In this document: positions 1 through 64,000 of the stretch, one piece after another | Numbering within the stretch: position 1 is the first letter of the stretch | Layout of the letters: each line of letters opens with the position of its first letter | Source: Candidatus Alcyoniella australis | GTDB lineage: Bacteria > Lernaellota > Lernaellaia > JAVCCG01 > Alcyoniellaceae | DNA: 64,000 nt | Assembly (NCBI GenBank): GCA_030765605.1 | Contig: JAVCCG010000098.1 | Coordinates: 30,835-94,834 of the forward strand | Reading direction: 5' to 3' | Notes under the pieces: generated by a model | Told to the model about the DNA's origin: nothing | Databases searched by the model: none | What the model saw: the letters and a program-made list of their open reading frames with translations, nothing else | Made by a program: the position numbers and the translations under genes

Positions 1-858
1 AACGACTGCGTACTGATCGCCGGTGTCGAGGCCATGAGCCGTACGCCCTACGTGCTCTACGATATGCGTTGGGGCGCGCGGATGTGGGACAAGAAGGTCA
101 CCGACGCCCTGATGGAAGGTCTGGCCGACCCGCTGGGCCATTTCATGATGGGCATCACCGCCGAGAACCTGGCCACCAAGCACAACATCAGCCGCGAAGA
201 GCAGGACGAGCTGGCCTACACCAGCCAGACCCGCGCCATCGCTGCGATCGACGCCGGCCGCTTCAAAGACGAGATCGTGCCGGTCGAGGTGGTTACGCGC
301 AAAGGGACCACGATCGTCGACACTGACGAGCACCCACGCCGCGGCGTGACCCTCGAGAAACTGGCCTCGCTCAAGCCCGCGTTCAAGAAGGACGGCACGG
401 TCACCGCAGGCAACTCCTCGGGAATCAACGACGGCGCCGCGGCACTGGTCTTGATGAGCCCGGAACGCGCCAAGGAGCTGGGTTGCAAACCGATCGCCAA
501 GCTGATCGGCAATGCCGTGGCCGCGGTCGAGCCCGAATTGATGGGTTACGGACCGGTGCCCGCAGTGCAAAAGGTGCTCAAGAAGACCGGAATGGATCTC
601 AAGGACATGGAGCTGATCGAGCTCAACGAGGCGTTCGCCGCGCAGTACCTGGCCTGCGAGAAGCTGCTGGGCCTGGACCGCGACATCACCAACGTCAACG
701 GCTCGGGCGTCGCCCTGGGCCACCCGGTGGGCTGCACCGGCATCCGCATCGTCATCTCGCTGCTCTACGAGATGGCAAGACGCGACATGAGCGTCGGCCT
801 GGCGTCGCTGTGCGTCGGCGGCGGCATGGGCAAAGCCGTGATCGTGGAGCGCATCTGA
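1..858 (+). CDS. Thiolase (acetyl-CoA C-acetyltransferase family), C-terminal ~285 aa; 5' end outside window
   Basis: Frame 1 open from nt 1 (NDCVLIAGVEAMSRTPY...) to TGA 856-858; thiolase signatures NSSGINDGAAALVLMS, NEAFAAQ, GSGVALGHPVGCTG, CVGGGMGKA. Confidence 0.9.
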   Translation, partial: NDCVLIAGVEAMSRTPYVLYDMRWGARMWDKKVTDALMEGLADPLGHFMMGITAENLATKHNISREEQDELAYTSQTRAIAAIDAGRFKDEIVPVEVVTRKGTTIVDTDEHPRRGVTLEKLASLKPAFKKDGTVTAGNSSGINDGAAALVLMSPERAKELGCKPIAKLIGNAVAAVEPELMGYGPVPAVQKVLKKTGMDLKDMELIELNEAFAAQYLACEKLLGLDRDITNVNGSGVALGHPVGCTGIRIVISLLYEMARRDMSVGLASLCVGGGMGKAVIVERI

Positions 859-885
859 GCAGCAAGGCTGCTAATCGGATTTTTA

Positions 886-920
886 CAGGCGGGCCGTTTG
901 AGCCCGCCTGTTTATTTTTT
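886..920 (+). terminator. Rho-independent terminator after thiolase gene
   Basis: CAGGCGGGC-cgtttga-GCCCGCCTG (9-bp GC stem) followed directly by TTTATTTTTT. Confidence 0.85.
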
Positions 921-961
921 ATCGAACCTTTAACCGGGGCAATCATTCAAAGCATCTGATT

Positions 962-3259
962 ATGGAACGTTGTTTCAGCTACGTGCTGCGCCACCGCTGG
1001 GTCGCGCTGATAGTGCTGCTGCTGATCAGCCTGGCCGCCGTGGCATCGCTGCGGCGCGCGGTATTTGCCTCGTCCATAGGCCAGATGTTTCTCGGCGAGC
1101 ACCCGGGCTACGCGCGCTACCTGGAGCGTATAAGCGAGTTCGGCAGCGACGAGGTGGTGCTGGTCGCCATTGAAGAAGACGACGCGCTGAGCAGCCCGGG
1201 CCGCCAGCGGCTGGGGCGAGCGGTCGGCGCGGTCCGCGAGCTGCCCGGCGTGGTGCGGGTACGCAGCCTGCTCGACGCCCAGCGGGTCCAGGGCGATGCC
1301 CAGAGCATCTGGGTGCGCGACTACGCCGCGCTGGCCGAGCAAGATCCCGGACAGATCCCGCAGCTTATCGAACAACTGACCCAGGATCCGTTCTACGGCG
1401 GCCTGCTGGTCTCGGACGACGGCGCGCACCACGCGGTGATCGTCCAGCTACAAACCGAGGACGACCGGCCGGTGGAACAAACGCCGGAGCTGATCCAACG
1501 CATCCTCTCCGCGTTTACCGACGCGGGCTACGCGCGCGAGTCGCTGCATCCGCTGGGCGCGCCGGTGAGCTTCAGCTCGGTGGTGTCCGAGAGCATCGCC
1601 AATATCAGCACGCGGCTGCCGCTGGTTGCCGTGCTGCTGCTGCTCACCGTGTGGCTGATGTTCCGGCGCATGTGGCCGGTGCTGGTGACCTCGCTGGTCG
1701 CCGCTCTGGCCTCGCTGTGGACCATGGGTTTCGCCGTGTTGCTCGATCCGCGAGTAAATATCCTGGCCAGCATGGTGCCGATGGTGATCATGATCATCGC
1801 CTTCTCCGACGTGGTCCACCTGTGCAGCGCCTACCTGCTTGAGCTCGGCGCGGGAAAAAGCAAATCCGAGGCGATCTTGCACAGCGGCTCCGACGTGGGA
1901 CGCGCCTGCCTGATGACTTCGGCCACGACCTTCGTTGGTTTCGTCTCAATGTCGATCGTGCCCGCGCCGATCTTCCGCCACCTGGGGCTGGTGCTGGGCT
2001 TCGGCGTGGCCGTGGCGCTGTTGATCGCAGTGACCTTGGTGCCGATCCTGTTCTCGCTGATTCCGCAGCCCAAGCCCTGGCGCAGGGGCGCGGCCGGTCG
2101 CGTACAGGACCTGCTCGATCGCTTCCTGCACGGCGCGGCGCAGCTCGCCGCCGCCCGTCCGCGCACCTTGATCGCGCTGTTCGCCCTGCTGGGGCTAGTC
2201 GCGGTCTACGGCATGACCCGAATGCACGTCGAGACCGACTTCGCCAAGCGGCTGACCTACGACCATCCGTTGCGCGTCGATGCCCGCTATTTCAACGCAC
2301 ACTTCGGCGGGGCCAACTCGGTCGATATCTACGTTGACTCCGGCGAGATCGACGGATTGCTCGACCCCGAGCTGATCGGGCTGGTCGCCGCTTATCAACG
2401 CGATTTGGCGCGCCTGCCCGGGGTGACGCGCGTCTCCTCAATCGTCGACCTGATCGCGCCGCTGCATGCGGCGATCCACTACGGCCAGAGCGCTCCGGGC
2501 GACTTGCCGCGCACGCGCTCGGCCCTGGCCGACGACTTTCAACTGCTCGAGATCAAGGGCTACAACGATCTGGAACAGCTGATCGACTTCGACCGTCGCC
2601 GAATGCGCCTGACCCTACAGCTTCCCGAGGAGGGAGTGCGCGCAACCCAAGAGATCGGCGAGCAGGCCGCGCGTCTGGGACGCCAGATGCTTGGCGAACA
2701 AGCGGACGTGGAGGCCACGGGTATGCTGTTTCTGCTCGGCCAATGGCTGGGCGAGATCGTCGCCGGACAGCGCCGCGGCCTGGCCTTCGCCGTGTTCACC
2801 ATCGCACTGATGATGATCATCGGCCTGCGCTCGTGGCGCGTGGGGCTGTGGTCGATGATCCCCAACCTATTGCCGCTGGCCGTACTCGGCGGTTACCTCG
2901 GTCTGGCCTGGGAGCAGATCGACTCCGACGTGCTGGCGCTGATGATGATCGCCCTGGGCATCGGCGTGGACGACACGATCCATTTCCTGATGCGGCTGCG
3001 CATCGAGTGGAAACGCCACGACGACGTGGAGGGTGCGCTACGCAGCACATTCAATTTCTCCGGCCGCGGGATCGTGATCACGACAGTGATCCTGGTCGTG
3101 GGATTCGCACCCTTTGCCTTGTCGGACTACCTAAGCGTGAACATGCTCGGCACCCTGTTGCCATTGACGTTGATCGTGGCGCTGCTCGCGGACTTGCTGC
3201 TTCTGCCCGCCCTGGTTAAGGTCGGATTGCTAAGTTTTGATGAAAGATCACAACAATGA
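962..3259 (+). CDS. MMPL/RND-superfamily exporter (HpnN-like layout)
   Basis: 765 aa; two blocks of 5-6 TM helices each preceded by a large soluble loop; motifs AFSDVVHLCSAY and GIGVDDTIHFLMRL typical of MMPL/SSD transporters. Confidence 0.8.
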   Translation: MERCFSYVLRHRWVALIVLLLISLAAVASLRRAVFASSIGQMFLGEHPGYARYLERISEFGSDEVVLVAIEEDDALSSPGRQRLGRAVGAVRELPGVVRVRSLLDAQRVQGDAQSIWVRDYAALAEQDPGQIPQLIEQLTQDPFYGGLLVSDDGAHHAVIVQLQTEDDRPVEQTPELIQRILSAFTDAGYARESLHPLGAPVSFSSVVSESIANISTRLPLVAVLLLLTVWLMFRRMWPVLVTSLVAALASLWTMGFAVLLDPRVNILASMVPMVIMIIAFSDVVHLCSAYLLELGAGKSKSEAILHSGSDVGRACLMTSATTFVGFVSMSIVPAPIFRHLGLVLGFGVAVALLIAVTLVPILFSLIPQPKPWRRGAAGRVQDLLDRFLHGAAQLAAARPRTLIALFALLGLVAVYGMTRMHVETDFAKRLTYDHPLRVDARYFNAHFGGANSVDIYVDSGEIDGLLDPELIGLVAAYQRDLARLPGVTRVSSIVDLIAPLHAAIHYGQSAPGDLPRTRSALADDFQLLEIKGYNDLEQLIDFDRRRMRLTLQLPEEGVRATQEIGEQAARLGRQMLGEQADVEATGMLFLLGQWLGEIVAGQRRGLAFAVFTIALMMIIGLRSWRVGLWSMIPNLLPLAVLGGYLGLAWEQIDSDVLALMMIALGIGVDDTIHFLMRLRIEWKRHDDVEGALRSTFNFSGRGIVITTVILVVGFAPFALSDYLSVNMLGTLLPLTLIVALLADLLLLPALVKVGLLSFDERSQQ

Positions 3260-3483
3260 AAATCGACGACGAGAGCATCGCGCGCATCCGCGAACGACTG
3301 CGGATACTGGCAACCCAGGGGATCGAGCCGGACCTCTACTGTTCTTTCAGGTGCAGCTTCTCCGACTCGGGACAGGCGCAGCACGCGGCCTGCCTGGCGG
3401 TCAACGGCGTGCATTGCCGATTAATCGAGGGTGTGGTGGAAAAGGGCGCTCCATGCCGGGTGCGCTCACTGATCGAGACCTGA
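3256..3483 (+). CDS. Small hypothetical protein (75 aa, 5 Cys), translationally coupled to the MMPL gene
   Basis: ATG overlaps MMPL stop (ATGA 3256-3259); third-position G+C high like neighbouring genes; no family recognised. Confidence 0.45.
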   Translation: MKIDDESIARIRERLRILATQGIEPDLYCSFRCSFSDSGQAQHAACLAVNGVHCRLIEGVVEKGAPCRVRSLIET

Positions 3484-3529
3484 GCACGGCCCGGCCGTTC
3501 ACAGCCAATTTCAACGTCGAGAACCAATC

Positions 3530-5425
3530 ATGCGTAGAACACGAAACTTGAACCTTGGATTGCCGGCGATCCTGCTGCTGATCGCGGCCCTGGTCTGCAC
3601 AGCTTGGGCCTGCGCGGGATCGCGCCCGGCCAAGGCCCGGCTGGATCGCAATTGGTACCTTGACGATGCGCAGCAGCGGGAAGCGACCGAGGCCGGCCGC
3701 GTCGTGCGCAGCTCGCTGTACCTGACCATGCGCGACGGCGTGCGTATCGCCGTTGACGTCTACCTGCCCGCGAACCTCGAGCCCGGCGAGAAGCTGCCCA
3801 CGCTGCTTAACCAGACGCGCTATTTGCGCCACCTCGAGCTCTACCCGCCCTACAACGAACTGCTGATGCCGCCCGAGGAGATCCTGCAAATTGTCGGACT
3901 CGGATACGCCGTGGTGCGCGTGGACGCCCGGGGCAGCGGAGCCTCGTTCGGCACACGCCCCTGCCCGTGGTCGGCCGACGAGGTGACGGACGGCGCCCAG
4001 GTCGTGGACTGGATCATTGAGCAGCCGTGGTCCAACGGCTTGGTCGGCGCGGTGGGTGGATCCTACGAGGGAACCGCCGCCGAGATGCTGCTGGTCAACC
4101 GCCACCCGGCGGTTAAGGCCGCAGCCCCGATGTACGCGCTGTACGACGCTTACGCCGACATCGCGTTTCCCGGCGGAATTCACCTCTGGTGGTTCACCCA
4201 GATCTGGCAGCGCGGCAACCTGGCGATGGACGCCAACGACCTGTCGCAGGCCGCATGGTTCGCGCCGCTGTTCACCAGCGGCGTCTCGCCGGTGGACGAC
4301 GATCATGACCGCGTGTTGCTCGAACAGGCCGTTGCCGAACACGCGACCAACTACCATGTACACGAAGAGGCCGCGCAGATTTTCTATCGCGACGACGTGA
4401 GCAACGGCGGTTTGCACATCGACAGCTTCAGCCCGCATCATTATCTTGGGCAGATCGCCGAATCGGAAGCCGCGATCTACAACTACAGCGGATGGTTCGA
4501 CGGCGGATATGCGCACTCGGCCATCAAGCGCTACCTGACCATGGGCCAACGACCCCAGGATCGGCTGATCCTCGGGCCCTGGGATCACGGCGGCGACGAT
4601 CACGTGCGGCAATTCCAGCGGCCCTATCGCTCGAACTTCGATCACATGGCCGAGCTGGCCCGCTTCTTCGACTATCACCTCAAGGGGATCGACACCGGAA
4701 TCTACGACGAGCAGCCGGTGCACTACTACACCATGGGCGAGGACACTTGGCACGCGGCCGATACCTGGCCGCCGCCCGAGGCGCAGCCCGTTGCGCTGTA
4801 TCTGCGCGCCGACGGGACCCTCGATTTTGCGCCCCCCGACCAGGTGCAAAGCGTGGAGTACGCGGTGGACCCCAAGGCCGGTACCGGAGGCTACGCCCGC
4901 TGGAACAGCCTGGCCTTGGGCATGGCCGTGCGCTACCCCGACCGCCGCAAGGCCGATCGGCGTCTGCTGGTGTTTCAAAGCGCGCCGCTCGATCAAACGC
5001 TGGAGGTAACCGGCCATCCACTGGTCCACCTCTACATCAGCAGCTCCAAGACCGACGCCGACGTGTTCATCTACCTTGAAGACGTGGACCCCGCGGGGCG
5101 CGTGGGCTACGTCAGCGAGGGCATGCTGCGCGCCTCGCACCGCAAGCTGTGCGACGAGCCGCTCTACACCACGCCCGCGCCGTGCCACAGCTTTCTGCGC
5201 GCCGACGCCATACCGCTGGAGCCTGGCGAGCCGACCGAGCTGATCTTCGACCTGCAGCCGACCTCCTACCTGTTCAAACGCGGCCACAGCCTGCGCATCG
5301 CCGTGGCCGGGGCTGACGCCGACCACTTTCGGCCGCTGCCCGGAGATCCGTCGCTGCTTACGGTGCATACCGCCCCAAAGCTTGCCTCACGGATCGTGCT
5401 GCCGCTGATCGTGCGAGATGAGTGA
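3530..5425 (+). CDS. CocE/NonD-family (S15 X-Pro dipeptidyl-peptidase-like) alpha/beta hydrolase, exported/lipoprotein
   Basis: 631 aa; N-terminal signal LLLIAALVCTAWAC; RDGVRIAVDVYLP, VRVDARGSGASFG, GGSYEGTAA (Ser nucleophile context). Confidence 0.85.
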   Translation: MRRTRNLNLGLPAILLLIAALVCTAWACAGSRPAKARLDRNWYLDDAQQREATEAGRVVRSSLYLTMRDGVRIAVDVYLPANLEPGEKLPTLLNQTRYLRHLELYPPYNELLMPPEEILQIVGLGYAVVRVDARGSGASFGTRPCPWSADEVTDGAQVVDWIIEQPWSNGLVGAVGGSYEGTAAEMLLVNRHPAVKAAAPMYALYDAYADIAFPGGIHLWWFTQIWQRGNLAMDANDLSQAAWFAPLFTSGVSPVDDDHDRVLLEQAVAEHATNYHVHEEAAQIFYRDDVSNGGLHIDSFSPHHYLGQIAESEAAIYNYSGWFDGGYAHSAIKRYLTMGQRPQDRLILGPWDHGGDDHVRQFQRPYRSNFDHMAELARFFDYHLKGIDTGIYDEQPVHYYTMGEDTWHAADTWPPPEAQPVALYLRADGTLDFAPPDQVQSVEYAVDPKAGTGGYARWNSLALGMAVRYPDRRKADRRLLVFQSAPLDQTLEVTGHPLVHLYISSSKTDADVFIYLEDVDPAGRVGYVSEGMLRASHRKLCDEPLYTTPAPCHSFLRADAIPLEPGEPTELIFDLQPTSYLFKRGHSLRIAVAGADADHFRPLPGDPSLLTVHTAPKLASRIVLPLIVRDE

Positions 5426-6435
5426 TGAAAATCGTGACCCAAGCCTTTTCCCGCGCCGGGCTGATGGGCAACCCCGGCGACGGCTATTGCGGCAAGGCGC
5501 TCGCGTTGAGCGTGCGCAATTTCAGCGCGCAGGCGACCATCGAGCCCAGCGCGCGGCTGTGCATCGCGCCCCAGCGTCAAGACCTGCTCGAGTTCGACAA
5601 CGTGCAGCAGCTAGTGCGCGGCGTGCGCGAACACGGTTATTACGGCGGCGTGCGACTGCTCAAGGCGACGATCAAGCTCTTTGCCGAGCACTGCATTGCC
5701 CGGGGGATAGAGCTGCGCCCGGATTGCTTCACCATCAGCTATTGCACCACGATCCCGGTGCAGGTCGGACTGGCCGGATCCAGCGCAATCATCACCGCCG
5801 CGATGCGCGCACTGATGCGCTTCTACAACGTCGAGATCGAGCGCGAGCTGCTGCCCTCGCTGATCCTGAGCGTCGAGCGCGAGGAGCTGGGCATCGGCGC
5901 GGGGCTGATGGACCGCGTGATCCAGGTCTACGAGGGACTGGTGTTCATGGACCTCGGCCGCGAGCTGGTTGAAGGTCGGGGCTTGGGCGACTACGTGCCG
6001 CTGGACCCCGCGGCCCTGCCGCCGCTTTACCTGGCCTACAACGAGGGCTTGGCCAAGGGCAGCGAGTTCACGCACAACCCGTTGCGCGCGCGCTTTGAAC
6101 GCGGAGAGCCGGAAATGCTCGCGAAAGTCGCTCAACTGGCTGAGTTGGCCGTACGCGCACGAGAGCTGCTCGAACACGGGCGCGGCGACGAGCTCGGGTC
6201 GCTGATGGATGAGAACTTCGATTTGCGCGCCGCGCTGTGCAATATCGGCCCGGGCGATATGCAGTTGATCAACATTGGCCGCGAGCTGGGCGCGCATCCC
6301 AAGTTCGCCGGATCGGGCGGCGCGGTGATCGGCGCGTTCGATGGCGACCCACAGCGCCTGGAACGTCTGCGCCGCGCCTACGCCAAGATCGACGCCACGC
6401 TGATCGTGCCGCAGATCGCGGCCGAGGAGGACTGA
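5425..6435 (+). CDS. GHMP-family kinase (glucuronokinase-like sugar kinase)
   Basis: ATG 5425 shares its A with upstream TGA (TGATG); GHMP motif GLAGSSAIITAAMRAL; N-terminal AGLMGNPGDGYCGKAL pattern. Confidence 0.75.
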   Translation: MKIVTQAFSRAGLMGNPGDGYCGKALALSVRNFSAQATIEPSARLCIAPQRQDLLEFDNVQQLVRGVREHGYYGGVRLLKATIKLFAEHCIARGIELRPDCFTISYCTTIPVQVGLAGSSAIITAAMRALMRFYNVEIERELLPSLILSVEREELGIGAGLMDRVIQVYEGLVFMDLGRELVEGRGLGDYVPLDPAALPPLYLAYNEGLAKGSEFTHNPLRARFERGEPEMLAKVAQLAELAVRARELLEHGRGDELGSLMDENFDLRAALCNIGPGDMQLINIGRELGAHPKFAGSGGAVIGAFDGDPQRLERLRRAYAKIDATLIVPQIAAEED

Positions 6436-7553
6436 TGCGCTTCAGCCTCGGCGTTGCGGCCCTGGCGCTGGCATTGTCGCTGCTGCCGGTCGGGTGCGCG
6501 TCGCCGCCGGACGGGGGAGAGATGGACCGTACATTGACCGTGATCGACTACAACCTCTGGCACGGGCTCAATCCCGTAGGGCTGCTTAAGTTCGACGAGT
6601 TCGAGACTCCGGCCGAGCGTGAGCTGCGGCTCGAGGGATTCCTGGCCCAGGCGCGGGCCCTACAGCCGGACCTGATCTTTCTGCAGGAGGTCAACCCGGT
6701 GCCGGGCCTCTCGGCGCGGATCGCCGACGAGCTGGGCATGCAGCGCGTGTTCCAGGTGGGCAACTCCGGAATCAAGATCGGTTCTCTGGGGCCGCCGATC
6801 AACCTGCGCTCGGGCCTGGCGATCTTGGCCGCCCCACAGTTGCATCTTGAGAAGCTCGACGGCTGCAAACTCTCGGGATCGACCGGGCGTTGCGGCCCGT
6901 GGCTCTCGATCCAGACCGGGGAGTTCCGCTACGCGCTGGTCGCCCGCGTCGAGATCAACGGCCGCGAACTGATGCTGATCAACACCCATCTGCACCACGG
7001 GATGGAGATCGACCAGCAGGTGCGGCAGGGGTTGGATGAGCTGGTCGATAAAGGAACGATCACGCGCGAGCAGGCCGACGCTGCGCTGGCCGAGGTGGCC
7101 CTGGCCTCGCAGCGCAGGCGTAGCGAGATCGAGCGCGCCTTGGACTGCGCCGCGGACGCCGGTCTCGACCAGTCCACGCCCGTACTGTTTGCCGGCGACT
7201 TCAACGCCTCGCCCGATGCCCCCGAGCTCACGTGGCTGAAAAGCCATCTGGGCTTCGCCTCGGTCACTGACGATAGCGACCCGCAGAACCTGCTTTACAC
7301 CTGGGACCCCCAGCGCAATTCCAACACGCTGTTCGTCAGCGATTTCAAGCCGCCCAGCGACGGCGAGGGGCTGATCTTCGCGCACCTGGGGCAGACGCTG
7401 GTTCATCAGCGACGGCGGCTGGACTACATCTTCACGCGCTCCACCGGCTCGCTGCTCGAGCCGCGCGAGTCCGGCCTGTTCGCCGACCAGCCGCGCAACG
7501 GCACGATGAGCTCGGACCACTTCGGCGTGTTCGCCAAATTCGAGATCAAATAA
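6435..7553 (+). CDS. Endonuclease/exonuclease/phosphatase (EEP, sphingomyelinase-like) family lipoprotein
   Basis: Start taken at ATG 6435 (overlaps upstream stop; gives MRFSLGVAALALALSLLPVGC lipobox). EEP motifs NLWHG, IFLQEVN, GDFNA, SDHFGV. The 6237 start in the ORF track only adds an Arg-rich extension inside the previous gene. Confidence 0.8.
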   Translation: MRFSLGVAALALALSLLPVGCASPPDGGEMDRTLTVIDYNLWHGLNPVGLLKFDEFETPAERELRLEGFLAQARALQPDLIFLQEVNPVPGLSARIADELGMQRVFQVGNSGIKIGSLGPPINLRSGLAILAAPQLHLEKLDGCKLSGSTGRCGPWLSIQTGEFRYALVARVEINGRELMLINTHLHHGMEIDQQVRQGLDELVDKGTITREQADAALAEVALASQRRRSEIERALDCAADAGLDQSTPVLFAGDFNASPDAPELTWLKSHLGFASVTDDSDPQNLLYTWDPQRNSNTLFVSDFKPPSDGEGLIFAHLGQTLVHQRRRLDYIFTRSTGSLLEPRESGLFADQPRNGTMSSDHFGVFAKFEIK

Positions 7554-7554
7554 A

Positions 7555-7620
7555 GCAGCTATGAGCTGCACCAAAACTCGCAAGCGAACCTTGCGCGTTG
7601 CTCTACGATATTTTCCGCGT
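7555..7620 (+). repeat. Copy of the 67-bp intergenic repeat family (array orientation), abutting the EEP stop codon
   Basis: GCAGCT-atg-AGCTGC hairpin then ACCAAAACTCGC ... ACGATATTTTCCGCGTCG, colinear with array unit (GCTGCCACAAAACTCGCG ... ACGATCCACTCCGCGGCG). Confidence 0.6.
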
Positions 7621-7680
7621 CGCGGAGTGGATCGTAGGTAACCGACAAACGTAATACACGAGATTTGTGCCGACTCAGAG
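7621..7680 (-). repeat. Inverted copy of the 67-bp repeat family, head-to-head with the previous copy
   Basis: CGCGGAGTGGATCGT...ACACGAGATTTGTGCC matches reverse complement of array unit (CGCGGAGTGGATCGTTG...ACGCGAGTTTTGTGGC); junction CCGCG-T-CGCGG is palindromic. Confidence 0.6.
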
Positions 7681-7754
7681 CCGCTCGCGTTGGATGGGGC
7701 GGCAAGGTGAATTGTTTTAATTAATCTCGAGCCAATACCCCGCGAGCCTTCACC

Positions 7755-7778
7755 TAATAATGTTATTCAACATTATTA
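7755..7778. promoter_or_regulatory. Perfect 10-4-10 AT-rich palindrome, Fur/Zur-box-like, orphan (between convergent gene ends)
   Basis: TAATAATGTT-attc-AACATTATTA; lies in an AT-rich island in a 395-bp spacer between the 3' ends of the EEP gene and tatA. Confidence 0.4.
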
Positions 7779-7796
7779 TCCCTCCCCGATGCTTAG

Positions 7797-7874
7797 TCGC
7801 GGGGTGGATCGTTGCATCAAGACCGGCGTACTGCGCGAGCCTTGCCGCGGCTCCAAGCCGCCTCCAAGGTGCCC
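7797..7874 (-). repeat. Inverted copy of the 67-bp repeat family
   Basis: GTCGCGGGGTGGATCGTTGC...GCGCGAGCCTTGCC-GCGGC-tccaa-GCCGC-CTCCAAGGTGCC; hairpin 7847-7861. Confidence 0.65.
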
Positions 7875-7920
7875 AAACAAAAACCGCACCTGCTGGGATG
7901 TCGGTCCCGGCCGGTGCGGT
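7875..7920 (-). terminator. Rho-independent terminator of tatA
   Basis: On minus strand ACCGCACC...GGTGCGGT stem (7913-7920 / 7883-7890) followed by TTTTGTTTGGG. Confidence 0.7.
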
Positions 7921-7947
7921 CTTGGTCGCAGGTGCGTCAGGCGGCGG

Positions 7948-8142
7948 CTACTCTGCCTTGTCTTCGTCTTTGAGCTGTTTATCTTTAGGCGTCACGTCGA
8001 TCTCGTCATGGTTGGCCTTGCGAAACTCGCGGATGCCCTTGCCCAGGCCGGCGCCGATCTCAGGCAGCTTGCCCACGCCAAAGATGATCAGCACGATGGC
8101 CATAATAATTACCAGCTCGCCCATGCCCAAATTGCCGATCAT
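7948..8142 (-). CDS. tatA: Twin-arginine translocase subunit TatA/E
   Basis: 64 aa; [43 protein letters not shown] signature; AAGGAG 7 nt upstream. Confidence 0.95.
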
Positions 8143-8173
8143 GGTCTTTCTCCTTGTTTAGTCGGCCGACACT

Positions 8174-8311
8174 CTAACGGAAAAACCCGGCCAGCAGCCC
8201 CCAGCCGAGGATATCGTCGGCCGTGGCGAAACATAACAATAGCGTATAGACGATCATCGCCGCAAGAGCGAGTTTGCCGGTCCGGCCGCCCTCTTGATCG
8301 CGCTGTTCCAT
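8174..8311 (-). CDS. 45-aa single-TM micro-protein immediately upstream of tatA
   Basis: ATG 8311 preceded by AAGGAGG (8 nt spacer); MEQRDQEGGRTGKLALAAMIVYTLLLCFATADDILGWGLLAGFFR has one hydrophobic helix; the longer 8407 start in the ORF track overlaps the upstream gene. Confidence 0.55.
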   Translation of the reverse strand: MEQRDQEGGRTGKLALAAMIVYTLLLCFATADDILGWGLLAGFFR

Positions 8312-8342
8312 CCGCCTTTCCTCCTTAATCGAACGGCGCTGC

Positions 8343-10418
8343 TCAGCCGCAGCACGCGTCGTCATCGTCGTCGTCGCCCGCACTATCGTCATCGTCGTCG
8401 TCGTCATCGCCGCCGGTGATCACGATGTAGTCGGCTTTGGTTTCGACGTTCTCACCGGCCACGCCCAGGCCGGTGAGTGAAACCGTGTAGATGCCCGGCG
8501 TATTGAAGATGTAGGTCGGCGAGTTCTCGGTGGACGAGCCGCCGTCGCCGAACTCCCAGTACTGCCCCAGCAGGCAGCCGGGCAGCACATCGATCGCTGA
8601 GCTGAAGTTTACGCTCAGCGGCGCGGCTCCCTGGGTCACGTCGGCGCTGAAGTCGACGACCGGCGCCTCGCAGGGGACCGTAACCACTACCGCGTCGAGA
8701 TCGAAGCCCGGGGTCGCTCCGCTGCCGCCGCTGCCGTCGTCCTCGATCTTGATGTAGCGCGCCTCGGACAGGCCCGAGGGCGAGATGTCGAGGTCGGTAG
8801 TGCCGTCGGCCACGCCGATCACCTGCCAGGGCCCCAGCCAATGCTCGGCAACGAAGATCGCAGCTCCCTCCGGGTCGGAGCCGGACTCGACGATCTGCAC
8901 GTCGGCCCCGGCCGAATCGACGATCGGCGTACCAAGGCCCATGTCGAGCACCACGTAGCCGTCGTTGCCGATGGAGTAGGCATAGCCATCGGGCGCACCC
9001 AGGGCGGTCAGGGGCATCGAGGGATTGGCGTGGGTCCAGCCATCGGCGCGGTCGTTGGCGATCACGCGCATGGCGTAATATTCGGGAGTCGCCGCCGGCA
9101 CCAGCTCAAAGCTGAGTTCCTCTTTGGATCCGTCGAACACCTGCGCGGAGGATGTGGCCGGGGCGTAGCCGTTGGCCCAGGCGACCACGGTCCAATCACC
9201 GGCGCGGATGTAGCGGTGGAAGTCGCCAAGATCCGAATCGCTGTAGAACGCCCAACCCTCCTGGGCGATGCGCAACATGGCGAACAGCGGCGCGCCCGAG
9301 GCCGCGTCGACCACCGTGCCGCTCAGCCCCTGGTCGAGCACATCGAGCAGCGCCAGTTGGCCGCTGAGATTGCGCGCATTGTAGCTCGGAATCTGCGAGT
9401 ACGACGGCGTCTTGGTGCTGCTGACCTCGACGATGAACGCCATGGCGCCGCCGGCCAGATAGTAGGTCTCCTCGCTGATGCCCTGCACCTCGTACCAATC
9501 GTAGCCGTTGGTGATCGGATAGCTCGCGGCGCTGCCGTAGACAGATGCAAGCCCGCTCAGCGTGGTGTCGTCCGGCGCGAGTTGGGGTTGGGAATCCATC
9601 GGGTAGTTGATCGTCTCTGCACCCGAATGATAGTTCGCGCCGAAGGTCAGGGCGTGCTCGAGGAAGAACTCGGTCACCGCCTGCAATTCGGGTTCGCTGC
9701 CGCCGACTCCCGAGCCCTCGTAGAAGATCGGGAACGAACGGTTCAGATCTTTGCCGTGGGAGTTGTAGCGTGTGCTCGCGGTGCAGCCGTCGGGGTTGAG
9801 CATCGGCATGATGTAGATCTCGAACCCGTCGACCAGCTGCTGTACGCTCGCGTCGCTGTCGTACGTGCTGAGCAGATGGTTGGCGAGGTTGATCACCGCC
9901 TCAAAGCTGCTCCATTCGTCGCCGTGGATTCCGCCATCGAACCAGACCTCGGGCTCGGGCTCGTTGGTATCGGCGTTGTCGCTGATTTTAATCACCCACA
10001 ACTCGCGGCCATCCACGCTCTGGCCGATGCTGAAAAGCTGCGTCAGCGCGGGGTAGCCGTCGGCCAGGTTGCCAAGCAGCGCGGCCATCGAGCTGTAGTC
10101 GTAATACCCGTCGGGCTTGGGCGAGGAGAGCTGCTGCGGTGTTTGCAGCACCTCGATCTCGTAGCCCAGGGCCTCGAGCTCGTCGATCTCCTGCGGATTG
10201 AGAAACGCCTTGAGCCCGAACTCGTCGGCCCCGTCGACGATCAGTCCCATGTGCGTTAAGGCGTCGCGCTCCGCGCGGTCCTGGGTCAGGATCAGACAGT
10301 ACGACTCGTTGGCGTAATCGCGAATCTCGTCCTGGGCCGCAACCACCGTACAAGCCAGCAGCACCGCCAGGGCGCTTGATATCGCGAGAGTCAAAGCTGA
10401 GGCTCGTTTACGTCTCAT
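8343..10418 (-). CDS. Secreted M14 zinc carboxypeptidase with C-terminal PKD domain and poly-Asp/ACCG tail
   Basis: 691 aa; signal peptide; HXXE zinc motif GGIHGDEWSS and HSGAETINYP; PKD-like FSADVTQGAAPLSVNF...WEFGDGGSS...GIYTVSLT; ends GGDDDDDDDDSAGDDDDDDACCG; AGAGGAA SD. Confidence 0.85.
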   Translation of the reverse strand: MRRKRASALTLAISSALAVLLACTVVAAQDEIRDYANESYCLILTQDRAERDALTHMGLIVDGADEFGLKAFLNPQEIDELEALGYEIEVLQTPQQLSSPKPDGYYDYSSMAALLGNLADGYPALTQLFSIGQSVDGRELWVIKISDNADTNEPEPEVWFDGGIHGDEWSSFEAVINLANHLLSTYDSDASVQQLVDGFEIYIMPMLNPDGCTASTRYNSHGKDLNRSFPIFYEGSGVGGSEPELQAVTEFFLEHALTFGANYHSGAETINYPMDSQPQLAPDDTTLSGLASVYGSAASYPITNGYDWYEVQGISEETYYLAGGAMAFIVEVSSTKTPSYSQIPSYNARNLSGQLALLDVLDQGLSGTVVDAASGAPLFAMLRIAQEGWAFYSDSDLGDFHRYIRAGDWTVVAWANGYAPATSSAQVFDGSKEELSFELVPAATPEYYAMRVIANDRADGWTHANPSMPLTALGAPDGYAYSIGNDGYVVLDMGLGTPIVDSAGADVQIVESGSDPEGAAIFVAEHWLGPWQVIGVADGTTDLDISPSGLSEARYIKIEDDGSGGSGATPGFDLDAVVVTVPCEAPVVDFSADVTQGAAPLSVNFSSAIDVLPGCLLGQYWEFGDGGSSTENSPTYIFNTPGIYTVSLTGLGVAGENVETKADYIVITGGDDDDDDDDSAGDDDDDDACCG
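8358..8408 (-). repeat. GAC/GAT trinucleotide tract encoding D6-GAS-D8 at the M14 C-terminus
   Basis: gtcgtcatcgtcgtcgtc...atcgtcatcgtcgtcgtcgtcatc read directly. Confidence 0.9.
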
Positions 10419-10433
10419 GGTTGGTTCCTCTAT

Positions 10434-10505
10434 GCGGCTTTGAGCCGTTGCAAAACTCGCGTATCTCTATGGTCGTTTACTAAAAATCCACTCCGCGTCG
10501 CGCAG
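10434..10505 (+). repeat. Solo copy of the 67-bp intergenic repeat family
   Basis: GCGGC-tttga-GCCGT then TGCAAAACTCGCGTATCTCTATGGTCGTTTACTAAAAATCCACTCCGCGTCG, about 80% identical to array unit 4 over the post-loop part. Confidence 0.7.
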
Positions 10506-10611
10506 AGCATCATTGAACAATGACTACTGTCCGCTCGCGTGCTTTGCCGCAGCGCCAAGCTGCCTGATTGATAAATCATCATGAATAATCCGGACTGGGG
10601 TTTCAAGCGAG

Positions 10612-11568
10612 CTAATGCACCGTCTCGGTGCTCAGACTGCGCTCGAAGGCCAGGCCCACGCGGCGCGGTTCGCCCTCGTGCTCAAAGGTCAGCCGGACCT
10701 GGGTGGTCGATTCGATCGAGACCACAACTCCCTCGTGGCGGTCCAGGACCATCGTCCCGGCCAGGGAGCCGACTTCGACCTCGTACTTAACTCCGTGCAG
10801 GTCGTTGGCCGGAAACTCGAGTTCATCGATCAAGGGCGCGATATCGGCGGAGAAGCTGATGATCGCCAGCGAGTCGTGTCGGCCCTCGAGCCGCTCGAGG
10901 GTATAGCGCGTGCGCAGCTCCAGATCGCCCAGCAGCGGATCGCTCCACGTGCGGTTCGCGTGCCAGCTGCGGCCGGGCGAGACCCGGCCCGCGGGAAGCG
11001 GCGGAAAGCGCAGATGCAGCAGCCGCAGCAGGAAGTCCGAGCGCAGCACATCGGCCAACCGCTTTGCCAGCTCGTCGGCCTGGGGCCCCTCGCCCAATGC
11101 CTGGGCAATGCTGCGGGCCGCCCCGTCGATCCCGTCGACCAGCTCGATTGAGCCGTCGTCGTTTAGGGCGATGGTGACCGGCCGCTGGAGCAGCATGGTC
11201 ATCGGCGCGTAGGCCTCGCGCGCCAGGAGATCTTCGTCTTGACTGTCGAAGCTGCGCCGCGGTCTGCTGGGCAGATCGTTTTCGCTGATGAACCGGCTAC
11301 AGGTCAGACGCATCAGCCGCGGGCCGCGTTGCTCGGATTTGAGGTGCTCCAGCCGGTAGTAAAGCGTGTGGCTCTCGACGAACTGGTGGGGCACGCCCTG
11401 GATCGAGCCGACCCCGCTGATCCGCTCCTGGGCGCGGTATTCCAGCGGCCGTCCCGGGTCGGGATCATAGGTCAGCCGCACGCCCTGGGCGCAGCCGGGA
11501 ATCAGCCAAGCCGCCCACAGCGCGGCGAGGACAATCGATCCCCATCTGAAGCACGGTTTGCGTTTCAT
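10612..11568 (-). CDS. Hypothetical lipoprotein (318 aa)
   Basis: Lipobox signal MKRKPCFRWGSIVLAALWAAWLIPGC; high GC3; no family recognised with confidence. Confidence 0.75.
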   Translation of the reverse strand: MKRKPCFRWGSIVLAALWAAWLIPGCAQGVRLTYDPDPGRPLEYRAQERISGVGSIQGVPHQFVESHTLYYRLEHLKSEQRGPRLMRLTCSRFISENDLPSRPRRSFDSQDEDLLAREAYAPMTMLLQRPVTIALNDDGSIELVDGIDGAARSIAQALGEGPQADELAKRLADVLRSDFLLRLLHLRFPPLPAGRVSPGRSWHANRTWSDPLLGDLELRTRYTLERLEGRHDSLAIISFSADIAPLIDELEFPANDLHGVKYEVEVGSLAGTMVLDRHEGVVVSIESTTQVRLTFEHEGEPRRVGLAFERSLSTETVH

Positions 11569-11631
11569 CTTAGCCCGTATTATTCACGAAGCTTCGACTA
11601 CAGCACGGGCGGTGCAATCGACGGCAGGCAG

Positions 11632-12558
11632 CTATTTGACCTGCAGTATGATCGTGGCCGTAATCGCCATCGACATCGTTGCCTGACCCTCTTCGCCCAT
11701 GGACATCGCCATATCGATCAGGTCCTCGGAGCGCACCACGGTGCCGCTATTGGTGTTGAAGTCGATGTTGCCCTCGACCTTGAGCCGGTCGACCTTGGTC
11801 GGCGGATCTCCGGGATTGGCCGGCTGCTCCAGGGTCTTGCGCAGATCGTCGGTCTTGACCGCGTACTCGAGCTTGGCCAGGTCGCCCTCGCGCGATTTAA
11901 GCGTGATTTGGGCCGGCATTGTATCGGCGTCGACCACCTCTCCGCCCCAGATCTTCTCCCAGGAGTCACCGGGTTTGACCTTCTTTTGCGGGTCCAGGTC
12001 GCGGATGTTGACTAGCGCGCCGATATCGGTGGTATCGGAGAACAGGCTGTCGAACTCACCGGCCACGGCCTGCTTATCTTCGGGCGTCGAGATCTTGGAC
12101 TGAACCGACTCGACCAACGCTTCGCGTCCGTCGACCTGCACCACGTTGTTCTTGTTGTCCAGCACAACGACCACCGGCTTATTGACCAGCGCGGCATAGA
12201 GCTGTTGCTCCGGAGCGCCGGGCTCATCGCCGGAAATGGTGCTGTAGGTCTTGGCCGGCTCGCCCTGGCTTGTCTCCTCGAGCTGCACCGAGCGCACTGT
12301 GATCTGAATCCGACGTCGTTTCTGATCGTTGGGCTTGAGCACCTCGCGGTCGAACTCGATGGTGCGCTTGGTCTGCGCGTCGCCAAGCGAAGAGCCGAAC
12401 ATCGTCAGGCTCATCTGTAGGTTCATCGTCTGTACGTAGCCAAGCTTGTCGCCCGGCTTGAACTTGGACTCCAGCTCGCCCGCGACAGCGGCCGTGGCGA
12501 CCATCGCCAGGCACAGGGCGATCGACAGGGTCCAGGCAGTGCGTCTCGAAATAATCAT
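11632..12558 (-). CDS. Hypothetical secreted protein, apparent paralogue of 10612-11568
   Basis: ATG 12558 with GGAGGA 7 nt upstream gives signal peptide MIISRRTAWTLSIALCLAMVATAAVA; similar size and shared landmarks (…V.V.L.D.G.V..VDG…, …PG.SW…) with neighbour. Confidence 0.75.
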   Translation of the reverse strand: MIISRRTAWTLSIALCLAMVATAAVAGELESKFKPGDKLGYVQTMNLQMSLTMFGSSLGDAQTKRTIEFDREVLKPNDQKRRRIQITVRSVQLEETSQGEPAKTYSTISGDEPGAPEQQLYAALVNKPVVVVLDNKNNVVQVDGREALVESVQSKISTPEDKQAVAGEFDSLFSDTTDIGALVNIRDLDPQKKVKPGDSWEKIWGGEVVDADTMPAQITLKSREGDLAKLEYAVKTDDLRKTLEQPANPGDPPTKVDRLKVEGNIDFNTNSGTVVRSEDLIDMAMSMGEEGQATMSMAITATIILQVK

Positions 12559-12687
12559 CGAACAATCCTCCACGCGGATGTGAAGCCTCCGTTTATCATG
12601 GGGCGAATTCCAGAGCAAGCGGGATTGACATCGCCGGGTCGATCTGGAAGTTTCAGCCCTGTGCCTGGATAACCGTAGAGGAGCTAG

Positions 12688-13839
12688 ATGGAAACCAACG
12701 CGGCCAACGGACTAATGGCGATGATCCTGGAATACGTCAAATACGAATTCATGGGGATCGCGGCCTGGCAATATTTGGCGGCCTTCGGGCTGATCTTGCT
12801 GGGCTACGTGCTCAAGCGGGTCGTGGTCGCGGTGCTGGGCAAGGCGCGCTGGGTGGCCGACAAAACCACGGTGCGCATCGACGACATCGTGATCACCGCA
12901 CTCGAGCGCCCGTTGGGAACGGCCTGCGTGCTCGGCGGCCTGGCCCTGGCGGTGGTGATCTTGCCGCTGCCCACCGAGCCGTTGAACATCGAGCGCTTTG
13001 CCTACGCCGTGCTGCGCGCCGCCTCGACCCTGCTGGTGATCTGGTTCCTGGTGCGCCTCTCCGACGGGCTGATGAGCTACTGGGAGGAGCGCGCCGAAAA
13101 GACCGAGAGCAAGTTCGACAACCAGTTCGTGCCGATCCTGCGTAAAAGCCTCAAGGCGTTCCTGGTCGTGATCGGACTGGTGATGATCCTGCAACACCTG
13201 GGCTACTCCGTGACCTCGCTGCTCGCGGGACTTGGCATCGGCACCGCGGCCATCGCCCTGGCCTCCAAAGACACTTTGGCCAACCTCTTTGGCTCGATCG
13301 TGATCTTCGTGGATCGGCCCTTCGCCGTGGGCGACTGGGTCGAGATCGGCTCGGTGGAGGGGACTGTCGAGGAGGTCGGCCTGCGCGTGACCCGCATTCG
13401 CACCTTTGCCAACAGCCTGATTACGATTCCCAACTCCCAGCTGACCACCACCGCCATCAACAACTGGTCGCGGATGAAAAAACGCCGAATTAAGATGCGC
13501 GTGGGCCTGACCTACGACACCACGCCCGAGCAGATGGAGGCCGCGGTGCTCAAGATCCGCGAGGCCATCGAGTCCGACCCCAACCTGCACCACGACTTCT
13601 ATTTGGTGAACTTCGAGGAGCTGGCCTCAAGCTCGCTGAACATCTTTATCTACTGCTTTACCGTGACCACCAACTGGGCCGAGCATATGCAGGCCAAACA
13701 GGAGTTCCTACTGCGGCTGATGCGCGTGACCCACGAACTCGGCCTGGAGTTCGCCTTCCCGACCCAAACCTTGCACGTGCCCGAGCTGACCCTGGAATCA
13801 GGCGCACCCGAGGCCATGCTATCGGACGTACCTCGATAG
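12688..13839 (+). CDS. MscS-family mechanosensitive channel
   Basis: 383 aa; 4-5 N-terminal TM helices then FAVGDWVEIGSVEGTVEEVGLRVTRIRTFANSLITIPNSQL (MscS beta-domain signature); GAGGAG SD. Confidence 0.9.
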   Translation: METNAANGLMAMILEYVKYEFMGIAAWQYLAAFGLILLGYVLKRVVVAVLGKARWVADKTTVRIDDIVITALERPLGTACVLGGLALAVVILPLPTEPLNIERFAYAVLRAASTLLVIWFLVRLSDGLMSYWEERAEKTESKFDNQFVPILRKSLKAFLVVIGLVMILQHLGYSVTSLLAGLGIGTAAIALASKDTLANLFGSIVIFVDRPFAVGDWVEIGSVEGTVEEVGLRVTRIRTFANSLITIPNSQLTTTAINNWSRMKKRRIKMRVGLTYDTTPEQMEAAVLKIREAIESDPNLHHDFYLVNFEELASSSLNIFIYCFTVTTNWAEHMQAKQEFLLRLMRVTHELGLEFAFPTQTLHVPELTLESGAPEAMLSDVPR

Positions 13840-13850
13840 GTAGAATCGAA

Positions 13851-14777
13851 TTAGCTTCTGCGAGCCAACTTGCTGACGAAGGCCGGGATCAGGATAACGA
13901 GCATCACGTAGCCCAGTAACATTTCTATATTCACTGCTGTGGCCGCGACGTTTGTGTGGGGAACTAGGTTGCTGGAACCAATGGGTACGAAAGTGAAAAA
14001 GCTGTAGTGCATGACGCTGAATCGGGTCCAAGGCAAAGGCTCAGCATCAAATGAGCCAGGCGGCAGAAAGTCATAGAATAAGAATCCGAAGCCAATAGGT
14101 AGGACAATACATAAGCCAAGCAAGAGCCAGAGAAACCTCCCGCAGTCAGCGAATATCAGCCAGGGATAGTAGAGGACTTTTTCCCTCTTCGTCTCCTGTA
14201 GCTCTTCAAGATAATCCTGGTCCTGGGCAAAGCGCTTGAAACGCTGACTGCCGTAGCAACCCTCGACACGAATGCCTCTGCACCTCGTTTTTCGATTAAA
14301 AGTAACCCCAGCAACATTGGCTTTTTCCAGGTTCGCGAAGCCGAGGTAAGCGCCCTTGAGGTGTGACCCAATGAGGTCAGCTCCATCGAGGTGTGCCCCA
14401 TTTAGGAAAGCGCCCTTGAGATGCGCCCCAGAGAGGGCAGCGCCCTGGAGCTGCGCCCCCAAGAGTTTAGCTCCCTCGAGATGCGCCCCTACAAGGTTGG
14501 TTTTCTCGAGATGCGCCCCAATGAGGTAAGCGCCATTGAGGTGTGCCCTGCTGAAGTTAGCACCCTCGAGGTGTGCCTCAAAGAGGTTAGCGCCCTCGAG
14601 GTGTGCCTCGCTGAGGTCAGCGCCCTTGAGGTGTGCATCATTGAGGATAGCGCCCTTGAGGTGCGGAAACCATCTAGGGTTTTCCTTGCGAAGTTCGTTC
14701 CATTCCTTGACCCGGCTTTCCTGAAGCATGGCGATTGCTTCTTCTTTGGAAATCGGGGGCTGATATTTGTCGGTCAT
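13851..14777 (-). CDS. Pentapeptide-repeat protein fused to a 2-TM K-channel-like pore domain with degenerate filter
   Basis: About 24 A(D/N)LxG-type pentapeptides (LKGADLSEAHLEGANLFEAHLEGANF...); C-terminus TM1-(HYSFFTFVPIGSSNLVPHT)-TM2 resembles YFSxVTxTTVGYGDxxPxT pore loop. Confidence 0.8.
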   Translation of the reverse strand: MTDKYQPPISKEEAIAMLQESRVKEWNELRKENPRWFPHLKGAILNDAHLKGADLSEAHLEGANLFEAHLEGANFSRAHLNGAYLIGAHLEKTNLVGAHLEGAKLLGAQLQGAALSGAHLKGAFLNGAHLDGADLIGSHLKGAYLGFANLEKANVAGVTFNRKTRCRGIRVEGCYGSQRFKRFAQDQDYLEELQETKREKVLYYPWLIFADCGRFLWLLLGLCIVLPIGFGFLFYDFLPPGSFDAEPLPWTRFSVMHYSFFTFVPIGSSNLVPHTNVAATAVNIEMLLGYVMLVILIPAFVSKLARRS

Positions 14778-14954
14778 GGTCCAACCCTTAATAGACTTAG
14801 TTGCTAAGTGTACAAGTCATGCAAGCCCTGCGTCGATTAGTTAGACATTCCACAAGAGCCTTTGCAACCTGCAACAACCGGCCCGCAATACGAGCTACGT
14901 CATAAGCTGCCTTGCGATGCTCTGCGAAGATCCTATCCAAGATTGGAGGGCACT

Positions 14955-16538
14955 ATGCAGAGCAATCCCAAGGATGCGGACCCTAAAAATATAATCCTCT
15001 CACGCAGCCCGTCCACTGGCGAGATTTTAGGCGAGGTGCCGATCACATCGCGCGAGCAGGCGGCCCAGGCTATCGAGTCGGCGCGCGTGGCGGCCCGGCA
15101 GTGGGGCGAGACCGACTTTCGCGAGCGCGAAAAGGTGCTCAAGGCTGCCAACGACTACATCTACAAGCACTTCGACCGCATTGCCAAGCTGATCTCGGAT
15201 GAGAACGGCAAGTCGCGGGTCGAGGCGGTGAGCGCGGAAATCACCCCCGCGATGTACACGATCAAACATCTGGCGGACAACGCCCGGCGCATTCTCTCGG
15301 ACGAGCCGATCTCGATGTTCCTCTGGGGACTGGCGGGCAAGACCAGCACGATCCACTATTTGCCCTGGGGAGTGATCGGCATCATCTCGCCCTGGAACTA
15401 CCCTTTCGGCATCCCCATGACCCAGCTCAGCGCGGCGCTGGTGGCGGGCAACGCGGTGGTGCTCAAGCCCAGCTCGTCCACGCCGCTGATCGGCGAGATG
15501 ATCAACGAGATCTGGGCCGCGGCCGGATTGCCCGCGGACGTGCTGAGCGTAATCCAGGGGCCCGGACCTTTGGGCGAGGTGCTCATCGAGCAACGCGTGG
15601 ATCGGCTGGTGTTCACCGGCTCGGTGGAGATCGGCCGCCACGTGGCGCGGCTGGCCGCGGACAAGCTGATCCCGCTGACCCTCGAGCTGGGTGGCAAGGA
15701 CCCGGCGATCGTGCTTGAGGACGCGGACCTCGAGGCGGCCACCAGCGGCATTCTCTGGGGCGCCATGGCCAACGCGGGCCAAACCTGCGCGAGCATCGAG
15801 CGCGTGTACGTACACGACTCGATCTTCGAGCCGTTCGTCGAGCTGATCACGAAAAAGGCGCGCAGCCTGCGGGTGGGGCCGGACCGCGATTTCGACACGG
15901 ACGTGGGCGCGATCACCAGCAGCGGCCAATTGCGAATCATCGAGCAGCAGGTCGAGCAGGCGCGGGCCGCCGGAGCCACGGTGCTCTGCGGCGGGGACTC
16001 GCCACAGATCGAGGGCGGGCGCTTTTTTCCGCCGACGATTATCATCGACGTGGATCACACAATGCCGGTCATGGCCGAGGAGACCTTCGGCCCGCTGCTG
16101 CCGATCATGCGTTTTACCGATGTGGAGCAGGCAATCGAGCTGGCCAACGACTCGCCCTTCGGCCTCTCGGCCAGTGTCTGGACCGCGGATATCGCGCGCG
16201 GCAAAGGCATCGCCCGCAAGCTGCGGGCCGGGACCGTGACCCTCAACGACAGCCTCTACACCTACGGCTTGGCTGAGACGCCCTGGGGCGGAATCAAGGA
16301 CTCGGGCTACGGCCGGACCCACGGTCGCGACGGACTGCTGGAGATGGCGCGGCCGCTGCACGTGGCGTCGGATCGCTTCTTTAAAATGAAGAAGCCCTGG
16401 TGGTACCCCTACAACCGCGAGCTGTACGACTCGCTCAAGCGCGGCCTGGCGTTCCTCACCGGCGTCAATATTGGCAAGCAGCGCAGTGCGGGATTATTCA
16501 AGCTGATTAAAAGCTTCTCGCCCAAGAGCAGGCTCTGA
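14955..16538 (+). CDS. NAD(P)-dependent aldehyde dehydrogenase
   Basis: ATG 14955 preceded by GGAGGG; ELGGKDP, GQTCASIER (Cys nucleophile), EETFGP. Confidence 0.9.
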   Translation: MQSNPKDADPKNIILSRSPSTGEILGEVPITSREQAAQAIESARVAARQWGETDFREREKVLKAANDYIYKHFDRIAKLISDENGKSRVEAVSAEITPAMYTIKHLADNARRILSDEPISMFLWGLAGKTSTIHYLPWGVIGIISPWNYPFGIPMTQLSAALVAGNAVVLKPSSSTPLIGEMINEIWAAAGLPADVLSVIQGPGPLGEVLIEQRVDRLVFTGSVEIGRHVARLAADKLIPLTLELGGKDPAIVLEDADLEAATSGILWGAMANAGQTCASIERVYVHDSIFEPFVELITKKARSLRVGPDRDFDTDVGAITSSGQLRIIEQQVEQARAAGATVLCGGDSPQIEGGRFFPPTIIIDVDHTMPVMAEETFGPLLPIMRFTDVEQAIELANDSPFGLSASVWTADIARGKGIARKLRAGTVTLNDSLYTYGLAETPWGGIKDSGYGRTHGRDGLLEMARPLHVASDRFFKMKKPWWYPYNRELYDSLKRGLAFLTGVNIGKQRSAGLFKLIKSFSPKSRL

Positions 16539-16544
16539 TCGGAA

Positions 16545-16985
16545 TCAGGGGTTGTAGCGGTCGACCCAGACGCGGACCACGCTTGCGGCGCGGTTGCCCC
16601 GCGCATCTTCGGCCATGGCGTAGATGTCCAGGTAGCGAAAGTTGGGGTTGAACGGGACGTTGAGCGTTCCCGCGATCCGCGCGTCGCGCAGCGGCACGGC
16701 CAGCCGTTCCAGCCCGTACTGGAGCTGCATCGGATGCACGTTGAGCAGCGCCACGCAGTGCCACTGGATCATCACCACGTCGTAGGGGCCTGTGGCGCGC
16801 ACGCTGATCGCCAGCTCGTCGCCGATGGTCGCTCGGACGCCGTTGGCCGGAGTCTCGATCGATACGCTCAGGGCCTGCTCGCCTTGATCCGGGCAGTCCA
16901 ACTCGTCGCGCTCCTCCTCGCAGGCGCACAGCGCCAGGCAGGCGATCAACGCGGTTATCATTAACAATTCGGTAAATCGCCTCAT
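16545..16985 (-). CDS. Small hypothetical lipoprotein (~146 aa)
   Basis: ATG 16985 overlaps upstream stop (ATGA); MRRFTELLMITALIACLALCAC lipobox. Confidence 0.7.
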   Translation of the reverse strand: MRRFTELLMITALIACLALCACEEERDELDCPDQGEQALSVSIETPANGVRATIGDELAISVRATGPYDVVMIQWHCVALLNVHPMQLQYGLERLAVPLRDARIAGTLNVPFNPNFRYLDIYAMAEDARGNRAASVVRVWVDRYNP

Positions 16986-17641
16986 CTGCCGACCTCCAAA
17001 CATCCCGCACCGACCTCCACCAGGTTCTCATTGCCGGCGTTGCCCAGATATTCGACCAACGCCCCGTCCTCGCACTGGACCACGGCGCCGTTGCCCACGG
17101 CCACGTTGGAGTACATCCCGATCCAGCTATCGGCGTCGGCAATCAGCGAATAGTCCGAGAACTCGAGGATCGAGTCGGCCACCACAACTTCGGAGTTCTG
17201 GGCCAGTACGCCGATCTCGAGGTAGGGCAGTTTGCAGCTGAGCACGGTCACTCGGTCGCTGTCGATCACGTGCAGCGCCGTGCCAAATGTCTGGGGCAGG
17301 TCCGGATCGCCCAGCAGCACCAGGCCGCTGATCGTCACGTCCGAGGTGCCCGCGATCGTGCTGGCCTGCTGGCCCTGAAACAGGCGCGCCGCGTCGATCC
17401 CGCCGGCGCAGAGGTACAGCGGCTTGTCGATGTACAGGCTCTCGTAGTAGTTGCCGCGCAGCACATAGACCGTGCCGCCTGCCGCGCAGGCGTCGATCCC
17501 CTGCTGGATCGAGACGAACGGAAGCTCGGCGCTGCCGTCGCCGTCGGGCTCGGCGTCGATGGAGACGTAGACTTGATAGGGGTCCAGGGCGCAGGCCGGA
17601 CCCGCCGCGAGCAGCACGGCCGCCAGGATCAAAGTCAGCAA
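16982..17641 (-). CDS. Secreted right-handed beta-helix (pectin-lyase-fold, DUF1565-like) protein
   Basis: TTG start (no ATG/GTG in frame before upstream TGA); signal peptide; DGDGSAELPFVSIQQGIDACAAGGTVYVLRGNYYE resembles DUF1565/beta-helix N-terminus. Confidence 0.65.
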   Translation of the reverse strand: MLTLILAAVLLAAGPACALDPYQVYVSIDAEPDGDGSAELPFVSIQQGIDACAAGGTVYVLRGNYYESLYIDKPLYLCAGGIDAARLFQGQQASTIAGTSDVTISGLVLLGDPDLPQTFGTALHVIDSDRVTVLSCKLPYLEIGVLAQNSEVVVADSILEFSDYSLIADADSWIGMYSNVAVGNGAVVQCEDGALVEYLGNAGNENLVEVGAGCLEVGR

Positions 17642-17657
17642 TCTTTGGTTCGTGAGT

Positions 17658-18878
17658 CTAGTCTCCGAAGCTGATACCCATCAGTTTACTGTTCTGCACC
17701 AAGTCCGACTCGGGGTCAACCTTGCGCAGGTGGCCCACGGCGTCGGCGATCGGGACGCTGCGGATCTTGGTGCCGCGGATTACCACCATCCGGCCCCACT
17801 TGCGTTCGGCCACCGCATGCGCCGCGGCCATGCCCAGCCTGGTGCACAACACCCGGTCGTGGGGTGTGGGCGTACCGCCGCGCTGCAAGTGTCCCAGAAC
17901 AGTATAACGGGTTTCCAGCCCGGTGAGCTCGTGAATCCTGGTCGCGACCTCGGAGCCGATCCCGCCAAGGCGGACCGGATCGCAGCTGTCGTTGACCATC
18001 TCGCGCACCACCATCTCGCCGTTCTTGGCGCGTGCGCCCTCGGCCACGCAGATAATCGAGAAACGACGACCGCGGCGGTTGCGCTCGAAGATCTTGCGGC
18101 AGATCTCGTTGTAGTCGAAGGGGATCTCGGGGAGCAGGATGATGTCTGCGCCGCTTGCCACCCCGGAGTGCAGCGCGATGTGACCCGTATAGCGCCCCAT
18201 GGTCTCCAGCACCATCACCCGGTGATGGCTCTCGGCCGTGGTCTGCAACTTGTCGATGGCCTCGGCGGCCGTATTCATCGCCGTGTCAAAGCCGAAGGTC
18301 ACGTCCGTGGCCGGCAGGTCGTTGTCGATGGTCTTGGGAACGCCCACCAGGCGCACGCCGATCTTGTCGAATTCATTGGCAATGTGCATTGTGCCATCGC
18401 CGCCGATCACCACCAGCGCGTCGATGTCCTGACGCCGCAGAGTACCGATCACCTTCTTTGAGTAATCGACGGTCACAACCTTACCATCCTCCTCCTCTTT
18501 CCAGGCGAAGGGGTTGCCGCGGTTGGTCGTGCCCAGGATGGTTCCGCCACGACGCTCGAGACCGGAAACATTGTCATAAGTCAGTTCGACGATCCGCGGA
18601 CGCCGCACCAGTCCCTCGAAACCGTCGCGCACGCCGATCACCCGCCATTTGTAGCGATACTGCGCGGTCTTAACCACCGCGCGGATCACTGCATTGATCC
18701 CCGGGCAATCCCCACCGGCGCTGACGACCCCGATTTTTTTAATGCGAAATCGTCTTTTAGTCCGAGGTCCGTCAGGCGAAAAATCCGACGAAGCGTCCTG
18801 TTCGCCTTGGGCTTCGTTGGAATATTCCTCGTTGTCTTGGTCTTGCCTTTCGTCGATCTCTTCCTCGAACGGATTCAT
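17658..18878 (-). CDS. pfkA: ATP-dependent 6-phosphofructokinase with ~55-aa acidic N-terminal extension
   Basis: GGDCPGINAV, IGGDGT, VGVPKTIDNDL, MGR..G; GAGGAA SD 5 nt upstream of ATG 18878. Confidence 0.9.
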   Translation of the reverse strand: MNPFEEEIDERQDQDNEEYSNEAQGEQDASSDFSPDGPRTKRRFRIKKIGVVSAGGDCPGINAVIRAVVKTAQYRYKWRVIGVRDGFEGLVRRPRIVELTYDNVSGLERRGGTILGTTNRGNPFAWKEEEDGKVVTVDYSKKVIGTLRRQDIDALVVIGGDGTMHIANEFDKIGVRLVGVPKTIDNDLPATDVTFGFDTAMNTAAEAIDKLQTTAESHHRVMVLETMGRYTGHIALHSGVASGADIILLPEIPFDYNEICRKIFERNRRGRRFSIICVAEGARAKNGEMVVREMVNDSCDPVRLGGIGSEVATRIHELTGLETRYTVLGHLQRGGTPTPHDRVLCTRLGMAAAHAVAERKWGRMVVIRGTKIRSVPIADAVGHLRKVDPESDLVQNSKLMGISFGD

Positions 18879-19160
18879 GAGTATTCCTCATAGTACGATG
18901 AATTAACGATCAAATACTGGGGGTGCCTCCACCTGAGATAAGCTCATAGCACAACCCAAAGGCTATTTCCAGAAATTTTTGCTTAGCTTTTCACTTCAAG
19001 AGAGCAGGAGGATACAATTTCTTGTATTCAAGCCCAGCCATTGCAAATGATCAACCGCATTTAGACTTGGCGGAAAGGGCGAAATTGTCGGAACTGCAAC
19101 CACGATCCGCGTTGATAAAAATTGTTAAACCATCGAGGTACGGGTAATCTCTTTACACTG

Positions 19161-21176
19161 ATGACAAGCTCGATGATCAGACTGTCAATGTTGGGCGATC
19201 TGGGTGCGCCGGCGATTTTGCGCGGGTTCGCCCTGGTGGCGCTGGTGCTGCTGGGCAGCGCCGGGATCGGACGTTTTCTGCGCAAGCGCATGATTGCAAA
19301 GGCGATCCCCGCGCAGAACAGTATCGACATCGCCCTTGGCCTGGGCCTGTGGGGCCTAATCTGCCAGTTCTATGGACTATTTGTGGGCGTGGGCCGCAGC
19401 TCGGCGCTGGTGCTGCTGATCGTGCTCGCCGCGTTGGGTGCACCGAGCCTGGGACGTGCTTTGCGTTGGGTGGTGCGCGCCAATAAATCGCGCGGCCCGC
19501 TGCTCGGCGCGTTGGCAAGCGGCCCGCTTTTCGATCGGCTGTTGGGTCTGAGTATTTTGATCGTCAGCAGCTGGACCGTGCTCGCGGCGCTGACCCCGGA
19601 GATCGAGCCCGACGCACTGGCCTACCACCTGCAACTTCCACGGCTGTGGCACGAGCAGGGGCGGATTTTCCTGCCCTACGATTTATACATGGCGGGCTAT
19701 CCGCTGTTGGCCGAGACGCTGTTCTGGCCGTTGTGGTCGTTGGGCGCGCCGCTGGCCGCCAAGTGGCTGCATCTGGCCGCGGGCCTGGTCGTGGTCATGG
19801 GCGTGATCGATTTCAGCGCGGCGTTGCACGGCCGTCGCGCCGGGCTGCTCGCCGGGCTACTGCTGGTCTCGGTCCCGGGCTGGATCTGGTCGAGCACCAC
19901 GGCCAACGTCGATCTGATGCTATGCCTGTTCGTCTGGGCCGCGGTGGTGCTGGTGCTGCTGCGCGAGCTGGAGTGCGGTCGCGGCGTGCTGCTGCTCGCC
20001 GGGATCTGCGCCGGACTGGCGCTGAACGTCAAGGTCACGGCCGTGATCTTTGTCGCCCCGCTGTTCGTACTGGCCGCCGGGCTGTCCCTGCGGCGCTCCC
20101 GGCTGAATTACGGCAAGCGCAAGATTTTGATCGCGCTGTTCGACCTGGCGCTGGCGGCGCTGCCGGCCGTTGCACTGTTCATGCTTTGGCCGCTGAAGAA
20201 TTGGTTGCTGGGCGTGCCCGCGCTCTATCCCGCGGCGATCGACCCCTGGCGCGCGGGCTGCACGGTGCTTCGCATTGCCCAGCATCCCTGGTGCGCAGCC
20301 GGGCCCAATTGCGAGCTGTGGTGCGAGGACGCGGCCCTGGTGACCTTCATCAAGGTCCAGCTGCTCAACCTGTTTGGCATGGGCAAGGACGCCGCCGGGT
20401 TCGCCTTGCTGCCCTGGAACCTGACGTTGCACCCGGAGAAGTTCGGCGGCGTGCCCCTGGGATTGGCCTGGCTGCCGCTGTGGGCCCTGGTGCTGGGCCT
20501 GCGCAAGCCCGACGTGGGCAGCGTTAGTTTGTTGTTTGCAAGCGCCCTGGGCTTTGTTGCCTGGTCGCTGGGCAGCCAGCAGTCGCGCCTGCTGCTGCCG
20601 TTGCTGCCGCTGTGCGCCACGCCCCTGGTGCTGCCCCTGGCGCAGCCTGCACTCCTGCGCATGGGCAAAGGCAGCGCAAAGCTGATCAGCACAATTTTCA
20701 GCGCGCTGCTGGTGGCCGCGGCCGTGGCCGGGCTGCCCGCGATCTATCCGCTGTTGTATGGTGATCCGCTGTTCAAGACCCAATCGGCATTGACCGTGTT
20801 CGAGCGCCGCGCACCGCTGGAGCTGCTCGTTTCGCATGCGCATAACGACGCGCTGAGCCTGCTGCTATCCGCCGAGCAGGTCGTGGCCGCGGACGAGGCC
20901 GTGCTCACCAGCGGGGTCGAGGAGTACCTCTACACTGACCTGGAGCTGATCTCGCCGTCCCACTCCCCGCGCGCATTTGGGGTGGAGTACGAGCTGCGCA
21001 ACGGGTCGTGCGATCGCGCCCAAGAGCTGTTGCAACTCCACCGGCTGCGCTACGCGATAAGCAGAAACGATGAGGCGGCCGAGCGCTTTGGCCGCTGCGC
21101 CGTCGAATTTAAGCCGCTACTGCAAACCCGCCACAGCGGCTATTCGCTGTTTGAATTAAACCCAGGCGGGCAATGA
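19161..21176 (+). CDS. Large polytopic membrane protein (possible GT-C/ArnT-like glycosyltransferase)
   Basis: About 670 aa with >12 predicted TM helices; start uncertain (TTG 19122, ATG 19161/19173/19188); function inferred only from topology. Confidence 0.55.
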   Translation: MTSSMIRLSMLGDLGAPAILRGFALVALVLLGSAGIGRFLRKRMIAKAIPAQNSIDIALGLGLWGLICQFYGLFVGVGRSSALVLLIVLAALGAPSLGRALRWVVRANKSRGPLLGALASGPLFDRLLGLSILIVSSWTVLAALTPEIEPDALAYHLQLPRLWHEQGRIFLPYDLYMAGYPLLAETLFWPLWSLGAPLAAKWLHLAAGLVVVMGVIDFSAALHGRRAGLLAGLLLVSVPGWIWSSTTANVDLMLCLFVWAAVVLVLLRELECGRGVLLLAGICAGLALNVKVTAVIFVAPLFVLAAGLSLRRSRLNYGKRKILIALFDLALAALPAVALFMLWPLKNWLLGVPALYPAAIDPWRAGCTVLRIAQHPWCAAGPNCELWCEDAALVTFIKVQLLNLFGMGKDAAGFALLPWNLTLHPEKFGGVPLGLAWLPLWALVLGLRKPDVGSVSLLFASALGFVAWSLGSQQSRLLLPLLPLCATPLVLPLAQPALLRMGKGSAKLISTIFSALLVAAAVAGLPAIYPLLYGDPLFKTQSALTVFERRAPLELLVSHAHNDALSLLLSAEQVVAADEAVLTSGVEEYLYTDLELISPSHSPRAFGVEYELRNGSCDRAQELLQLHRLRYAISRNDEAAERFGRCAVEFKPLLQTRHSGYSLFELNPGGQ

Positions 21177-21181
21177 CGCCG

Positions 21182-21781
21182 TCAATGCTGTGATTTGAGG
21201 GTCTGCCAGAGCCGCTCGACCTGGCGCTGCAACGCTTCGAGGCTGCCGTTGTTGCGAATCGCGAAGTCGGCGTAGTCCAGCTTCTCCTTCATCGGCATCT
21301 GCGAATCCAGGGCTGCTTGAGCTTGCTGCTCGTCCACACCGTCGCGCTGGATCAGTCGCTGGATCTGTTTGCGCTGCGTGCAATAGACCACGATCAAGCC
21401 GCTAAGCGGAAACGGATGCTCGGTCTCGATCAGCAGCGCCGCCTCGACAATCACCGGCTCGGTGCTGTGCTCGAAATGGTCGCGCACGCGGCCGACGATG
21501 CTGCCGATAATCAGCGGATGGGAGATCTCGTCGAGCTTGGCCTTGGAGTCGGGGTCGGTGAAGATCTGCTCGCGCAGCCGCCGGCGGTCGATCTCGCCGT
21601 CCGGGCCGACAATTCCGCTGCCGAACTCGGCCACGACCCGATCAAAGGCCGACTGCCCCTTGGCCATCACGTCGCGCGCCACCTGGTCGGCATCGATCAC
21701 CGTGGCGCCGAGCTTGGCAAAGACCTTGGCCGCAGTGCTTTTTCCCGAGGCGATGCCTCCGGTCAATCCGTAGATTTTCAT
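21182..21781 (-). CDS. coaE: Dephospho-CoA kinase
   Basis: ATG 21781 overlaps upstream stop (ATGA); MKIYGLTGGIASGKST P-loop and CoaE-length (~199 aa). Confidence 0.9.
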   Translation of the reverse strand: MKIYGLTGGIASGKSTAAKVFAKLGATVIDADQVARDVMAKGQSAFDRVVAEFGSGIVGPDGEIDRRRLREQIFTDPDSKAKLDEISHPLIIGSIVGRVRDHFEHSTEPVIVEAALLIETEHPFPLSGLIVVYCTQRKQIQRLIQRDGVDEQQAQAALDSQMPMKEKLDYADFAIRNNGSLEALQRQVERLWQTLKSQH

Positions 21782-22482
21782 CCGTTGCCAAGCATCCGTT
21801 GGGCCTCGGGCAACAATTGGATCTGCAGCCCGCCGAAGCGTTCGCGGTCGTAATGCGGAACAACCTTGCCCTGCTTCAGCGCATCGATCATCCGGCGCGG
21901 AGTGTCGGCTGATTCGGGGAAAGTGGTCCAACACTTGAAAAAGCTTTCCTTTTCGTGGGCGTCGGAACCGGCAGTGCAGGTCAGTTTCTGCGATGTGGCG
22001 ATCTGCTGCAGACGGTCGAAGTAGACCTGCCGTACCGAGCCCATGGTCGCCAGGAACAGCATTGTGCCGTTGTACAGCTCAAGGCCGTCGATGTGGCGCG
22101 CCACCTCGAGAATCTCCTTGGAGATCGGGTCGGGTCCGGTCCAGCCCGAGGATTGCGGCACGCGCGGATGGGCCCAGATCACTGCGTTGTGCTCGTCGCG
22201 GCGCAGATCGCACACCGAGCGGTGGAACACGGTGAGAGAGGACAGGTAGTCGGTGTCCTCTGAGAAAATCAGGAAATCGCCCTCCTCGGCCGTGACCTCG
22301 ACCCCCCAGAGCACGCACAACTCGGGGAAGTCGCGGCTGAGCCGCGCACAGGCCTTGACGCTGCCGTGGTCGGTGATCGTGATCGCCAGGGGCATTTGCT
22401 TCTCGACGTACTCGCAGACCGTTTCGTAACTCAGGCTCGAGCAGTCGGAGAAGGTCGTGTGTAGGTGGAGGTCGATATCCAT
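21778..22482 (-). CDS. PHP-domain metal-dependent phosphoesterase
   Basis: MDIDLHLHTTFSDCS N-terminal PHP motif, later HP..., GSDAH. Confidence 0.8.
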   Translation of the reverse strand: MDIDLHLHTTFSDCSSLSYETVCEYVEKQMPLAITITDHGSVKACARLSRDFPELCVLWGVEVTAEEGDFLIFSEDTDYLSSLTVFHRSVCDLRRDEHNAVIWAHPRVPQSSGWTGPDPISKEILEVARHIDGLELYNGTMLFLATMGSVRQVYFDRLQQIATSQKLTCTAGSDAHEKESFFKCWTTFPESADTPRRMIDALKQGKVVPHYDRERFGGLQIQLLPEAQRMLGNG

Positions 22483-22685
22483 TCGGTGGTGTTCCCAGGC
22501 CTTTATATCACCCTAGCGAGCGGCCGGTCGGTTCCTCGGAATACGGACGAGGCCGACAAGCTGCAATCCTATGGCCGGTCGGCCAAGCTGTCAATTATCG
22601 ATCTGGGCGTAAAAACTGTTGTCTTGCATTACCACTACCGCACAACTAGGATTGATTTTTCACCATAAGATGGGGATTTATTAAA

Positions 22686-24479
22686 ATGGAACAGCTTACC
22701 ATTCCCCGTATGGTGTTCGGCCGCGTGGCACGGCAGGGCGATCGTTTGGCCGTGCGCCATCGCCGCGGCGGGGTGTTCCACGATCTATCCTGGAACCAAT
22801 ACGGCGAGGCGATCGCCGACGTCGCACGGGGGCTCGAGGCGCTGGGTCTCGAGGAGGGCCAGCGCACTGCGATACTCTCCAACACGCGCATCGAGTGGCA
22901 TTTCGCGGACCTGGGCACCCAGAGCCTGGCCGGCATCGCCGTGGGGATCTACCCCACGCTGCTGGCCGAAGAGGTGGGATTCATCCTGCGCGACTGCGGC
23001 GCCAAAGTCGTATTTTGCGAGGACTGGACCCAGTACGAAAAGGTCGTGCAGGTACGTGCCCAATGTCCGGAGCTGCTCCAAATTGTACTGTTGGATCCCG
23101 AGGGCGTGCAGCTCGGAGCCGACGTGCTGTCGCTCGATCAGCTACGCGCCAAGGGAGCGCAACTGCGCGAGGCCGATCCGGGCGGATTTGGCGACCTGCT
23201 CAAGCGCGGCAAGCCCGACGACCTGTTCACGATCATCTACACCTCGGGCACTACCGGCCGTCCCAAGGGGGCGATGATCTCCCACAACAACGCCCTGTCG
23301 GTCTGCCGCGCCATCGAGGAGCTAAACATCATCTCCGAGCGCGACGTATCGATCGAGTACCTGCCGCTGGCGCACGCCTACGAGCGGATCGGCGGGATGC
23401 TCCTCGGGCTCTACGCCGGCGGCGTCACCGCGATCGCCGAGAGCTTCGAGACCTTGCGCGACGACATCATCACCGTGCAGCCGACCGTGATGGTTGGAGT
23501 GCCGCGGGTGTTTGAGAAGATCTACGACTCGATCCGCAACTCGGTCGAGCAAAGCGGGACGGCTCGCCGCAAACTTTTCGAGTGGGCACTTAGCGTGGGG
23601 CGCGAGGCGCTGCCCTATCGCCTCAAACGGCTGCCGTTGCCCTACCAGCTCAAGCTGCGCTACGCCCTGGCCGACAAGTTGGTATTCACCCGGCTGGCCC
23701 AGAAGCTGGGCGGCAGGCTGCGCTTTGCGCTCTCCGCGGCCGCTCCGTTGTCCCAGGAGATCATCGAATTCTATTTCAGCCTCGGCGTGACCCTGTTGCA
23801 GGGCTTTGGCATGACCGAGTGCTCGGCTCCGGCGGCGATCACCACTCCCGAGGACCCGGCGATCGGCACGGTGGGCAAGCCGCTGAGCTGCAACGAGATC
23901 AAGCTGGCCGACGACAGCGAGGTGCTGATCCGCGGCGCCAACGTGTTCAAAGGCTACTGGAACAATCCCAAGGACACGGCCGAGGCGCTCGACGATAAAG
24001 GCTGGCTGCACACCGGAGACATCGGCGTCATCGACGCCGACGGCAACCTGATCATCACCGACCGTAAAAAGCACTTGATCATCACCGCCGGCGGCAAGAA
24101 CATAGCCCCCGTGGCAATCGAGAACGCGTTGAAGTCCGAGCCGTACATCACCGAGGCGCTGGCCTACGGCGACAGGCGGCCCTACCTGGTGGCGCTGCTC
24201 ACCGTGGACGAGGAACGCATCCAAAGCTTCGCCCACGAGCAGCAAATCCAGGCCGACGACTTCGCTACGCTGCTCAATAACCCGTCGATCAAAGTCTTGA
24301 TCGACCACTGCGTCGAGAAGGCCAACTTGACCCTGCCGCGCTTCGAGCAAATCAAGCGCTTCCATATACTGCCCGGTCAATTCTCGATCGAAGACGGGAC
24401 CCTGACGCCGACACTGAAACTCAAACGCCGTAAGATAATCGAAAGGTACTCTGAACTCATCGACGAGATGTACAACTAG
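22686..24479 (+). CDS. AMP-forming long-chain acyl-CoA ligase
   Basis: 597 aa; YTSGTTGRPKGAM, GFGMTEC, GWLHTGDIG, KLKR near C-terminus. Confidence 0.9.
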   Translation: MEQLTIPRMVFGRVARQGDRLAVRHRRGGVFHDLSWNQYGEAIADVARGLEALGLEEGQRTAILSNTRIEWHFADLGTQSLAGIAVGIYPTLLAEEVGFILRDCGAKVVFCEDWTQYEKVVQVRAQCPELLQIVLLDPEGVQLGADVLSLDQLRAKGAQLREADPGGFGDLLKRGKPDDLFTIIYTSGTTGRPKGAMISHNNALSVCRAIEELNIISERDVSIEYLPLAHAYERIGGMLLGLYAGGVTAIAESFETLRDDIITVQPTVMVGVPRVFEKIYDSIRNSVEQSGTARRKLFEWALSVGREALPYRLKRLPLPYQLKLRYALADKLVFTRLAQKLGGRLRFALSAAAPLSQEIIEFYFSLGVTLLQGFGMTECSAPAAITTPEDPAIGTVGKPLSCNEIKLADDSEVLIRGANVFKGYWNNPKDTAEALDDKGWLHTGDIGVIDADGNLIITDRKKHLIITAGGKNIAPVAIENALKSEPYITEALAYGDRRPYLVALLTVDEERIQSFAHEQQIQADDFATLLNNPSIKVLIDHCVEKANLTLPRFEQIKRFHILPGQFSIEDGTLTPTLKLKRRKIIERYSELIDEMYN

Positions 24480-24534
24480 GACCCGGATCTTTGATGATGG
24501 TTATCAGGCAATCATCCGGGCGAGTGAGGAGCTT

Positions 24535-25644
24535 ATGAGCGAACAGATCCAGAGAATGGTCGAACTGGCCGCCGATCCCGCGGCCACGCTGGCCGACTAC
24601 AGAAAAAGCAGCGGTCGGCCGGCGATGCTCATCGTGCCGCTGTACTTCCCACGCGAGGTGCTCGACGCCGCGGGCTTCATCCCAGCCGAGATCTGGGGCG
24701 CTGCCCTGCCGTTGGACGAGTCCGGCGCGTTTTTACAGCCGACGATCTGCTCGTTGATGGTCGGGCTGTTCGAGCTGGGACTGTCCGGCGGCCTGGAAGG
24801 GGTCAGCGGGGCTGTGTTCCCCTCGACCTGCGACACGGTGCAAAACTCCGAGAGTATCTGGGCCTCGCGTTTCCCCAAGATGTTTGTCGGCCACGTGGTG
24901 ATGCCCAAGATCACCAGCGCCACGGGCGCGGGCGAGTTCATCGCGGCCCAAATCCGCGAGTTCATCGCCGCGCTGCATAAGGCCACGGGCGCCACTCTCG
25001 ACGACGAGTCGTTGGCGCGCTCGATCGCCTTGGGCAACACGGCGCGCGCCGCGGCCAGAGGGCTGCTCGATCTGGCGGGGCGCGGGCTGCTCAGCGCAAC
25101 CGAGCGCAACGCGGTCTACGTGCTGTACAACCTGCTGCCCTTCGACGCCTTTATCGAGCTGGCCGCAGCCGCGGCCGCCCAGGCCGAGCAGCGCAGCCCG
25201 GCCCTCGATGCCAAGCCGGTGCTGGTCTCGGGCATGGTGCTCGGGCCGCGGCCGGTGATCGCGCTCTACGACGAGCTGGGCGCGCGGATTGTAGACGACG
25301 ATCTGGGCATCGGCCGCCGCAGCATCGACCCGGACGTCGACCAGAACGGCGACCCGATCGTGGCGCTGGCCGCACGGCAGCTGGGACGCCGTGCGTGCTG
25401 CACGATTCACGACTCGCAGCGCGATCGCGCGGCGGAGTTGGTCGAGCAAACCAAAGCCTGCGCAGCCGAGGGCGTGATCTTCTCGCGCCTCAAATTCTGC
25501 GACCCCGAGGCTTTCGACTACCCCTGGCTCTCCGGCGCGCTCAAAGAGGCCGGAGTACCCAGCACGTTGCTCGAGATCGACCTGGGCAGCGACGCAATCG
25601 AGGCCACAACAACCCGCATGCAAGCATTTCTGGAGAGCCTCTGA
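24535..25644 (+). CDS. 2-hydroxyacyl-CoA dehydratase / benzoyl-CoA reductase BcrC-HgdB-like subunit
   Basis: 369 aa; family-typical Cys contexts (TICSLM, PSTCDT, ACCTIHD, LKFCDPE). Confidence 0.75.
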   Translation: MSEQIQRMVELAADPAATLADYRKSSGRPAMLIVPLYFPREVLDAAGFIPAEIWGAALPLDESGAFLQPTICSLMVGLFELGLSGGLEGVSGAVFPSTCDTVQNSESIWASRFPKMFVGHVVMPKITSATGAGEFIAAQIREFIAALHKATGATLDDESLARSIALGNTARAAARGLLDLAGRGLLSATERNAVYVLYNLLPFDAFIELAAAAAAQAEQRSPALDAKPVLVSGMVLGPRPVIALYDELGARIVDDDLGIGRRSIDPDVDQNGDPIVALAARQLGRRACCTIHDSQRDRAAELVEQTKACAAEGVIFSRLKFCDPEAFDYPWLSGALKEAGVPSTLLEIDLGSDAIEATTTRMQAFLESL

Positions 25645-26855
25645 TGAACGACAAAGCAGCAATCCCGCGGATCGAGGCGACGCGCAAGCTCAAAGAGCTG
25701 ATGGGCATCTACTATCTCGAGGCCAAGAACGCCGAGTACAACAACCAGAAGGTGGCCTGGGTCACCTCCGGCTCGCCGGTCGAGACCTTGATCGCCATGG
25801 ACGTGATCCCGATCTACCCCGAGAACCACGGCGCGATGATCGGCGTGACCCGCATGGGCGTCGAACTCAGCGAGGTGGCCGAGGGCATGGGCTACTCGCC
25901 GGACCTCTGCTCGTACTTCCGCGCCGACGTGGGCCAGGCCGCAACCGGCAACAGCCCCATCGCCGGACTGCCCAAGCCGGACTTCCTCTACTGCTGCGAC
26001 AACATCTGCTCCACAGTGGTCAAGTGGTACGAGGTCCAGGGGCGCAAGTACGACGCGCCGGTGTTCTGGATCAACACGCCCTTCGTGCCCGACGAGATCA
26101 CCCCGGCGCACCGCAGCTACGTGGCCGGCCAGCTCGAACAGCAGGCCTACGCCATTGCCAAGCTTCTCGGGCGCGAGTTCGACATGGAGCACTTCATCGA
26201 CGTGCTGCGGCTCTCCGAACAGGCGACCCGCGTGTGGCAGGAGTGCCTCAACCTCTGCCAACACAAGCCCGCGCCCATGAGCTCCATCGACAGCTTCTTT
26301 CACATGGCGCCGATCGTCACTCTGCGCGGCACGCAGAAGTGTCTGGACTACTACACCATGCTGCGCGACGAGCTGCAGGACCGCATCGACAAGGGGATCG
26401 GCACGGTCCCCCAAGAAAAGCACCGGCTGCTGTGGGACAACCTGCCGATCTGGTTCTGGACCAAGGGGCTGGCCGAGCTGACCAACAGCCTGAGCGCGGT
26501 GTTCGTGGTCTGCACCTACACCTCGAGCTGGGATATCGGCGCGGACACCATGCTCGTGGACGACCCCTGGCAACCGATGGCCGACACCTACCTCTTCCCG
26601 TACATCAACCGCGGGATGGAGGTGCGCATCAGAATGCTCGAGAACTGGATCAAACAGTTCGACGTGGACGGCCTGGTGTTCCACTCCAACCGCTCGTGCA
26701 AAGCCTACACCCTGGGCCAATACGAGCTGGCCAAGCTGGTCAGCGAGCGCACGGGCAAGCCCAGTCTGGTGATCGAGGGCGACATGTGCGACATGCGGCT
26801 GTTCAGCGAAGCCCAGACCGTCACCCGGCTCGAGGCGTTCATCGAAAGCCTCTAA
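25644..26855 (+). CDS. 2-hydroxyacyl-CoA dehydratase HgdA-like subunit
   Basis: ATG 25644 shares its A with upstream TGA (TGATG); 403 aa; SGSPVE..., DLCSYFR, CDNICSTV, RSCKAY, GDMCD motifs typical of the HGD-D family. The 25395 start in the track lies inside the previous gene. Confidence 0.75.
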   Translation: MNDKAAIPRIEATRKLKELMGIYYLEAKNAEYNNQKVAWVTSGSPVETLIAMDVIPIYPENHGAMIGVTRMGVELSEVAEGMGYSPDLCSYFRADVGQAATGNSPIAGLPKPDFLYCCDNICSTVVKWYEVQGRKYDAPVFWINTPFVPDEITPAHRSYVAGQLEQQAYAIAKLLGREFDMEHFIDVLRLSEQATRVWQECLNLCQHKPAPMSSIDSFFHMAPIVTLRGTQKCLDYYTMLRDELQDRIDKGIGTVPQEKHRLLWDNLPIWFWTKGLAELTNSLSAVFVVCTYTSSWDIGADTMLVDDPWQPMADTYLFPYINRGMEVRIRMLENWIKQFDVDGLVFHSNRSCKAYTLGQYELAKLVSERTGKPSLVIEGDMCDMRLFSEAQTVTRLEAFIESL

Positions 26856-27673
26856 TGCGTAACCCCGCGGGCCGGATCGTTGCCCTGCGTGAGCAGATCC
26901 GCGGACTGGGCTCGGCCCTGATTGCGCTCTCCGGCGGCGCGGACTCAGCGCTGCTCGCTGCCCTGGCCGCGGATGAGCTTGGAGAGAGTGCTGCAGCGGC
27001 AACCGCCGTGGGACCATTGTTTGCGCAGCACGAGGTCGAGCGCGCCCAAGGTTTGTGCCGCCGCCTTGGCCTGCGCCACGAGCTAATCGAGTTCGATCCG
27101 CTGCACCACGAGGCGTTCGTGCGCAACCCGCCGGATCGCTGCTTTTTTTGCAAACACGAGATGCTGCGCCTCTGCCGCGAGATGGCCGACCGGCTGGAAC
27201 TGGAGCACGTGTGCGAGGGGACCAACGCCCAGGAGCTCTCCGAGCACCGTCCGGGCCTGGCCGCAATCCGCGAGCTTTGCATACAAACGCCACTGCTCGA
27301 CGCGGGCCTGGACAAGTCCGATGTACGGCGCGCCTTAGCCAAGTTGGGGCTAAACGACTGGGTCCGGCCTTCATCAACCTGCCTGGCCACGCGCTTTGCC
27401 CACGGCATGCCGATCACCCGCGAGGGTCTGCGTCGGGTGGAGGCCTGCGAGCAGGACCTGGCCCGGATGGGGTTTACAGAGTTCCGCGTGCGACACCACG
27501 GCGATAGCGCGCGCATCGAGCTTTGCGAAGATCAACTCAGCCGGGCCCTGGATCCCAAGCTGCGGCGCGCCATCGTGACTGCCCTGCGCGGCCATGGCTT
27601 TTCCTTTGTCAGCCTCGACCTCGAGGGCTTCTCAAGCGGCAAGATGGAGCGTAACGCTGACAAAGGGGTGTAA
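26855..27673 (+). CDS. LarE-like PP-loop ATP pyrophosphatase (TIGR00268-type sulfur transferase family)
   Basis: ATG 26855 overlaps upstream TAA (TAATG); SGGADS PP-loop, RCFFCK (CxxC), RPSSTCLATRF, FRVRHHGDSARIE; only the last 272 aa of the 549-aa track ORF. Confidence 0.85.
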   Translation: MRNPAGRIVALREQIRGLGSALIALSGGADSALLAALAADELGESAAAATAVGPLFAQHEVERAQGLCRRLGLRHELIEFDPLHHEAFVRNPPDRCFFCKHEMLRLCREMADRLELEHVCEGTNAQELSEHRPGLAAIRELCIQTPLLDAGLDKSDVRRALAKLGLNDWVRPSSTCLATRFAHGMPITREGLRRVEACEQDLARMGFTEFRVRHHGDSARIELCEDQLSRALDPKLRRAIVTALRGHGFSFVSLDLEGFSSGKMERNADKGV

Positions 27674-27704
27674 CCAACGCCGCGGCGCTGTAATATCTGA
27701 GCCC

Positions 27705-30700
27705 ATGGAGTTCACCGGAGAACGGCTGGTCCCAGGCAAGACGCCGGACCGCGACCTGGAGCGCGAGCATCTGGCGCGCTACATCTTTGCCGCGGGCCTG
27801 GCCAAGGGCCGCCGCGTGCTCGACCTGGGCTGCGGCGCAGGGTACGGCGCGCAGCTATTGCTCCAATCCGGCGCACAGAGCGTTCTGGGCCTGGACGTCG
27901 CATCCGAGGCCGTGGAGTACGCGCGCCAAAATTACAGCGCCGATAACCTGCGCTTTGAAATCGGCGACGCCGCGAACCCCGAGATCGAACCACAGAGCTT
28001 CGACCTGGTGGTCTGCTTCGAGGTCATCGAACACCTGCTGCAGCAACGCGAGCTGGTCCAGGCAGCGGCGCGCACCCTGGTGCCCGGCGGACTGTTCGTA
28101 GTCTCCACGCCCAACGTCGCGGCCCCCAGCTACGAGGAACACGACAATCCGTTCCACGTCAAAGAGCTCAACCGCAAGCAGTTCGACAAGTTGCTGCACG
28201 GCGCGTTTCAACACGTCGAACTGCTGGGACAGTCGCGCTTCGCAGGCCACGCGGTGCTGCCGATTAAGGGCGATGCACAGCCGCGCATCGAGCGCCTCGA
28301 CCTTAAGCAAAGCGATCTGGAGCCGCTGTACTTCGTGGCGGTCTGCTCCTCGCGCAAGCTGCCCAAAATCAAGCCGCTGCTGGCGCGCGCGCCGTATTTT
28401 GGCAACCTCGACGAACTGCTAAGCCACCTCAAGACGCGCGATGCGCAGATCGAGCAGCGCGACGAGCGGATCGTCGAGCTACAGGACGAGGTCGGCCGCT
28501 CCAACCAATGGGCCCAAGGCCTGGATCAAGACCTCAAGCGCAATGAGCGCGAGCTGTCGCGGGCCAAGCTGCGCATCGCGCACCAGAGCGCCGAGATCGA
28601 GCGCGTGCGCCAAACCCTGGGCTACCGACTGCACCAAAAGCTCGCCCCCTGGGCACGCGGCACGCTGACCGTGCTCAAGTTCGCAACGCGGCTGACCGCA
28701 GTTGCTTTAGGCCTGGTTCTGGCCGTGCCGCTTGGCGCGCTGGCGCTGGTGCTGCTCGTACCGCGGCTGCTGCTGGCAATCGGGCTGACGCCGCTGGCGC
28801 TATACGTCTGGCTGCGCCTACGCCTGGCCGGAAGTGCTCAGCCCAAGCCCACGGGGCCCATCGCGCCCGCGCAGCCCATCGAGCCGCAGCGCGACGGGAT
28901 CAGCGTGATCGTCCCCACCTGGAACGGCCTGGACCTGGTGCGCGAATATCTACCGGGCGTGGCGCAGGACATCGCGGGCTATGCGTTCGAGGTCGAGCTG
29001 ATTTTGGTGGACAACGGCAGCGACGACGGCACGGCCCAGTGGGTTGAGCAGCACTTGCCGCAGGTGCGCGTGCTGCGTTTGGATCGCAACCTGGGGTTCG
29101 GCGGCGGTTGCAACGCCGGGGTCGAGGCCGCGCGCTTCGGCATCGTCTACATGCTGAACAACGACATGCGGGTCGAGCCCGGATTCCTCGAGCCGACCTG
29201 GCAAGCGTTCGAGGATCGCGAGCTGTTCGCCGCCACCAGCCGCATCAGCTTTGAGCAGCGCGACGGCGCAGCGCGACGCAGCGAGGAGTCGGGCCTGACT
29301 GTTGCGCATTGGCATCGCGGCCTGCTGCAACTGCGGCACCTGTTCGACAACCAAAGCGACGTTGCGCCCGCGCTCTACGCCGGCGGCGGTTCCAGCGGCT
29401 ATTGCAAGGCCAAGTTCCAGGCGCTGGGCGGGTTCGACGCGCTCTACGAGCCGTTCTACGTCGAGGATCTCGACCTGTCGTATCGCGCGTGGAAACGCGG
29501 ATTCCGCGTGCTCTACCTGCCCCAAAGCGCGGTGGTGCACAAACATCGCGGCACCATCGGCAAACACTACAGCCGTGCGCGTCTGTTCGACGTGTTCAGC
29601 CTCAACTATTTGCGTTTCACCTGGCGCGACATCACCGGCCGTGGCGAGCTGCTGCGCCACTGCCTGTGGCTGCCGTGGTCCGCGGCCCGCACGCTTTACG
29701 GCCGCAGCTCTCCGGGACAGGGCGTGAGCCTGCGTGCGCTGATCGGCGCGCTTAAAGACTTGCCGCAGATCTGCGCCGGTCGAACCCTCGAGTGCAAGGC
29801 GGCGGTTGTAAGCGACGATACGGTGCTGCAAATCAGCTCGAACCCCCTGGCGTTCCGCGAGCGTTGCGCACGTTTGGCAAAGTCGCCCCATCGCAGCGAT
29901 AAAAGCGGCGCGCCGATCTTGTTCATCTCGCCCTACTGCCCCTTTCCGCCAACCCACGGCGGCGCAGTGCGGATGTACAACGTGATGCGCCAGGTGGCCA
30001 AGCACCATCCCATCGGGCTGGTCTCGATGATCGAGCACGAGCATGAGCGCGACTCGCGCGACAAGCTGCTCGAGATCTGCGACGAGGTGCACTTCATGCT
30101 GCGCGGTCAACCCGACCGCATCAGCTGGAGCGATCCGGCCAGCGTACAAGAGTTCTACAGTGACGAGTTCGCGCGGTTGATCCAGCGTGTGCTGGCCCGC
30201 GGCGACTACCGCATTGTGCAGATGGAGTACACGATCCTGGCGCACTTCATGCCGCAAGATCCGCGGGTCAAGACCGTGTTGACCGAGATCGATCTGTACT
30301 TCGTCAGCTATCTGCGCGCAGCACGCGCGCAACGCGCATTGGGCAAACGGCTGCTGGGCTTTTACGAGTGGCTGCGGATGTTCCGCTACGAGCTGCGCTG
30401 GTGCCGACGCTACGATTTGCTGCTGGCGATGAGCGAACACGACCGCGACGTGCTGGCGCAGTACGTGAAGGAAACGCCGATCGAGGTCGCGCCCAACGGC
30501 GTGGACGTCGAGGACTTCAAGCTTTTGCCGCGCGAGCCCGACGGCCCGGAGCTGCTGTTCGTGGGCAACTTCCGTCACGCGCCGAACCTGGACGCCGCGT
30601 TGTGGATGGCGCGCGAGATCTTCCCCGAAGTGCGCAAGCGCGTACCCGATGCACGGCTGGCGATCTGCGGACCCAATCCGCCGGAGTCGATCGCGCGCTG

Positions 30701-31082
30701 CTCAGCCGACGAGGGGATCGAGGTCGCGGGATTCGTGCCCGACCTGGCGCCGCGCTACCAACGCGCCGCGTGCTTTGTCGCGCCGATCACCCGCGGCTCG
30801 GGCACCAGACTGAAAATTCTCGAGGCGCAAAGTTCGGGCCTACCGGTGGTCAGCACAACCCTCGGGGCCGAGGGGCTGGCAATCGAGCACGGCGAAAATT
30901 TACTTATCGCCGACAACACCGCAGACTTCGCCCAGGCCTGCGTGCGGCTGCTGACCGACGAAGCGCTGGCCCTGCGACTGCGTCGCAACGGCCGCGAGCT
31001 GGTCGAACGGGTCTACGCCTGGGAGCGAGTCGGCGATAAGCTCGAGGCGGCCTACGCGCGGCTGCTGGAGGAGGACCGATGA
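27705..31082 (+). CDS. Multidomain protein: class-I SAM methyltransferase - coiled coil - 2 TM helices - GT2 glycosyltransferase - GT4 glycosyltransferase
   Basis: ATG 27705 (MEFTGERLVPG); VLDLGCGAGYGA; heptad-rich RDAQIEQRDERIVELQDEV...; hydrophobic LGLVLAVPLGALALVLLV/LAIGLTPLALYVWL; ISVIVPTWNG...LVDNGSDDGT (GT2); EAQSSGLPVVSTTLGAEG (GT4 E-x7-E region). Confidence 0.85.
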   Translation: MEFTGERLVPGKTPDRDLEREHLARYIFAAGLAKGRRVLDLGCGAGYGAQLLLQSGAQSVLGLDVASEAVEYARQNYSADNLRFEIGDAANPEIEPQSFDLVVCFEVIEHLLQQRELVQAAARTLVPGGLFVVSTPNVAAPSYEEHDNPFHVKELNRKQFDKLLHGAFQHVELLGQSRFAGHAVLPIKGDAQPRIERLDLKQSDLEPLYFVAVCSSRKLPKIKPLLARAPYFGNLDELLSHLKTRDAQIEQRDERIVELQDEVGRSNQWAQGLDQDLKRNERELSRAKLRIAHQSAEIERVRQTLGYRLHQKLAPWARGTLTVLKFATRLTAVALGLVLAVPLGALALVLLVPRLLLAIGLTPLALYVWLRLRLAGSAQPKPTGPIAPAQPIEPQRDGISVIVPTWNGLDLVREYLPGVAQDIAGYAFEVELILVDNGSDDGTAQWVEQHLPQVRVLRLDRNLGFGGGCNAGVEAARFGIVYMLNNDMRVEPGFLEPTWQAFEDRELFAATSRISFEQRDGAARRSEESGLTVAHWHRGLLQLRHLFDNQSDVAPALYAGGGSSGYCKAKFQALGGFDALYEPFYVEDLDLSYRAWKRGFRVLYLPQSAVVHKHRGTIGKHYSRARLFDVFSLNYLRFTWRDITGRGELLRHCLWLPWSAARTLYGRSSPGQGVSLRALIGALKDLPQICAGRTLECKAAVVSDDTVLQISSNPLAFRERCARLAKSPHRSDKSGAPILFISPYCPFPPTHGGAVRMYNVMRQVAKHHPIGLVSMIEHEHERDSRDKLLEICDEVHFMLRGQPDRISWSDPASVQEFYSDEFARLIQRVLARGDYRIVQMEYTILAHFMPQDPRVKTVLTEIDLYFVSYLRAARAQRALGKRLLGFYEWLRMFRYELRWCRRYDLLLAMSEHDRDVLAQYVKETPIEVAPNGVDVEDFKLLPREPDGPELLFVGNFRHAPNLDAALWMAREIFPEVRKRVPDARLAICGPNPPESIARCSADEGIEVAGFVPDLAPRYQRAACFVAPITRGSGTRLKILEAQSSGLPVVSTTLGAEGLAIEHGENLLIADNTADFAQACVRLLTDEALALRLRRNGRELVERVYAWERVGDKLEAAYARLLEEDR

Positions 31083-31597
31083 GGTTCCTGCTCTCGCGCG
31101 GCGCACAGACCGACGACCCGGGGCGGGTGCTGATCGTGCAGACCTGCAACCCCAACCTGCTCGAGTACGTGATCGTTGACGCGCGCAAACGCTGGCCCGG
31201 GGCCGATCTGAGCGTGCTGCTACAGCGCGGGATGCGCGAGCACGTGCGCCTGCCCCAGGGCGTGCGCGGACTGGACAATCCCGCGGGCGGACATGGGCAG
31301 TTCGCGCGCGAGCTGCGCTCCGAGCGCTTTGATCTGATAGCGTTCAGCGGCGTGCGCGACCCGGGCTATTGGAAACTGCGGCTGCTGCCGTTCTATCTCA
31401 ACCCGCCGCGGATCGCGCTTTACGATCGCCACGCGCGTCCCGCTGACCTCGGACTTGCCGGATTGCTCGCAACGTTGCTGGGATCCGTGGGTCCGACCGG
31501 CGGCCCCAAGCGCCTGCTGCGCCGGCTGCTCGCGCCGCTGATTGCGGGCGGGCTGTTGCTCTACCTGTGGTACGAAAGGGCGAGGAGGGCCCGATGA
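31079..31597 (+). CDS. Hypothetical protein (172 aa) with C-terminal TM helix
   Basis: ATGA overlaps at both ends (31079-31082, 31594-31597); no family recognised. Confidence 0.6.
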   Translation: MRFLLSRGAQTDDPGRVLIVQTCNPNLLEYVIVDARKRWPGADLSVLLQRGMREHVRLPQGVRGLDNPAGGHGQFARELRSERFDLIAFSGVRDPGYWKLRLLPFYLNPPRIALYDRHARPADLGLAGLLATLLGSVGPTGGPKRLLRRLLAPLIAGGLLLYLWYERARRAR

Positions 31598-32895
31598 ACC
31601 TGCTGAAAAAAATTGAGAACCGCCAGGCCCGCGTGGGCGTGATTGGAGCCGGATACGTCGGCCTGCCGCTGGCCGTGGAGTTTGCCAAGGCCGGGTTCGA
31701 CACCACCTGCTTCGACGTGGACCCCGACCGCATCGAGTCGATCAACCGCGGACGCTCGCAGATCCAGGACGTGCCCAGCGCCGATGTGCTGCGGCTCAAA
31801 CGCGACGGCCTGCTGCGCGCCACCGGCGACTTTGAAGAGCTGGCCCAGATCGACGCGATCAGCATCTGCGTGCCGACCCCGCTGCGCAAAACCAAGGACC
31901 CGGACGTGAGCTACGTGGTGGCCGCGGTGGAGGAGATCGCCCTGCGCTTCAGCCCGGGCAAGCTGGTGGTGCTCGAGTCCACGACCTACCCGGGCACCAC
32001 CGACGAGATCCTGCAGCCGGTGCTCGAAAGCTCGGGCCTGGTCTGCGGCAAGGACTTCCATCTGGCGTTCTCGCCCGAGCGCGTGGACCCAGGCAACCAA
32101 CAATACAACACCAGCAACACGCCCAAGATCATCGGCGGCGTGACCCCGCGCTGCACCCAGGTCGCATGCGCGCTGTACGGCGCGGCGGTCGAGAAGGTTA
32201 TCCCGGTCAGCTCGACGCGCGCGGCCGAGATGGTCAAGCTTTTGGAAAACACATTCCGCGCTGTGAACATCGGCCTGGCCAACGAGACCGCGCTGATGTG
32301 CGACCGGCTGGGGATCGACGTCTGGGAAGTAATCGACGCCGCGGCGACCAAGCCCTTCGGCTTCATGCCCTTCTACCCCGGACCGGGCCTGGGCGGCCAC
32401 TGCATTCCCATCGACCCGCACTATCTGAGCTGGAAACTGCGCTCGCTGAACTACACCGCGCGCTTTATCGAGCTGGCGGGCGAGGTCAACTCCTCGATGC
32501 CGCGCTACGTGGTCGAGCGCTTGGCCGACCTGCTCAACGCGCGGCGTAAGCCGCTGAACGGCAGCCGGGTGCTGGTGCTGGGCACGAGCTACAAACGCGA
32601 CGTGTCCGACACCCGCGAATCCCCGGCCCTGGACATTATCAAGCTGTTGGCCCAACGCGGCACGCTGGTCGCGTATCACGATCCTTTCGTCAAAAGCCTC
32701 GATTTGGGCGAGGTCGAGCTGGAGTCGGTGCGGCTAACGCCGCAGGAGCTGTCTTCAGCCGACCTGACGTTGATCGTAGCCGACCACTCGCGCTTTAACT
32801 ACAACTCGATCGTGCGCAACTCGCAGCTGGTGCTGGACACGCGCAACGCCACGCGCAACGTGCGCCGCGGCCGCGACAAGATCGTTTTACTTTAG
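31594..32895 (+). CDS. UDP-sugar 6-dehydrogenase (UDP-N-acetyl-D-mannosamine/glucosamine dehydrogenase type)
   Basis: VGVIGAGYVGLPLA Rossmann motif, GGHCIPIDP catalytic Cys; start ATG 31594. Confidence 0.9.
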   Translation: MNLLKKIENRQARVGVIGAGYVGLPLAVEFAKAGFDTTCFDVDPDRIESINRGRSQIQDVPSADVLRLKRDGLLRATGDFEELAQIDAISICVPTPLRKTKDPDVSYVVAAVEEIALRFSPGKLVVLESTTYPGTTDEILQPVLESSGLVCGKDFHLAFSPERVDPGNQQYNTSNTPKIIGGVTPRCTQVACALYGAAVEKVIPVSSTRAAEMVKLLENTFRAVNIGLANETALMCDRLGIDVWEVIDAAATKPFGFMPFYPGPGLGGHCIPIDPHYLSWKLRSLNYTARFIELAGEVNSSMPRYVVERLADLLNARRKPLNGSRVLVLGTSYKRDVSDTRESPALDIIKLLAQRGTLVAYHDPFVKSLDLGEVELESVRLTPQELSSADLTLIVADHSRFNYNSIVRNSQLVLDTRNATRNVRRGRDKIVLL

Positions 32896-33626
32896 GCTGA
32901 ATACTTGCGCAGCATCTTCAGCGCCAGGGCGAAGTCGGCTGCCTGTGGCGCCTCGAACGCTTGCGGCAGATCGCTTGCGGGCAACTTAATCTCGAGTCGC
33001 GCGCAGTGTAGCGCCTGACGGCTGATCAGCGGCCGCTCGGGCCGTTCGGACTTACTGCGGTAGCCGCGCTTGATCGAGCTGAGCAGCAGTTCGCGTTCGC
33101 CGCTGTTGGCCGCGTCGCCCAGCAAAGTGAAACCCGCTGCCGCCAAATGCTCCCGCACCTGGGTCTGATTTGCTCCGTTGGTCCGGCAGGCGACCATTGC
33201 GTGGCGCGCAAAGCGTTCCAAACAGATCATCTGGGTCCGGACATCCACGCTCCCGCGCGCTTTCATGGCGCGCAACGGCAGGTCGATGGTCGCGGCCGCG
33301 GGCGGCGCGCCGCTGACGATGGCTAGGTAGAGCTCGCCGACCTGTTGCTCCTGGAACTGCCGCTCGAGAAAACTGCGTGCCTGCTCATGGCGCGCGACGA
33401 TCGTCACTCCCGACGTCCAGCGCTCGAGCCGGTGCACCGGCAGCACCTCATAACCCAGCTCGATCTCGATCAGGTCCAGCAGCGTGCCCTCGAGCTTATC
33501 GCGTCCCGGATCGCTGAGCAGTCCGGCGTCCTTGTCGGCGACCACCAGATCGTCATCGCAGTACAGCAAGCGTATTCCCGGTAACGGCGCAGGCCGCTCG
33601 CGCTTAGGCCCCTGTTCGCGAATCAT
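32892..33626 (-). CDS. RluA-family pseudouridine-synthase-like protein with HRLE in place of catalytic HRLD
   Basis: 244 aa; LPVHRLERWTSGVTIVA aligns to HRLDxxTSG motif but Asp is Glu; no S4 domain. Confidence 0.75.
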   Translation of the reverse strand: MIREQGPKRERPAPLPGIRLLYCDDDLVVADKDAGLLSDPGRDKLEGTLLDLIEIELGYEVLPVHRLERWTSGVTIVARHEQARSFLERQFQEQQVGELYLAIVSGAPPAAATIDLPLRAMKARGSVDVRTQMICLERFARHAMVACRTNGANQTQVREHLAAAGFTLLGDAANSGERELLLSSIKRGYRSKSERPERPLISRQALHCARLEIKLPASDLPQAFEAPQAADFALALKMLRKYSA

Positions 33627-34552
33627 GGTTGAGCCGCTCCGACCATCGCATGCTTGAGCGCCTCGAAATCCTCGGGGGTCGGGCAGCGAATCTCGAGCGG
33701 TACGCCCGAGCGCGGATGGTCGAACTCAAGTCCCGCGGCGTGAAGCATCGTGCGCGGTGCGCCGCGGCTCTCGCCGTAGAGCGGGTCGCCGACGATCGGC
33801 CAACCGGCGTTGGCAAGATGCGCGCGCACCTGGTGCCGCACTCCGGTGCGCATCACGGCCAAGACAAGGGCCGCACTGACGAAGCTCTCGATCACGTAGA
33901 CGTCGGTACGCGCCTCGAGCGCAACGCGCGGCGCCTCCTGCGGGTCGCGCAGTACCCGCACCCGCTGGTTGCCGCGTCCCACGGCCGAGCTGATCGGCCA
34001 GGTCAGCCGCGTGTTCTCGGGCTCACCGCGCACCAGCGCCAGGTACGACTTGGCAATCCGCTTGTACGAAAACAGCGTGCGGAAGGCCTCGAAGGTCTGC
34101 TGATCGCGCGCCGCGAGCACCAGGCCCGAGGTATGAAAATCGATACGGTTGACCAATCCCGGCTGCTCGGGGCCGAAGCCCACGCCGGACATCTCGGGGT
34201 AGCGCGCCAAAATCGTGCCGGCCAGAGTCCCGCGCTCGCCGGGTTTGAGCGGATGCACGTGCTGGAACGGCGGCTTGTCCACCGCCACGAAGAACTCGTC
34301 CTCGAACGCCACGCGCAACGGCATGTCGGGTTCGGGGTCGACCGCCATGTCCAGGACCGGTGGATCGAGCTCCACCACGTCGCCCGGATCAAGCAACGCG
34401 CCCTTGACCTTGCACGGACGGCCGTTGAGCAACACCTCGCCGCCCTCGATCAATTCACGGGCGTGATTACGGCTCAGATCGTTGATCGCCGCGGCCAGGT
34501 AGGCGTCGAGCCGCACTCCTTCGCAGGAACCATCAACAGTCAGTTTGATCAA
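33623..34552 (-). CDS. RluA/RluD-family pseudouridine synthase with N-terminal S4-like domain
   Basis: 309 aa; VRLDAYLA...SRNHARELIEGGEVLLNG (S4), NRIDFHTSGLVLAA (catalytic Asp retained). Confidence 0.85.
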   Translation of the reverse strand: MIKLTVDGSCEGVRLDAYLAAAINDLSRNHARELIEGGEVLLNGRPCKVKGALLDPGDVVELDPPVLDMAVDPEPDMPLRVAFEDEFFVAVDKPPFQHVHPLKPGERGTLAGTILARYPEMSGVGFGPEQPGLVNRIDFHTSGLVLAARDQQTFEAFRTLFSYKRIAKSYLALVRGEPENTRLTWPISSAVGRGNQRVRVLRDPQEAPRVALEARTDVYVIESFVSAALVLAVMRTGVRHQVRAHLANAGWPIVGDPLYGESRGAPRTMLHAAGLEFDHPRSGVPLEIRCPTPEDFEALKHAMVGAAQP

Positions 34553-35334
34553 CTGCGCGTCTCCTTTCGCGCGTTGACGCGCAACGCAGTGCTCAGCAAT
34601 TTCAGCGGCCAGAGGCTCGTCAGCAAACGGTCGAGCCCCAGGTAGGCCCGCACGATCACTCCCGGCTCGCGCCCCAGCCCCAGGCGCGTGGGCAGGTTGC
34701 GCGGCAGCCAGTGATAAGACTCCACCAACTCCACCTTAAAACCATGTTCTCGCAACAGCCGCCCCACCCCGCGCCGCGAGTATAGCCGCTCGTGGGCAAT
34801 GCGGCCCAGCAGCCGCCCCAGCGCCTCGGTCCACGACAGACGGTTGGGCAGATGGTAGATCGCCAGCAGGCCGCCGGGACGCAGAATGCGTTGGATCTCG
34901 TCAAGGGAGGCCATGTCGTCGGGCACGTGCTCGAGCACGCCGCAGCTGAGCACCGCGTCGAACGAGCCATCGGCGAACGGCAGCGCGGAATCGTCGGCTC
35001 CGCCGATTAGGGGACGCGTGCTTTGATCACCGAACAGCCAGGGCCAGGCTTGATAGTAAGTCGGCCGCACGTCGAAGCTCGTGACCTTGAGCCCGGCCGC
35101 GTCGAGCAAAAAGCTGTTGTGTCCCCAGCCCGATCCCCAGTCGAGCACGCTCGCGCCCGGCGGCAGCTGCGCGGCCAGCTCGCGCGCGATTTGCACGTAC
35201 TGCGCCGCGCCCAGAGCCGAGCCGATGTGAATGCTGCGCCGGTGGCGCGTCAGCTCGTCGACCTCCAACCGCCGGCCGTACTCGATAATACGACTCAGGG
35301 CCGTATCGAGCCGCGGGGTGAGATCGTCGCTCAT
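34549..35334 (-). CDS. Class-I SAM-dependent methyltransferase
   Basis: VLDWGSGWGHNS motif I, FDAVLSCGVLEHV, LRPGGLL. Confidence 0.85.
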   Translation of the reverse strand: MSDDLTPRLDTALSRIIEYGRRLEVDELTRHRRSIHIGSALGAAQYVQIARELAAQLPPGASVLDWGSGWGHNSFLLDAAGLKVTSFDVRPTYYQAWPWLFGDQSTRPLIGGADDSALPFADGSFDAVLSCGVLEHVPDDMASLDEIQRILRPGGLLAIYHLPNRLSWTEALGRLLGRIAHERLYSRRGVGRLLREHGFKVELVESYHWLPRNLPTRLGLGREPGVIVRAYLGLDRLLTSLWPLKLLSTALRVNARKETRS

Positions 35335-37055
35335 TGGACGATCGCCATCAGCAACACGGCCAGGAGGAAGTGGGCCTCAATCAACGCCTGGGTCCAGATT
35401 CCGTTGACCTTGCGCGGTAAGCGCATCAGCAGCGCCTCGATTCCGACCAACGCGCCGATCAGCCCCGCGGCCCAGGGCAGCCAACCCAGCAGCGCGCAAC
35501 AGATCAGCCACAGGCCCAGGCCCAGGGCGGCCAGTCGCGCGGCGCGCACGCTGGCGTCGATGCCGAAGATCGTCGGCACGCTCTCGCGGCCTGCGAGCCG
35601 ATCCGAGGCGAAGTCGGCCAAATCGAACAGCAGCGAGCGCAGCCAGGTCGCGGCAAGCAGCGCCAGAGTCGCGGCCAGGCAGGGTGCGGCCGCGGGGCGC
35701 GCGTACCAGGCAATGGGCCCGGCGGTGATGATCGTCCAGCCCAAAGCGACCGAGACGTTCTTGCTCGCGGCCAGGTCCTTGAGCCGCGCGGCGCCCAGTC
35801 GCGTTGCCGCCACTTTTGGAAGCAGCGGCACCGAGTAGACGAACCCGAGCAACGCCGAGACGAGCACGATCAGCGCCGGGACCGCGCCCAGCGCCGTTGC
35901 CGCAAATGCCGAGCCGACTCCCGCGGCCAGACACAGCGGCCACAACGCCAGCCGGTAGCGCCTCATGAAGCGTTGGCGTTGGGGCTCGTCGCGGTAGCGG
36001 TCCGCGGCAAAGTCGGTCAGGCGGTTGAGCAGATGGATGAACATCACGAACAGCGCCGGGACCAACAACGCCGGCAGATACAGCGCACGGTCGACGGCGA
36101 GCAGGAAGAACGCGGCCAGCGCGGCCGCGGCCAGGGCGGATGATAATCCGGCGAGCACCAGGCCGCGCAGCCCGGCGAAAAGATACAGGCTCAGCCGCCG
36201 CAGGCCCGTGGCCTCGGCGTAGGCCGCGCGTTCGCCCAGGCGCTGGACCACCTGTTCGATAACCCACGAGGGCGTGCTTGCGCCCGCGGTAATTCCCAGC
36301 CGTTGCACGCCCTCCAGGTCCAGCTCGTCGACCTGCTGCGGCTGTTCGATTTGCACGGTGCGCACGATCCCCCGGCCGATCTGCGTCAGCCGCGAGGTGT
36401 TGCCGCTGTTGCTGCCGCCGACCACCAACAGCAGGTCGACCTTGGCGGCCAACTCGCGTACTTCCTTCTGCCGCGCGCGCGTGGCGTCGCAGATCGTGTT
36501 GCGCACCTCGGGCTCGCCGGTTGCCAGCTCGCGGGCGCGATCCACCACCTCGCGGAACAACTCGGGGTCCTGGGTAGTCTGAGCCACCAGGCAGACCGGC
36601 TCGGGCAGCGGGTCGGGCAGCTCCTGCGGCCCGCCGATCACCAGGCCGCGCCCGCCGGCATAGCCCAGCAGCGCCCGCACCTCAGGGTGGTCGCGGTCCC
36701 CGAGGATGATCACGTGCTTTCCCTCGGCCGCCTGCTTGGCGATCACCTTGTGCACTGCCTTGACCTTGGGACAGGTGGCGTCGAGGATCCGCAACCCGCG
36801 CTCTCGCAGTTCCTGCTCTTGCCGCGGTCCGATGCCGTGACTGCGGATCACCGCGGTGCCACCCTGGATCTGCGCCGCGTCCGCCGCGCACAAAACGTTG
36901 CGCAGTTCGAGCAGCTCGACCACCTGCGGGTTATGCACCAGCGGACCGACAGTGGCCATCTGCCCGGCGCCGGGCCGGACCGCCTCGAGCACCATGTCCA
37001 CGGCGCGGCGCACTCCCATGCAGAAGCCCGCGGTCCGGGCGAGGATAATCTCCAT
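35331..37055 (-). CDS. ispH: Fusion: IspH (HMBPP reductase) + C-terminal UbiA-superfamily prenyltransferase membrane domain
   Basis: N-terminal ~285 aa with three IspH cluster Cys (GFCMGV, DATCPKV, NTICDAT); C-terminal ~285 aa with ~8 TM helices and Asp-rich motifs NRLTDFAADRY (NxxxDxxxD) and FDLADFASDRLAG (DxxDxxxD). Confidence 0.85.
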   Translation of the reverse strand: MEIILARTAGFCMGVRRAVDMVLEAVRPGAGQMATVGPLVHNPQVVELLELRNVLCAADAAQIQGGTAVIRSHGIGPRQEQELRERGLRILDATCPKVKAVHKVIAKQAAEGKHVIILGDRDHPEVRALLGYAGGRGLVIGGPQELPDPLPEPVCLVAQTTQDPELFREVVDRARELATGEPEVRNTICDATRARQKEVRELAAKVDLLLVVGGSNSGNTSRLTQIGRGIVRTVQIEQPQQVDELDLEGVQRLGITAGASTPSWVIEQVVQRLGERAAYAEATGLRRLSLYLFAGLRGLVLAGLSSALAAAALAAFFLLAVDRALYLPALLVPALFVMFIHLLNRLTDFAADRYRDEPQRQRFMRRYRLALWPLCLAAGVGSAFAATALGAVPALIVLVSALLGFVYSVPLLPKVAATRLGAARLKDLAASKNVSVALGWTIITAGPIAWYARPAAAPCLAATLALLAATWLRSLLFDLADFASDRLAGRESVPTIFGIDASVRAARLAALGLGLWLICCALLGWLPWAAGLIGALVGIEALLMRLPRKVNGIWTQALIEAHFLLAVLLMAIVQ

Positions 37056-37183
37056 GATCTTTCCCTGCTGCTGATCAAGACTCGACTTCGAACACGTAAG
37101 TTTACATGATCAGAGTCCGCGAGACAGCCTGCGAGAGCCGCGCCCCTTTACAAGCATCGCGCCGATCTGACAGATTCTGCGGC

Positions 37184-38428
37184 ATGACGTCGGCGGGAAC
37201 ATCGGGTAACGGCCGTTTTACGCTCAGCGGCGCGTTCCGCGCCCTGGGCAACCGCAACTTCCGTTTGTTCTGGTCCGGCCAGGTAGTTTCGCTCACCGGC
37301 ACCTGGATGCAGATGGTCGCCCAATCGTGGCTGGTCTATCGACTTACCGATTCGGCGCTGCTGTTGGGGCTTACCAGCTTCTTACAACGCGCGCCGATGT
37401 TCTTCCTCTCGATTCCCGCGGGCGTGGTCGCCGATCGGCTGCCCAAGCGCAGCCTGGTGATCGGCACCCAGTTGCTGGCCATGCTCCAGGCCGGAGTAAT
37501 GGCTTGGCTGACGCTCAGCGGCCGCATCACCATCACCGAGGTGCTGGTGCTCTCCACGCTGCTGGGGCTGATCTACTCGCTGGACATGCCCTCGCGCCAG
37601 GCGTTCATCGGCGAGATGGTCGGCCCCTCCGACCTGGGCTCGGCGATCGCGCTGAACTCCACGGCGGTCAACGCCGCGCGGATCGTCGGACCGGCGCTGG
37701 CCGGAGTGCTGGTGGCGGCGATCGGCGAGGGACTGTGCTTCCTGGTCAACTGTCTGTCGTACTTGGCGGTGCTCGCCGGACTGCTGATGATGCGCGTACC
37801 GCGCGCCGCGCCCGGACCCTGGAGCGGATTCCGCCGTGAGATGTTTGCCGGGCTGCGCTACGTACGCGACACCAAGTGCGTGCTCTATCCGCTGCTGGCC
37901 GTGGCCGCGGTGAGCTTCTTCGGCATGCCCTACGTGGTGCTGATGCCGATCATGGCCCAGGACGTGCTGATGCGCGGCTCCCAAGGCCTGGGACTTTTGA
38001 TGGCCGCCGCCGGAGTCGGCGCGCTGATCGGCGCATTTGTGCTCGCCGGGCAGCCCGACGCGCGCCGGCTGCCGCGGATGATCGCACTGGCCGCGCTGCT
38101 GATGGGCTTCGGCCTGACCGGGTTCGGCCTGAGCCGCAGCTTTGCGCTGTCGATGGCAATGATGCTCGGGGTGGGGATGTGCCTGATGATGGTCACCGCC
38201 TCGACCAACACCTATTTGCAAAGCGTGGTGCCCGACAAGCTGCGCGGCAGGCTGATGAGCGCCTACGCAATGGTCTTCCTCGGCGTGGTCCCCTTCGGCG
38301 GCCTGGCCGCAGGCACGTCGGCCCACCTGATCGGCGCGCCGCTGACGATCGCGATCTGCGGCGGGCTGACCATGCTGCTTTCGCTGCCGCTGGGCCGAGC
38401 AATCCAACGCCACTGCCGGCTAGCTTGA
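37184..38428 (+). CDS. MFS transporter (EntS/MFS_3-like)
   Basis: ATG 37184 (MTSAGTSGNGRF...); 12 predicted TM helices; NFRLFWSGQVVSLTGTWMQ N-terminal pattern. Confidence 0.85.
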   Translation: MTSAGTSGNGRFTLSGAFRALGNRNFRLFWSGQVVSLTGTWMQMVAQSWLVYRLTDSALLLGLTSFLQRAPMFFLSIPAGVVADRLPKRSLVIGTQLLAMLQAGVMAWLTLSGRITITEVLVLSTLLGLIYSLDMPSRQAFIGEMVGPSDLGSAIALNSTAVNAARIVGPALAGVLVAAIGEGLCFLVNCLSYLAVLAGLLMMRVPRAAPGPWSGFRREMFAGLRYVRDTKCVLYPLLAVAAVSFFGMPYVVLMPIMAQDVLMRGSQGLGLLMAAAGVGALIGAFVLAGQPDARRLPRMIALAALLMGFGLTGFGLSRSFALSMAMMLGVGMCLMMVTASTNTYLQSVVPDKLRGRLMSAYAMVFLGVVPFGGLAAGTSAHLIGAPLTIAICGGLTMLLSLPLGRAIQRHCRLA

Positions 38429-38484
38429 CCGCGACAGGCCCGGCGTCATAGGTTTGTTTTGAATCCCACAGAGAGGAACCGACG

Positions 38485-39717
38485 ATGTTCGACGTGTTGC
38501 TGAGCCCCGAGGAGCGCGCGGTCCGCGACGAGGCGCGCGAGTTCGTCAAGGCGGTCGATCCGCAGATGATCCGCAAGATGGAGAGCGAGCAGATCCGCTT
38601 TGCCCGCGAGTTCGTGGAGGAGGCGGGTCGACGCAAGCTGCTGGGCCTGCGTTTTCCGACCGAGTACGGCGGACGCGGCCTGAGCTGGGTCGGCGAGTGC
38701 GCGGCGATCGAGGAGGTCGGCGTGTTGGGCAACACCCTGGGCTGCCACTACTCGATGCCGAGCATCGTGGGCGAGGCGCTGAACACCTTTGGCACCGATG
38801 AGCAGAAACGCAAGTTCCTCAAGCCCACCTGCGAGGGTCGGCTGACCTCGGCCGAGGGGCTGACCGAGCCGCGCGGCGGATCGGACTTCTTCGGCGCGAC
38901 CACCCGCGCGGTCAAGGACGGCAACGAGTGGGTGCTCAACGGCCAAAAGCGCTTCGTGGTCGGAGCCGAGGGGGCCGACTACTTTCTGATCTACGCCAAG
39001 AGCGACCCCGAGGCCGAGCCGCACCTCTCGCTCTCGCTGTTCATCGTCGAACGCGATCACGGGGTTAAGGTCGAGCACCTCTACGGCCTGATGGGCTGCC
39101 GTGGCGGCGGCACGGGCCGCATTGTGTTCGAGGACGTGCGCATTCCCGCCGACTGCCTGGTCGGGCCGCAGGGCGGCGGCGGGATGATCTTCAACCGCAT
39201 GATGCTCCCCGAACGAATGACTTCGGCCGCCGGAGCGATCGGTGCGGGTCGCGCCGCGCTGGAGGTGGCGGCGCGTTACAGCAACAAGCGCAAGGCCTTT
39301 GGCCGCTTCATCCGCAAATTCCAGGCGGTGAGCTTTAAGGTCGCCGACTCGGTGGCGCGAATCGACGCGGCGCGCGCCCTGACCTACGTGGCGGCGCGCA
39401 CCATCGACGCCGAGCTCGACGCCCGGCGGATGGTCTCCGAGGCCAAAAAGGTGGCGACCACCGCGGCCTGGGACACGATCAACGACGCGATGCAGGTGAT
39501 GGGCGGCATCGGCTACACCCACGTCTTCCCGGTGGAGCGGCTGCTGCGCGACAGCCGACTTTCGATGATCTGGACCGGGACCAACGAGATCATGAGCCTG
39601 CTGATCCAGCACGAGTACTATAAGGAACTACTGCAAAACGCCGGCAAGACCCGCAACGTGGAAATCGACGCCATTGAGGAAGATGCCGAGGCGGAAGCCG
39701 AAAAGATCTTCGAATAA
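38485..39717 (+). CDS. Acyl-CoA dehydrogenase
   Basis: 410 aa; LTEPRGGSDF, GG.G..., QVMGGIGY, C-terminal helical domain; GAGAGGAA SD. Confidence 0.9.
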   Translation: MFDVLLSPEERAVRDEAREFVKAVDPQMIRKMESEQIRFAREFVEEAGRRKLLGLRFPTEYGGRGLSWVGECAAIEEVGVLGNTLGCHYSMPSIVGEALNTFGTDEQKRKFLKPTCEGRLTSAEGLTEPRGGSDFFGATTRAVKDGNEWVLNGQKRFVVGAEGADYFLIYAKSDPEAEPHLSLSLFIVERDHGVKVEHLYGLMGCRGGGTGRIVFEDVRIPADCLVGPQGGGGMIFNRMMLPERMTSAAGAIGAGRAALEVAARYSNKRKAFGRFIRKFQAVSFKVADSVARIDAARALTYVAARTIDAELDARRMVSEAKKVATTAAWDTINDAMQVMGGIGYTHVFPVERLLRDSRLSMIWTGTNEIMSLLIQHEYYKELLQNAGKTRNVEIDAIEEDAEAEAEKIFE

Positions 39718-39759
39718 TCCGGACCCCCGTCCTGGGTTCCGGGAATGAGGGGGGTGACG

Positions 39760-40200
39760 ATGAGACATGCGGCTCTGTACGTATTGGCGGCCGTTCTGGT
39801 CGCGGCGTTGGCAGCGCCCGCGTCCGCGGGAATTATCGAGAATGCCGTGGACCGGATTTACGACATCGCCGATCCGGTGGCCGAAAACATCCTCGGCGCT
39901 TTGCGCGAGGGCGACTATCAGCGGGCGGTACGCGACTTCGATGCGACCATGCTCGCCGCGTTGCCGCCGGACAAGCTCGCAGTGGTCGACCAGACCAACC
40001 GCGAGCTGATCGGCACCTACCTGATCAAGCGCCGTCACAGCGTGACGATCACCGAGGAGGGCTTCATCGTTGTGCAGTACGCTTGCAGCTTTACCCTTGA
40101 GGATCCGGTGATGGTGCGGGTGGTCTTCCGTCGCGGCGTGGACGACCACAAGCTCACCGGCCTGTGGTTCGATTCTCCCAAGCTGCGGCAGGCCCAGTAG
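39760..40200 (+). CDS. Small secreted hypothetical protein (DUF3887-like)
   Basis: ATG 39760 with GAGGGGGG SD (39745 alternative); signal peptide MRHAALYVLAAVLVAALAAPASA. Confidence 0.65.
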   Translation: MRHAALYVLAAVLVAALAAPASAGIIENAVDRIYDIADPVAENILGALREGDYQRAVRDFDATMLAALPPDKLAVVDQTNRELIGTYLIKRRHSVTITEEGFIVVQYACSFTLEDPVMVRVVFRRGVDDHKLTGLWFDSPKLRQAQ

Positions 40201-40470
40201 CAGCGCCTGGCAGCGAATCTTTAGTCAATTCAATTGAGCCGCGCCAGTCCTAAAAGCACCGCGCCGCAGTGCTGTTGCGAAGGTCTGTGAGAGGAAATCG
40301 CAGCCTTCGCTTGGGAGCACGATTTTAATTACTGTGCTATAGTGCCGCTCGTTGCGACATCCTTTTCGGTAATATGCCGCAATCCGCGAAAATATGAGAT
40401 AGATCAGCAAATTCGGCGGTCTGATCGGCAAAGATCAGGTGAATAAACTGGATAACAACAGAATCGACCA

Positions 40471-41715
40471 ATGGAGAGAGTGATGTCCAGATTCCAGACC
40501 GCTATTTGCTACGTCTCGGCCACAGCGCTGCTCCTGGCTCTGGCCATGGCGCCGCCGCCGGCATTGGCCCACGGCGGACACGGCAAGCCCGAGCTGCAGT
40601 TTATCCTCTCCCCGACCCAGCCCATATCCGACCCCGACGTCGCACTGATCAAAATCGATGGGATCGAGATCTCGCGGGCCGAGTTCCTGGCCTACATCCG
40701 CGCGGTTGCCGCGTTCCAGATGCGCGCCGACCTGCTGCAGCGCGACTTCATGCTGCATTACTGGATTGCCGAGGGGCTCTCGCGTTACTACCCAGCCGAC
40801 ATCAACGAGGTAATGCCGCGGATCATCGTGCTCGGGCCGGACCATCCCAAGTCAAAAGAGCTGATCTCGGACTGGATCGACAAACAGGCCGGGCTGGCTG
40901 GACTTTTCTACTATTACGCACGCAAGGCCCAGCGCGCGGGCCGGGCCGACGATCCGCAGACCCTGGCGGCACTCGACGTGTTCAACGCCCACATCAAGGC
41001 CGAGTTCCTCGAGGACTTGGTCAGCTTAGGCCAGATGGAACCGACCAAGGACGGCCTGCGTCAATTCGTAGGCGGGATCTCGGCCGAGGATAAGCTGGGG
41101 ATCGCCAAATTCTACGCAGATCCGAACAAGGTCGGCAGCGTCCAGCGCAACATGGGCAAGCAACGCTGGGTCGGCTATCGCCGCGAGCTGCTCAAGGACA
41201 CGGTCGTCACACGCGAATACCTCAAGGTCGATTCTCTTGATGTAGCGGCGGACACCGTGCTGCTGACCGTGGGCGATCACAAGCTGACCATGGGACAGTT
41301 CCTGGCAGTCTACGGACCGGTGCCCGACGAGCTGAACTGGAACAACATTAAAAAAACGCGTTGCGCCCAGGTAATACGCGCCTACGCCTTGGCCGACGAG
41401 ATCGACAAGCTGGGGCTGGCGCCGCAATTCCTCGACGAAAAAATCGTGGCCGCGCGAATCTTCTACCTTGCAGCGGACCAAGCGGTGCGCGATTTCGGAC
41501 CACAGACGCTAAGGATCTCCAACCCGGTGATCGACTTCCAGTTCTTGCGCCAAGTGGCGTATTACCTAAACCTGACCCTGTTCGAAAAAATATTCATCGA
41601 CGCCAACATGCAGAACGAGGTCTACCGCAAAATGTGGATCGACCGCGAATACCTCGGCGGGCTGAAGTGGAACGTCGAGGAGGCGTACACCGGGCAGCAG
41701 GCCCAATATTTCTGA
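40471..41715 (+). CDS. Secreted hypothetical protein (414 aa), mature N-terminus HGGHG
   Basis: Signal peptide ...LALAMAPPPALA-HGGHGKPE; first gene of the metal-transport operon; weak SurA-N-like feel only. Confidence 0.7.
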   Translation: MERVMSRFQTAICYVSATALLLALAMAPPPALAHGGHGKPELQFILSPTQPISDPDVALIKIDGIEISRAEFLAYIRAVAAFQMRADLLQRDFMLHYWIAEGLSRYYPADINEVMPRIIVLGPDHPKSKELISDWIDKQAGLAGLFYYYARKAQRAGRADDPQTLAALDVFNAHIKAEFLEDLVSLGQMEPTKDGLRQFVGGISAEDKLGIAKFYADPNKVGSVQRNMGKQRWVGYRRELLKDTVVTREYLKVDSLDVAADTVLLTVGDHKLTMGQFLAVYGPVPDELNWNNIKKTRCAQVIRAYALADEIDKLGLAPQFLDEKIVAARIFYLAADQAVRDFGPQTLRISNPVIDFQFLRQVAYYLNLTLFEKIFIDANMQNEVYRKMWIDREYLGGLKWNVEEAYTGQQAQYF

Positions 41716-42431
41716 TGGTGAACGCGCAGATCCGTGGATCACAGGGCGCGGGGCACACTGTTGATCGCGTGGTCCGGCCGGCCAACGGCCGGCGCGAGAC
41801 CCTGCTGGTGCTGCTGGCCCTAGCTGCGATCATCGCGCTGATGCTGGTGCGCGCCTGCGCCTTCGGCGGCGAGCAACAACAAACCTACCTGCGCCCCTAC
41901 CAGCAACTGGACAGTGTGCTGAGCAACCCCGAGCGTACGCTGTTCCAGAGCCTGCTGGCGAGCATGGGCGAGATCGAGGGCCTGCGCGAAGACGAGGGGC
42001 AGTGGCCTGAGGCAGCGCTGCTCGCCATGGATTCGATTCCGCCGTTCGATCCGCGCTTTTTGCCCTCGACGCTTCAGGGATACCTTTGGACCGACTACAA
42101 CAACCAGTCGTGGGTCGACTACATCGGCACCCTTCCCGAGGCCGGCCAGGGCCGCACCTTTTTACTGCGGCTGATCGATCTGCACGCTGAATACCACCCG
42201 CACCCGCATCCGGGCATTGACTACGATCCGAACATGCGCGTCAGCTCGCAGATCTGGATTTACGACGAGCCCGACCGCTTCTATCCCGGCGAACGCCTGG
42301 CCGAGGCTGGATGGATGTGGGTCGTCACTCCCAACGACCGCTCGCTCAACGCCACAGAGGAGCAGGTCGAGCAGGCCAACCAGGTCTATCAACAGAACGA
42401 TGAGAAAAACGAACAGGAGAATGGGCAATGA
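41715..42431 (+). CDS. Membrane-anchored hypothetical protein (238 aa) with HAEYHPHPHPG motif
   Basis: ATG 41715 shares its A with upstream TGA (TGATG); one TM helix LLVLLALAAIIALMLV; His/Pro-rich segment; acidic Q/E/N tail. Confidence 0.7.
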   Translation: MVNAQIRGSQGAGHTVDRVVRPANGRRETLLVLLALAAIIALMLVRACAFGGEQQQTYLRPYQQLDSVLSNPERTLFQSLLASMGEIEGLREDEGQWPEAALLAMDSIPPFDPRFLPSTLQGYLWTDYNNQSWVDYIGTLPEAGQGRTFLLRLIDLHAEYHPHPHPGIDYDPNMRVSSQIWIYDEPDRFYPGERLAEAGWMWVVTPNDRSLNATEEQVEQANQVYQQNDEKNEQENGQ

Positions 42432-43354
42432 GACTGCGAACGTTCGTCGCATTGCTTGCCATGTTGCTGATCGCAACAGCCGCGCCCGCGGTTGCTGCCG
42501 ACAAACTGATTATCGGCGTGGCGCTGCACCCCTACTACTCATGGGCGCTAAACATTGTCGGTGACCGCGCCGAGGTGCGCACGGTGATTCCACCGGACAG
42601 CGACCCGCACAGCTACCAACCGCGGGCCGAGGATCTGGCCAACCTCTCCAACCTCGACGTGGTGATCTTCAACGGCCTGGGACACGACCAATACCTGGAA
42701 CAGATGATCCAGGCCGCGGGGCGCACTGACATGCCGCTGATCCGACCCAACCAGGGGCTGCCGCTGATCCCGGTGTTCCGCGAGACCTACGAGCTGGTGG
42801 ACGGCAAGCCGCAAATTCGTCAACACACGGCCTACAACAGCCATTCGTACATCGCGATCCTTGGCGCGATCCAACAGATAAACACCATCGCCCGCGAGCT
42901 GGGAAACCTCGACCCGCCCAACGCCTCGTACTATCGCTCCAACGCCCGGGCCTACAACCGCCGCCTGCGCAACATGCTGGGCAACGCCTTGGACAAGATC
43001 AACGAGATCGACGCCGCGGGGACGACCCTGGCCACGGTCCACGACGGCTACGCCTACCTGTTCCAGGAGCTGGGACTGAATGTCTCGGCGGTAATCCAGC
43101 CGCGCCACGGCATCGAGCCCTCGGCGCGCCAACTGGCCGACACGATCGAGCAGATTAAAAGCAAGGGCATCACCATCCTCTTTGCCGAGCTGGACTACGA
43201 CAAGAAGTACGTGGATATAATCTTTCAGGAGACCGGCTGCCGAATTTACCAGCTCAGCCACATCTCCCACGGCGAGTTCTCGCCCGAAAAGTTCGAGCGC
43301 GACATGCAGGCCAACCTCGATTCGATCATCAAGGCGCTAAGCGAGGCGCGTTGA
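42428..43354 (+). CDS. Metal ABC transporter substrate-binding protein (ZnuA/TroA family)
   Basis: Signal peptide; HPYYSW, DPHSYQP, VHDGYAYL family landmarks; ATGA overlap with previous gene. Confidence 0.85.
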   Translation: MRLRTFVALLAMLLIATAAPAVAADKLIIGVALHPYYSWALNIVGDRAEVRTVIPPDSDPHSYQPRAEDLANLSNLDVVIFNGLGHDQYLEQMIQAAGRTDMPLIRPNQGLPLIPVFRETYELVDGKPQIRQHTAYNSHSYIAILGAIQQINTIARELGNLDPPNASYYRSNARAYNRRLRNMLGNALDKINEIDAAGTTLATVHDGYAYLFQELGLNVSAVIQPRHGIEPSARQLADTIEQIKSKGITILFAELDYDKKYVDIIFQETGCRIYQLSHISHGEFSPEKFERDMQANLDSIIKALSEAR

Positions 43355-43357
43355 AAG

Positions 43358-44092
43358 ATGGCCGCGATTCTCGATATCCGTGACCTGAACGTCGAACTCG
43401 GCGGGCAAACAATTCTCGACCGGGTGAGCTTCAAGGTCGAGCGCAGCTCGATTCACGCGCTGATCGGCCCCAACGGCGCGGGCAAGACCACGGTGATCCG
43501 CAGCATCCTCGGCGGCATGCCGCACCGCGGTTCTATCGTTTTTCACAGCAACGATGGCGGCTGGATCGGTCACGTGCCGCAGTTGCTCGAGTTCGACCGC
43601 TCGCTGCCGATCACCGTGGCCGATTTCATCATGATCAGCCTACGCCGCAAGCCGTGCATGATCTGCCGTCACAGTACGATGCGCATGCATGTGTCCCGGG
43701 TGCTCGAGCGCATGGAGTGCGCGCACCTAGCCGATCGTCTTCTCGGCGGACTATCCGGCGGCGAGCTGCGGCGGGTGCTGCTTGCCCAGGCGCTGGAACC
43801 GCTGCCCGAGATGCTGCTGCTCGACGAGCCGACGAGCAGCATCGACGAGCACGGCGCGCGGCTGCTCGAGAATCGGCTGGCACGGCTGTGTAGCGAGCAG
43901 GGTGTGACGATCCTGATGGTAGCCCACGATATCGCGCAAATTTTGCGCATCGCGGATCACGTAACCGCAATCAACCGCACGGTGACATACGACGGCGGAC
44001 CCGAGCGGCTGCGCGATCCTCAGCACCTGGGCCTACTGTTCGGCATCGAGGGTCGGGCCAACGACGCGCCGGTCAAACGGGAACTGGATTGA
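43358..44092 (+). CDS. Metal ABC transporter ATP-binding protein (ZnuC-like)
   Basis: GPNGAGKTT, LSGGELRRVLLAQAL, LLLDEPTSSID. Confidence 0.9.
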   Translation: MAAILDIRDLNVELGGQTILDRVSFKVERSSIHALIGPNGAGKTTVIRSILGGMPHRGSIVFHSNDGGWIGHVPQLLEFDRSLPITVADFIMISLRRKPCMICRHSTMRMHVSRVLERMECAHLADRLLGGLSGGELRRVLLAQALEPLPEMLLLDEPTSSIDEHGARLLENRLARLCSEQGVTILMVAHDIAQILRIADHVTAINRTVTYDGGPERLRDPQHLGLLFGIEGRANDAPVKRELD

Positions 44093-44985
44093 TGGACTGG
44101 TTCTACGAGTTGGTCGCCGGCTGGGCTAGGGAGGGATGGCTGCCCTCGACGTTCGAACACGCTTTCATGGTGCGCGGAATGCTCGCGGCACTGCTGATCG
44201 GCCCGCTGCTCGGCGGCATGGGCACGATGGTGGTAACCAAAAAACTCTCGTTCTTCACCCAGACCGTGGGCAACGCCGCTCTGAGCGGGGTCGCCCTGGG
44301 TCTGCTGATCGGCGAATCTGTGGACGGCACCTACTTCGGCCTCTACGGTTTTTGCCTGGCCGTGGCGCTGCTGATGAATTATGTGCGCAACCGCACGCGC
44401 ATCGCCGTGGACACCGTGATCGGCGTGGTGCTGGCCCAGGTGTTGGGCCTGGGTGTGGTCCTGCTGGTGCTGGTGACCAAACAGTTTAACATCCACCAAA
44501 TCGAGGCAATCCTCTTTGGCAGCCTTATAACCCTACGCGACATCGACCTGTTACTGCTGCTGATCGTCGGTGTGCTGGCAAGCGGCCTGGGGCTGCTGCT
44601 GTTCAACCGCACGATGCTGGTCAGCTTCAACCCGGTGCTGGCCAAGGCGCGCGGCCACAACCCGCTGCTGATCGATTACCTGTTCATCACCGCGCTCACC
44701 GCCGTGGTGGTCGCCAGCCTCAAATTGATCGGCGCACTGCTGGTGCTGGTGCTGATCGTTGTCCCGGCGGCCGGCGCGCAGAACGTGGCGCGCAACCTGC
44801 GCTCGTTCTTTTGGCTCAGCGTGGCGCTCTCCACGGTGAGCACCGTGGCCGGGCTGCTGATCTCCAGCGCCTGGCCGGTTCCCACAGGCGCGGCGATCGT
44901 GCTGGTGGCCTCGCTGTTGTTCTACATGGCGTTGATCCTCAGGCCGCTGTTCGGGCGCTCGGGCATCGGGCAGGGACAGGCCTGA
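44089..44985 (+). CDS. Metal ABC transporter permease (ZnuB-like)
   Basis: 298 aa, 8-9 TM helices, ABC-3 family look; ATGA overlap upstream. Confidence 0.85.
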   Translation: MMDWFYELVAGWAREGWLPSTFEHAFMVRGMLAALLIGPLLGGMGTMVVTKKLSFFTQTVGNAALSGVALGLLIGESVDGTYFGLYGFCLAVALLMNYVRNRTRIAVDTVIGVVLAQVLGLGVVLLVLVTKQFNIHQIEAILFGSLITLRDIDLLLLLIVGVLASGLGLLLFNRTMLVSFNPVLAKARGHNPLLIDYLFITALTAVVVASLKLIGALLVLVLIVVPAAGAQNVARNLRSFFWLSVALSTVSTVAGLLISSAWPVPTGAAIVLVASLLFYMALILRPLFGRSGIGQGQA

Positions 44986-45020
44986 GCTGATAAGCATTGA
45001 TATAGAAAGAGGAGATGAAA

Positions 45021-45791
45021 ATGAGCAAGCGAATGGCGATAGCGATGATGCTTGCGGCGGCCCTGCTGCTGCCGTTGAGCGCACTGGCACATTTCGCCGT
45101 GGTTCAACCCTCCGACGATATCGTCGCGGCCGGCGACTCCAAGACGATCAAGGTCGATCTGCGCTTCGGCCACCCCTTTGAACAGGGGCTGATGAATATG
45201 GTCAAGCCCCAGCAGTTCGGCGTGCTGGCAGGCGGAGAGAAACAGGACCTGCTGAGTTCGCTGCAACTGGTCAAGCAGGGCGATTTCAGCACCTGGAGCA
45301 CCGAGTACCAGATCGGACGGCCCGGCGACTATGTGTTCTACCTCGAGCCCACCCCCTACTGGGAACCGGCTGAGGGCAAGCTGATCATCCACTACACCAA
45401 GGTGGTGGTTCAGGCCCTGGGCCTGGAGGAGGGCTGGGACGAGCTGCTGGGCTTTCCAATTGAGATCCGGCCGCTGACCAGGCCCTACGGCCTTTGGACA
45501 GGCAACGTGTTCTCCGGCCAGGTGCTGCTCGAGGGCAAGCCCGTGCCGTTCGCCGAGGTCGAGGTCTCCTACGACAACAAGGACAAGATCCCGTCCCCGG
45601 ACGAGGTCTACTGCATCCAGGTGGTGATCGCCGACCAAAACGGCGTGTTCTCCTACGCCATGCCGCGAGCCGGTTGGTGGGGATTCGCCGCGCTGGAGGA
45701 CGGGCCCGAGCAGCTGCTGGCGCCCGATGGCGAGAAACACCCGGTGGAAATCGGCGGCCTGATCTGGGTCAATACCGTCGATTTCAAGTAG
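45021..45791 (+). CDS. DUF4198-like periplasmic protein (metal-uptake associated)
   Basis: Signal peptide then AHFAVVQPSDDIV typical DUF4198 start; ATG 45021 has better SD spacing (AAGAGGAG) than 45015. Confidence 0.7.
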   Translation: MSKRMAIAMMLAAALLLPLSALAHFAVVQPSDDIVAAGDSKTIKVDLRFGHPFEQGLMNMVKPQQFGVLAGGEKQDLLSSLQLVKQGDFSTWSTEYQIGRPGDYVFYLEPTPYWEPAEGKLIIHYTKVVVQALGLEEGWDELLGFPIEIRPLTRPYGLWTGNVFSGQVLLEGKPVPFAEVEVSYDNKDKIPSPDEVYCIQVVIADQNGVFSYAMPRAGWWGFAALEDGPEQLLAPDGEKHPVEIGGLIWVNTVDFK

Positions 45792-45799
45792 AGGTCAAG

Positions 45800-46168
45800 A
45801 TGAGAAACATAAAGCTGCTTTTAGTCGTATCGATGTTGGTCCTTGCATCCTCGGCCCTGGCCCACGGGGTCAGCCTCTGGGCCTATGTCGAGGACGGCAC
45901 GGTGTTCATCGAGGCCTTCTTCTCCAACGGCAACAAGGTAATGAGCGGCCAGATTTTCGTGCTCGACTCGAGCGGCGAACAGATCCTCGCCGGCGAGACC
46001 GACAATCAGGGCAAGTTCAGCTTCAAGCCGCCGAAGATCGACGATCTCAAAATCGTCCTGATCGCCGGAGAGGGACACAGCGCGGAATACCTGCTCAAGG
46101 CCGACGAGCTGCGCGGCGATACGCCGCAGCCAACTCCCACGCCCGCGGAGCAGCCAACGAAACAATAG
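45800..46168 (+). CDS. Small periplasmic transthyretin/carboxypeptidase-regulatory-like protein (122 aa)
   Basis: ATG 45800; signal peptide MRNIKLLLVVSMLVLASSALA-HG; beta-rich core; Pro/Thr tail; only the last 122 aa of the 45494 track ORF. Confidence 0.65.
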   Translation: MRNIKLLLVVSMLVLASSALAHGVSLWAYVEDGTVFIEAFFSNGNKVMSGQIFVLDSSGEQILAGETDNQGKFSFKPPKIDDLKIVLIAGEGHSAEYLLKADELRGDTPQPTPTPAEQPTKQ

Positions 46169-46225
46169 GCCCGCATCGACGGAAGATCGAGACGAGACGA
46201 AACGAGCGGCCCGCAGGCTTCCTCC

Positions 46226-46274
46226 TTGACAATTGATACTGAGTTTCAATAAAATGAATTGAAACTTGGTTTCA
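46226..46274 (+). promoter_or_regulatory. Sigma70-like promoter with overlapping palindromic operator upstream of fur
   Basis: TTGACA (46226-31) - 18 nt - TAAAAT (46250-55); inverted repeats AGTTTCA(46242-48)/TGAAACT(46260-66) and TGAAAC-ttg-GTTTCA (46260-74). Confidence 0.55.
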
Positions 46275-46310
46275 TTTAGCCCGCGTTTTCGTGAGGGTTT
46301 GATCGAGGAA

Positions 46311-46763
46311 ATGAAGTCGCCGCTGGAACAGTTCAGAGAGTTCGCCGCTTGCGAAGGCCTGCGCCTGACCCGCTCGCGCGAGGACGTTGTTCGGGCGGCC
46401 TTCGCGCTGGACGACCATTTCAACACCGATGATTTATTGCGTGTGCTGCGTCGACGGCGCTTGCACGCCTCGCGGGTTACGGTCTACCGCACGCTGCCGC
46501 TGCTAATCCGCGCCGGGCTGATCCGCAAGGCCCTGCCCTGCGCGCAGAACGAGCAGCAGCTCTACGAACACGTTTGGGGCTTGCCGCACCACGATCACCT
46601 GGTGTGCGAGGTCTGCGGCCGGATCGTCGAGTTCGCGGACCAGCGCATCGAGCGCGCCCAGCGCCGGGTCGCCGAGGAATACGGCTTTGCACTGAATCGC
46701 CACACCCTGGAGCTGCGCGGCGTATGCGGCGATTGCAGCGCCAATCCCGAGGTAGAGCAATAG
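46311..46763 (+). CDS. fur: Fur-family transcriptional regulator
   Basis: ATG 46311 with GAGGAA SD; wHTH region, HHDHLVCEVCG and CGDC metal sites. Confidence 0.85.
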   Translation: MKSPLEQFREFAACEGLRLTRSREDVVRAAFALDDHFNTDDLLRVLRRRRLHASRVTVYRTLPLLIRAGLIRKALPCAQNEQQLYEHVWGLPHHDHLVCEVCGRIVEFADQRIERAQRRVAEEYGFALNRHTLELRGVCGDCSANPEVEQ

Positions 46764-47504
46764 ATGTACAGCATCGACGACGCAACCAACGCTTTCAAAT
46801 CGTACCTGGCCGGCACGGGCAAGCCCTTCGGCCTTGACCGCGAGGCGGTGCTGCTGGCGGCCCTGGACACCCACGAGCACTTTACCCACGGCCGGCTTGT
46901 GGACCGACTGCGCGAGGCCAACCCCGAGATCATGCCCGATCTGGTGCAGATGGCTCTGGGCGAGATGGTGCGCGCGGGCTTAATTCGCAAGGTGTTTTTC
47001 GGCGAGGGACCTGTCTACTACGAACACGTCTACGGCCATTTGCACCACGACCACTTGGTCTGCGTGCGCTGCGGAGAGCTGATCGAGTTCCGCTCTGACG
47101 TGATCGAGGCTGAGCAGCGCCGGATCGCCGAACAGCATGGGTTCAGGATTTTGCGTCACAGCCTGCAGATCATGGGCGTCTGCGAACGATGCAGCGCCGA
47201 GCCGCTGTCCCAGCTGCCGGAATTCGCAATCGAGGAGCAGCCGGACCCGGACCGCGTGCTGCCCTTGAGCCTGGTGCGCGACGGCCTACGCGCCCAGGTG
47301 GTGCAGATCGAGGGCGGCAGCAACCTCAAGCAGCGACTGACCTCCCTGGGTTTGACCCCCGGCGACGAGATCGAGGTCTGCCACAACACCTTTGCCGGAC
47401 CGTTCGTGATCAAGGTCAAGGGCTCGCGCATCGCCCTGGGTCGCGGGATGGTCGATCGAATCCAGGTACGGCGCATCCTCGAACCTGCAGAGGACGACGC
47501 ATGA
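46764..47504 (+). CDS. Fur-family regulator fused to a C-terminal FeoA (SH3-like) domain
   Basis: aa 1-150 Fur-like (HHDHLVCVRCG ... CERC); aa ~170-240 FeoA-like (LPLSLVRDGLRAQVVQIEGGSNLKQRLTSLGLTPGDEIEV...IKVKGSRIALGRGMVDRIQV). Confidence 0.75.
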   Translation: MYSIDDATNAFKSYLAGTGKPFGLDREAVLLAALDTHEHFTHGRLVDRLREANPEIMPDLVQMALGEMVRAGLIRKVFFGEGPVYYEHVYGHLHHDHLVCVRCGELIEFRSDVIEAEQRRIAEQHGFRILRHSLQIMGVCERCSAEPLSQLPEFAIEEQPDPDRVLPLSLVRDGLRAQVVQIEGGSNLKQRLTSLGLTPGDEIEVCHNTFAGPFVIKVKGSRIALGRGMVDRIQVRRILEPAEDDA

Positions 47505-47776
47505 GTCCCGGGCATCGCCACGGACACGGTCACGACCACGGGCCGACGCTGCGCGACTGTCGCGAGGGCGACGTGGCGACCGTGCTTCGCGTGCACGGCT
47601 CCGGCGCGTTCCGCCGGCGGCTGATCGAGATGGGCTTTACACCCGGCAGCGTGGTGCGCGTGGAGAAGTACGCCCCGCTCAAGGACCCGGTGGAGTTCGT
47701 GCTCAAGGGCTACCACGTCAGCCTGCGCCGCGAGGAGGCCGACCTAGTCCAGGTCGAGAAGCCAACCGAAGATTGA
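47501..47776 (+). CDS. feoA: FeoA with His-rich N-terminus
   Basis: ATGA overlap; MSPGHRHGHGHDHG then LRDCREGDVATVLRVHGSGAFRRRLIEMGFTPGSVVRV... Confidence 0.85.
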   Translation: MSPGHRHGHGHDHGPTLRDCREGDVATVLRVHGSGAFRRRLIEMGFTPGSVVRVEKYAPLKDPVEFVLKGYHVSLRREEADLVQVEKPTED

Positions 47777-47783
47777 GACGACA

Positions 47784-49961
47784 GTGAAACGCATCACTAT
47801 CGCCCTGGCGGGTAATCCAAACTCGGGCAAGACCACGATCTTCAACGCGCTGACCGGCGCGCGGCAGAAGGTCGGCAACTGGGGCGGCGTGACCGTCGAG
47901 CGCAAGCAGGGACACCTGGAGTTCGAGGGGTACGAGGTCACGGTTGTCGATCTGCCGGGCACATACTCGCTCACCGCTTACTCGATCGAGGAGCTGGTCG
48001 CCCGCAACTACATCGTGGACGAGCGACCCGACGTGGTGGTGGACATCGTCGACGCGGGCAATCTGGAGCGCAACCTGTACCTGACCACCCAGCTTGTGGA
48101 GCTGAGCTGCCCGCTGGTGATCGCGCTGAACATGATGGACGTGGCCGAGCAAAAGGGGCTGAAGATCGCCATCGGTCGGCTCAGCGAGATCTTCGGCGCG
48201 CCGCTGGTGCCCACGGTCGGCTCACGGGAAAAGGGACTGGAAAGCCTGCTGCGAGCCTGCATCGAAGTCGTCGAGGGGCGCAACGACGCAATACGCCCAG
48301 TGCGCATCCCCTACGGCTCCGAGGTCGAGGGTCACCTGGCCGAGCTGACACAGATGTTGCCGACCAGCCAAATCGAGCGCTGCTACGCTGCGGAGCGCTG
48401 GATGGCGATCAAACTGCTCGAGAACGACCGCCGGGCGATCGAGAACATCGCCGAGGCCGAAAATAGCGAGAAGCTGCTGCTGACGATTGAGCGCCTGCGC
48501 GAGCATCTGGTCTCGCTTTACGGCGACGACCCGGAATTGCTGTTCGCCGAACGACGCTACGGCTTCATCGCCGGCGCGCTTAAGGAGACGCTGACCGAAA
48601 CGCTGATCGACCGCGTCTCGGTCTCCGAGCAGATCGACCGCGTGCTGACCAACAGGCTGTTCGGCCTGCCGCTGTTCGCGCTGATGGTCTGGGCGATGTT
48701 CCAGTTCACGTTCACGGTCGGCGCCTACCCGATGGACTGGCTGGACATCGGCGTTTCCTGGCTCGGCCGAAGCGTGGGCGCGCTGCTTCCCGCGGGACTG
48801 CTGCGCGGGCTGATCGTCGAGGGCGTGATCGGCGGCGTGGGCTCGGTACTGGTGTTCATGCCCAACATCCTGCTGCTGTTTTTGTGCATCAGCTTCCTCG
48901 AGGACTCGGGCTACATGGCGCGCGCCGCTTTTTTGATGGACCGCGTGATGCACCTGCTGGGTCTGCACGGCAAGAGTTTTATCCCGTTGCTGATGGGCTT
49001 TGGCTGCACGGTTCCGGCGGTGATGGCCACGCGGACTCTGGAAAGCGAACGCGACCGGATTCTGACGATCATGATCAATCCGCTGATGTCGTGCTCTGCG
49101 CGGCTGCCGGTCTACGTGCTGCTCGCCGGCGCGTTCTTCCCCCCGGCGCGTGCCGGGACCGTGATCTTCTCGATCTATTTGCTTGGCGCGCTGCTGGCGG
49201 TGCTGGTCGGCAGGCTGTTCTCCAAAACAATCCTGCGCGGTCAGGCCGCGCCGTTCGTGATGGAGCTGCCGCCCTACCGCCTGCCCACGTTCAAAACCAC
49301 GGCGATTCACATGTGGGAGCGCTCCAAGATCTTCGTGCGCAAGATGGGCGGCGTGATCCTTGTGGGCAGCATTGTGATTTGGTTTCTTGGCGCGTTCCCG
49401 GTGCACGGACCGCGGCACCAAGAGCTGACCGGGCGGATCGATGCCCACGGCCTGAGCTACGGGCTGTACCAGGCCGGTGCCAACTCCAAACAGCGGTTGA
49501 CCATCGAGCTTTACCACACGGAGCACGTGGCCCAATTACAGCAAACACTGGAGGCCGATCGCATCGCTGAGAGCTACATCGGCCGCATCGGCCGGACCAT
49601 CGAGCCGATCTTCGCGCCGCTTGGACTGGATTGGCGCGCGGCCGTGGCCGTGCTCACCGGGTTCGTGGCCAAGGAGATTGTGGTCTCGACCCTGGGCGTG
49701 CTGATGCAGGTCGACGACGAGCAGCAGCCGGGCAACGCGGGGTTGATCGTCGCCCTGCGCAATACCGGCATGACCCCGCTGATCGCCTACGCTTTTATGG
49801 CGTTCATTTTGATCTATACGCCGTGCCTGGCCACGGTGGCCGCGATCCGCCGCGAGACCAACTCGCGCAAGTGGGCGGCGTTCAGCGTGGCCTACTCGTT
49901 CGTGCTGGCCTGGGTCGTGGCCTTTTCCATCAAGTCGGTCGGCGGGTTGCTCGGATTTTAG
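47784..49961 (+). CDS. feoB: Ferrous iron transporter FeoB
   Basis: 725 aa; GNPNSGKTTIFNALTG G1, DLPGTYS, NMMD; C-terminal polytopic membrane domain. Confidence 0.95.
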   Translation: MKRITIALAGNPNSGKTTIFNALTGARQKVGNWGGVTVERKQGHLEFEGYEVTVVDLPGTYSLTAYSIEELVARNYIVDERPDVVVDIVDAGNLERNLYLTTQLVELSCPLVIALNMMDVAEQKGLKIAIGRLSEIFGAPLVPTVGSREKGLESLLRACIEVVEGRNDAIRPVRIPYGSEVEGHLAELTQMLPTSQIERCYAAERWMAIKLLENDRRAIENIAEAENSEKLLLTIERLREHLVSLYGDDPELLFAERRYGFIAGALKETLTETLIDRVSVSEQIDRVLTNRLFGLPLFALMVWAMFQFTFTVGAYPMDWLDIGVSWLGRSVGALLPAGLLRGLIVEGVIGGVGSVLVFMPNILLLFLCISFLEDSGYMARAAFLMDRVMHLLGLHGKSFIPLLMGFGCTVPAVMATRTLESERDRILTIMINPLMSCSARLPVYVLLAGAFFPPARAGTVIFSIYLLGALLAVLVGRLFSKTILRGQAAPFVMELPPYRLPTFKTTAIHMWERSKIFVRKMGGVILVGSIVIWFLGAFPVHGPRHQELTGRIDAHGLSYGLYQAGANSKQRLTIELYHTEHVAQLQQTLEADRIAESYIGRIGRTIEPIFAPLGLDWRAAVAVLTGFVAKEIVVSTLGVLMQVDDEQQPGNAGLIVALRNTGMTPLIAYAFMAFILIYTPCLATVAAIRRETNSRKWAAFSVAYSFVLAWVVAFSIKSVGGLLGF

Positions 49962-50019
49962 CTCGTGGCGTTATGAGCGTTATAATCGATTTCTAAATAC
50001 GTCGACTGCGAGGGAAAGC

Positions 50020-50655
50020 ATGGGCGAGCGGCTCGATCTGGCATTGTTCGACCTGCGGTCCGGCTGGGCCGCGCTGAAGATCCTGGCGTCCGAGCTGGGC
50101 TGGTTCGGGGCGCTGGGGGTCGGCCTGCGGATCGCGGTCGGCCAGGCGCGCGGCGAGCCGTTTAAAAAGCTCGGCCCGCCGCAAAGCCGTGGCGAGGAGC
50201 TGACCCGGCGGCAGGCAGCGGGCGCGGTGCTGCTCGAACGCGCGTTGGCGCGGCGGATGGAGAGCGACCAGGCGTTTAACCTCACCCAGCGCGTGGTCGA
50301 GGAGGGCTCGCTGATCTTCCTGCGCGCGCAGATCCCGCGCATTGAGCGGCCGCGGGTGCTGGCGATGTCCGGCGACGAACGGTTGGCGTTTTTGCGCGGC
50401 ATCAGCGCGCGCTTTCCCAACTCCACGGTCGAGGGGCTGAAGATCGAGGGCGAGAGCGAGTTCGAGTTCAAGGTGGTGCGCTGTTTGTTCGTCGAACTCT
50501 GCGCGCGCATCGAGCGGCCCGACTTGGCGCCGTTGTTCTGCGCCGGCGATTTGCTGTACTTCGAACGCGAGCAACCCCAGGTGCGGCTGCAACGGCCCAG
50601 CACGCTGTCCGAGGGTGGCGAGTGCTGCCATTTCCAGTTCCGCTGGAAAGGTTAA
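50020..50655 (+). CDS. Hypothetical protein, ATC-hydrolase-like (L-2-amino-thiazoline-4-carboxylate hydrolase family look)
   Basis: 211 aa; C-terminal CLFVELC...LFCAGDLLYF...EGGECCHFQFRW pattern recalled from that family; low certainty. Confidence 0.5.
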   Translation: MGERLDLALFDLRSGWAALKILASELGWFGALGVGLRIAVGQARGEPFKKLGPPQSRGEELTRRQAAGAVLLERALARRMESDQAFNLTQRVVEEGSLIFLRAQIPRIERPRVLAMSGDERLAFLRGISARFPNSTVEGLKIEGESEFEFKVVRCLFVELCARIERPDLAPLFCAGDLLYFEREQPQVRLQRPSTLSEGGECCHFQFRWKG

Positions 50656-52370
50656 TGGACAACCGCGGAATCGCCGAGAAGCTCGAACAGATCGCCCTGC
50701 TGCTCGAGCTGCGCGGCGAGGTGGTGTTCAAAATTCGCGCCTACCAAAACGCGGCGCGGATGCTCAAGGGACTCGAGGAAGACCTGGAGCAGTTCGTCCA
50801 GCGCGCCAATGCCGGCGAGGTCAAGGGAATCGGCAAGGCGCTGAGCGAAAAGATCGAGGCCCTCTATCGCACGGACGAACTGCCCTACCTCGAACGCCTG
50901 ATCGCCCAGTTCGAGCCCGGAATGCTCGAGCTGCTCAAGGTGCCCGGCCTGGGAGCGAAAAAGGTGCGGGCGCTGCACGAGCAACTGGGGATCAGCTCAT
51001 TGGGCGAGCTGGAGTACGCCTGCCACGAGAACCGGCTTGTAGAGCTCAAGGGGTTCGGCGCCAAGAGCCAGGCGGCGATTCTTGAAGGCATCGTGCGCGT
51101 GCGGCGCTTCTCCCGCCGCGTGCGCTATCCCACGGCCCGCACGGCCGCCGATGCCATGCTTCAAACGTTGAACAGCAGCGGATTGGCCCAGAGGATCGAG
51201 GTCGCCGGCTCGTTGCGGCGCAGGCTCGAGACGGTCAAGGACCTCGACCTGCTCGCCGCCTCGAACGACCCCGAAGCCATGATGCGCGCCTTTATCGAAC
51301 AGCCCGAGGCAACGCAAATCATTGGCCACGGCGAGACCATGTCATCGCTGGTGCTGCAATCGGGAATCGCCGCGGATCTACGCGTGGTCTCATCCGAGCA
51401 GTGGCCCGCGGCCTTGATACACTTCACCGGCAGCAAAGAGCACAACACGCAGCTGCGCTCGCGCGCCAAAGGCCTGGGGTTCAAGCTCAACGAGTACGGA
51501 TTGTTCCGCGGCGAGACGCCCCAGCCGCTGGCCGACGAGGCCGATCTCTACGCCAAGCTGGGTCTGCACTATATCCCGCCCGAGGCGCGCGAGGGCCAAG
51601 GCGAGATCGAGCTTGCCGAACGCTCGAAGTTCCCGCGGCTGGTCGAGGTCTCGGACCTGCGCGGGATAGTGCACTGCCACACCACATTCTCCGACGGCAG
51701 CAACACGCTGGAGGCCATGGCCCACGCCGTGCTTGAGCGCGGCTACCAATATTTGGGCGTGTCCGACCACTCCCAAAGCGCGTCGTACGCCGGCGGACTC
51801 AAACCCGACGACATCAAACGCCAGCGCGAAGAGGTGCAGCGGCTCAACAGCGAGCTGGCGCCGTTTCGCATTTTGCACGGTATCGAGTCCGACATTCTGG
51901 CCGACGGATCGCTGGACTACGACGAGGCGCTGCTGGACTCCCTGGACTTCGTCATCGCCTCGGTGCACTCGCAATTCAACATGAGCTTCGAGCAGATGAC
52001 CGCGCGGATCGTCGCCGCGGTGCGCAACCCCTACACCACGATCCTGGGCCATCCCACGGGCCGGCTGCTGCTCTCGCGCGAGGCCTACCCGCTGGACGTC
52101 GAGGCCGTGCTCGAGGTCGCGGCCCAAACCGGCACGGCCATCGAGCTCAACGCCAATCCGCACCGTCTGGACCTGGATTGGCGTCATCACCGCCGTGCCA
52201 AGCAGCTCGGCGTCTTGATTGCAATCTGCCCTGACGCGCACTCGATCAAGGGCATCGACGACGTGGCCTACGGCGTGGGCATCGCACGCAAGGGCTGGCT
52301 GGGTCCGCAGGACGTGTTGACCTGTCTGGACCTGCCGCACCTGCTGTCGTTGCTGCGGGCGCATGGCTGA
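50655..52370 (+). CDS. DNA polymerase X family protein with C-terminal PHP domain
   Basis: ATG 50655 overlaps upstream TAA (TAATG); HhH motifs GIGKALSEKI / GLGAKKVRAL; GSLRRRLETVKDLDLLA; HCHTTFSDG PHP. Confidence 0.9.
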   Translation: MDNRGIAEKLEQIALLLELRGEVVFKIRAYQNAARMLKGLEEDLEQFVQRANAGEVKGIGKALSEKIEALYRTDELPYLERLIAQFEPGMLELLKVPGLGAKKVRALHEQLGISSLGELEYACHENRLVELKGFGAKSQAAILEGIVRVRRFSRRVRYPTARTAADAMLQTLNSSGLAQRIEVAGSLRRRLETVKDLDLLAASNDPEAMMRAFIEQPEATQIIGHGETMSSLVLQSGIAADLRVVSSEQWPAALIHFTGSKEHNTQLRSRAKGLGFKLNEYGLFRGETPQPLADEADLYAKLGLHYIPPEAREGQGEIELAERSKFPRLVEVSDLRGIVHCHTTFSDGSNTLEAMAHAVLERGYQYLGVSDHSQSASYAGGLKPDDIKRQREEVQRLNSELAPFRILHGIESDILADGSLDYDEALLDSLDFVIASVHSQFNMSFEQMTARIVAAVRNPYTTILGHPTGRLLLSREAYPLDVEAVLEVAAQTGTAIELNANPHRLDLDWRHHRRAKQLGVLIAICPDAHSIKGIDDVAYGVGIARKGWLGPQDVLTCLDLPHLLSLLRAHG

Positions 52371-54039
52371 ATCGAAGCACACCTCAGCCCATCCACGGGC
52401 AATCCGTCAACACCGCGCCGCGTACAACGCCCTAGGCTACCTGATGCGTACGCTGTTGGTGTGGGCTGCGCTGATCTACGTGATCAAGCAGCTGCACGAG
52501 CGCTACTTCTCGATCCGCAACGCCGTCGGCCTGATGGACGTGATCGCGCAGCTCGACCTGTTCCACGATTTAAGTTACGCGCTGCTGCCCGCGGCGCTGC
52601 TGTTGCTCTTGGCGCCGCGATTGCGCACCAAGCCGCTGCCACGTTTGATGCTGCTGCTTGCGCTGCCCGTCGCACTGGCCGTGTCGTTCTACTTGTCCCG
52701 ACTCCCGTTGCACGTCGCGCAGGGCTACTGGCCGCAGACCGCGGAGGTCAACGGATCGGACCGGGCCGCAAACTATCTGGGTCTCAACCTGTTCATCGTG
52801 CTCTGGTTTCACGTGCTCGGGCAGTCCGGCGGCGCCTTGCAGACGGCGGCGGCGCGTCTGCCGCTGCTCTCCGACCTGTTGGTACCGTCTCTGGTCTGGG
52901 CCACCGGCCGCGCGCGCAACGGGCTGTGGTTCGCCCCTTTGCGCGTATTTCAGACGGCGCTGGTCTGCACTGCGCTGTTCGTCCCCTGGGTGATCCACCC
53001 CCATCCGCTGGAGTCGATCCCCCCGGAACTGGACCGCTTCAGCAATGCGCCGATGCGGCGGCTGATCGGCCCGCCCGCGTACCAGGTCTTCGTGCATCCA
53101 AATAACGGCACGCTGCTGATGACCATCAACACCCAAGGGATCTACCTGATCGATCCGCAGGACGGTTCACGCCTGGCCGAGCTCGAGCCCGGGCTGCCGA
53201 ACATGCAGATCGTGGCCTATGACGATCAAACCGATCAATACGTGTACGTCGATGCGGACGCGGGACGCACCCTGGAGCTCGACGCAGCGACCCTGCAGAT
53301 CGTGCGTGAGACTGCAATCGAAAATCCGATGCCCGATCTGATCGAACAGTACATGCTGATGACGCTGCTGCCGGACGGACGCGACACGCTGGCGGTCTAC
53401 TGCCAGGTGGCGGTCTTACGCGTCACTCCCCAGGGCGATCGAATCAGCGCCTATAATATTCACCAAAGCCTGCTCTCCTCGGTGGAGTACGACCCACGCC
53501 GCAAGACTTACCACGTCCCGTTGTGGGCGCCTGGAGAGCTGGTCGAGATGGACGGCGAGTCGCTGTGGATCGGGCGCAGGCTGGCCATCCCCAACTTCGC
53601 CGAGCGCACGGCTCTGGACCCGCAGACCGACCTGTTGTACGTGGCGTTGCCCCTGCGCGGCCAGTTGCTGGCAGTGGATTTGGAGCGCTATCAGCCCGCG
53701 GCGCTGGTGCCAAGTTTTCCGGGACTGCGACTGGTCAGCCTGGATCACGCCGGCGGCCGGATGATTATCTCGGGCTTCGCCCCGCTGATCGAGGTGCGCT
53801 CGCTTAGCGATTACTCGCTGATCGACCGCATCCCCGGACCGCCCTGGGCGCGCTGGATGGACGTCGACGAGCGCAACTCCAAGCTCTACCTCACCTCTTG
53901 CATCTATGGACTGTACGAGTTGGACCTGGATGCGCTGGGCGGCGATTCGTGGCCCGCACGCTGGCGGCGCATGGATCCGTTCTACCCGGCGGCCGGCCTG
54001 CTCGCGCGCCTCATCACAAGCTTGCTGGGATGGAACTGA
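52363..54039 (+). CDS. Membrane protein with C-terminal beta-propeller-like (YncE-like) domain
   Basis: About 6 N-terminal TM helices then ~330 aa of repeated beta-strand modules (...LYVALPLRGQLLAVDL..., ...KLYLTSCIYGLYELDL...); 8-nt overlap with PolX. Confidence 0.65.
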   Translation: MAESKHTSAHPRAIRQHRAAYNALGYLMRTLLVWAALIYVIKQLHERYFSIRNAVGLMDVIAQLDLFHDLSYALLPAALLLLLAPRLRTKPLPRLMLLLALPVALAVSFYLSRLPLHVAQGYWPQTAEVNGSDRAANYLGLNLFIVLWFHVLGQSGGALQTAAARLPLLSDLLVPSLVWATGRARNGLWFAPLRVFQTALVCTALFVPWVIHPHPLESIPPELDRFSNAPMRRLIGPPAYQVFVHPNNGTLLMTINTQGIYLIDPQDGSRLAELEPGLPNMQIVAYDDQTDQYVYVDADAGRTLELDAATLQIVRETAIENPMPDLIEQYMLMTLLPDGRDTLAVYCQVAVLRVTPQGDRISAYNIHQSLLSSVEYDPRRKTYHVPLWAPGELVEMDGESLWIGRRLAIPNFAERTALDPQTDLLYVALPLRGQLLAVDLERYQPAALVPSFPGLRLVSLDHAGGRMIISGFAPLIEVRSLSDYSLIDRIPGPPWARWMDVDERNSKLYLTSCIYGLYELDLDALGGDSWPARWRRMDPFYPAAGLLARLITSLLGWN

Positions 54040-54049
54040 GAAACACGCC

Positions 54050-54088
54050 ATAAATACAAACAAGACGGGCGCGGCCAAGGCCGCGCCC
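54050..54088. terminator. Bidirectional terminator between convergent genes
   Basis: GGGCGCGGCC-aa-GGCCGCGCCC (54067-54088); on minus strand followed by GTCTTGTTTGTATTTAT. Confidence 0.7.
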
Positions 54089-54117
54089 GCCATTCTCGGT
54101 TGCTGGCTATCCGGGGC

Positions 54118-55023
54118 TTACTTTCCGCAGTTTGACTGGGCGGCGATGGAGGTGATCATCCCCTTCTCCGCTCCGCTGATGATCCCTGCCTTCTTGCACT
54201 CATTGGTGTAGTGGGCCACGCAGGACTCGTACTCACCGTGGTTGGCCCAATCCCAGTCGCAGGGGCACATTGCCTCGATCGGGCAGTCGCCGGGATACAC
54301 CGGATTGTCATCATCATCATCATCATCGTCGTCGTCGTCGTCGTCGCCGCCAATGTCGTCGTCATCATCGTCGTCGGCATCGTCGTCATCGTCGTCGTCG
54401 CCCAGGTCGTCGTCATCGTCGGCGTCGTCATCGTCGTCGCCGTCATCGTCATCGTCGGCGTCGTCATCGTCGTCGCCGCCCAGGTCGTCGTCATCGTCAT
54501 CGTCGTCGCCCGCGACAGCCCCGTCTCCGGGCCCGCAACATAGAGGAGCCATCGGATCCTCGTCAAACTCGGCGACGTCAGGGGCGTTGTCGTCAAGGGC
54601 ATAGATATAGTTGGAGCTGTTGAGCTGCGAGGTGCTGCAGATCACCCAGTCATGCGGCTGGTATCCGTCTATTCCCTCGGGAAAGGCGTTGACCAGGGTG
54701 CCCGATCCGCCCTCACCGTCCTCGTCGATGTAGGGGCTGATGATCTCGTATTCACCTGCAATCGAATCCTTGCCCGTGCGGCTGTACATATCATCCAACT
54801 CGGCCGTGGTCGGCGGCATGCCATGGTCCTCCTGGAAGATAACCGCCAGGGACTGCAGATTGCGAACGTCCATCATCACACTTGCGTTCTCGGCGTCTCC
54901 GCGCACTGAGGCGTAAATCGGGATGGCGATCGCCGACAAAATGCCGATCACTGCGACCACGATCATCATCTCGATCAGAGAGAATCCGTTCTCTGCTCTT
55001 GTGTGCATTGCTTTTCTTTCCAT
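54118..55023 (-). CDS. Type IV pilin/pseudopilin-like protein with poly-Asp linker and Cys-rich C-terminal module
   Basis: ATG 55023 with GGAGGGG SD; prepilin motif G-FSLIEMMIVVAVIGILSAIAIP; 68-aa tract with 55 Asp; terminal 62 aa with 6 Cys (CPIEAMCPCDWDWANHGEYESCVAHYTNEC...NCGK). Confidence 0.85.
   Translation of the reverse strand: MERKAMHTRAENGFSLIEMMIVVAVIGILSAIAIPIYASVRGDAENASVMMDVRNLQSLAVIFQEDHGMPPTTAELDDMYSRTGKDSIAGEYEIISPYIDEDGEGGSGTLVNAFPEGIDGYQPHDWVICSTSQLNSSNYIYALDDNAPDVAEFDEDPMAPLCCGPGDGAVAGDDDDDDDDLGGDDDDDADDDDDGDDDDDADDDDDLGDDDDDDDADDDDDDDIGGDDDDDDDDDDDDDNPVYPGDCPIEAMCPCDWDWANHGEYESCVAHYTNECKKAGIISGAEKGMITSIAAQSNCGK
54307..54510 (-). repeat. 204-nt GAC/GAT trinucleotide tract (poly-Asp coding)
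   Basis: Runs of gtc/atc codons interrupted by single gcc/ggc/cag/aat codons; D8-LGG-D5-A-D5-G-D5-A-D5-LG-D7-A-D7-IGG-D13. Confidence 0.9.
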
Positions 55024-55295
55024 GACAGCCCCTCCATTTTGAGCGCCAGCGAATAAGAGATATTCACGAAGCATGCCAAGGGCTTCGCTAAATATAAACG
55101 ACCTGATTACAATGAGTTGAATGCCATAAGGGATGAAGTTCCGTAATTGCTCAAGTTGGTTATAAAACTTTTTGAAACCAACTGTTTACAATACGTAACA
55201 GCGACCCCGCACAATTGGTCGCCAAACAGCGGCGCCAGCCCGGAATTGGGGCGGTCCGCGTTTAGCCCGATTTTATCTTTGGAAATAGGTGGTCG

Positions 55296-55320
55296 GTGCG
55301 GCGGCTGTGAGCCGCCGCAC
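55296..55320 (-). terminator. GC hairpin downstream of the second pilin-like gene (terminator candidate, no U tract)
   Basis: GTGCGGCGGC-tgtga-GCCGCCGCAC, 18 nt past the stop at 55338. Confidence 0.4.
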
Positions 55321-55337
55321 TCGAAGAATAATGCGGG

Positions 55338-55847
55338 CTATAAAAACTGGTCGATATTCAGTGGATCCTGCCCGTCGGGCACGCGCACCAGCGGGTTGTC
55401 GTCCATGCCGAAGATGTATTCGTATTTCGGAAGTTCGCGGGTGCTGAAGATCAGGAAGAACTTGGGCGCGTATTCCGATGGAGCAGGCAGGCCGTTGGCG
55501 CCGCCCACACCGGGATTGCCGTCGTCCCAACCGTCCCAGTCGTTGCCGTGGCCGTTGTTGTCGTCTTCACTGTTGATCATGATCATGTATTCGCCCACGA
55601 TCGAGTCCTTGCCCGACCTACGATACATTTCGTCGAGCTGATCGAGCGTCGGCGGCGTCCCCTTGTCCTCCATGTAGATCACGGCCAGCGACTGGAGGTT
55701 GCGGATATCGCTCACAACTTCAATGAGTTCGGCATCGGCCCGCACTCCCCTGTAGGTGGGAATTGCGATTGCAGACAGAATACCGATAATACCGATCACA
55801 ATCACAAGCTCGATTAGGGTGAATCCTGCTTTCGCTCGAGCATCCAT
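55338..55847 (-). CDS. Type IV pilin/pseudopilin-like protein (169 aa), paralogue of 54118-55023 core
   Basis: ATG 55847 with GAGGAGGG SD gives MDARAKAG-FTLIELVIVIGIIGILSAIAIP; shares ...NLQSLAVI..ED.G.PPT...LD.MY.R.GKDSI.GEY.I with neighbour. Confidence 0.85.
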   Translation of the reverse strand: MDARAKAGFTLIELVIVIGIIGILSAIAIPTYRGVRADAELIEVVSDIRNLQSLAVIYMEDKGTPPTLDQLDEMYRRSGKDSIVGEYMIMINSEDDNNGHGNDWDGWDDGNPGVGGANGLPAPSEYAPKFFLIFSTRELPKYEYIFGMDDNPLVRVPDGQDPLNIDQFL

Positions 55848-56106
55848 TTTATCGCCCTCCTCGCCTTTGGATCGGCTCCGTCGCTCCAATTGCGGTGTTT
55901 CATGCTACCTCTCCGTCTTGATGAGATACATTCCCCATGCCACAATGGAGATAAATCTTGATTGCTTTATCGTTTCAACTGATTGATGTTAGAGCTGCAC
56001 AACATGTGGGGGCGATCGCTGCATAACTTATTCGCCAACAGGCTTACAAAAGGTAAGTATTTAGCCCGTAATACTAGTATTAAACTTGTCTTTGTTTACG
56101 CGATTG

Positions 56107-57906
56107 TCAGTACAGCAGCTCTGCGTAGCGGGCGATCTCCATCCGTTCGCGGGCCTGTTCGCTGAGTTCGGAGAACAGCTCGGGAGTCAGGCGGGAGCAC
56201 TGGGTCTCCAGGCGCTGCTCGAACACCTGCTCGAGCCTGCGCACCAGCGTGGAGTCGAACAGGTTGATCATATTCTCGGACTCGATGTAGCACGAGCGCA
56301 TGGTCAGATTGAACGAGCCGACAGCCGCAACCTCGCCGTCGACGATGATCTCCTTGGCGTGGTAATACGGCTGGGGCTGCTCCGAATCGCCGGTGCCGTT
56401 GACTAGATAGACCTCGATCCCGGCGCGGATCAGCTCGCCGAAGTGCCGTAGCGAGACAAAGTACCCGCTGCCGAAGGTCACTTCGCTGCTGGTCTCCAGC
56501 GAGTTGCTGATCAGCTTGACCCGCACTCCGCGCTGCACCGCATCGAACAGCGCTCGGCGCAGCAGGCAGTCCTGAAGCGCCACGTACTGCGAGCCGATCA
56601 GCACCCGCTGCCTTGCAAGCTGGATCAGCGTGACCACGCTGTGCAGCACCGACAGGTCGCCGGCCCAAGGGCGCGATTGTACGAATTGCGCCTCGACCGA
56701 GCCTGAGGGCGCGGGATCGGGCAGCAGCTCGATCGGCTGTACGCGCTGCTCGTCGTCCGCGGAAAACTCGTTGAAGCTGCGCAGGAATCCGCGCTGGATG
56801 GATTTAACCAGCGGCCCGTGGATCATCAGGTCGAGGTCGATCCAGCTATGGAAGTAGCGGTCGTCGAGGTTGCGTCCGCCGACGATCGCCCGTTCGCCGT
56901 CCACGATCAGCAGCTTCTCGTGGATCGCATAGTCCAGCAGCGGCAGTGCCGGCAGGCCGCCGGGGCCCTGGAATCCGGGCAGCCAGTCGGGTACCCGGCC
57001 CTCACGTTTGGCAGCGTTGCGCTCCGAATAGGCGCGCAGCCAGACCGCCCAGCCCGGCCGCTCCTCGGGCGGTCCCTGGGCCTTACGCAGCCGGTCGGGG
57101 TCGAACATCACCAGGTTGACCCCCTGCATACCGCGGTCGAAACCGCGACGCGCCTCATCGAAATACTCACGGAACGTCTCACGGCTGCCCAGGCGCGAGA
57201 TGTCGAACTCAATTCGGCGTCCCAGGCTCTGTAGCTCGCGGACCACGCCCGCGAACTTCAGCCGTAGCGCGCTCAGCGGCGAGGCCGCAATCTGAGTCGT
57301 GGCGTTGAGGATCACGTTGACCTCGATCCCCGCCGCAGCGCGTTCCTGCAGCGCCTTGACGATCTCGCCGACCTGCCCCTCGTCGTCCATGATGTAGGTC
57401 TGGAGGTTGATCTGCCGCTTGGCCGAGCGGATCAGCTCGAGCCTGTCGCGCATCGAATCATCGCCGCTCAGCAGCGGCTCAATGCGGTTGCCCCCCACCG
57501 TCTCAACCTTGCCCGCGCGTTCGAGCATCCACCGGCCCAGATCCGCGCCCGGCCCGCCCTGGGCCGCGATTCGCGCGTATTCCACTTCCAGTCGCGCCCG
57601 ACCTTTGGCCGAATTCCCCTCACTGTCCAGCGCCCTGACCAACGGATCGTGCCGTCCGGTCTCGGCCAGCAGCGGCACCTCGATCTCGACGTGGTAGACC
57701 CCTTCGCGGGTCTCGGGGATGCTGCGCCCCGGGTCAAGCCGCATGGCCGCGTCCGCCGGGCCGCCCAGGGTGCGCAGATCGACGCTCACCGATTCGATCG
57801 TCACCGCGTCAGCGCGCGAAAATACTGTACAGCAGACGCGCGTATGGCCGCTGCCGTCGTTGGGCGCGCTCGCGGGTTGGGCTCGCAGATCTTTGATTAT
57901 TGCCAT
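56107..57906 (-). CDS. Phospholipase D / cardiolipin-synthase-like protein (two HKD motifs) with N-terminal Ig-like domain
   Basis: HEKLLIVDGERAIVGGRNL and HAKEIIVDGEVAAVGSFNL; ~120-aa beta-rich N-terminal domain; no signal peptide seen. Confidence 0.85.
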   Translation of the reverse strand: MAIIKDLRAQPASAPNDGSGHTRVCCTVFSRADAVTIESVSVDLRTLGGPADAAMRLDPGRSIPETREGVYHVEIEVPLLAETGRHDPLVRALDSEGNSAKGRARLEVEYARIAAQGGPGADLGRWMLERAGKVETVGGNRIEPLLSGDDSMRDRLELIRSAKRQINLQTYIMDDEGQVGEIVKALQERAAAGIEVNVILNATTQIAASPLSALRLKFAGVVRELQSLGRRIEFDISRLGSRETFREYFDEARRGFDRGMQGVNLVMFDPDRLRKAQGPPEERPGWAVWLRAYSERNAAKREGRVPDWLPGFQGPGGLPALPLLDYAIHEKLLIVDGERAIVGGRNLDDRYFHSWIDLDLMIHGPLVKSIQRGFLRSFNEFSADDEQRVQPIELLPDPAPSGSVEAQFVQSRPWAGDLSVLHSVVTLIQLARQRVLIGSQYVALQDCLLRRALFDAVQRGVRVKLISNSLETSSEVTFGSGYFVSLRHFGELIRAGIEVYLVNGTGDSEQPQPYYHAKEIIVDGEVAAVGSFNLTMRSCYIESENMINLFDSTLVRRLEQVFEQRLETQCSRLTPELFSELSEQARERMEIARYAELLY

Positions 57907-57954
57907 TAAGATCAGTATTAAGCGCTACGGCACCCCGGGTCAATCGCACCCATT

Positions 57955-58863
57955 TTACGCGTCGAGCTTGTCCAGCACCGAGCGCAGTAGGTCCTCGGCC
58001 GTGGCGACCGATGCGTCGGCCTCCACCAGCGCGCTGGAGACGCTCAGTTGCAGCGGTTCGTCGTCGAGGTCGAACATTGAAGAACCGATCAGATTCACCA
58101 GTTGCTCCAACTGCTCGGCCGCCTGCTGATAGTTCAGGCTGGGCAGCACCAGGGCGAAGGTAGCCGGTGCGATGTTGTACAGCGACTCGTCGGTGTTCAG
58201 CGATGTCAGGGCCAGCGCACGGAACTGGGCCAGCAGCCGGTCGCGCGACTGCGAACCACGCTCGTTGAGCACACCGTCGAGCTGGTCGATGCGCAACACG
58301 GCCAGGCACAGTTGCCTGCCATAGCGCTTGAGGCGGTACAGCTCGCGCTCGAGCTCCTTGGTCACCGAGCTGCGGTTGAACTCGATCACCAGATTGTCCA
58401 CGCTGTTACACGTAGCAAGTTCGTTTTCCAGCTCGCGATCGGCCTCCTCGCCGGCCAGGAACAGGAAGCGCGACTCGCCGACCTTGATCCGATCACCGTT
58501 CTCGATGGGCTGCGAGGAAACGCGTCGGCCGTTGACATAGGTGCCGTTGGTCGAACCCAGGTCCACGATGTACGGCCCCTCGTTGCTGACCACGATCCGG
58601 CAGTGCAGCCGCGAGACGAATTGCTGGTTGAGCGTCACGTCACACTTATGGGAGCGGCCCATCAGTAACGAGGAATTACGGATCGAAAATAACTTGCCGA
58701 CCTCGTCGCCCTGAATCGTAACCAGGCAGCAGAACAGAGCCTTATCCTGGAAAATGTCGCTGTCCGTGATCGATTCACGGTTAATCATGGTGATTCCGCT
58801 GGTTTGCCTAGCGTGTTCCACTTGACTTTCCTCACTGCTCATCTTTTTTAGCCTCTCGTTCAT
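57955..58863 (-). CDS. FHA domain protein with C-terminal degenerate GGDEF-like domain
   Basis: FHA: GRSHKCDVTLNQQFVSRLHCRI...DLGSTNGTYVNGRRV; C-terminal RYGRQLCLAVLRIDQLDGVLNERGSQSRDRLL...YNIAPATFALVLP aligns to GGDEF fold with GGDEF replaced by APATF. Start uncertain (TTG 58881, ATG 58863, ATG 58842 with GAGAGG). Confidence 0.75.
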   Translation of the reverse strand: MNERLKKMSSEESQVEHARQTSGITMINRESITDSDIFQDKALFCCLVTIQGDEVGKLFSIRNSSLLMGRSHKCDVTLNQQFVSRLHCRIVVSNEGPYIVDLGSTNGTYVNGRRVSSQPIENGDRIKVGESRFLFLAGEEADRELENELATCNSVDNLVIEFNRSSVTKELERELYRLKRYGRQLCLAVLRIDQLDGVLNERGSQSRDRLLAQFRALALTSLNTDESLYNIAPATFALVLPSLNYQQAAEQLEQLVNLIGSSMFDLDDEPLQLSVSSALVEADASVATAEDLLRSVLDKLDA

Positions 58864-58995
58864 GACCAAACTAAACAGCAACCCGCATGCCGAACTGTGG
58901 ACAAGACGCTGTATCTACTTGATATTAGGCTAATCTTATTTTTTTAGTGTTCTTTGGCCCAATCCAGCCCAAGCAAGCTGCTTCACACCTAGCGG

Positions 58996-59021
58996 CCCAA
59001 TTTGACCCAATCTTCCCCAAT
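58996..59021. promoter_or_regulatory. Three CCCAAT direct repeats phased at exactly 10 bp upstream of the FHA gene
   Basis: CCCAAT at 58996, 59006, 59016 (a fourth at 58958) in an AT-rich stretch 130-160 bp upstream of the FHA start. Confidence 0.3.
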
Positions 59022-59036
59022 CCGAATCTTAATTTT

Positions 59037-59460
59037 CCACCCCGCACCCGGCACCTTGGAGGTGCCCGCATGACTCGCGTAGTTCGATGGTTGTTAGGCA
59101 ACGATCCACCCCGCGACGACACCTTTGAGGTGCCACAAAACTCGCGTAGCTCGCTGGTCGTAATGCCACGATCCACTCCGCGGCGGCACCTTGGAGGTGC
59201 CCACAAAACTCGCGTAGTTCGATGGTTGTTAGGCAACGATCCACTCCGCGGCGACACCTTTGAGGTGCCACAAAACTCGCGTAGCTCGATGGTTGTTAGG
59301 CAACGATCCACTCCGCGGCGACACCTTGGAGCTGCCACAAAACTCGCGTAGTTCGATGGTTGTTAGGCAACGATCCACTCCGCGGCGACACCTTGGAGCT
59401 GCCCGCAAAACTCGCGGATTACGCTGGTAGTTGACCAACGTGCCACTCCGCGACCAAAGA
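59037..59460 (+). repeat. Tandem array: 6 full + 1 truncated copies of a 67-69-bp non-coding unit
   Basis: Units begin CCAC[CT]CCGCG at 59037, 59106, 59173, 59241, 59308, 59375, 59443; consensus CCACTCCGCGGCGACACCTTGGAGGTGCCACAAAACTCGCGTAGTTCGATGGTTGTTAGGCAACGAT. Confidence 0.95.
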
Positions 59461-59475
59461 TCGGGGAGGTGGGGT

Positions 59476-59530
59476 AAAGATCGTAGAAACGATCTTTGTT
59501 TGTAGGCTCGCCGAGGCGGCTTGGAGCCGC

Positions 59531-59532
<2 letters not shown>
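59476..59532 (-). terminator. Two hairpins at the 3' end of the poly-Asp lipoprotein gene (terminator candidates)
   Basis: AGGCGGC-ttgga-GCCGCCT (59514-59532, overlaps stop codon) and AAAGATCGT-agaa-ACGATCTTT (59476-59497); no long U tract. Confidence 0.4.
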
Positions 59533-61282
<1,750 letters not shown>

Positions 61283-61474
61283 ACGCGTCTCCCAATGGAA
61301 GGCTGGGGCCAATAGGATTAGCATGCCACGAACGGCCGGTCAAAAGCCCGTCATCGCATTTGGAATTGTTTTCGCGCTAGCCTGGATTATTTATGATGGT
61401 GCGTAGCGAGGAGTACAAGATGCCGCAAGAACAAGGAAGCACTCCTAACTCAAAGGCCGACGAGGGTCTCTGCG

Positions 61475-61545
61475 ACGCGGGGAGGTTCGTTGGTCAACGA
61501 GAGGCGCGATACGCGAGCTTTGCGGGCGGCTCAAAGCCGCCTGCG
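61475..61545 (-). repeat. Solo inverted copy of the 67-bp repeat family
   Basis: Reverse complement reads AGGCGGC-tttga-GCCGCC-CGCAAAGCTCGCGTATCGCGCCTCTCGTTGACCAACGAACCTCCCCGCG, closest to array unit 6 (…CCCGCAAAACTCGCGGATTACGCTGGTAGTTGACCAACGTGCCACTCCGCG). Confidence 0.65.
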
Positions 61546-61734
61546 CAGGCGTACCAATTGAGGTACGTCGAGGACGGATCGGCGAGGATGACACAGTTAT
61601 TGCCAGCAGATTGTGCCCGCAGTAGAACCCTTATGAATAATCCCGGCTAGGCCGTTTGACACGGCGCAGGCCAGCCGGGATCATTCATTCAAGCTTCACA
61701 GGCCGGTATTTCCAGACAGTGGGAGGTGTGCACG

Positions 61735-62616
61735 ATGACGGCGCAAATCATCAGCGGCAAAGAGATCTCGCAGCAGATCCGCGACGAGCTGCGGGACGAG
61801 GTGGCCGAGTTTAAAGCCTCGCGCGGAATCGTTCCCGGACTGGCCACGGTGTTGGTGGGCGAGGACCCGGCGTCGGTCTCGTACGTGCGCGGCAAGGCCC
61901 GCGGCTGCGAGCAGATCGGGGTCGCCAACTTCCAGCACAACCTGTCCGCGGATGTGTCCGAGGCCGAGCTGCTCGAGCTGGTGGCGCAGCTCAACGCCCG
62001 CGCCGACGTACACGGCATCCTGGTGCAGCTCCCGCTGCCGCAGCAGATCGACGAGAACAAGGTGCTCTACGCCATTGACCCGGACAAGGACGTGGACGGG
62101 TTCCACCCGTTCAACGTGGGGAGGCTGCTGATCGGCCAGGAGCGTTTCGCACCCTGCACCCCGGCCGGGATCAGGGAACTGCTGCTCCGCTCGGGCACGC
62201 AAACCGCCGGGGCCGAGCTGGTGATCGTCGGCCGCAGCAACCTGGTGGGCAAGCCGCTGGCAGCGATGATGGTGCAAAAGCAGGTGGGCGCAAACGCCAC
62301 GGTCACGATCTGCCACACGCGCACCCGCGAGCTGGCCGAGCATACCCGGCGCGCCGAGATCCTGATCGTGGCCGCAGGACGTCCGGGCGCGATCACAGCC
62401 GAAATGGTCAAGCCCGGAGCCACGGTAATCGACGTGGGCGTCAACCGCATCGGCGTAACCGAGTCGGGCAAGGCCCGGCTTTGCGGCGATGTGGACTTTG
62501 AGGGAGTCAGCCAAGTGGCGGGCAAGATCACGCCGGTGCCCGGCGGCGTGGGTCCGATGACGATCACGATGTTACTGAAAAATACGGTCAAAGCCGCCAA
62601 ATTAGCATCCGCGTAA
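61735..62616 (+). CDS. folD: Bifunctional methylenetetrahydrofolate dehydrogenase/cyclohydrolase
   Basis: ATG 61735 with GGGAGG SD; MTAQIISGKEIS..., PGLATVLVGEDPASVSYV, GRSNLVGKPLA, PVPGGVGPMT. Confidence 0.95.
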   Translation: MTAQIISGKEISQQIRDELRDEVAEFKASRGIVPGLATVLVGEDPASVSYVRGKARGCEQIGVANFQHNLSADVSEAELLELVAQLNARADVHGILVQLPLPQQIDENKVLYAIDPDKDVDGFHPFNVGRLLIGQERFAPCTPAGIRELLLRSGTQTAGAELVIVGRSNLVGKPLAAMMVQKQVGANATVTICHTRTRELAEHTRRAEILIVAAGRPGAITAEMVKPGATVIDVGVNRIGVTESGKARLCGDVDFEGVSQVAGKITPVPGGVGPMTITMLLKNTVKAAKLASA

Positions 62617-62628
62617 CATCAACGGACA

Positions 62629-63195
62629 TTGCGCCGGGAGGCGATCATCAGCGAACACGCGCAGCATCCCAACTCCGATCTTCTCGACGAGATCAACGCG
62701 CGCGGCCATGCGAACGTAGCGCGCTGCTTCAACTGCGGAAAATGCAGCGGCGGCTGCCCGCTGGCGTTCGCCATGGAGTTCGGGCCGCAGCAGATCGTAC
62801 GCATGGTGCAACTGGGGATGCGCGACGCGCTCTTGCACTCCCACGCGATCTGGGTCTGCGCCTCGTGCCAGACCTGCACCGCGCGCTGCCCCAACGAGGT
62901 GGACGTTGCCGGGCTGATCGACGAGCTGCGGCGGATGAGCCTCGAGGCGGGCCTGGAACCGGCCGAGCCGCGAGTGGCGCAGTTCCACCGCGCGTTTTTA
63001 GAAACCGTCCAACGCAGCGGTAGGGCCCACGAACTGGAGCTGACCGCACGCTTCAAGCTCGCGGCGCGCGACCCACTGGGCGACGCCCGGCTGGGCCTGG
63101 AGCTGCTGCGTCGCGGCAAGCTCAAACTAACGCAGGGCAAGGTCCGCGGCCGCGACGAGGTGCGCCGAATCCTCGACCGCCCCAAGGGGAGCTGA
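62629..63195 (+). CDS. HdrC-like 4Fe-4S dicluster protein
   Basis: CFNCGKCSGGCP and CASCQTCTARCP ferredoxin-type motifs; TTG start 62629 (no ATG before residue ~48), start uncertain. Confidence 0.75.
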   Translation: MRREAIISEHAQHPNSDLLDEINARGHANVARCFNCGKCSGGCPLAFAMEFGPQQIVRMVQLGMRDALLHSHAIWVCASCQTCTARCPNEVDVAGLIDELRRMSLEAGLEPAEPRVAQFHRAFLETVQRSGRAHELELTARFKLAARDPLGDARLGLELLRRGKLKLTQGKVRGRDEVRRILDRPKGS

Positions 63196-64000
63196 CCCTG
63201 CGCGCGGCGTACTACCCGGGCTGCTCGCTGGCCGGCATAGCCAACGACTACGACCGTAGCGTGCGCGCGGCCTGCGCGCTGCTGGGGGTAGAGCTGGTCG
63301 AGCTGCCCGACTGGAGCTGCTGCGGTGCGACCTCGGCGCACATGCTCGACCCGCAGGCGGCAGTGATGCTCCCGGCGCGCAACCTTTTAATTGCAAATAA
63401 GTTGGGGCTGGCCGAGCTGCTGGTTCCCTGCTCAGCCTGTTTCGCGCGGCTGCGCGCGGCTGACATTGAATTGCGCAACGACCCCGGTCGCCTGATCAAC
63501 GAGCCGTACGACGACCCACCGACGATTTTTCACATCAACGAGTTTTTCGACCGGCCCGAGCTGCTCGAGCGCCTGACGCAACGCGTCAAACAATCGCTGC
63601 ACGAGCTGCGCGGCGTGTGCTACTACGGCTGCCTATCCCAGCGCCCGGCCGCAATCACCGGCAGCGCGCGGCCCGAGGACCCGCTGTCGATGGAACGCGT
63701 GCTCGAGGCGCTTGGCATGCGCGCGCTCCCCTGGTCGTACAAGACCGACTGCTGCGGCGCTTCGCTGAGCCTGTCGCGACCCGACCTTGTACGGCAACTC
63801 AGCGGAAATCTGTTCCAGGCGGCCAAACTTTGCGGGGCCGAGCTGATGGTGGTCGACTGCCCGATGTGCCAATCCAACCTCGACACGCGCCAATCGCAGA
63901 TCGAGGACGAGCGCAACACGCGCTACGGCCTGCCGATCGTCTACATCAGCGAGCTGATCGCCCTGGCATTGGGCGACGAGGGGAACGATTGGTGGCCGGG
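63192..64000 (+). CDS. HdrB-like protein with two CCG domains; 3' end outside window; not in ORF track (no stop)
   Basis: Frame 3 open from before 63060 to the window end; AYYPGCS, DWSCCGATS...PCSACF and KTDCCGASL...DCPMCQ; no in-frame ATG/GTG/TTG near the expected start, CTG at 63192/63198 after AAGGGGAG. Confidence 0.75.
   Translation, partial: MTLRAAYYPGCSLAGIANDYDRSVRAACALLGVELVELPDWSCCGATSAHMLDPQAAVMLPARNLLIANKLGLAELLVPCSACFARLRAADIELRNDPGRLINEPYDDPPTIFHINEFFDRPELLERLTQRVKQSLHELRGVCYYGCLSQRPAAITGSARPEDPLSMERVLEALGMRALPWSYKTDCCGASLSLSRPDLVRQLSGNLFQAAKLCGAELMVVDCPMCQSNLDTRQSQIEDERNTRYGLPIVYISELIALALGDEGNDWWP

Follow-up and report, generated by a model that had tools for sequence, protein, structure and literature searches.

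A family of short, two-hairpin intergenic repeats in Candidatus Alcyoniella australis that resembles REP, BIME, BOX and MITE-like elements

A dispersed family of short repeats is confirmed in the window, by which we mean the whole 64-kb stretch of DNA analysed here. Twelve full copies of a 67-79 nt unit are present, six in a tandem array and six dispersed, along with two hairpin-only fragments (55293-55327 and 59508-59544). The window is ~92% coding and 63% GC, and the copies are confined to five of its intergenic regions, where the repeats make up roughly 1 kb of the 4.9 kb of non-coding DNA in the window. Among themselves, the dispersed copies are only ~70-78% identical. In kind, the family seems to be a previously unrecorded case of the small interspersed repeats that many bacteria carry (REP/BIME, BOX or MITE-like), and so is real but fairly ordinary.

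A profile seeded with the six array units and the copy at 10434(+) scored the array units at E 1e-19 to 4e-24 and recovered the remaining copies as non-seed matches: 7796-7862(-) at E 1e-11, 7618-7683(-) at E 3e-11, 61473-61541(-) at E 8e-10, 7555-7621(+) at E 0.0025 and 10497-10564(-) at E 0.009. The last of these is absent from the list given in the sequence-only reading of this DNA that preceded our analysis; all of the copies on that list are present, the non-seed ones being recovered by the profile, with independent evidence from a self-BLAST of the window. The self-BLAST aligns 7549-7684 with 10569-10434 (69% over 136 nt, E 2.5e-8) and also joins 7781-7857 to 59469-59392. Tandem Repeats Finder reports the array at 59052-59452, with a period of 67 bp, 5.9 copies and 87% matches. 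When a covariance model built on the 12 copies was scanned over the whole window with filters off, only two hairpin-only matches beyond those copies rose above noise. Hairpins with a CTNNGAG apex and at least three flanking pairs number 20 in the window versus 8.5 +/- 2.9 in Markov shuffles, and in ~0.9 Mb of unrelated genomes used as a negative control, the best profile match was not below E 1e-3. An independent 832-bp ENA contig shows 100% identity over 7465-8296, with three copies inside, and both array edges are reproduced at 100% identity by Logan contigs from independent runs. The agreement of these contigs with the window indicates that the repeats are not an assembly artefact. It had also been claimed that all copies are intergenic, which is true, but the fit is tight in two places: 7555(+) directly adjoins a stop codon (7551-7553), and part of the 59514-59532 hairpin falls in the stop codon that closes the 59531-61324(-) gene.

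The basic unit is ~67 nt long and consists of a short GC hairpin (hairpin 1), a conserved flank, a weaker hairpin 2 and CCGCG. In the 12-copy alignment, hairpin 1 follows the pattern G-G-C-N-N-C-T-[T-N-G]-A-G-N-N-G-C-C. There is almost no variation in its two inner pairs (C-G and T-A) or at the first and third loop positions; what varies is the middle base of the loop and the lower stem. The loop had been described as TT[G/T]GA; the apex is indeed conserved, but its conserved form is TTNGA, closed by C-G and T-A pairs. Within the array, four of the six units have TTGGA and the other two TTTGA. Window loops also include TCTGA, TATGA and TTGGC, and metagenome copies add TTAGA, TTCGA and TTGAA. 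The stem variants in the copy alignment are as first stated, and the 3' flank of hairpin 1, said to be kept, is conserved across the family as CAAAaCTCGCG, written (C)ACAAAACTCGCG or CACAAAACTCGCG. Two or three bases, TAG in array units 1-5, lie between this flank and hairpin 2. The latter has the form GGTYGT-loop-ACGATC, contains a G.U pair at columns 50/65 in 9 of the 12 copies, and is followed by CACYCCGCG-RCG. The CGCG boxes are invariant and able to pair mutually (helix 2), an invariance that leaves their pairing without a covariation signal. Just before hairpin 2, array units 1-5 carry GTAG and unit 6 carries GGAT; at the same position the dispersed A copies have GTAT, GCAG or again GTAT.

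Units come in two subtypes, A and B, with B having a CAGC/GCTG stem and, following the CGC box, one additional base. They are arranged singly, in a head-to-tail array, or as a pair of A with inverted B, with a linker module (T) between some of them, and jointly they build mosaic clusters that take up the larger intergenic regions. The array (59044-59459, plus strand) comprises six type-A units with a period of 67 and is detected by Tandem Repeats Finder, the profile, the covariance model and Logan contigs. Each of its units is ordered as hairpin 1 (GGCACC-TTKGA-GGTGCC), CACAAAACTCGCG-TAG, hairpin 2 (GGTTGT-TAGGCA-ACGATC) and CACTCCGCGGCG. On the minus strand of the array every reading frame is open, and a search of the spurious array ORF against 1.8 billion representative proteins gave no match.

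Module T occurs after the last array unit (59455-59513, plus strand) and, in common with it, at 7740-7795(-), after the type-A unit at 7791-7869(-). The module is itself multi-copy, with a depth of ~25-30 versus 4 for single-copy sequence in run X1. Its parts are ATCGGGGAGG, an AT-rich hairpin and T(G)WAGGCTCGCSG, and the sequence of the hairpin is completely different between the two loci. On the array side the order is ATCGGGGAGG, the AT-rich hairpin AAAGATCG-TAGAAA-CGATCTTT (59476-59497) and TGTAGGCTCGCCG; at 7740-7795(-), recognized by comparison with the array T, it is ATCGGGGAGG, the AT-rich hairpin TAATAATGTT/AACATTATTA and TGAAGGCTCGCGG. Both clusters can be written as (A)n followed by T, where n is 1 at 7791-7869 and 6 in the array. 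In other contigs, T with its hairpin continues into AGCAAAGCTCGC..., a full unit. Because T precedes further full units elsewhere, the apparently solo hairpin at 59514-59532(+) (hairpin 1 only, AGGCGGC-TTGGA-GCCGCCT; covariance model 19.7 bits, E 1e-3 over 59508-59544) can be understood as a unit cut short at the end of the neighbouring gene.

The two B members of the window, 7547-7626(+) and 10492-10571(-), each lie tail to tail with an A unit via CCGCG-T-CGCG. The first of these (stem GCAGC/GCTGC, loop TATGA; profile, self-BLAST and covariance model) begins directly after the stop codon of a gene for an endonuclease/exonuclease/phosphatase-family protein, and its inverted partner is the type-A unit at 7614-7692(-) (stem CGGC/GTCG with one G.U; profile, self-BLAST and covariance model). 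The second (stem GCAGC/GCTGC, loop TTGGC; profile match as above and 136-nt collinear alignment) is inverted with respect to the type-A unit at 10426-10504(+) (stem GCGGC/GCCGT; profile and covariance model), the 5' end of which is ~16 nt upstream of the start codon of an M14 carboxypeptidase gene on the opposite strand. The head-to-head joint CCGCG-T-CGCGG originally read in the first pair is found at 7611-7621, and the second pair has CCGCG-T-CGCGC at 10493-10503. These two 136-nt A/inverted-B composites are collinear homologues over their full length, in opposite orientation, and the junction CCGCGTCGCGCAGAG is present in at least two other contigs. Homology over the whole 136 nt, together with recurrence of the junction, suggests that the pair is a propagated unit, as in REPINs (PMC3116915). 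As single-stranded DNA, the A/inverted-B pairs fold with z values of -0.8 to -2.5 versus shuffles, and their arms are different subtypes.

The remaining dispersed copies add to this picture of mixed modules. The type-A unit at 7791-7876(-) (stem GCGGC/GCCGC; profile and covariance model) is preceded by a half hairpin, GGGCACCTTGGAG, and comes immediately downstream of the terminator of tatA, sharing its strand; the half-hairpin-plus-hairpin layout recurs in another contig (run X3, 10434). Read on the minus strand, the region 7547-7876 has the order half-hairpin, A, T, spacer, A, inverted B, and this mosaic takes up 330 of 394 intergenic bases. The type-A unit at 61469-61548(-) (stem GGCGGC/GCCGCC; profile and covariance model), in the divergent region between a lipoprotein gene and folD, is followed by CCGCG-T-CGCAGAG and then by unrelated sequence, a truncated inverted B. 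Some units are short and lack hairpin 2, and half hairpins are seen as well. We found no common 5' module. Two further hairpins had been put forward as possible relatives. The one at 55296-55320, GTGCGGCGGC-TGTGA-GCCGCCGCAC between two pilin-like genes, does give a weak hairpin-only match to the covariance model (55293-55327(+), 21.8 bits, E 3e-4) and is a fragment at best, its membership in the family being weak. The resemblance of the other, at 886-910, is coincidental: it has no covariance-model match, and its GC stem followed by TTTATTTTTT after a thiolase gene is an ordinary intrinsic terminator, unrelated to the repeat family.

Two lower-stem pairs of hairpin 1 covary within the window. 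Among the 12 aligned copies, eight have A-U and four G-C at columns 12/22; at columns 13/21, five have G-C, four C-G, one G-U and two C.C. The C.C mismatches belong to array units 5 and 6, which have a hybrid stem, CACC/GCTG, and an A.C mismatch is found in the outer stem of array units 2, 4, 5 and 6. Overall, 92.9% of cells are paired versus 25-51% with partners slid by 1-3 columns, and the covariation score is above all 500 shuffles. A relatedness-resistant control is not significant, as three pairs show two-sided change and 212 of 500 shuffles reach three. The type of stem tracks the subfamily, with CACC/GGTG in the array, CGGC/GCCG in dispersed A units and CAGC/GCTG in B units; thus the sample of 12 paralogous copies, six of them tandem duplicates, contains only two or three independent double substitutions.

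More stems were obtained by aligning Logan contigs from four salt-lake metagenome runs to single units and reading their unaligned overhangs for hairpins at other loci. The hairpins found in this way include a further stem type, CCCGGC-TTTGA-GCCGGG, as well as GGCGGC-TTAGA-GCCGCC, GGCGGC-TTCGA-GCC..., GCACC-TTTGA-GGTGC and GGCACC-TTGGA-GGTGCC. Others are less perfect: GGCATT-TTGGA-GGTGCC has two G.U pairs, GCGGC-TTGAA-GCTGC has one G.U pair, and AGTGC-TTGAA-GCT has one mismatch. On other contigs, eight of nine additional complete or near-complete hairpins are fully paired with four different stem sequences, and paired change is seen at four of six stem positions with the apex staying TTNGA. 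The compensatory stem change reported by the sequence-only reading is thus borne out, both by columns 12/22 and 13/21 in the window and by the paired variants in the metagenomes. Its further argument, that selection acts on structure rather than on primary sequence, is overstated, as the apex CTTNGAG and the flank CAAAaCTCGCG are better conserved than the stem. Conservation of apex and flank beyond that of the stem fits recognition of sequence plus shape by a protein. The covariation itself is real, in a sample that is small and subfamily-structured and in which RNA and single-stranded DNA, and likewise selection and palindrome-templated correction, are inseparable. Template switching internal to a hairpin can give covariation without selection. 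Covariation in a DNA palindrome is also shown by the mobile REP/REPIN elements (PMC3116915).

The window copies account for only part of the family, whose copies per genome equivalent number roughly in the tens. The measure is metagenome k-mer depth, to which related organisms may contribute. In runs X1 and X3 the unit core (59136-59155) has a word depth of ~204, where single-copy flanks have 4-5, and in runs X2 and X4 its depth is 55-109. The core stands at ~40 times single-copy depth in salt-lake metagenome contigs, and the B unit 10493-10565 reaches ~25 versus 4. Many metagenome contigs carry copies with differing flanks. Unit joints in the Logan contigs are probably from other loci. The DNA runs that contain the sequence are salt-lake metagenomes and one marine metagenome. 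In runs X5-X9, at low coverage, we saw no empty site or presence/absence polymorphism, and a slightly divergent strain in run X9 retains the pair at 7541-7691.

The neighbouring genes are ordinary chromosomal genes, encoding the endonuclease/exonuclease/phosphatase-family protein, TatA, the M14 carboxypeptidase, two DUF6263 proteins, an FHA-GGDEF protein, a poly-Asp lipoprotein and FolD. Three copies, 7555(+), 7862(-) and 10564(-), are sense-oriented and just downstream of genes. The copy at 10434(+) is just upstream of a start codon and antisense to both of its flanking genes, 61541(-) occupies a divergent promoter region, and the array is antisense between two co-directional genes. Orientation bears no consistent relation to transcription, copies being found beside the starts and the ends of genes and between genes in convergent, tandem or divergent arrangement. 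The presence of both orientations in varied gene contexts fits insertion and not a single cis-regulatory role. No conserved promoter was found upstream of the dispersed copies, no direct repeats indicative of target-site duplication flank either A/inverted-B pair, and no transposase, RAYT or Y1_Tnp domain was found when ~50 window ORFs were scanned against Pfam.

Rfam gave no match at gathering thresholds and only chance-level ones at permissive E-values (CRISPR-DR26 E 2.1, RcsR1 E 6.9, snoU82P E 0.21), and plasmid and phage BLAST gave no match. The pattern CAAANCTCGCG-N(20-34)-CCWCYCCGCG had at least 120 chance matches in the genome collection, in unrelated taxa and none fitting the unit profile; a tighter pattern had two chance matches in JGI metagenomes and none in viral contigs. 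The closest relative of the phosphofructokinase is 76% identical, with the next at ~60% from several phyla, and the 1.9-kb contig of the 76% relative contains no element. No homologue of the M14 peptidase above 34% identity was found, and a homologue search with the pilin-like protein gave no paralogues from the same genome. By sequence, the copies are not remnants of a known mobile element, as had been raised as a possibility, although the kind of element is known.

Several familiar identities were considered and rejected. Hairpin 1 is not an intrinsic terminator, as it is followed by CACAAAAC in all full copies with no U-tract, unlike the hairpin at 886-910 and the tatA hairpin near 7880-7925, where T-runs are present. 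A CsrB/RsmZ-type sponge for CsrA is a poor description of a loop that is TTNGA with any N and not a GGA site. The array is not a CRISPR, its units abutting head to tail at period 67 with no spacers, and by inspection no motifs matching integron attC sites or iterons are present.

Comparison with known repeat systems places the family near several of them. Like REP/REPIN elements and their RAYTs, the repeats are short extragenic imperfect palindromes in high copy, with 12 of 12 copies intergenic and each carrying a hairpin, and they form singlets, inverted doublets and tandem arrays, here too without target-site duplications. In REP/REPIN systems, compensatory stem changes are common and the RAYT transposase is a single-copy gene elsewhere in the genome (PMC3116915, PMC3337134). 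The unit here is longer, however, at ~67 nt, with two hairpins and conserved single-stranded boxes; the inverted pair joins an A arm to a B arm and gives no convincing long hairpin; and the GTAG/GTGG tetranucleotide of REPs is not conserved outside the array. The copies are also more diverged than active REPIN populations, have no RAYT in the window and show no sequence similarity to anything searched. The BIMEs of E. coli combine Y and Z REPs and linker motifs in a mosaic, and they bind IHF and gyrase, with IHF, gyrase and Pol I as protein partners. Two subtypes inverted about a fixed junction, extra linkers and intergenic clusters of variable length are all shared with BIMEs, whereas our array is head to tail and of one subtype, not alternating in orientation.

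BOX elements of Streptococcus have the structure boxA-(boxB)n-boxC, in which the number of internal modules is variable (PMC3049150). An internal module present once or six times and followed by T, parts that are predicted stem-loops, and the lack of a transposase of its own make our family similar. It differs in having no shared 5' module and a T that is an internal linker rather than a terminus; moreover, BOX makes target-site duplications, none of which are visible here, and our host is GC-rich and unrelated, as is the sequence. Bacterial MITEs such as Correia, ERIC, RUP and Nezha (general description in PMC3049150) are likewise small, non-coding and intergenic. Hairpin 1 with its flank stands in inverted copies at the two ends of the 136-nt composite, and likewise of the 330-nt cluster (7547-7876); these ends resemble terminal inverted repeats. 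Unlike a typical MITE, however, the family has no target-site duplication, is not AT-rich and has no known parent insertion sequence with matching ends. Nor is it demonstrably a member of REP/REPIN, BIME or BOX.

We consider it probable that the family is a lineage-specific, non-autonomous repeat in which the folded hairpin with its flank is recognized by a trans-acting enzyme, most likely a single-stranded DNA (HUH/Y1) transposase. Mobility, the enzyme and single-stranded DNA as the folded species are what we infer. A protein whose gene lies elsewhere in the genome would recognize the hairpin with its flank and cleave there, the most likely candidate being an HUH/Y1 transposase of the RAYT or IS200/IS605 type. 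After binding the folded single-stranded hairpin, such a transposase would transfer the A/inverted-B composite, or a copy of it, with no target-site duplication resulting. Slippage or unequal recombination would lengthen the arrays, and selection would purge insertions into genes. Loss of recognition in unfolded copies would preserve the pairing of the stem, to which self-correction of the palindrome through template switching may also contribute. The occurrence of T in two clusters and in multiple copies, together with short units lacking hairpin 2, points to modularity of the BIME/BOX type (PMC3049150). Counting against this explanation are the lack of a transposase or RAYT gene among the ~50 window ORFs scanned, the retention of the pair in the run X9 strain with no empty site seen, the divergence of the dispersed copies, A/inverted-B folds not clearly better than those of shuffled sequence, and the missing GTAG in array unit 6 and the dispersed copies. 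In addition, the conserved G.U pair of hairpin 2 (9 of 12 copies) would fit RNA at least as well as single-stranded DNA.

That G.U pair also fits an alternative that we regard as unlikely, in which the repeats are RNA modules co-transcribed in untranslated regions. In this case, the hairpin with CACAAAACUCGCG would serve as a target for an RNA-binding protein or as a barrier to exonucleases, thereby tuning the stability or translation of neighbouring genes, and the array would give a separate multi-hairpin transcript, a decoy or sponge for the protein. Stem covariation with a fixed apical sequence is as expected, and G.U is tolerated on the sense strand not only at columns 50/65 but also at columns 13/21 in 7683(-) and in the GGCATT/GGTGCC metagenome copy. 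Three copies are placed in sense just downstream of genes, as described above, the hairpin of module T is followed by GTTTGT, and REP and BOX elements are known to affect mRNA (PMC3049150). One sigma-70-like promoter match, TGGACA-17-GATATT at 58898-58926(+), is directed into the array, though it is no more than a consensus hit, of which 0.3 would be expected. Both orientations with respect to neighbours are seen, the array and 10434(+) being antisense to both flanking genes. Read on the opposite strand, the sense-strand A.C mismatches of four array units become G.U, and the effects of G.U and A.C in hairpin 1 cancel, leaving no net strand asymmetry. The loop, with any N, lacks the GGA of a CsrA-type site, none of the RNA-seq runs contains the region, and Rfam has no match. 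A more elaborate form of this alternative, in which hairpin and CACAAAACUCGCG bind a dedicated RNA- or single-stranded DNA-binding protein and a decoy RNA transcribed from 58898-58926 through the array titrates that protein off the UTR copies, would amount to a Csr/Rsm-like network built from domesticated repeats, and we think it very improbable.

It is also rather improbable that the repeats are duplex DNA sites, with a nucleoid-associated protein, gyrase or a regulator reading the CGCG boxes (CTCGCG ... CCGCG) and the hairpins being incidental palindromes of a dimer site. The most invariant columns are indeed CTCGCG and CCGCG, the junction CCGCG-T-CGCGG is palindromic, and E. coli BIMEs do bind IHF and gyrase. 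A dimer site would, however, keep the sequence of both half-sites, whereas here the arms change together and pairing is what is kept; a six-unit array and ~40 genome-equivalents of copies likewise exceed the need of a regulon. Alternatively, the units could be decaying, functionless relics whose apparent covariation reflects subfamily structure and template switching in quasi-palindromes. One stem type per subfamily, the nonsignificant relatedness-resistant controls, the 70-78% identity of the dispersed copies, and the hybrid CACC/GCTG stem of units 5 and 6, which resembles an uncorrected or converted intermediate, all agree with such an absence of constraint. We nonetheless give it little credence, as eight of nine additional hairpins are fully paired despite four stem sequences, and the apex and 3' flank are conserved far beyond neutral decay at this level of identity.

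Repeats of this kind break assemblies and confuse gene callers, and they are possible strain-typing markers, as array length can vary. A hairpin with a fixed apex, a free stem and a conserved flank represents a clean, testable model of recognition. New biology in kind would follow only if the decoy-RNA reading were true. If the reading that we favour is true, these repeats would add a REP/BIME/BOX-like system in a lineage of bacteria for which hardly any relatives have been sequenced, and they would point to a candidate trans-acting enzyme that may be found via the gene that these units flank.

Canonical intrinsic terminators with T-runs lie 3' of tatA (7880-7925, minus strand) and 3' of the thiolase gene (886-910), and terminators with a U-tract are therefore in use in this organism. 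Hairpin 1, the GC hairpin with a conserved apex carried by each unit of the dispersed intergenic repeat, stands in contrast to these terminators in that no U-tract follows it.

Tracts resembling (TCG)n on the plus strand (8356-8415, 54307-54515, and 61091-61218) match one another when the window is compared with itself by BLAST, and they draw in many unrelated metagenome contigs. In three minus-strand genes for secreted proteins or lipoproteins, these tracts code for long stretches of poly-aspartate; the stretch is at the C-terminus of an M14 carboxypeptidase, within a pilin-like protein (54118-55074), and immediately past the lipobox cysteine of the lipoprotein encoded at 59531-61324, between the repeat array and folD. 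The pilin-like gene has a neighboring paralog at 55338-55889, with 69% nucleotide identity across about 250 bp. Both proteins have a prepilin-type N-terminal methylation motif, and their database homologs are few and distant, the closest being 49% identical.

A 30-bp tandem repeat (10.7 copies, 14343-14663) gives the gene at 13851-14777 its pentapeptide repeats, which are fused to an ion-channel (Ion_trans_2) domain. Two further genes appear to be fusions, joining IspH (LytB) to a UbiA-type prenyltransferase domain (35331-37055) and a Fur-family regulator to a FeoA domain (46764-47504); feoB (47784-49961) lies immediately 3' of the second. The fur-feoA gene contains one copy of a direct repeat (about 115 bp, 70% identity) at 47018-47131, and the other copy is 5' of the gene at 46562-46675. 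The region immediately 5' of folD carries the inverted repeat TGAATAATCCCGGCTAGGCC ... GGCCAGCCGGGATCATTCA (61634-61688), which is long and nearly perfect, with arms of about 19 bp. The first 12 bases of this inverted repeat (TGAATAATCC-GG) are found again at 10585-10606, adjoining a type-B copy of the dispersed repeat.

Between the start of the FHA-GGDEF gene (58881) and the first unit of the array of six type-A repeats, there are about five copies of a short motif, CCCAAT(C/T) (58960-59030), and a sigma-70-like match, TGGACA-17-GATATT (58898-58926, plus strand), is directed at the array. From 58925 to 59927, a stretch that includes the array, all three minus-strand reading frames run without interruption over the array, resulting in spurious ORFs of 80-232 amino acids, and the plus strand holds one ORF of 134 amino acids as well. 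Gene callers may annotate false proteins at 58925-59927.

Follow-up and report, generated by a model that had tools for sequence, protein, structure and literature searches.

The locus analyzed here raises the question of why a gene assigned to LarE, an enzyme of nickel-pincer cofactor synthesis, should be tied to the genes of a 2-hydroxyacyl-CoA-dehydratase-like subunit pair. In the window, i.e. the whole 64,000-nucleotide stretch of Candidatus Alcyoniella australis DNA that was analyzed, three genes follow one another on the forward strand: a β subunit gene (HadC/HgdB-like; 24535–25644, ORF of 369 aa), an α subunit gene (HadB/HgdA-like, the substrate-binding subunit; 25644–26855, 403 aa) and a larE gene of the [4Fe-4S] CXXC-C type (26855–27673, 272 aa). 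They are joined, as described in an earlier note on this DNA, by start/stop overlaps, TGATG between β and α (25642–25646) and TAATG between α and LarE (26853–26857), each stop sharing one nucleotide with the next ATG; Pfam and NCBIfam searches likewise bore out the identification of an HGD-D pair plus a LarE (TIGR00268). The same note had regarded the three proteins as orphan enzymes in need of a new function. Our analysis points elsewhere: the transcription unit, which probably extends upstream to an acyl-CoA ligase gene, looks like one encoding conventional enzymes, with only the gene order appearing unusual and confined to one small class.

HGD-D (PF06050) spans both dehydratase subunits over their full length, with E-values of 4.6e-58 for β and 8.2e-71 for α. 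The β subunit aligns end to end with chain B of 3O3M (E 1.4e-43), the cysteine motifs being in register (ticS/faCS, stCD/gmCD and kfCDpe/kfCDpe), and residues 11–401 of α align with chain A (E 1e-65); C89, C122 and C352 of α are invariant across 12 orthologues and coincide with the HadB cysteines. Two paralogous subunits encoded side by side, with three conserved cysteines each, are in keeping with membership in the HGD-D family. We take the three conserved cysteines of each subunit to be the ligands of a [4Fe-4S] cluster, as in the HadBC structure, and β-α is predicted to be an oxygen-sensitive Fe-S enzyme of the 2-hydroxyacyl-CoA dehydratase type. The top-scoring NCBIfam models were HadC for β (175.5 bits versus an equivalog cut-off of 700) and HadB for α (273.6 bits versus 750). 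All NCBIfam equivalog scores fell far below their cut-offs, so that neither subunit could be equated with a characterized equivalog of known substrate, and the low HadB and HadC scores imply that the substrate probably differs from that of HadBC. The β-α clade is widespread but uncharacterized, being present in Desulfobacterales, Syntrophaceae, Spirochaetota and Actinomycetota MAGs. In other phyla, the genes neighboring ligase-β-α(-activase) encode IclR, SDR, acyl-CoA dehydrogenase, radical SAM and U32 peptidase proteins, which yielded no clear clue to the substrate.

Directly upstream of the pair, as noted before, lies the gene for an AMP-forming acyl-CoA ligase of the long-chain/FadD11-like type (22686–24479, forward strand, 597 aa), whose 3' end is separated from the β start by a gap of 55 nt. 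The protein matches Pfam AMP-binding (2.2e-75) and AMP-binding_C_3, and its top NCBIfam model is FadD11, at 420.7 bits well short of the cut-off of 950. Ligases with 40–43% identity are encoded directly upstream of β-α in other lineages (loci L065, L070, L087 and L112); none was found beside the pair in the relatives of families f2 and f4. Promoter-like sites are confined to the divergent gap at 22.5–22.7 kb, and the ligase gene is probably the first gene of the β-α-LarE transcription unit. No terminator was seen 3' of larE, and the search for riboswitches or other RNA elements between 21500 and 32000 returned a single sub-threshold chance match and nothing else. The unit is flanked by genes for a PMT_2-like glycosyltransferase (19122–21176) and a methyltransferase-GT2-GT4 fusion (approximately 27705–31082). 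By a crude count over the whole host genome, stop and start codons overlap at about 320 of some 760 tight junctions between co-directional genes; with overlaps so common, those of the trio are a sign of co-transcription and no more.

The larE product scored 254.9 bits with TIGR00268, above the cut-off of 150, and is the sole over-threshold match to this model in the host genome. It aligns over its full length with Lactiplantibacillus plantarum LarE (5UDQ; E 2e-34) and carries the motifs SGGADS, CFFC and STCLATR, which upholds its earlier assignment to the three-cysteine Fe-S type. The PP-loop, the CXXC-C cysteines C96, C99 and C176, as well as R211 and R213, are invariant in an alignment of 14 sequences, and Thr179, Arg211 and Arg213 align with the substrate-phosphate-binding residues Ser180, Arg212 and Arg214 of the L. 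plantarum enzyme. CXXC-C proteins, as defined by this motif, are the majority type of LarE (PMC9283937). The protein is thus best described as a putative ATP-dependent sulfur insertase of nickel-pincer nucleotide synthesis, predicted to convert P2CMN to P2TMN. Being the only LarE in the genome, it would be needed for ordinary nickel-pincer cofactor synthesis.

In whole-genome family searches, the contig that carries the window (C54) was without matches for a BcrAD_BadFG activase, LarB or LarC, in agreement with the earlier note that an activator and larB/larC are absent from the window. However, the genome does encode them, which removes the premise of orphan enzymes: a stand-alone acyl-CoA dehydratase activase (contig C79, 1673–2527; TIGR00241, 260.6 bits versus a cut-off of 125.4), LarB (C96; NF033503, 270.9 bits versus 175), LarC (C5; TIGR00299, 204.9 bits, and NF052512, 137.1 bits) and two LarA homologues (C136 and C11), all identified by curated models or Pfam. 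Their location on other contigs also speaks against an activator or larB/larC lying just outside the window in the same transcription unit, the arrangement that had been named as fatal to the proposal of a new function. The C79 activase gene is located two genes upstream of LptD. All f2 and f4 genomes have an orthologue of this activase (53–57% identity), likewise unlinked from the pair, and the C79 protein was the top query for 46 of the 48 activases that adjoin α-clade pairs in other phyla (median identity 50%). Moreover, HGD-D genes are missing from a single genome of the class (G012), and this genome alone lacks a match to the C79 activase at E 1e-20. From these patterns, we infer that the C79 activase serves the β-α pair.

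How far the gene order extends was assessed in the 17 genomes of the class, representing four families (f1–f4). LarE directly follows α in five of them, from three families (f1, f2 and f4). The neighborhood is thus conserved in part: it recurs within the class, and nowhere else that was sampled. Among the nearest 80 α loci, LarE was present in two, both matching contigs of the class, and missing from the other 78, with LarA found in none; conversely, a metagenome scan of the nearest 80 LarE loci yielded HGD genes in none, LarB in 16 and LarC in 14. Between the window and the loci of genus g6, β-α-LarE is the sole common block, all remaining flanking genes being different; the 1-nt overlaps of the window correspond to gaps of about 23–26 nt in g6 and G008. 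In the α tree, f1, f4 and f2 fall into one clade (100/97), and the linked state occurs in f1, f4 and g6, indicating either long retention or repeated gain. In the remaining 12 genomes LarE is encoded elsewhere, with operon-like contacts to MnmA-ThiF (f2) or an inositol monophosphatase (f3); in most relatives within the class larB and larC are adjacent and larE lies apart from them. Family f3 shows a juxtaposition of its own, a LarA homologue positioned tail to tail with a different HGD clade and its adjacent activase (five genomes, three genera). A general LarA-HGD association found no support in a 201-genome sample from the class of Desulfosarcina widdelii, where the 6-kb flanks of 60 LarA loci were devoid of HGD, activase and larBCE genes. 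Similarly, COGs for HgdB or the activase did not occur in LarA contexts in the supplements of PMC7583248, and our literature search found no paper naming both LarE and 2-hydroxyacyl-CoA dehydratase.

The explanation we tentatively favor, although we give it somewhat less than an even chance, is co-expression of larE with the genes of a pathway for 2-hydroxy acids, whose (R)-specific dehydratase would be supplied by LarA racemases. The ligase would form the CoA thioester of a 2-hydroxy acid, its type hinting that the presumed substrates are aliphatic acids of medium or long chain length. The unlinked HgdC-type activase (C79), if our pairing is correct, would prime the HadBC-like heterodimer, with one three-cysteine [4Fe-4S] cluster per subunit, by delivering one electron at the expense of ATP, and the dehydratase would convert (R)-2-hydroxyacyl-CoA to 2-enoyl-CoA through a ketyl radical. 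In parallel, LarE together with LarB and LarC would lead from P2CMN via P2TMN to the nickel-pincer nucleotide (NPN), the cofactor on which the two 2-hydroxy-acid racemases of the LarA type would depend. As the dehydratase would accept the R enantiomer only, NPN-dependent racemization of the free acid would admit both enantiomers to the pathway, and a single cofactor gene, larE, would be switched on together with the dehydratase. LarA enzymes are known to racemize 2-hydroxy acids, some of them hydrophobic and linear (PMC7583248, PMC11770544), and the acrylate pathway includes a stereoisomerization ahead of lactoyl-CoA dehydratase (PMC8914356). The independent HGD-Lar juxtaposition in f3, which involves a LarA homologue, is in line with this explanation as well. 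The racemase-to-dehydratase link is nevertheless an inferred one, and indirect because no LarA adjoins the trio. Against it stand the separation of LarE from the pair in 12 of the 17 genomes, the retention of an HGD pair in the four genomes lacking LarA (see below), the frequency of start/stop overlaps in the host genome, and the lack of LarA-HGD and LarE-HGD contacts in the samples from outside the class.

A sober alternative, which we regard as a real possibility and would not be surprised to see confirmed, is that conventional parts stand together with no functional link, β-α-LarE being an inherited ancestral order that decays piecemeal, with incidental co-transcription. The ancestral order was then probably β-α-LarE-inositol monophosphatase: in G003 such a phosphatase follows α, at the place that LarE takes in g6, and in f3 the same kind of enzyme (39% identical, E 6e-55) follows LarE. 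The contact of LarE with unrelated housekeeping genes (MnmA-ThiF) in relatives, which it overlaps or abuts, the residence of the f2 pair in a conserved mixed-function block of GT9, GT2 and metallophosphoesterase genes, the failure to find the adjacency outside the class (α, LarE and LarA locus samples) and the commonness of overlapping junctions in the host genome all agree with such a scenario. It accounts less readily for the fact that between f1 and f2 all flanks have changed and yet β-α-LarE has stayed tight, and for the second, independent HGD-Lar juxtaposition in f3. Glycosyltransferase genes flank the pair in the window and in f2, which, together with the long-chain type of the ligase and the vicinity of LptD to the C79 activase gene, might suggest that the pair acts on envelope lipids or glycolipids, e.g. 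by interconverting 2-enoyl and 2-hydroxy fatty acyl-CoA anaerobically for a glycolipid, with LarE as a bystander. We consider this unlikely: no homology between the f1 and f2 glycosyltransferases is seen at E 1e-10, no lipid-specific enzyme is consistently adjacent, and in other phyla the α clade keeps company with ligases, IclR, SDRs and acyl-CoA dehydrogenases, i.e. a catabolic setting.

The remaining alternatives assign LarE or its product a role in the dehydratase pathway itself. LarE, LarB and LarC are each encoded once in every one of the 17 genomes of the class, and four genomes of 94–99% completeness (G001, G002, G007 and G011) combine an HGD pair and LarBCE with no detectable LarA, so that LarE or NPN would appear to have a non-LarA client there. 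The tight gene coupling could further be taken to mean that LarE acts directly, either by thiolating an adenylated acyl substrate or by delivering or repairing sulfur on the dehydratase clusters, and the LarE proteins linked to the pair indeed sit on long branches (1.4–1.65 versus a median of 0.31) and have the lowest TIGR00268 scores. Part of this branch length is, however, to be expected where a family is represented by one genome only, and the grouping of the HGD-linked LarE proteins into one clade, although absent from the free tree, was not rejected (p-AU 0.315). As the sole LarE in a genome that also encodes LarB, LarC and LarA, the protein must perform the canonical job; the residues known for binding of ATP, cluster and substrate phosphate (PMC9283937) are all kept, also in the HGD-linked copies, and an adjacent LarE is missing from the majority of genomes that encode this dehydratase clade. 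A direct role is accordingly most improbable in our estimation, and the earlier suggestion of sulfur insertion on the acyl substrate or cluster maturation by LarE finds no support. Even more doubtful appears an NPN-dependent enzyme other than LarA in the dehydratase pathway, served via the window LarE. Non-LarA NPN enzymes have recently been discovered through just this kind of adjacency, as in the case of the AKR-fold NphT beside larBCE (PMC13524815), but no candidate client gene is conserved beside the trio and the host genome has two LarA homologues to employ the cofactor. A combined version, in which β-α-LarE is a selected module with a non-LarA client tied to the dehydratase, LarE providing non-core sulfide or cofactor or thiolating the adenylated acyl substrate, strikes us as improbable too.

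Comparison with known systems illustrates how ordinary the components are and how their arrangement differs. HadBC with its activator HadI from Clostridioides difficile (3O3M/3O3N) likewise consists of two HGD-D subunits with three cysteines each, and an HgdC/HadI-type activase is also encoded in our host genome; here, an AMP-forming ligase appears to take the place of the classical CoA-transferase and the activase gene is unlinked. The window LarE shares the SGGxDS PP-loop and the CXXC-C cysteines with the [4Fe-4S] LarE of Thermotoga maritima, and, as in that enzyme, the last of these cysteines is offset by one position from Cys176 of L. plantarum LarE (PMC9283937), while equivalents of Arg212 and Arg214 of the latter, sacrificial enzyme (5UDQ) are retained. 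Deviating from both, its gene is set apart from larA, larB and larC and translationally coupled to that of a dehydratase subunit. All four functions of the L. plantarum larA-larB-larC-larE operon are present in the host, with the genes dispersed over five contigs. In the acrylate pathway, lactate racemase or lactoyl-CoA epimerase precedes LcdABC (PMC8914356), and the logic proposed here, isomerization feeding an (R)-specific radical dehydratase, would be alike; the acrylate pathway itself has lactate as substrate, a CoA-transferase and a clustered activase, whereas we find a ligase, and a cofactor gene instead of a racemase gene linked to the dehydratase.

The missing nearby activator and larB/larC thus reflect gene dispersal rather than absent partners, which removes the main ground for postulating new chemistry. 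At the same time, the analysis has revealed a widespread, uncharacterized clade of ligase-coupled HadBC-like dehydratases, and two independent juxtapositions of Hgd and nickel-pincer genes within one small, uncultured, high-GC class, involving LarE in f1, f2 and f4 and LarA in f3. Should racemization and dehydration indeed be linked, organisms of this class would possess an anaerobic route using both enantiomers of 2-hydroxy acids, and genomic context would offer a handle on the substrates of LarA homologues that are as yet unassigned.

The three genes lie on the plus strand as open reading frames for a dehydratase beta subunit (24535-25644), an alpha subunit (25644-26855) and LarE (26855-27673), and, as the earlier note had described, the stop codon of each dehydratase gene shares one base with the ATG of its successor (TGATG at 25642-25646, TAATG at 26853-26857). 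The acyl-CoA ligase that it placed upstream is there as well: an AMP-forming enzyme of 597 aa and of the long-chain (FadD11-like) type by Pfam/NCBIfam, its gene ending 55 nt 5' of beta. Stop/start overlaps are common in the Alcyoniella genome (about 320 by a crude count); those of the trio indicate co-transcription, nothing beyond. A gene for a methyltransferase-GT2-GT4 fusion, PEP-CTERM/XrtA stp1-like (27594-31082), begins about 30 nt past LarE; no terminator-like site was seen between the two, and it may be part of the trio's transcript. Upstream, the interval 19122-22482 holds a plus-strand gene for a 684-aa PMT_2-like (ArnT-type) membrane glycosyltransferase and, past it, minus-strand genes for a dephospho-CoA kinase and a PHP-domain phosphoesterase.

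Judged by sequence, all parts of the trio look orthodox, and its enzymes are best classed as new members of known families. Beta and alpha are covered end to end by the Pfam HGD-D domain; their nearest NCBIfam models, HadC and HadB, which represent subunits of (R)-2-hydroxyisocaproyl-CoA dehydratase, are matched far below the equivalog cut-offs. The pair aligns over its full length with chains A and B of the HadBC crystal structure 3O3M (E 1e-65 and 1.4e-43) and retains three cysteine motifs per subunit, C89, C122 and C352 of alpha being invariant in 12 orthologues. The alpha clade is large and uncharacterised, with at least 594 matches in our search, and relatives of about 50% identity occur in Desulfobacterales, Syntrophaceae, Spirochaetota, Actinomycetota and other MAGs, as well as in Desulfosarcina widdelii. 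The third protein meets the curated LarE model with 254.9 bits (cut-off 150) and aligns with L. plantarum LarE along its entire length, keeping counterparts of Ser180, Arg212 and Arg214. Its PP-loop reads SGGADS, and of its CXXC-C cysteines the third lies one residue off the position of L. plantarum Cys176; the CXXC-C form, the majority form among LarE homologues, binds a [4Fe-4S] cluster (PMC9283937).

The earlier note had found no activator and no larBC, which holds for the window and fails for the genome. In the 4.29-Mb assembly (157 contigs, completeness estimated at 98%), C79:1673-2527 encodes an acyl-CoA dehydratase activase that stands alone (TIGR00241, 260.6 bits against a cut-off of 125.4); its neighbours are a metallophosphoesterase gene on one side and, on the other, a Mur-ligase-like gene with LptD behind it. 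LarB is found on contig C96 (NF033503, 270.9 bits against 175) and LarC on contig C5. The partners are merely dispersed. Of 48 activases adjoining alpha-clade pairs in other phyla, 46 had the C79 protein as their best query, at a median identity of 50%; from such comparisons it is likely to be the cognate activator of the pair. Its orthologues occur, unlinked, in all genomes of families f2 and f4 (53-57% identity), and the only class genome lacking a match at E 1e-20 is G012, which has no HGD-D genes. A family search identified the trio's LarE as the only one in the genome; with LarB and LarC present, the nickel-pincer nucleotide (NPN) pathway is predicted to be complete and to depend on it. 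Two LarA homologues (C136, C11) fall under every equivalog cut-off. Contig C128 carries a separate four-gene benzoyl-CoA-reductase-like cluster with two ATPase subunits of its own (26708-30698; L005, L008, L002, L003; two HGD-D and two BcrAD_BadFG subunits), which resembles class I benzoyl-CoA reductase and is kept in several class relatives.

Conservation of the neighbourhood, on which the earlier note's association depended, holds within the class in part and fails at the loci sampled outside it. Genes in relatives were called by tblastn together with ORF and GC3 heuristics. Alpha is followed directly by LarE in 5 of 17 species genomes of four families, kin to each other and hence non-independent as counts: Alcyoniella (f1), G008 (f4) and three of genus g6 (f2), with gaps of about 23-26 nt in G008 and g6. 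All 17 carry LarE, LarB and LarC in single copy, the last two mostly adjoining. In the alpha tree, f1, f4 and f2 form one well-supported clade (100/97) of order (f1,(f4,f2)), so the linkage arose either once, followed by two losses, or on three occasions. Beta-alpha-LarE is the sole block common to the window and the g6 loci; 5' of the pair, the ligase of the window contrasts with GT9, GT2 and metallophosphoesterase genes in f2. That f2 block, which holds the orthologous pair, is co-directional and conserved (GT9 heptosyltransferase-like, GT2, metallophosphoesterase, beta, alpha; L046:2084-7150 in G001:C84, equivalents L042-L048); farther along come a BrkB/YihY-type membrane protein and a 490-aa protein without assignment. 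In other f2 genera the partners of LarE are MnmA and ThiF, in f3 an inositol monophosphatase, with AroE close by. In several genera of the former, LarE overlaps MnmA (tRNA 2-thiouridylase), a ThiF/MoeB-type gene following (L148:5990-8658 in G007:C39; L144, L153), a small PP-loop/sulfur-relay enzyme cluster. In G003, an inositol monophosphatase, 39% identical to the f3 one after LarE, occupies LarE's g6 position, which suggests an ancestral order beta-alpha-LarE-monophosphatase, lost piecemeal. Single in-frame TGA codons in alpha, activase or LarB matches of relatives (G016:C2:338692-339693, G002:C92:25763-26560, G001:C7:6265-7023) could reflect pseudogenes, upstream read-through or selenocysteine.

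Among the best 80 of at least 594 alpha loci, beta accompanies alpha at 76, an adjacent activase at 44, a ligase at 23 (at four of them 40-43% identical and directly 5', as in the window), LarA at none and LarE at two, both matching contigs of G005 and G008, from Alcyoniella's class, in layout as well as length. Of the 80 metagenome loci of the nearest LarE relatives, 16 encode LarB, 14 LarC and none an HGD gene. Since, of those 80 alpha loci, only the class-matching ones carry LarE and no HGD gene lies by the 80 LarE loci, the trio is confined to Alcyoniella's class. In some uncultured bacteria (L065:7050-13755, L087, L067), ligase-beta-alpha is extended by another alpha-like gene, with 49% identity to the alpha of the window, and then by an acyl-CoA dehydrogenase gene; no activase was found within 10 kb.

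A second juxtaposition occurs in f3, where an HGD pair of a different clade (41-43% identity to the window alpha) precedes its own activase and, tail-to-tail, a LarA homologue in five genomes of three genera (L050:442-5168 in G010:C72; L052, L054, L055; G016:C2:337352-341724). This homologue, of about 430-450 aa, best matches the LarAH6 malate-racemase model, under cut-off. A general LarA-Hgd association is unsupported in the class of D. widdelii: none of 60 LarA loci, taken from a sample of 201 genomes, had an HGD gene or an activase within 6 kb on either side. Open frames of about 1380-1410 aa with two tandem activase domains (G008:C81, G008:C123, G010:C3, G014:C7, G011:C91) are perhaps fused activase/dehydratase-type proteins, akin to those implicated in anaerobic plasmalogen synthesis.

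The main rival to the reading favoured below, synteny inherited without meaning, fits the promiscuous LarE contexts in relatives and the absence of dehydratase-LarE adjacency elsewhere, and we regard it as a serious possibility, if a doubtful one. That LarE acts directly on the dehydratase system, as the earlier note proposed, is very improbable: the trio's LarE is single-copy with fully conserved catalytic residues, against the weak hints that the LarE genes linked to HGD pairs form long branches (their single clade being neither recovered nor rejected, p-AU 0.315) and that LarBCE is universal in the class, yet neither Lar_N nor LarA_C revealed a LarA in G001, G002, G007 and G011 (94-99% complete). 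Of LarA, G008 has a fragment only. The four may have a nickel-pincer client other than LarA; for the trio, such a client (compare PMC13524815) is a minor alternative. So is an envelope-lipid role for the pair, to which the flanking glycosyltransferases would point. Our literature search retrieved no paper naming both LarE and 2-hydroxyacyl-CoA dehydratase.

We favour, with a little less than even confidence, a pathway-level link behind the putative co-transcription of LarE and dehydratase. 2-Hydroxyacyl-CoA dehydratases are known to accept the R enantiomer as their sole substrate form. LarA enzymes act as racemases or epimerases on 2-hydroxy acids, hydrophobic linear ones included (PMC7583248, PMC11770544), and the acrylate pathway already includes a stereoisomerisation before lactoyl-CoA dehydratase (PMC8914356). 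The ligase type hints that substrates might be aliphatic 2-hydroxy acids of medium or long chain. The gene order of the operon is a curiosity restricted to one lineage; under a pathway-level link, expressing the sole NPN sulfur insertase along with the ligase and the dehydratase would ensure that the racemases have their cofactor whenever the pathway is on.

Follow-up and report, generated by a model that had tools for sequence, protein, structure and literature searches.

Between the 3' end of a poly-Asp lipoprotein gene (597 aa) and the start of an FHA-GGDEF gene there is a 649-nt gap, and within it lie six units of 67-69 nt arranged head-to-tail (59037-59442), followed by a diverged tail that reaches 59533. 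Both genes are encoded on the minus strand, the array is antisense to both, and a PLD/cardiolipin-synthase-like gene comes after the FHA-GGDEF gene in the same operon. The question raised by this locus is what such an array is, and whether it belongs to the operon beside it. We analysed the whole 64-kb stretch of DNA around it, here called the window, and found six further copies of the unit in three other intergenic regions with an HMM and a covariance model. We consider it likely that the unit of 67-69 nt is an arm belonging to a REP/REPIN- or BOX-like family of interspersed extragenic repeats that had not been described before.

The tandem array

TRF analysis of the array gave a period of 67, with 5.9 copies, 87% matches and a score of 585, and a second period of 135 nt with 92% matches. 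The 135-nt period reflects the alternation of two unit subtypes, A and B. Subtype A units have a TTGGA loop, GCCCACAAAA and TAGTTCG, and subtype B units have a TTTGA loop, GCC-ACAAAA and TAGCTCG. All six units and the terminal palindrome share one orientation. The features of the array are as follows (copy D and singlet A are dispersed copies listed in the next section):

59037-59105, plus strand: U1, 69 nt, subtype A with TTGGA loop; a diverged edge unit (nhmmer E=1e-20)
59106-59172, plus strand: U2, 67 nt, subtype B with TTTGA loop
59173-59240, plus strand: U3, 68 nt, subtype A, with a perfect 6-bp hairpin
59241-59307, plus strand: U4, 67 nt, subtype B
59308-59374, plus strand: U5, 67 nt, hybrid subtype, with a C.C mismatch in the hairpin (CACC/GCTG)
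59375-59442, plus strand: U6, 68 nt, the most diverged unit, which has GTTGACCAACG in common with copy D
59443-59513, plus strand: tail module, made up of CCACTCCGCG-ACCAAAGAT-CGGGGAGGTGGGG, a 9-bp hairpin and GTTTGT-AGGCTCGCCG; homologous to the tail of singlet A
59514-59532, plus strand: solitary palindrome AGGCGGC-TTGGA-GCCGCCT with a 7-bp stem, covariance-model score 18 bits

The unit starts reported in the first-pass annotation (59037, 59106, 59173, 59241, 59308 and 59375, and a truncated one at 59443) and their spacings of 69/67/68/67/67/68 agreed exactly with our re-measurement. The hairpins that it had named at 59050-59066, 59185-59201 and 59514-59532 were all found as described. The first two are perfect GGCACC-TTGGA-GGTGCC hairpins with loops at 59056 and 59191, and the third does overlap the stop codon of the adjacent lipoprotein gene, which lies at 59531-59533. 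Two features that it had assigned to every unit turned out to be less general. The conserved core CACAAAACTCGCGTAG occurs 4 times compared with 0.05 expected by chance, but it is altered in U1 and U6. The small GTTG-loop-CAAC palindrome, in the form GTTG-TTAGG-CAAC, is confined to U1, U3, U4 and U5 and does not extend to the remaining units.

We also assessed the coding potential of the array. The ORFs running through it have a codon-position-3 GC of 0.53-0.55, compared with 0.80-0.83 in the flanking genes and 0.80-0.88 in real genes here, and no Pfam match was obtained for them. Judged by codon-position GC, the array region is non-coding, and a coding repeat was rejected on these two grounds. 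The same conclusion had previously been drawn from the shift of reading frame between units; the conclusion stands, but the frame argument alone is insufficient because two units together span 135 nt, which is divisible by 3. A CRISPR array, which had also been discounted earlier, was rejected because the entire 67-nt period is repeated (87-92% identity) rather than being separated by unique spacers, and the sole Rfam CRISPR-repeat hit (E=2.5) falls in the tail. Three ATTGGG motifs with 10-bp phasing come after the array. PADLOC returned only weak DrmC-type PLD hits near it.

Dispersed copies in the window

An HMM was built from the six array units, and the window was searched with nhmmer. The search found copies at 61486-61551 (minus strand), 7808-7875 (minus), 10430-10484 (plus) and 7631-7697 (minus), with E values from 2e-6 to 1e-3. 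A covariance model, R1, was built from ten sequences and used, with filters off, to scan the entire window. It recovered the four nhmmer-found copies, A, B, C and D, at 76-81 bits, and it also scored two diverged arms, B' and C', which are outside its training set. Together with the array this brings the total for the 64 kb to 12 arms at 4 loci, which all fall within the intergenic 11.7% of the window. The dispersed copies are as follows:

7741-7872, minus strand: singlet A, a full arm (7793-7872) with a tail module; found by nhmmer, covariance-model score 81 bits
7616-7695, minus strand: arm B of the doublet B'/B; found by nhmmer, covariance-model score 76 bits
7544-7624, plus strand: arm B', diverged, with the hairpin GCAGC-TATGA-GCTGC; covariance-model score 25.9 bits, E=5e-5
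10423-10502, plus strand: arm C of the doublet C/C'; found by nhmmer, covariance-model score 76 bits
10494-10574, minus strand: arm C', diverged, with the hairpin GCAGC-TTGGC-GCTGC; covariance-model score 32.7 bits, E=8e-7
61471-61551, minus strand: singlet D; found by nhmmer, covariance-model score 78 bits

Singlet A lies downstream of the tatA terminator in sense orientation. Arm B' begins at the stop codon of a plus-strand gene of the endonuclease/phosphatase family (6237-7553). Arm C is in antisense and leaves 17 nt between its end and the start codon of a minus-strand M14 peptidase gene (8343-10418) that lies downstream, and C' is located 38 nt past the stop of a DUF6263 gene in sense orientation. 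Singlet D occupies the divergent promoter region between the lipoprotein gene and folD. Relative to the upstream gene, therefore, orientation is mixed, with A, B, B' and C' in sense and C and the array in antisense. This mixed orientation beside unrelated genes argues against both a cis-regulator of the FHA operon and a family of independently transcribed RNA genes. Palindromes at or just past stop codons were seen at 59514-59532, 7555-7569 and 10549-10563, and there is a similar one at 55298-55325. Covariance-model hits at 55291-55325, 14784-14837 and 36850-36910 are weak or inside a gene and were excluded from the family count.

The two doublets, B'/B (7544-7695) and C/C' (10423-10574), are both inverted tail-to-tail, with their arms overlapping by 9 nt at a CGCG-N-CGCG centre and their palindrome centres 115 nt apart. 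They are homologous as wholes, 7549-7684 aligning with 10569-10434 at 69% over 136 nt. Each consists of one near-consensus arm and one diverged arm with a GCAGC/GCTGC hairpin. No target-site duplication was found at the ends of either doublet.

We searched for the element and for known families more widely. Rfam 15 yielded no family at gathering score in the whole window and chance-level hits only around the copies, in agreement with the earlier remark that no described RNA family could be recognised here. Neither the exact nor a degenerate unit pattern had a match in GTDB species genomes or JGI metagenomes. A relaxed tandem-core pattern returned at least 120 loci from metagenomes, none of which was unit-like by nhmmer, and a two-box pattern returned 14 singletons from GTDB genomes, which came from unrelated taxa, lacked nhmmer support and are attributed to chance. 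No copy was found in viral contigs (by pattern) or in plasmids and phages (by BLAST). About 105 kb of sequence from the loci of the nearest relatives contained neither the element nor a comparable tandem array, and gene order was unconserved. Homologues of the lipoprotein are at most 64% identical and their neighbourhood is not conserved, matches to the M14 peptidase reach at most 35%, and the best non-self match of the phosphofructokinase is 76%, with the next at about 60%. Pfam analysis of about 55 window ORFs revealed no transposase, RAYT, insertion sequence or other mobile-element gene in 64 kb. No tRNA or tmRNA was found, and no IHF consensus site is present. An integron attC site was considered and rejected; GTTAGGC occurs in 4 units and is unconserved in the other copies.

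Arm anatomy, pairing and array history

The anatomy of the arm was derived from an alignment of all twelve arms. A GC-rich imperfect palindrome of 13-19 nt is followed by box 1 (CAAAACTCGCG), exactly 26 nt, and box 2 (CCACYCCGCG). Across the twelve arms the box consensus is CAA(A/G)NCTCGCG for box 1 and CC(A/T)C(C/T)CCGCG for box 2. The palindrome tip is constant, C-T-[N-K-G]-A-G, and the stem occurs in three versions. The array units have CACC/GGTG, copies A-D and the terminal palindrome have CGGC/GCCG, and the diverged arms B' and C' have CAGC/GCTG. GTAG was found solely in U1-U5, 14-15 nt 3' of the hairpin, and CAGT or TATC stands at this place in A-D.

The palindrome (hairpin 1) has stems of 4-7 bp, with 95% of cells paired, and two of its pairs survive changes on both sides. 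The covariation is weak: 3 pairs changed on both sides, which is not above shuffles, in a set of 12 arms of which six come from one array. Hardly any variation is seen in the pairs of the two remaining predicted helices (CGCG with CGCG, and an inner hairpin). Single units are predicted to form two stem-loops on either strand (-21 to -28 kcal/mol, z -0.8 to -2.9). For the B'/B doublet a single long hairpin is predicted (z=-3.7 on one strand and -2.9 on the other), and the fold of C/C' (z=-1.8 and -0.4) is unconvincing compared with shuffled sequence. The G.U evidence on which strand would be the RNA is conflicting. In U2, U4, U5 and U6 the outer pair reads A.C on the sense strand and G.U on the antisense strand, whereas copy B has G.U in sense, opposing the strand signal from those four units. 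When the arm is read in antisense, a composite stem closed by CGCG/CGCG is followed by AGUUUUG.

The tail was compared between the array and singlet A. Downstream of U6 the order is CCACTCCGCG-ACCAAAGAT-CGGGGAGG, a 9-bp hairpin and AGGCTCGC, and the hairpin (59476-59497) has a perfect 9-bp stem, AAAGATCGT-AGAA-ACGATCTTT. Singlet A at 7.8 kb continues in the same way, with CCACCCCGCG-ACTAAGCAT-CGGGGAGG, an AT-rich perfect hairpin of 10 bp at 7755-7778, and then AAGGCTCGCG. Alignment of the two tail hairpins showed that four stem pairs differ and that both hairpins are fully Watson-Crick. These changed-but-complementary hairpins are the strongest single sign of maintained pairing. No G.U intermediate is seen in them, and a DNA-level palindrome would fit at least as well as an RNA helix.

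The distances between the units bear on how the array arose. U3, U4 and U5 differ from one another at 3-4 positions, U1 and U2 differ from their subtype partners at 5-9, and U6 differs from all other units at 13-17. Because the edge units are diverged and the central units are near-identical, the array is best read as a tandem amplification of one dispersed element. The more likely founder is U6 with its tail, that is, a complete dispersed element, and the tail and the unit divergence appear to tie the array to a singlet ancestor. The pattern of divergence suggests that a singlet like the 7.8-kb copy was amplified through slipped-strand mispairing or unequal recombination. In at least one step of this amplification, a block of two units (135 nt) would have been duplicated together; homogenisation may still be going on in the centre of the array, and the edges would be old. 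Old edges around a homogenised centre are what tandem arrays usually show.

A different origin had been suggested in the first-pass annotation, namely that the stop-codon hairpin had been duplicated again and again to build the array, and this proposal did not hold. That palindrome (59514-59532) has the CGGC/GCCG stem version and is 18/18 identical to 7847-7864, whereas the units have CACC/GGTG. In addition, the 70-nt tail module, homologous to the tail of singlet A, stands between the array units and the terminal palindrome. The stop-codon palindrome is a separate family member and not the seed of the array.

Known repeat systems and alternative explanations

Classical REPs are palindromes of 20-40 nt, and a GTAG-type tetranucleotide beside the palindrome is a criterion for REP/REPIN sequences. 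The present repeat resembles them in its GC-rich imperfect palindrome core, its extragenic copies, its occurrence as singlets and inverted doublets, and its occasional evenly spaced tandem arrays in one orientation. It differs from them in its arm of about 67-80 nt, which is two to three times longer and has two invariant boxes 26 nt apart. Moreover, the dispersed copies have no GTAG-type flank, there is no sequence similarity to REPs, and no RAYT gene was seen within 64 kb. In P. fluorescens SBW25, REPs mostly occur as inverted doublets with a spacing of 71 or 110 nt, and ordered tandem REP/REPIN arrays have been described, including evenly spaced REPs in a single orientation (PMC3116915). 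Like REPINs, the doublets found here are able to form a long hairpin, with a spacing of 115 nt compared with 71 and 110 nt in SBW25; unlike in REPINs, the two arms of each doublet are strongly diverged from one another.

BOX elements of Streptococcus pneumoniae and S. suis are composed of boxA-boxB(n)-boxC, in which the number of tandem boxB copies is variable and boxA and boxC are single (PMC3049150). They have terminal inverted repeats and target-site duplications, and in pneumococcus they create ORFs on both strands and their length differs from strain to strain (PMC3049150). The array is similar in part of its modular build, where [arm]x6 with the tail parallels B(n)-C, in the stem-loops predicted if it is transcribed, and in having ORFs on both strands. 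On the other hand, no distinct 5' (A) module was identified here, the amplified module is the basic dispersed arm, no terminal inverted repeats or target-site duplications were seen, host and base composition are unrelated, and the sequence is probably unrelated too.

Two further systems offer partial likenesses. BIME-2 elements of E. coli are mosaic clusters of REP palindromes with conserved linkers, which are intergenic, variable in number and alternating in orientation. The array likewise represents a cluster of palindromes amplified in an intergenic region, but it is strictly head-to-tail, only the doublets alternate, and it contains no IHF consensus site. ToxI antitoxin RNA arrays consist of head-to-tail non-coding copies of about 36 nt that sit directly upstream of a ToxN/AbiQ-type endoribonuclease gene and share its strand. 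Short non-coding units are also arranged head-to-tail upstream of protein genes at our locus; however, these units are 67 nt long and are also dispersed singly, their sense strand is opposite to the FHA-GGDEF/PLD genes, and there is no ToxN/AbiQ-type nuclease. A type III antitoxin RNA or another defence-system context was rejected, the neighbours being FHA-GGDEF and PLD/cardiolipin-synthase-like proteins.

Several other explanations have to be weighed against an extragenic repeat family. The element might not be a selfish REP-like repeat but a genome-wide functional recognition module of a deep-branching lineage, marked by a covarying hairpin, a fixed CU-NKG-AG tip and two invariant CGCG-containing boxes exactly 26 nt apart. 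It might act, for example, as an RNA 3'-end, processing or insulator signal or as the target of an RNA- or ssDNA-binding protein, and selection would then have favoured the array as a high-dose form that keeps the FHA-GGDEF/PLD operon apart from the gene upstream; we regard this as unlikely. Equally unlikely is the proposal of a selected RNA 3'-end or insulator signal, in which the arm would act as a terminator or stabiliser and the array as a strong insulator between the lipoprotein gene and the operon. The palindromes at or near stop codons, the composite CGCG/CGCG-closed stem with AGUUUUG in antisense, and the fact that the minus strand is the transcribed strand of both genes flanking the array all speak for such a signal. 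Yet orientation relative to the upstream gene is mixed, the U tract is just 4 nt and the CGCG stem just 4 bp, a simple terminator scan called 0 units, and a strong terminator at copy C, 17 nt before the next start codon, would silence that gene. A stand-alone non-coding RNA on the plus strand, divergent from the FHA gene and ending at the tail hairpin, might, with its many hairpins, act as a sponge or scaffold, binding for example a CsrA/RsmA-like protein or, by way of GGAGG-like loops, ribosomes. Consistent with it are a plus-strand promoter-like site at 58898-58926 (9/12 matches), the GTTTGT after the tail hairpin, the two stem-loops of individual units, and UUGGAG in the loops of U1, U3, U5, U6 and the terminal hairpin. 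Nevertheless, a single promoter-like match agrees with what chance would give (0.5 +/- 0.8 expected), no Rfam match exists, and the element occurs in both orientations relative to its neighbours, including directly behind the tatA terminator. GGA is present in the hairpin tip of 4/6 units, A and the terminal hairpin, but it is missing in U2, U4, B, B', C, C' and D, whose loops include TTTGA, TCTGA, TATGA and TTGGC, and a CsrA sponge was rejected; the lack of a CsrA gene within the window also counts against it, though it says little about the whole genome. Overall, a stand-alone RNA seems very unlikely.

A mobile origin of a conventional kind was also considered. The doublets, at about 150 bp with imperfect inverted arms and recurring as whole units, could be intact MITEs with terminal inverted repeats derived from a DDE insertion sequence, and the array a rearranged remnant. 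We find this quite unlikely, as neither doublet is flanked by a target-site duplication, the ends are themselves palindromes, which is typical of REPINs and not of terminal inverted repeats, and the window holds no insertion sequence. Very unlikely, too, is a DNA-level protein-binding platform for the FHA-GGDEF/PLD operon, in which the palindromes every 67 bp would be operator-like sites. GGCNNCT-NNN-AGNNGCC does resemble the site of a dimeric binding protein, the distance from the array to the likely FHA promoter downstream is 120-530 bp, and the ATTGGG motifs follow it in 10-bp phase. Against this, the stem covaries and is not conserved, which fits selection for pairing rather than base-specific recognition of double-stranded DNA, the 67-bp spacing does not correspond to whole helical turns, and the same element stands beside the unrelated tatA, M14 peptidase, DUF6263 and folD genes. 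Finally, the copy number could be an assembly artefact in which a short repeat was expanded or collapsed. The array of about 400 nt is longer than a short read and its central units differ at just 3-4 positions; even so, each unit can be distinguished from the rest, the subtypes alternate in an orderly way between diverged edge units, and the family is present independently at other loci. Such an artefact is extremely unlikely.

An extragenic repeat family is the explanation we prefer. The repeat is dispersed, extragenic and palindrome-bearing, and it occurs as singlets, as inverted doublets and as one direct tandem array. A REP/BIME-like element had been one of several candidates proposed before, and the copies in three other intergenic regions, including the inverted doublets, now favour it. 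Membership in the REP/RAYT family proper is not established. By analogy with RAYT-type Y1 transposases, the repeat family may have been spread by an enzyme that acts in trans and recognises the palindrome in single-stranded DNA. That the element also stands beside unrelated genes speaks against an FHA-operon-specific function, and the array probably lacks any role peculiar to the FHA-GGDEF/PLD operon. Any read-through from the lipoprotein gene would yield consecutive stem-loops, each unit contributing -21 to -28 kcal/mol; these could slow 3'-end decay or reduce read-through, effects that have been reported for REP and BOX elements. An effect on transcripts of this kind would be a by-product of the stem-loops.

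These results explain an odd-looking locus in ordinary terms, and they allow spurious ORFs to be removed from the annotation. The tandem array and the inverted doublets both have precedents (PMC3116915, PMC3049150); the family itself would be new and lineage-specific. For this lineage, of which very few relatives have been sequenced, the family is now defined by a covariance model that can be put to use and by a consensus (palindrome, CAAAACTCGCG, 26 nt, CCACYCCGCG). The array is likely to be a variable-number locus and could be used in strain typing. If the genome does contain hundreds of copies and a cognate transposase, this would add a new lineage to the REPIN-RAYT type of system, one in which the two-box arm is unusually long.

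Protein-coding context and relatives of the organism

Sequenced relatives of the source organism seem to be very scarce. Apart from self-matches, phosphofructokinase had its best protein hits at 76% and then ~60% identity, the lipoprotein encoded next to the array reached no more than 64%, and the M14 peptidase no more than 35%. Conserved gene order around the lipoprotein gene was found in none of the relatives examined. Very long stretches of poly-Asp occur in two proteins that are secreted or pilin-like; at the DNA level, Tandem Repeats Finder detected these stretches as (TCG)n repeats (54326-54508 and 61101-61201).

Poly-Asp proteins of the window
54118-55074, minus strand, prepilin-type N-methyl protein with ~75 Asp within an 85-residue stretch
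59531-61324, minus strand, poly-Asp lipoprotein with ~30 Asp

A further 30/60-nt tandem repeat of 10.7 copies (14343-14663) lies inside the pentapeptide-repeat/ion-channel gene at 13851-14777 (minus strand); it is coding and bears no relation to the intergenic array. Elsewhere, IspH/LytB and UbiA prenyltransferase domains are joined in a single ORF (35331-37055, minus strand), which is an uncommon fusion.

Elements beside a putative promoter and a start codon

A spacer of 193 nt (10419-10611) divides a DUF6263 gene from the one for the M14 carboxypeptidase. The inverted doublet of two repeat arms, C/C', occupies nearly all of this spacer and ends 17 nt before the carboxypeptidase start codon; therefore, the peptidase gene must either be co-transcribed through the doublet or be served by a promoter inside it.

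Beside the array, the motif CCCAAT (ATTGGG on the minus strand) occurs four times within 58958-59021, and three of these copies, at 58996, 59006 and 59016, are spaced at exactly 10-bp phasing. The cluster has the array on one side and, on the other, the putative FHA-GGDEF promoter, which is AT-rich. It stands out locally because the motif is not enriched across the whole window (20 matches versus 22.6 expected), and it may be a regulator-binding site.

Possible partial and decayed copies of the repeat family

A palindrome, GCGGCGGC-TGTGA-GCCGCCGC, followed by ACTCG, was located at 55298-55325, 13 nt past the stop codon of a minus-strand gene for a pilin-like protein (55338-55889). Its sequence is similar to the family palindrome and the beginning of box 1. 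As it scored only 15 bits with the covariance model of the family, it may be either a decayed singlet or merely a terminator.

At singlet A, one of the dispersed copies, the sequence GGCACCTTGGAGG (7860-7872, minus strand) lies immediately 5' of the palindrome and corresponds to the 5' arm and loop of an array-type hairpin. This is a 13-nt partial duplication and may be a first step toward tandem growth.
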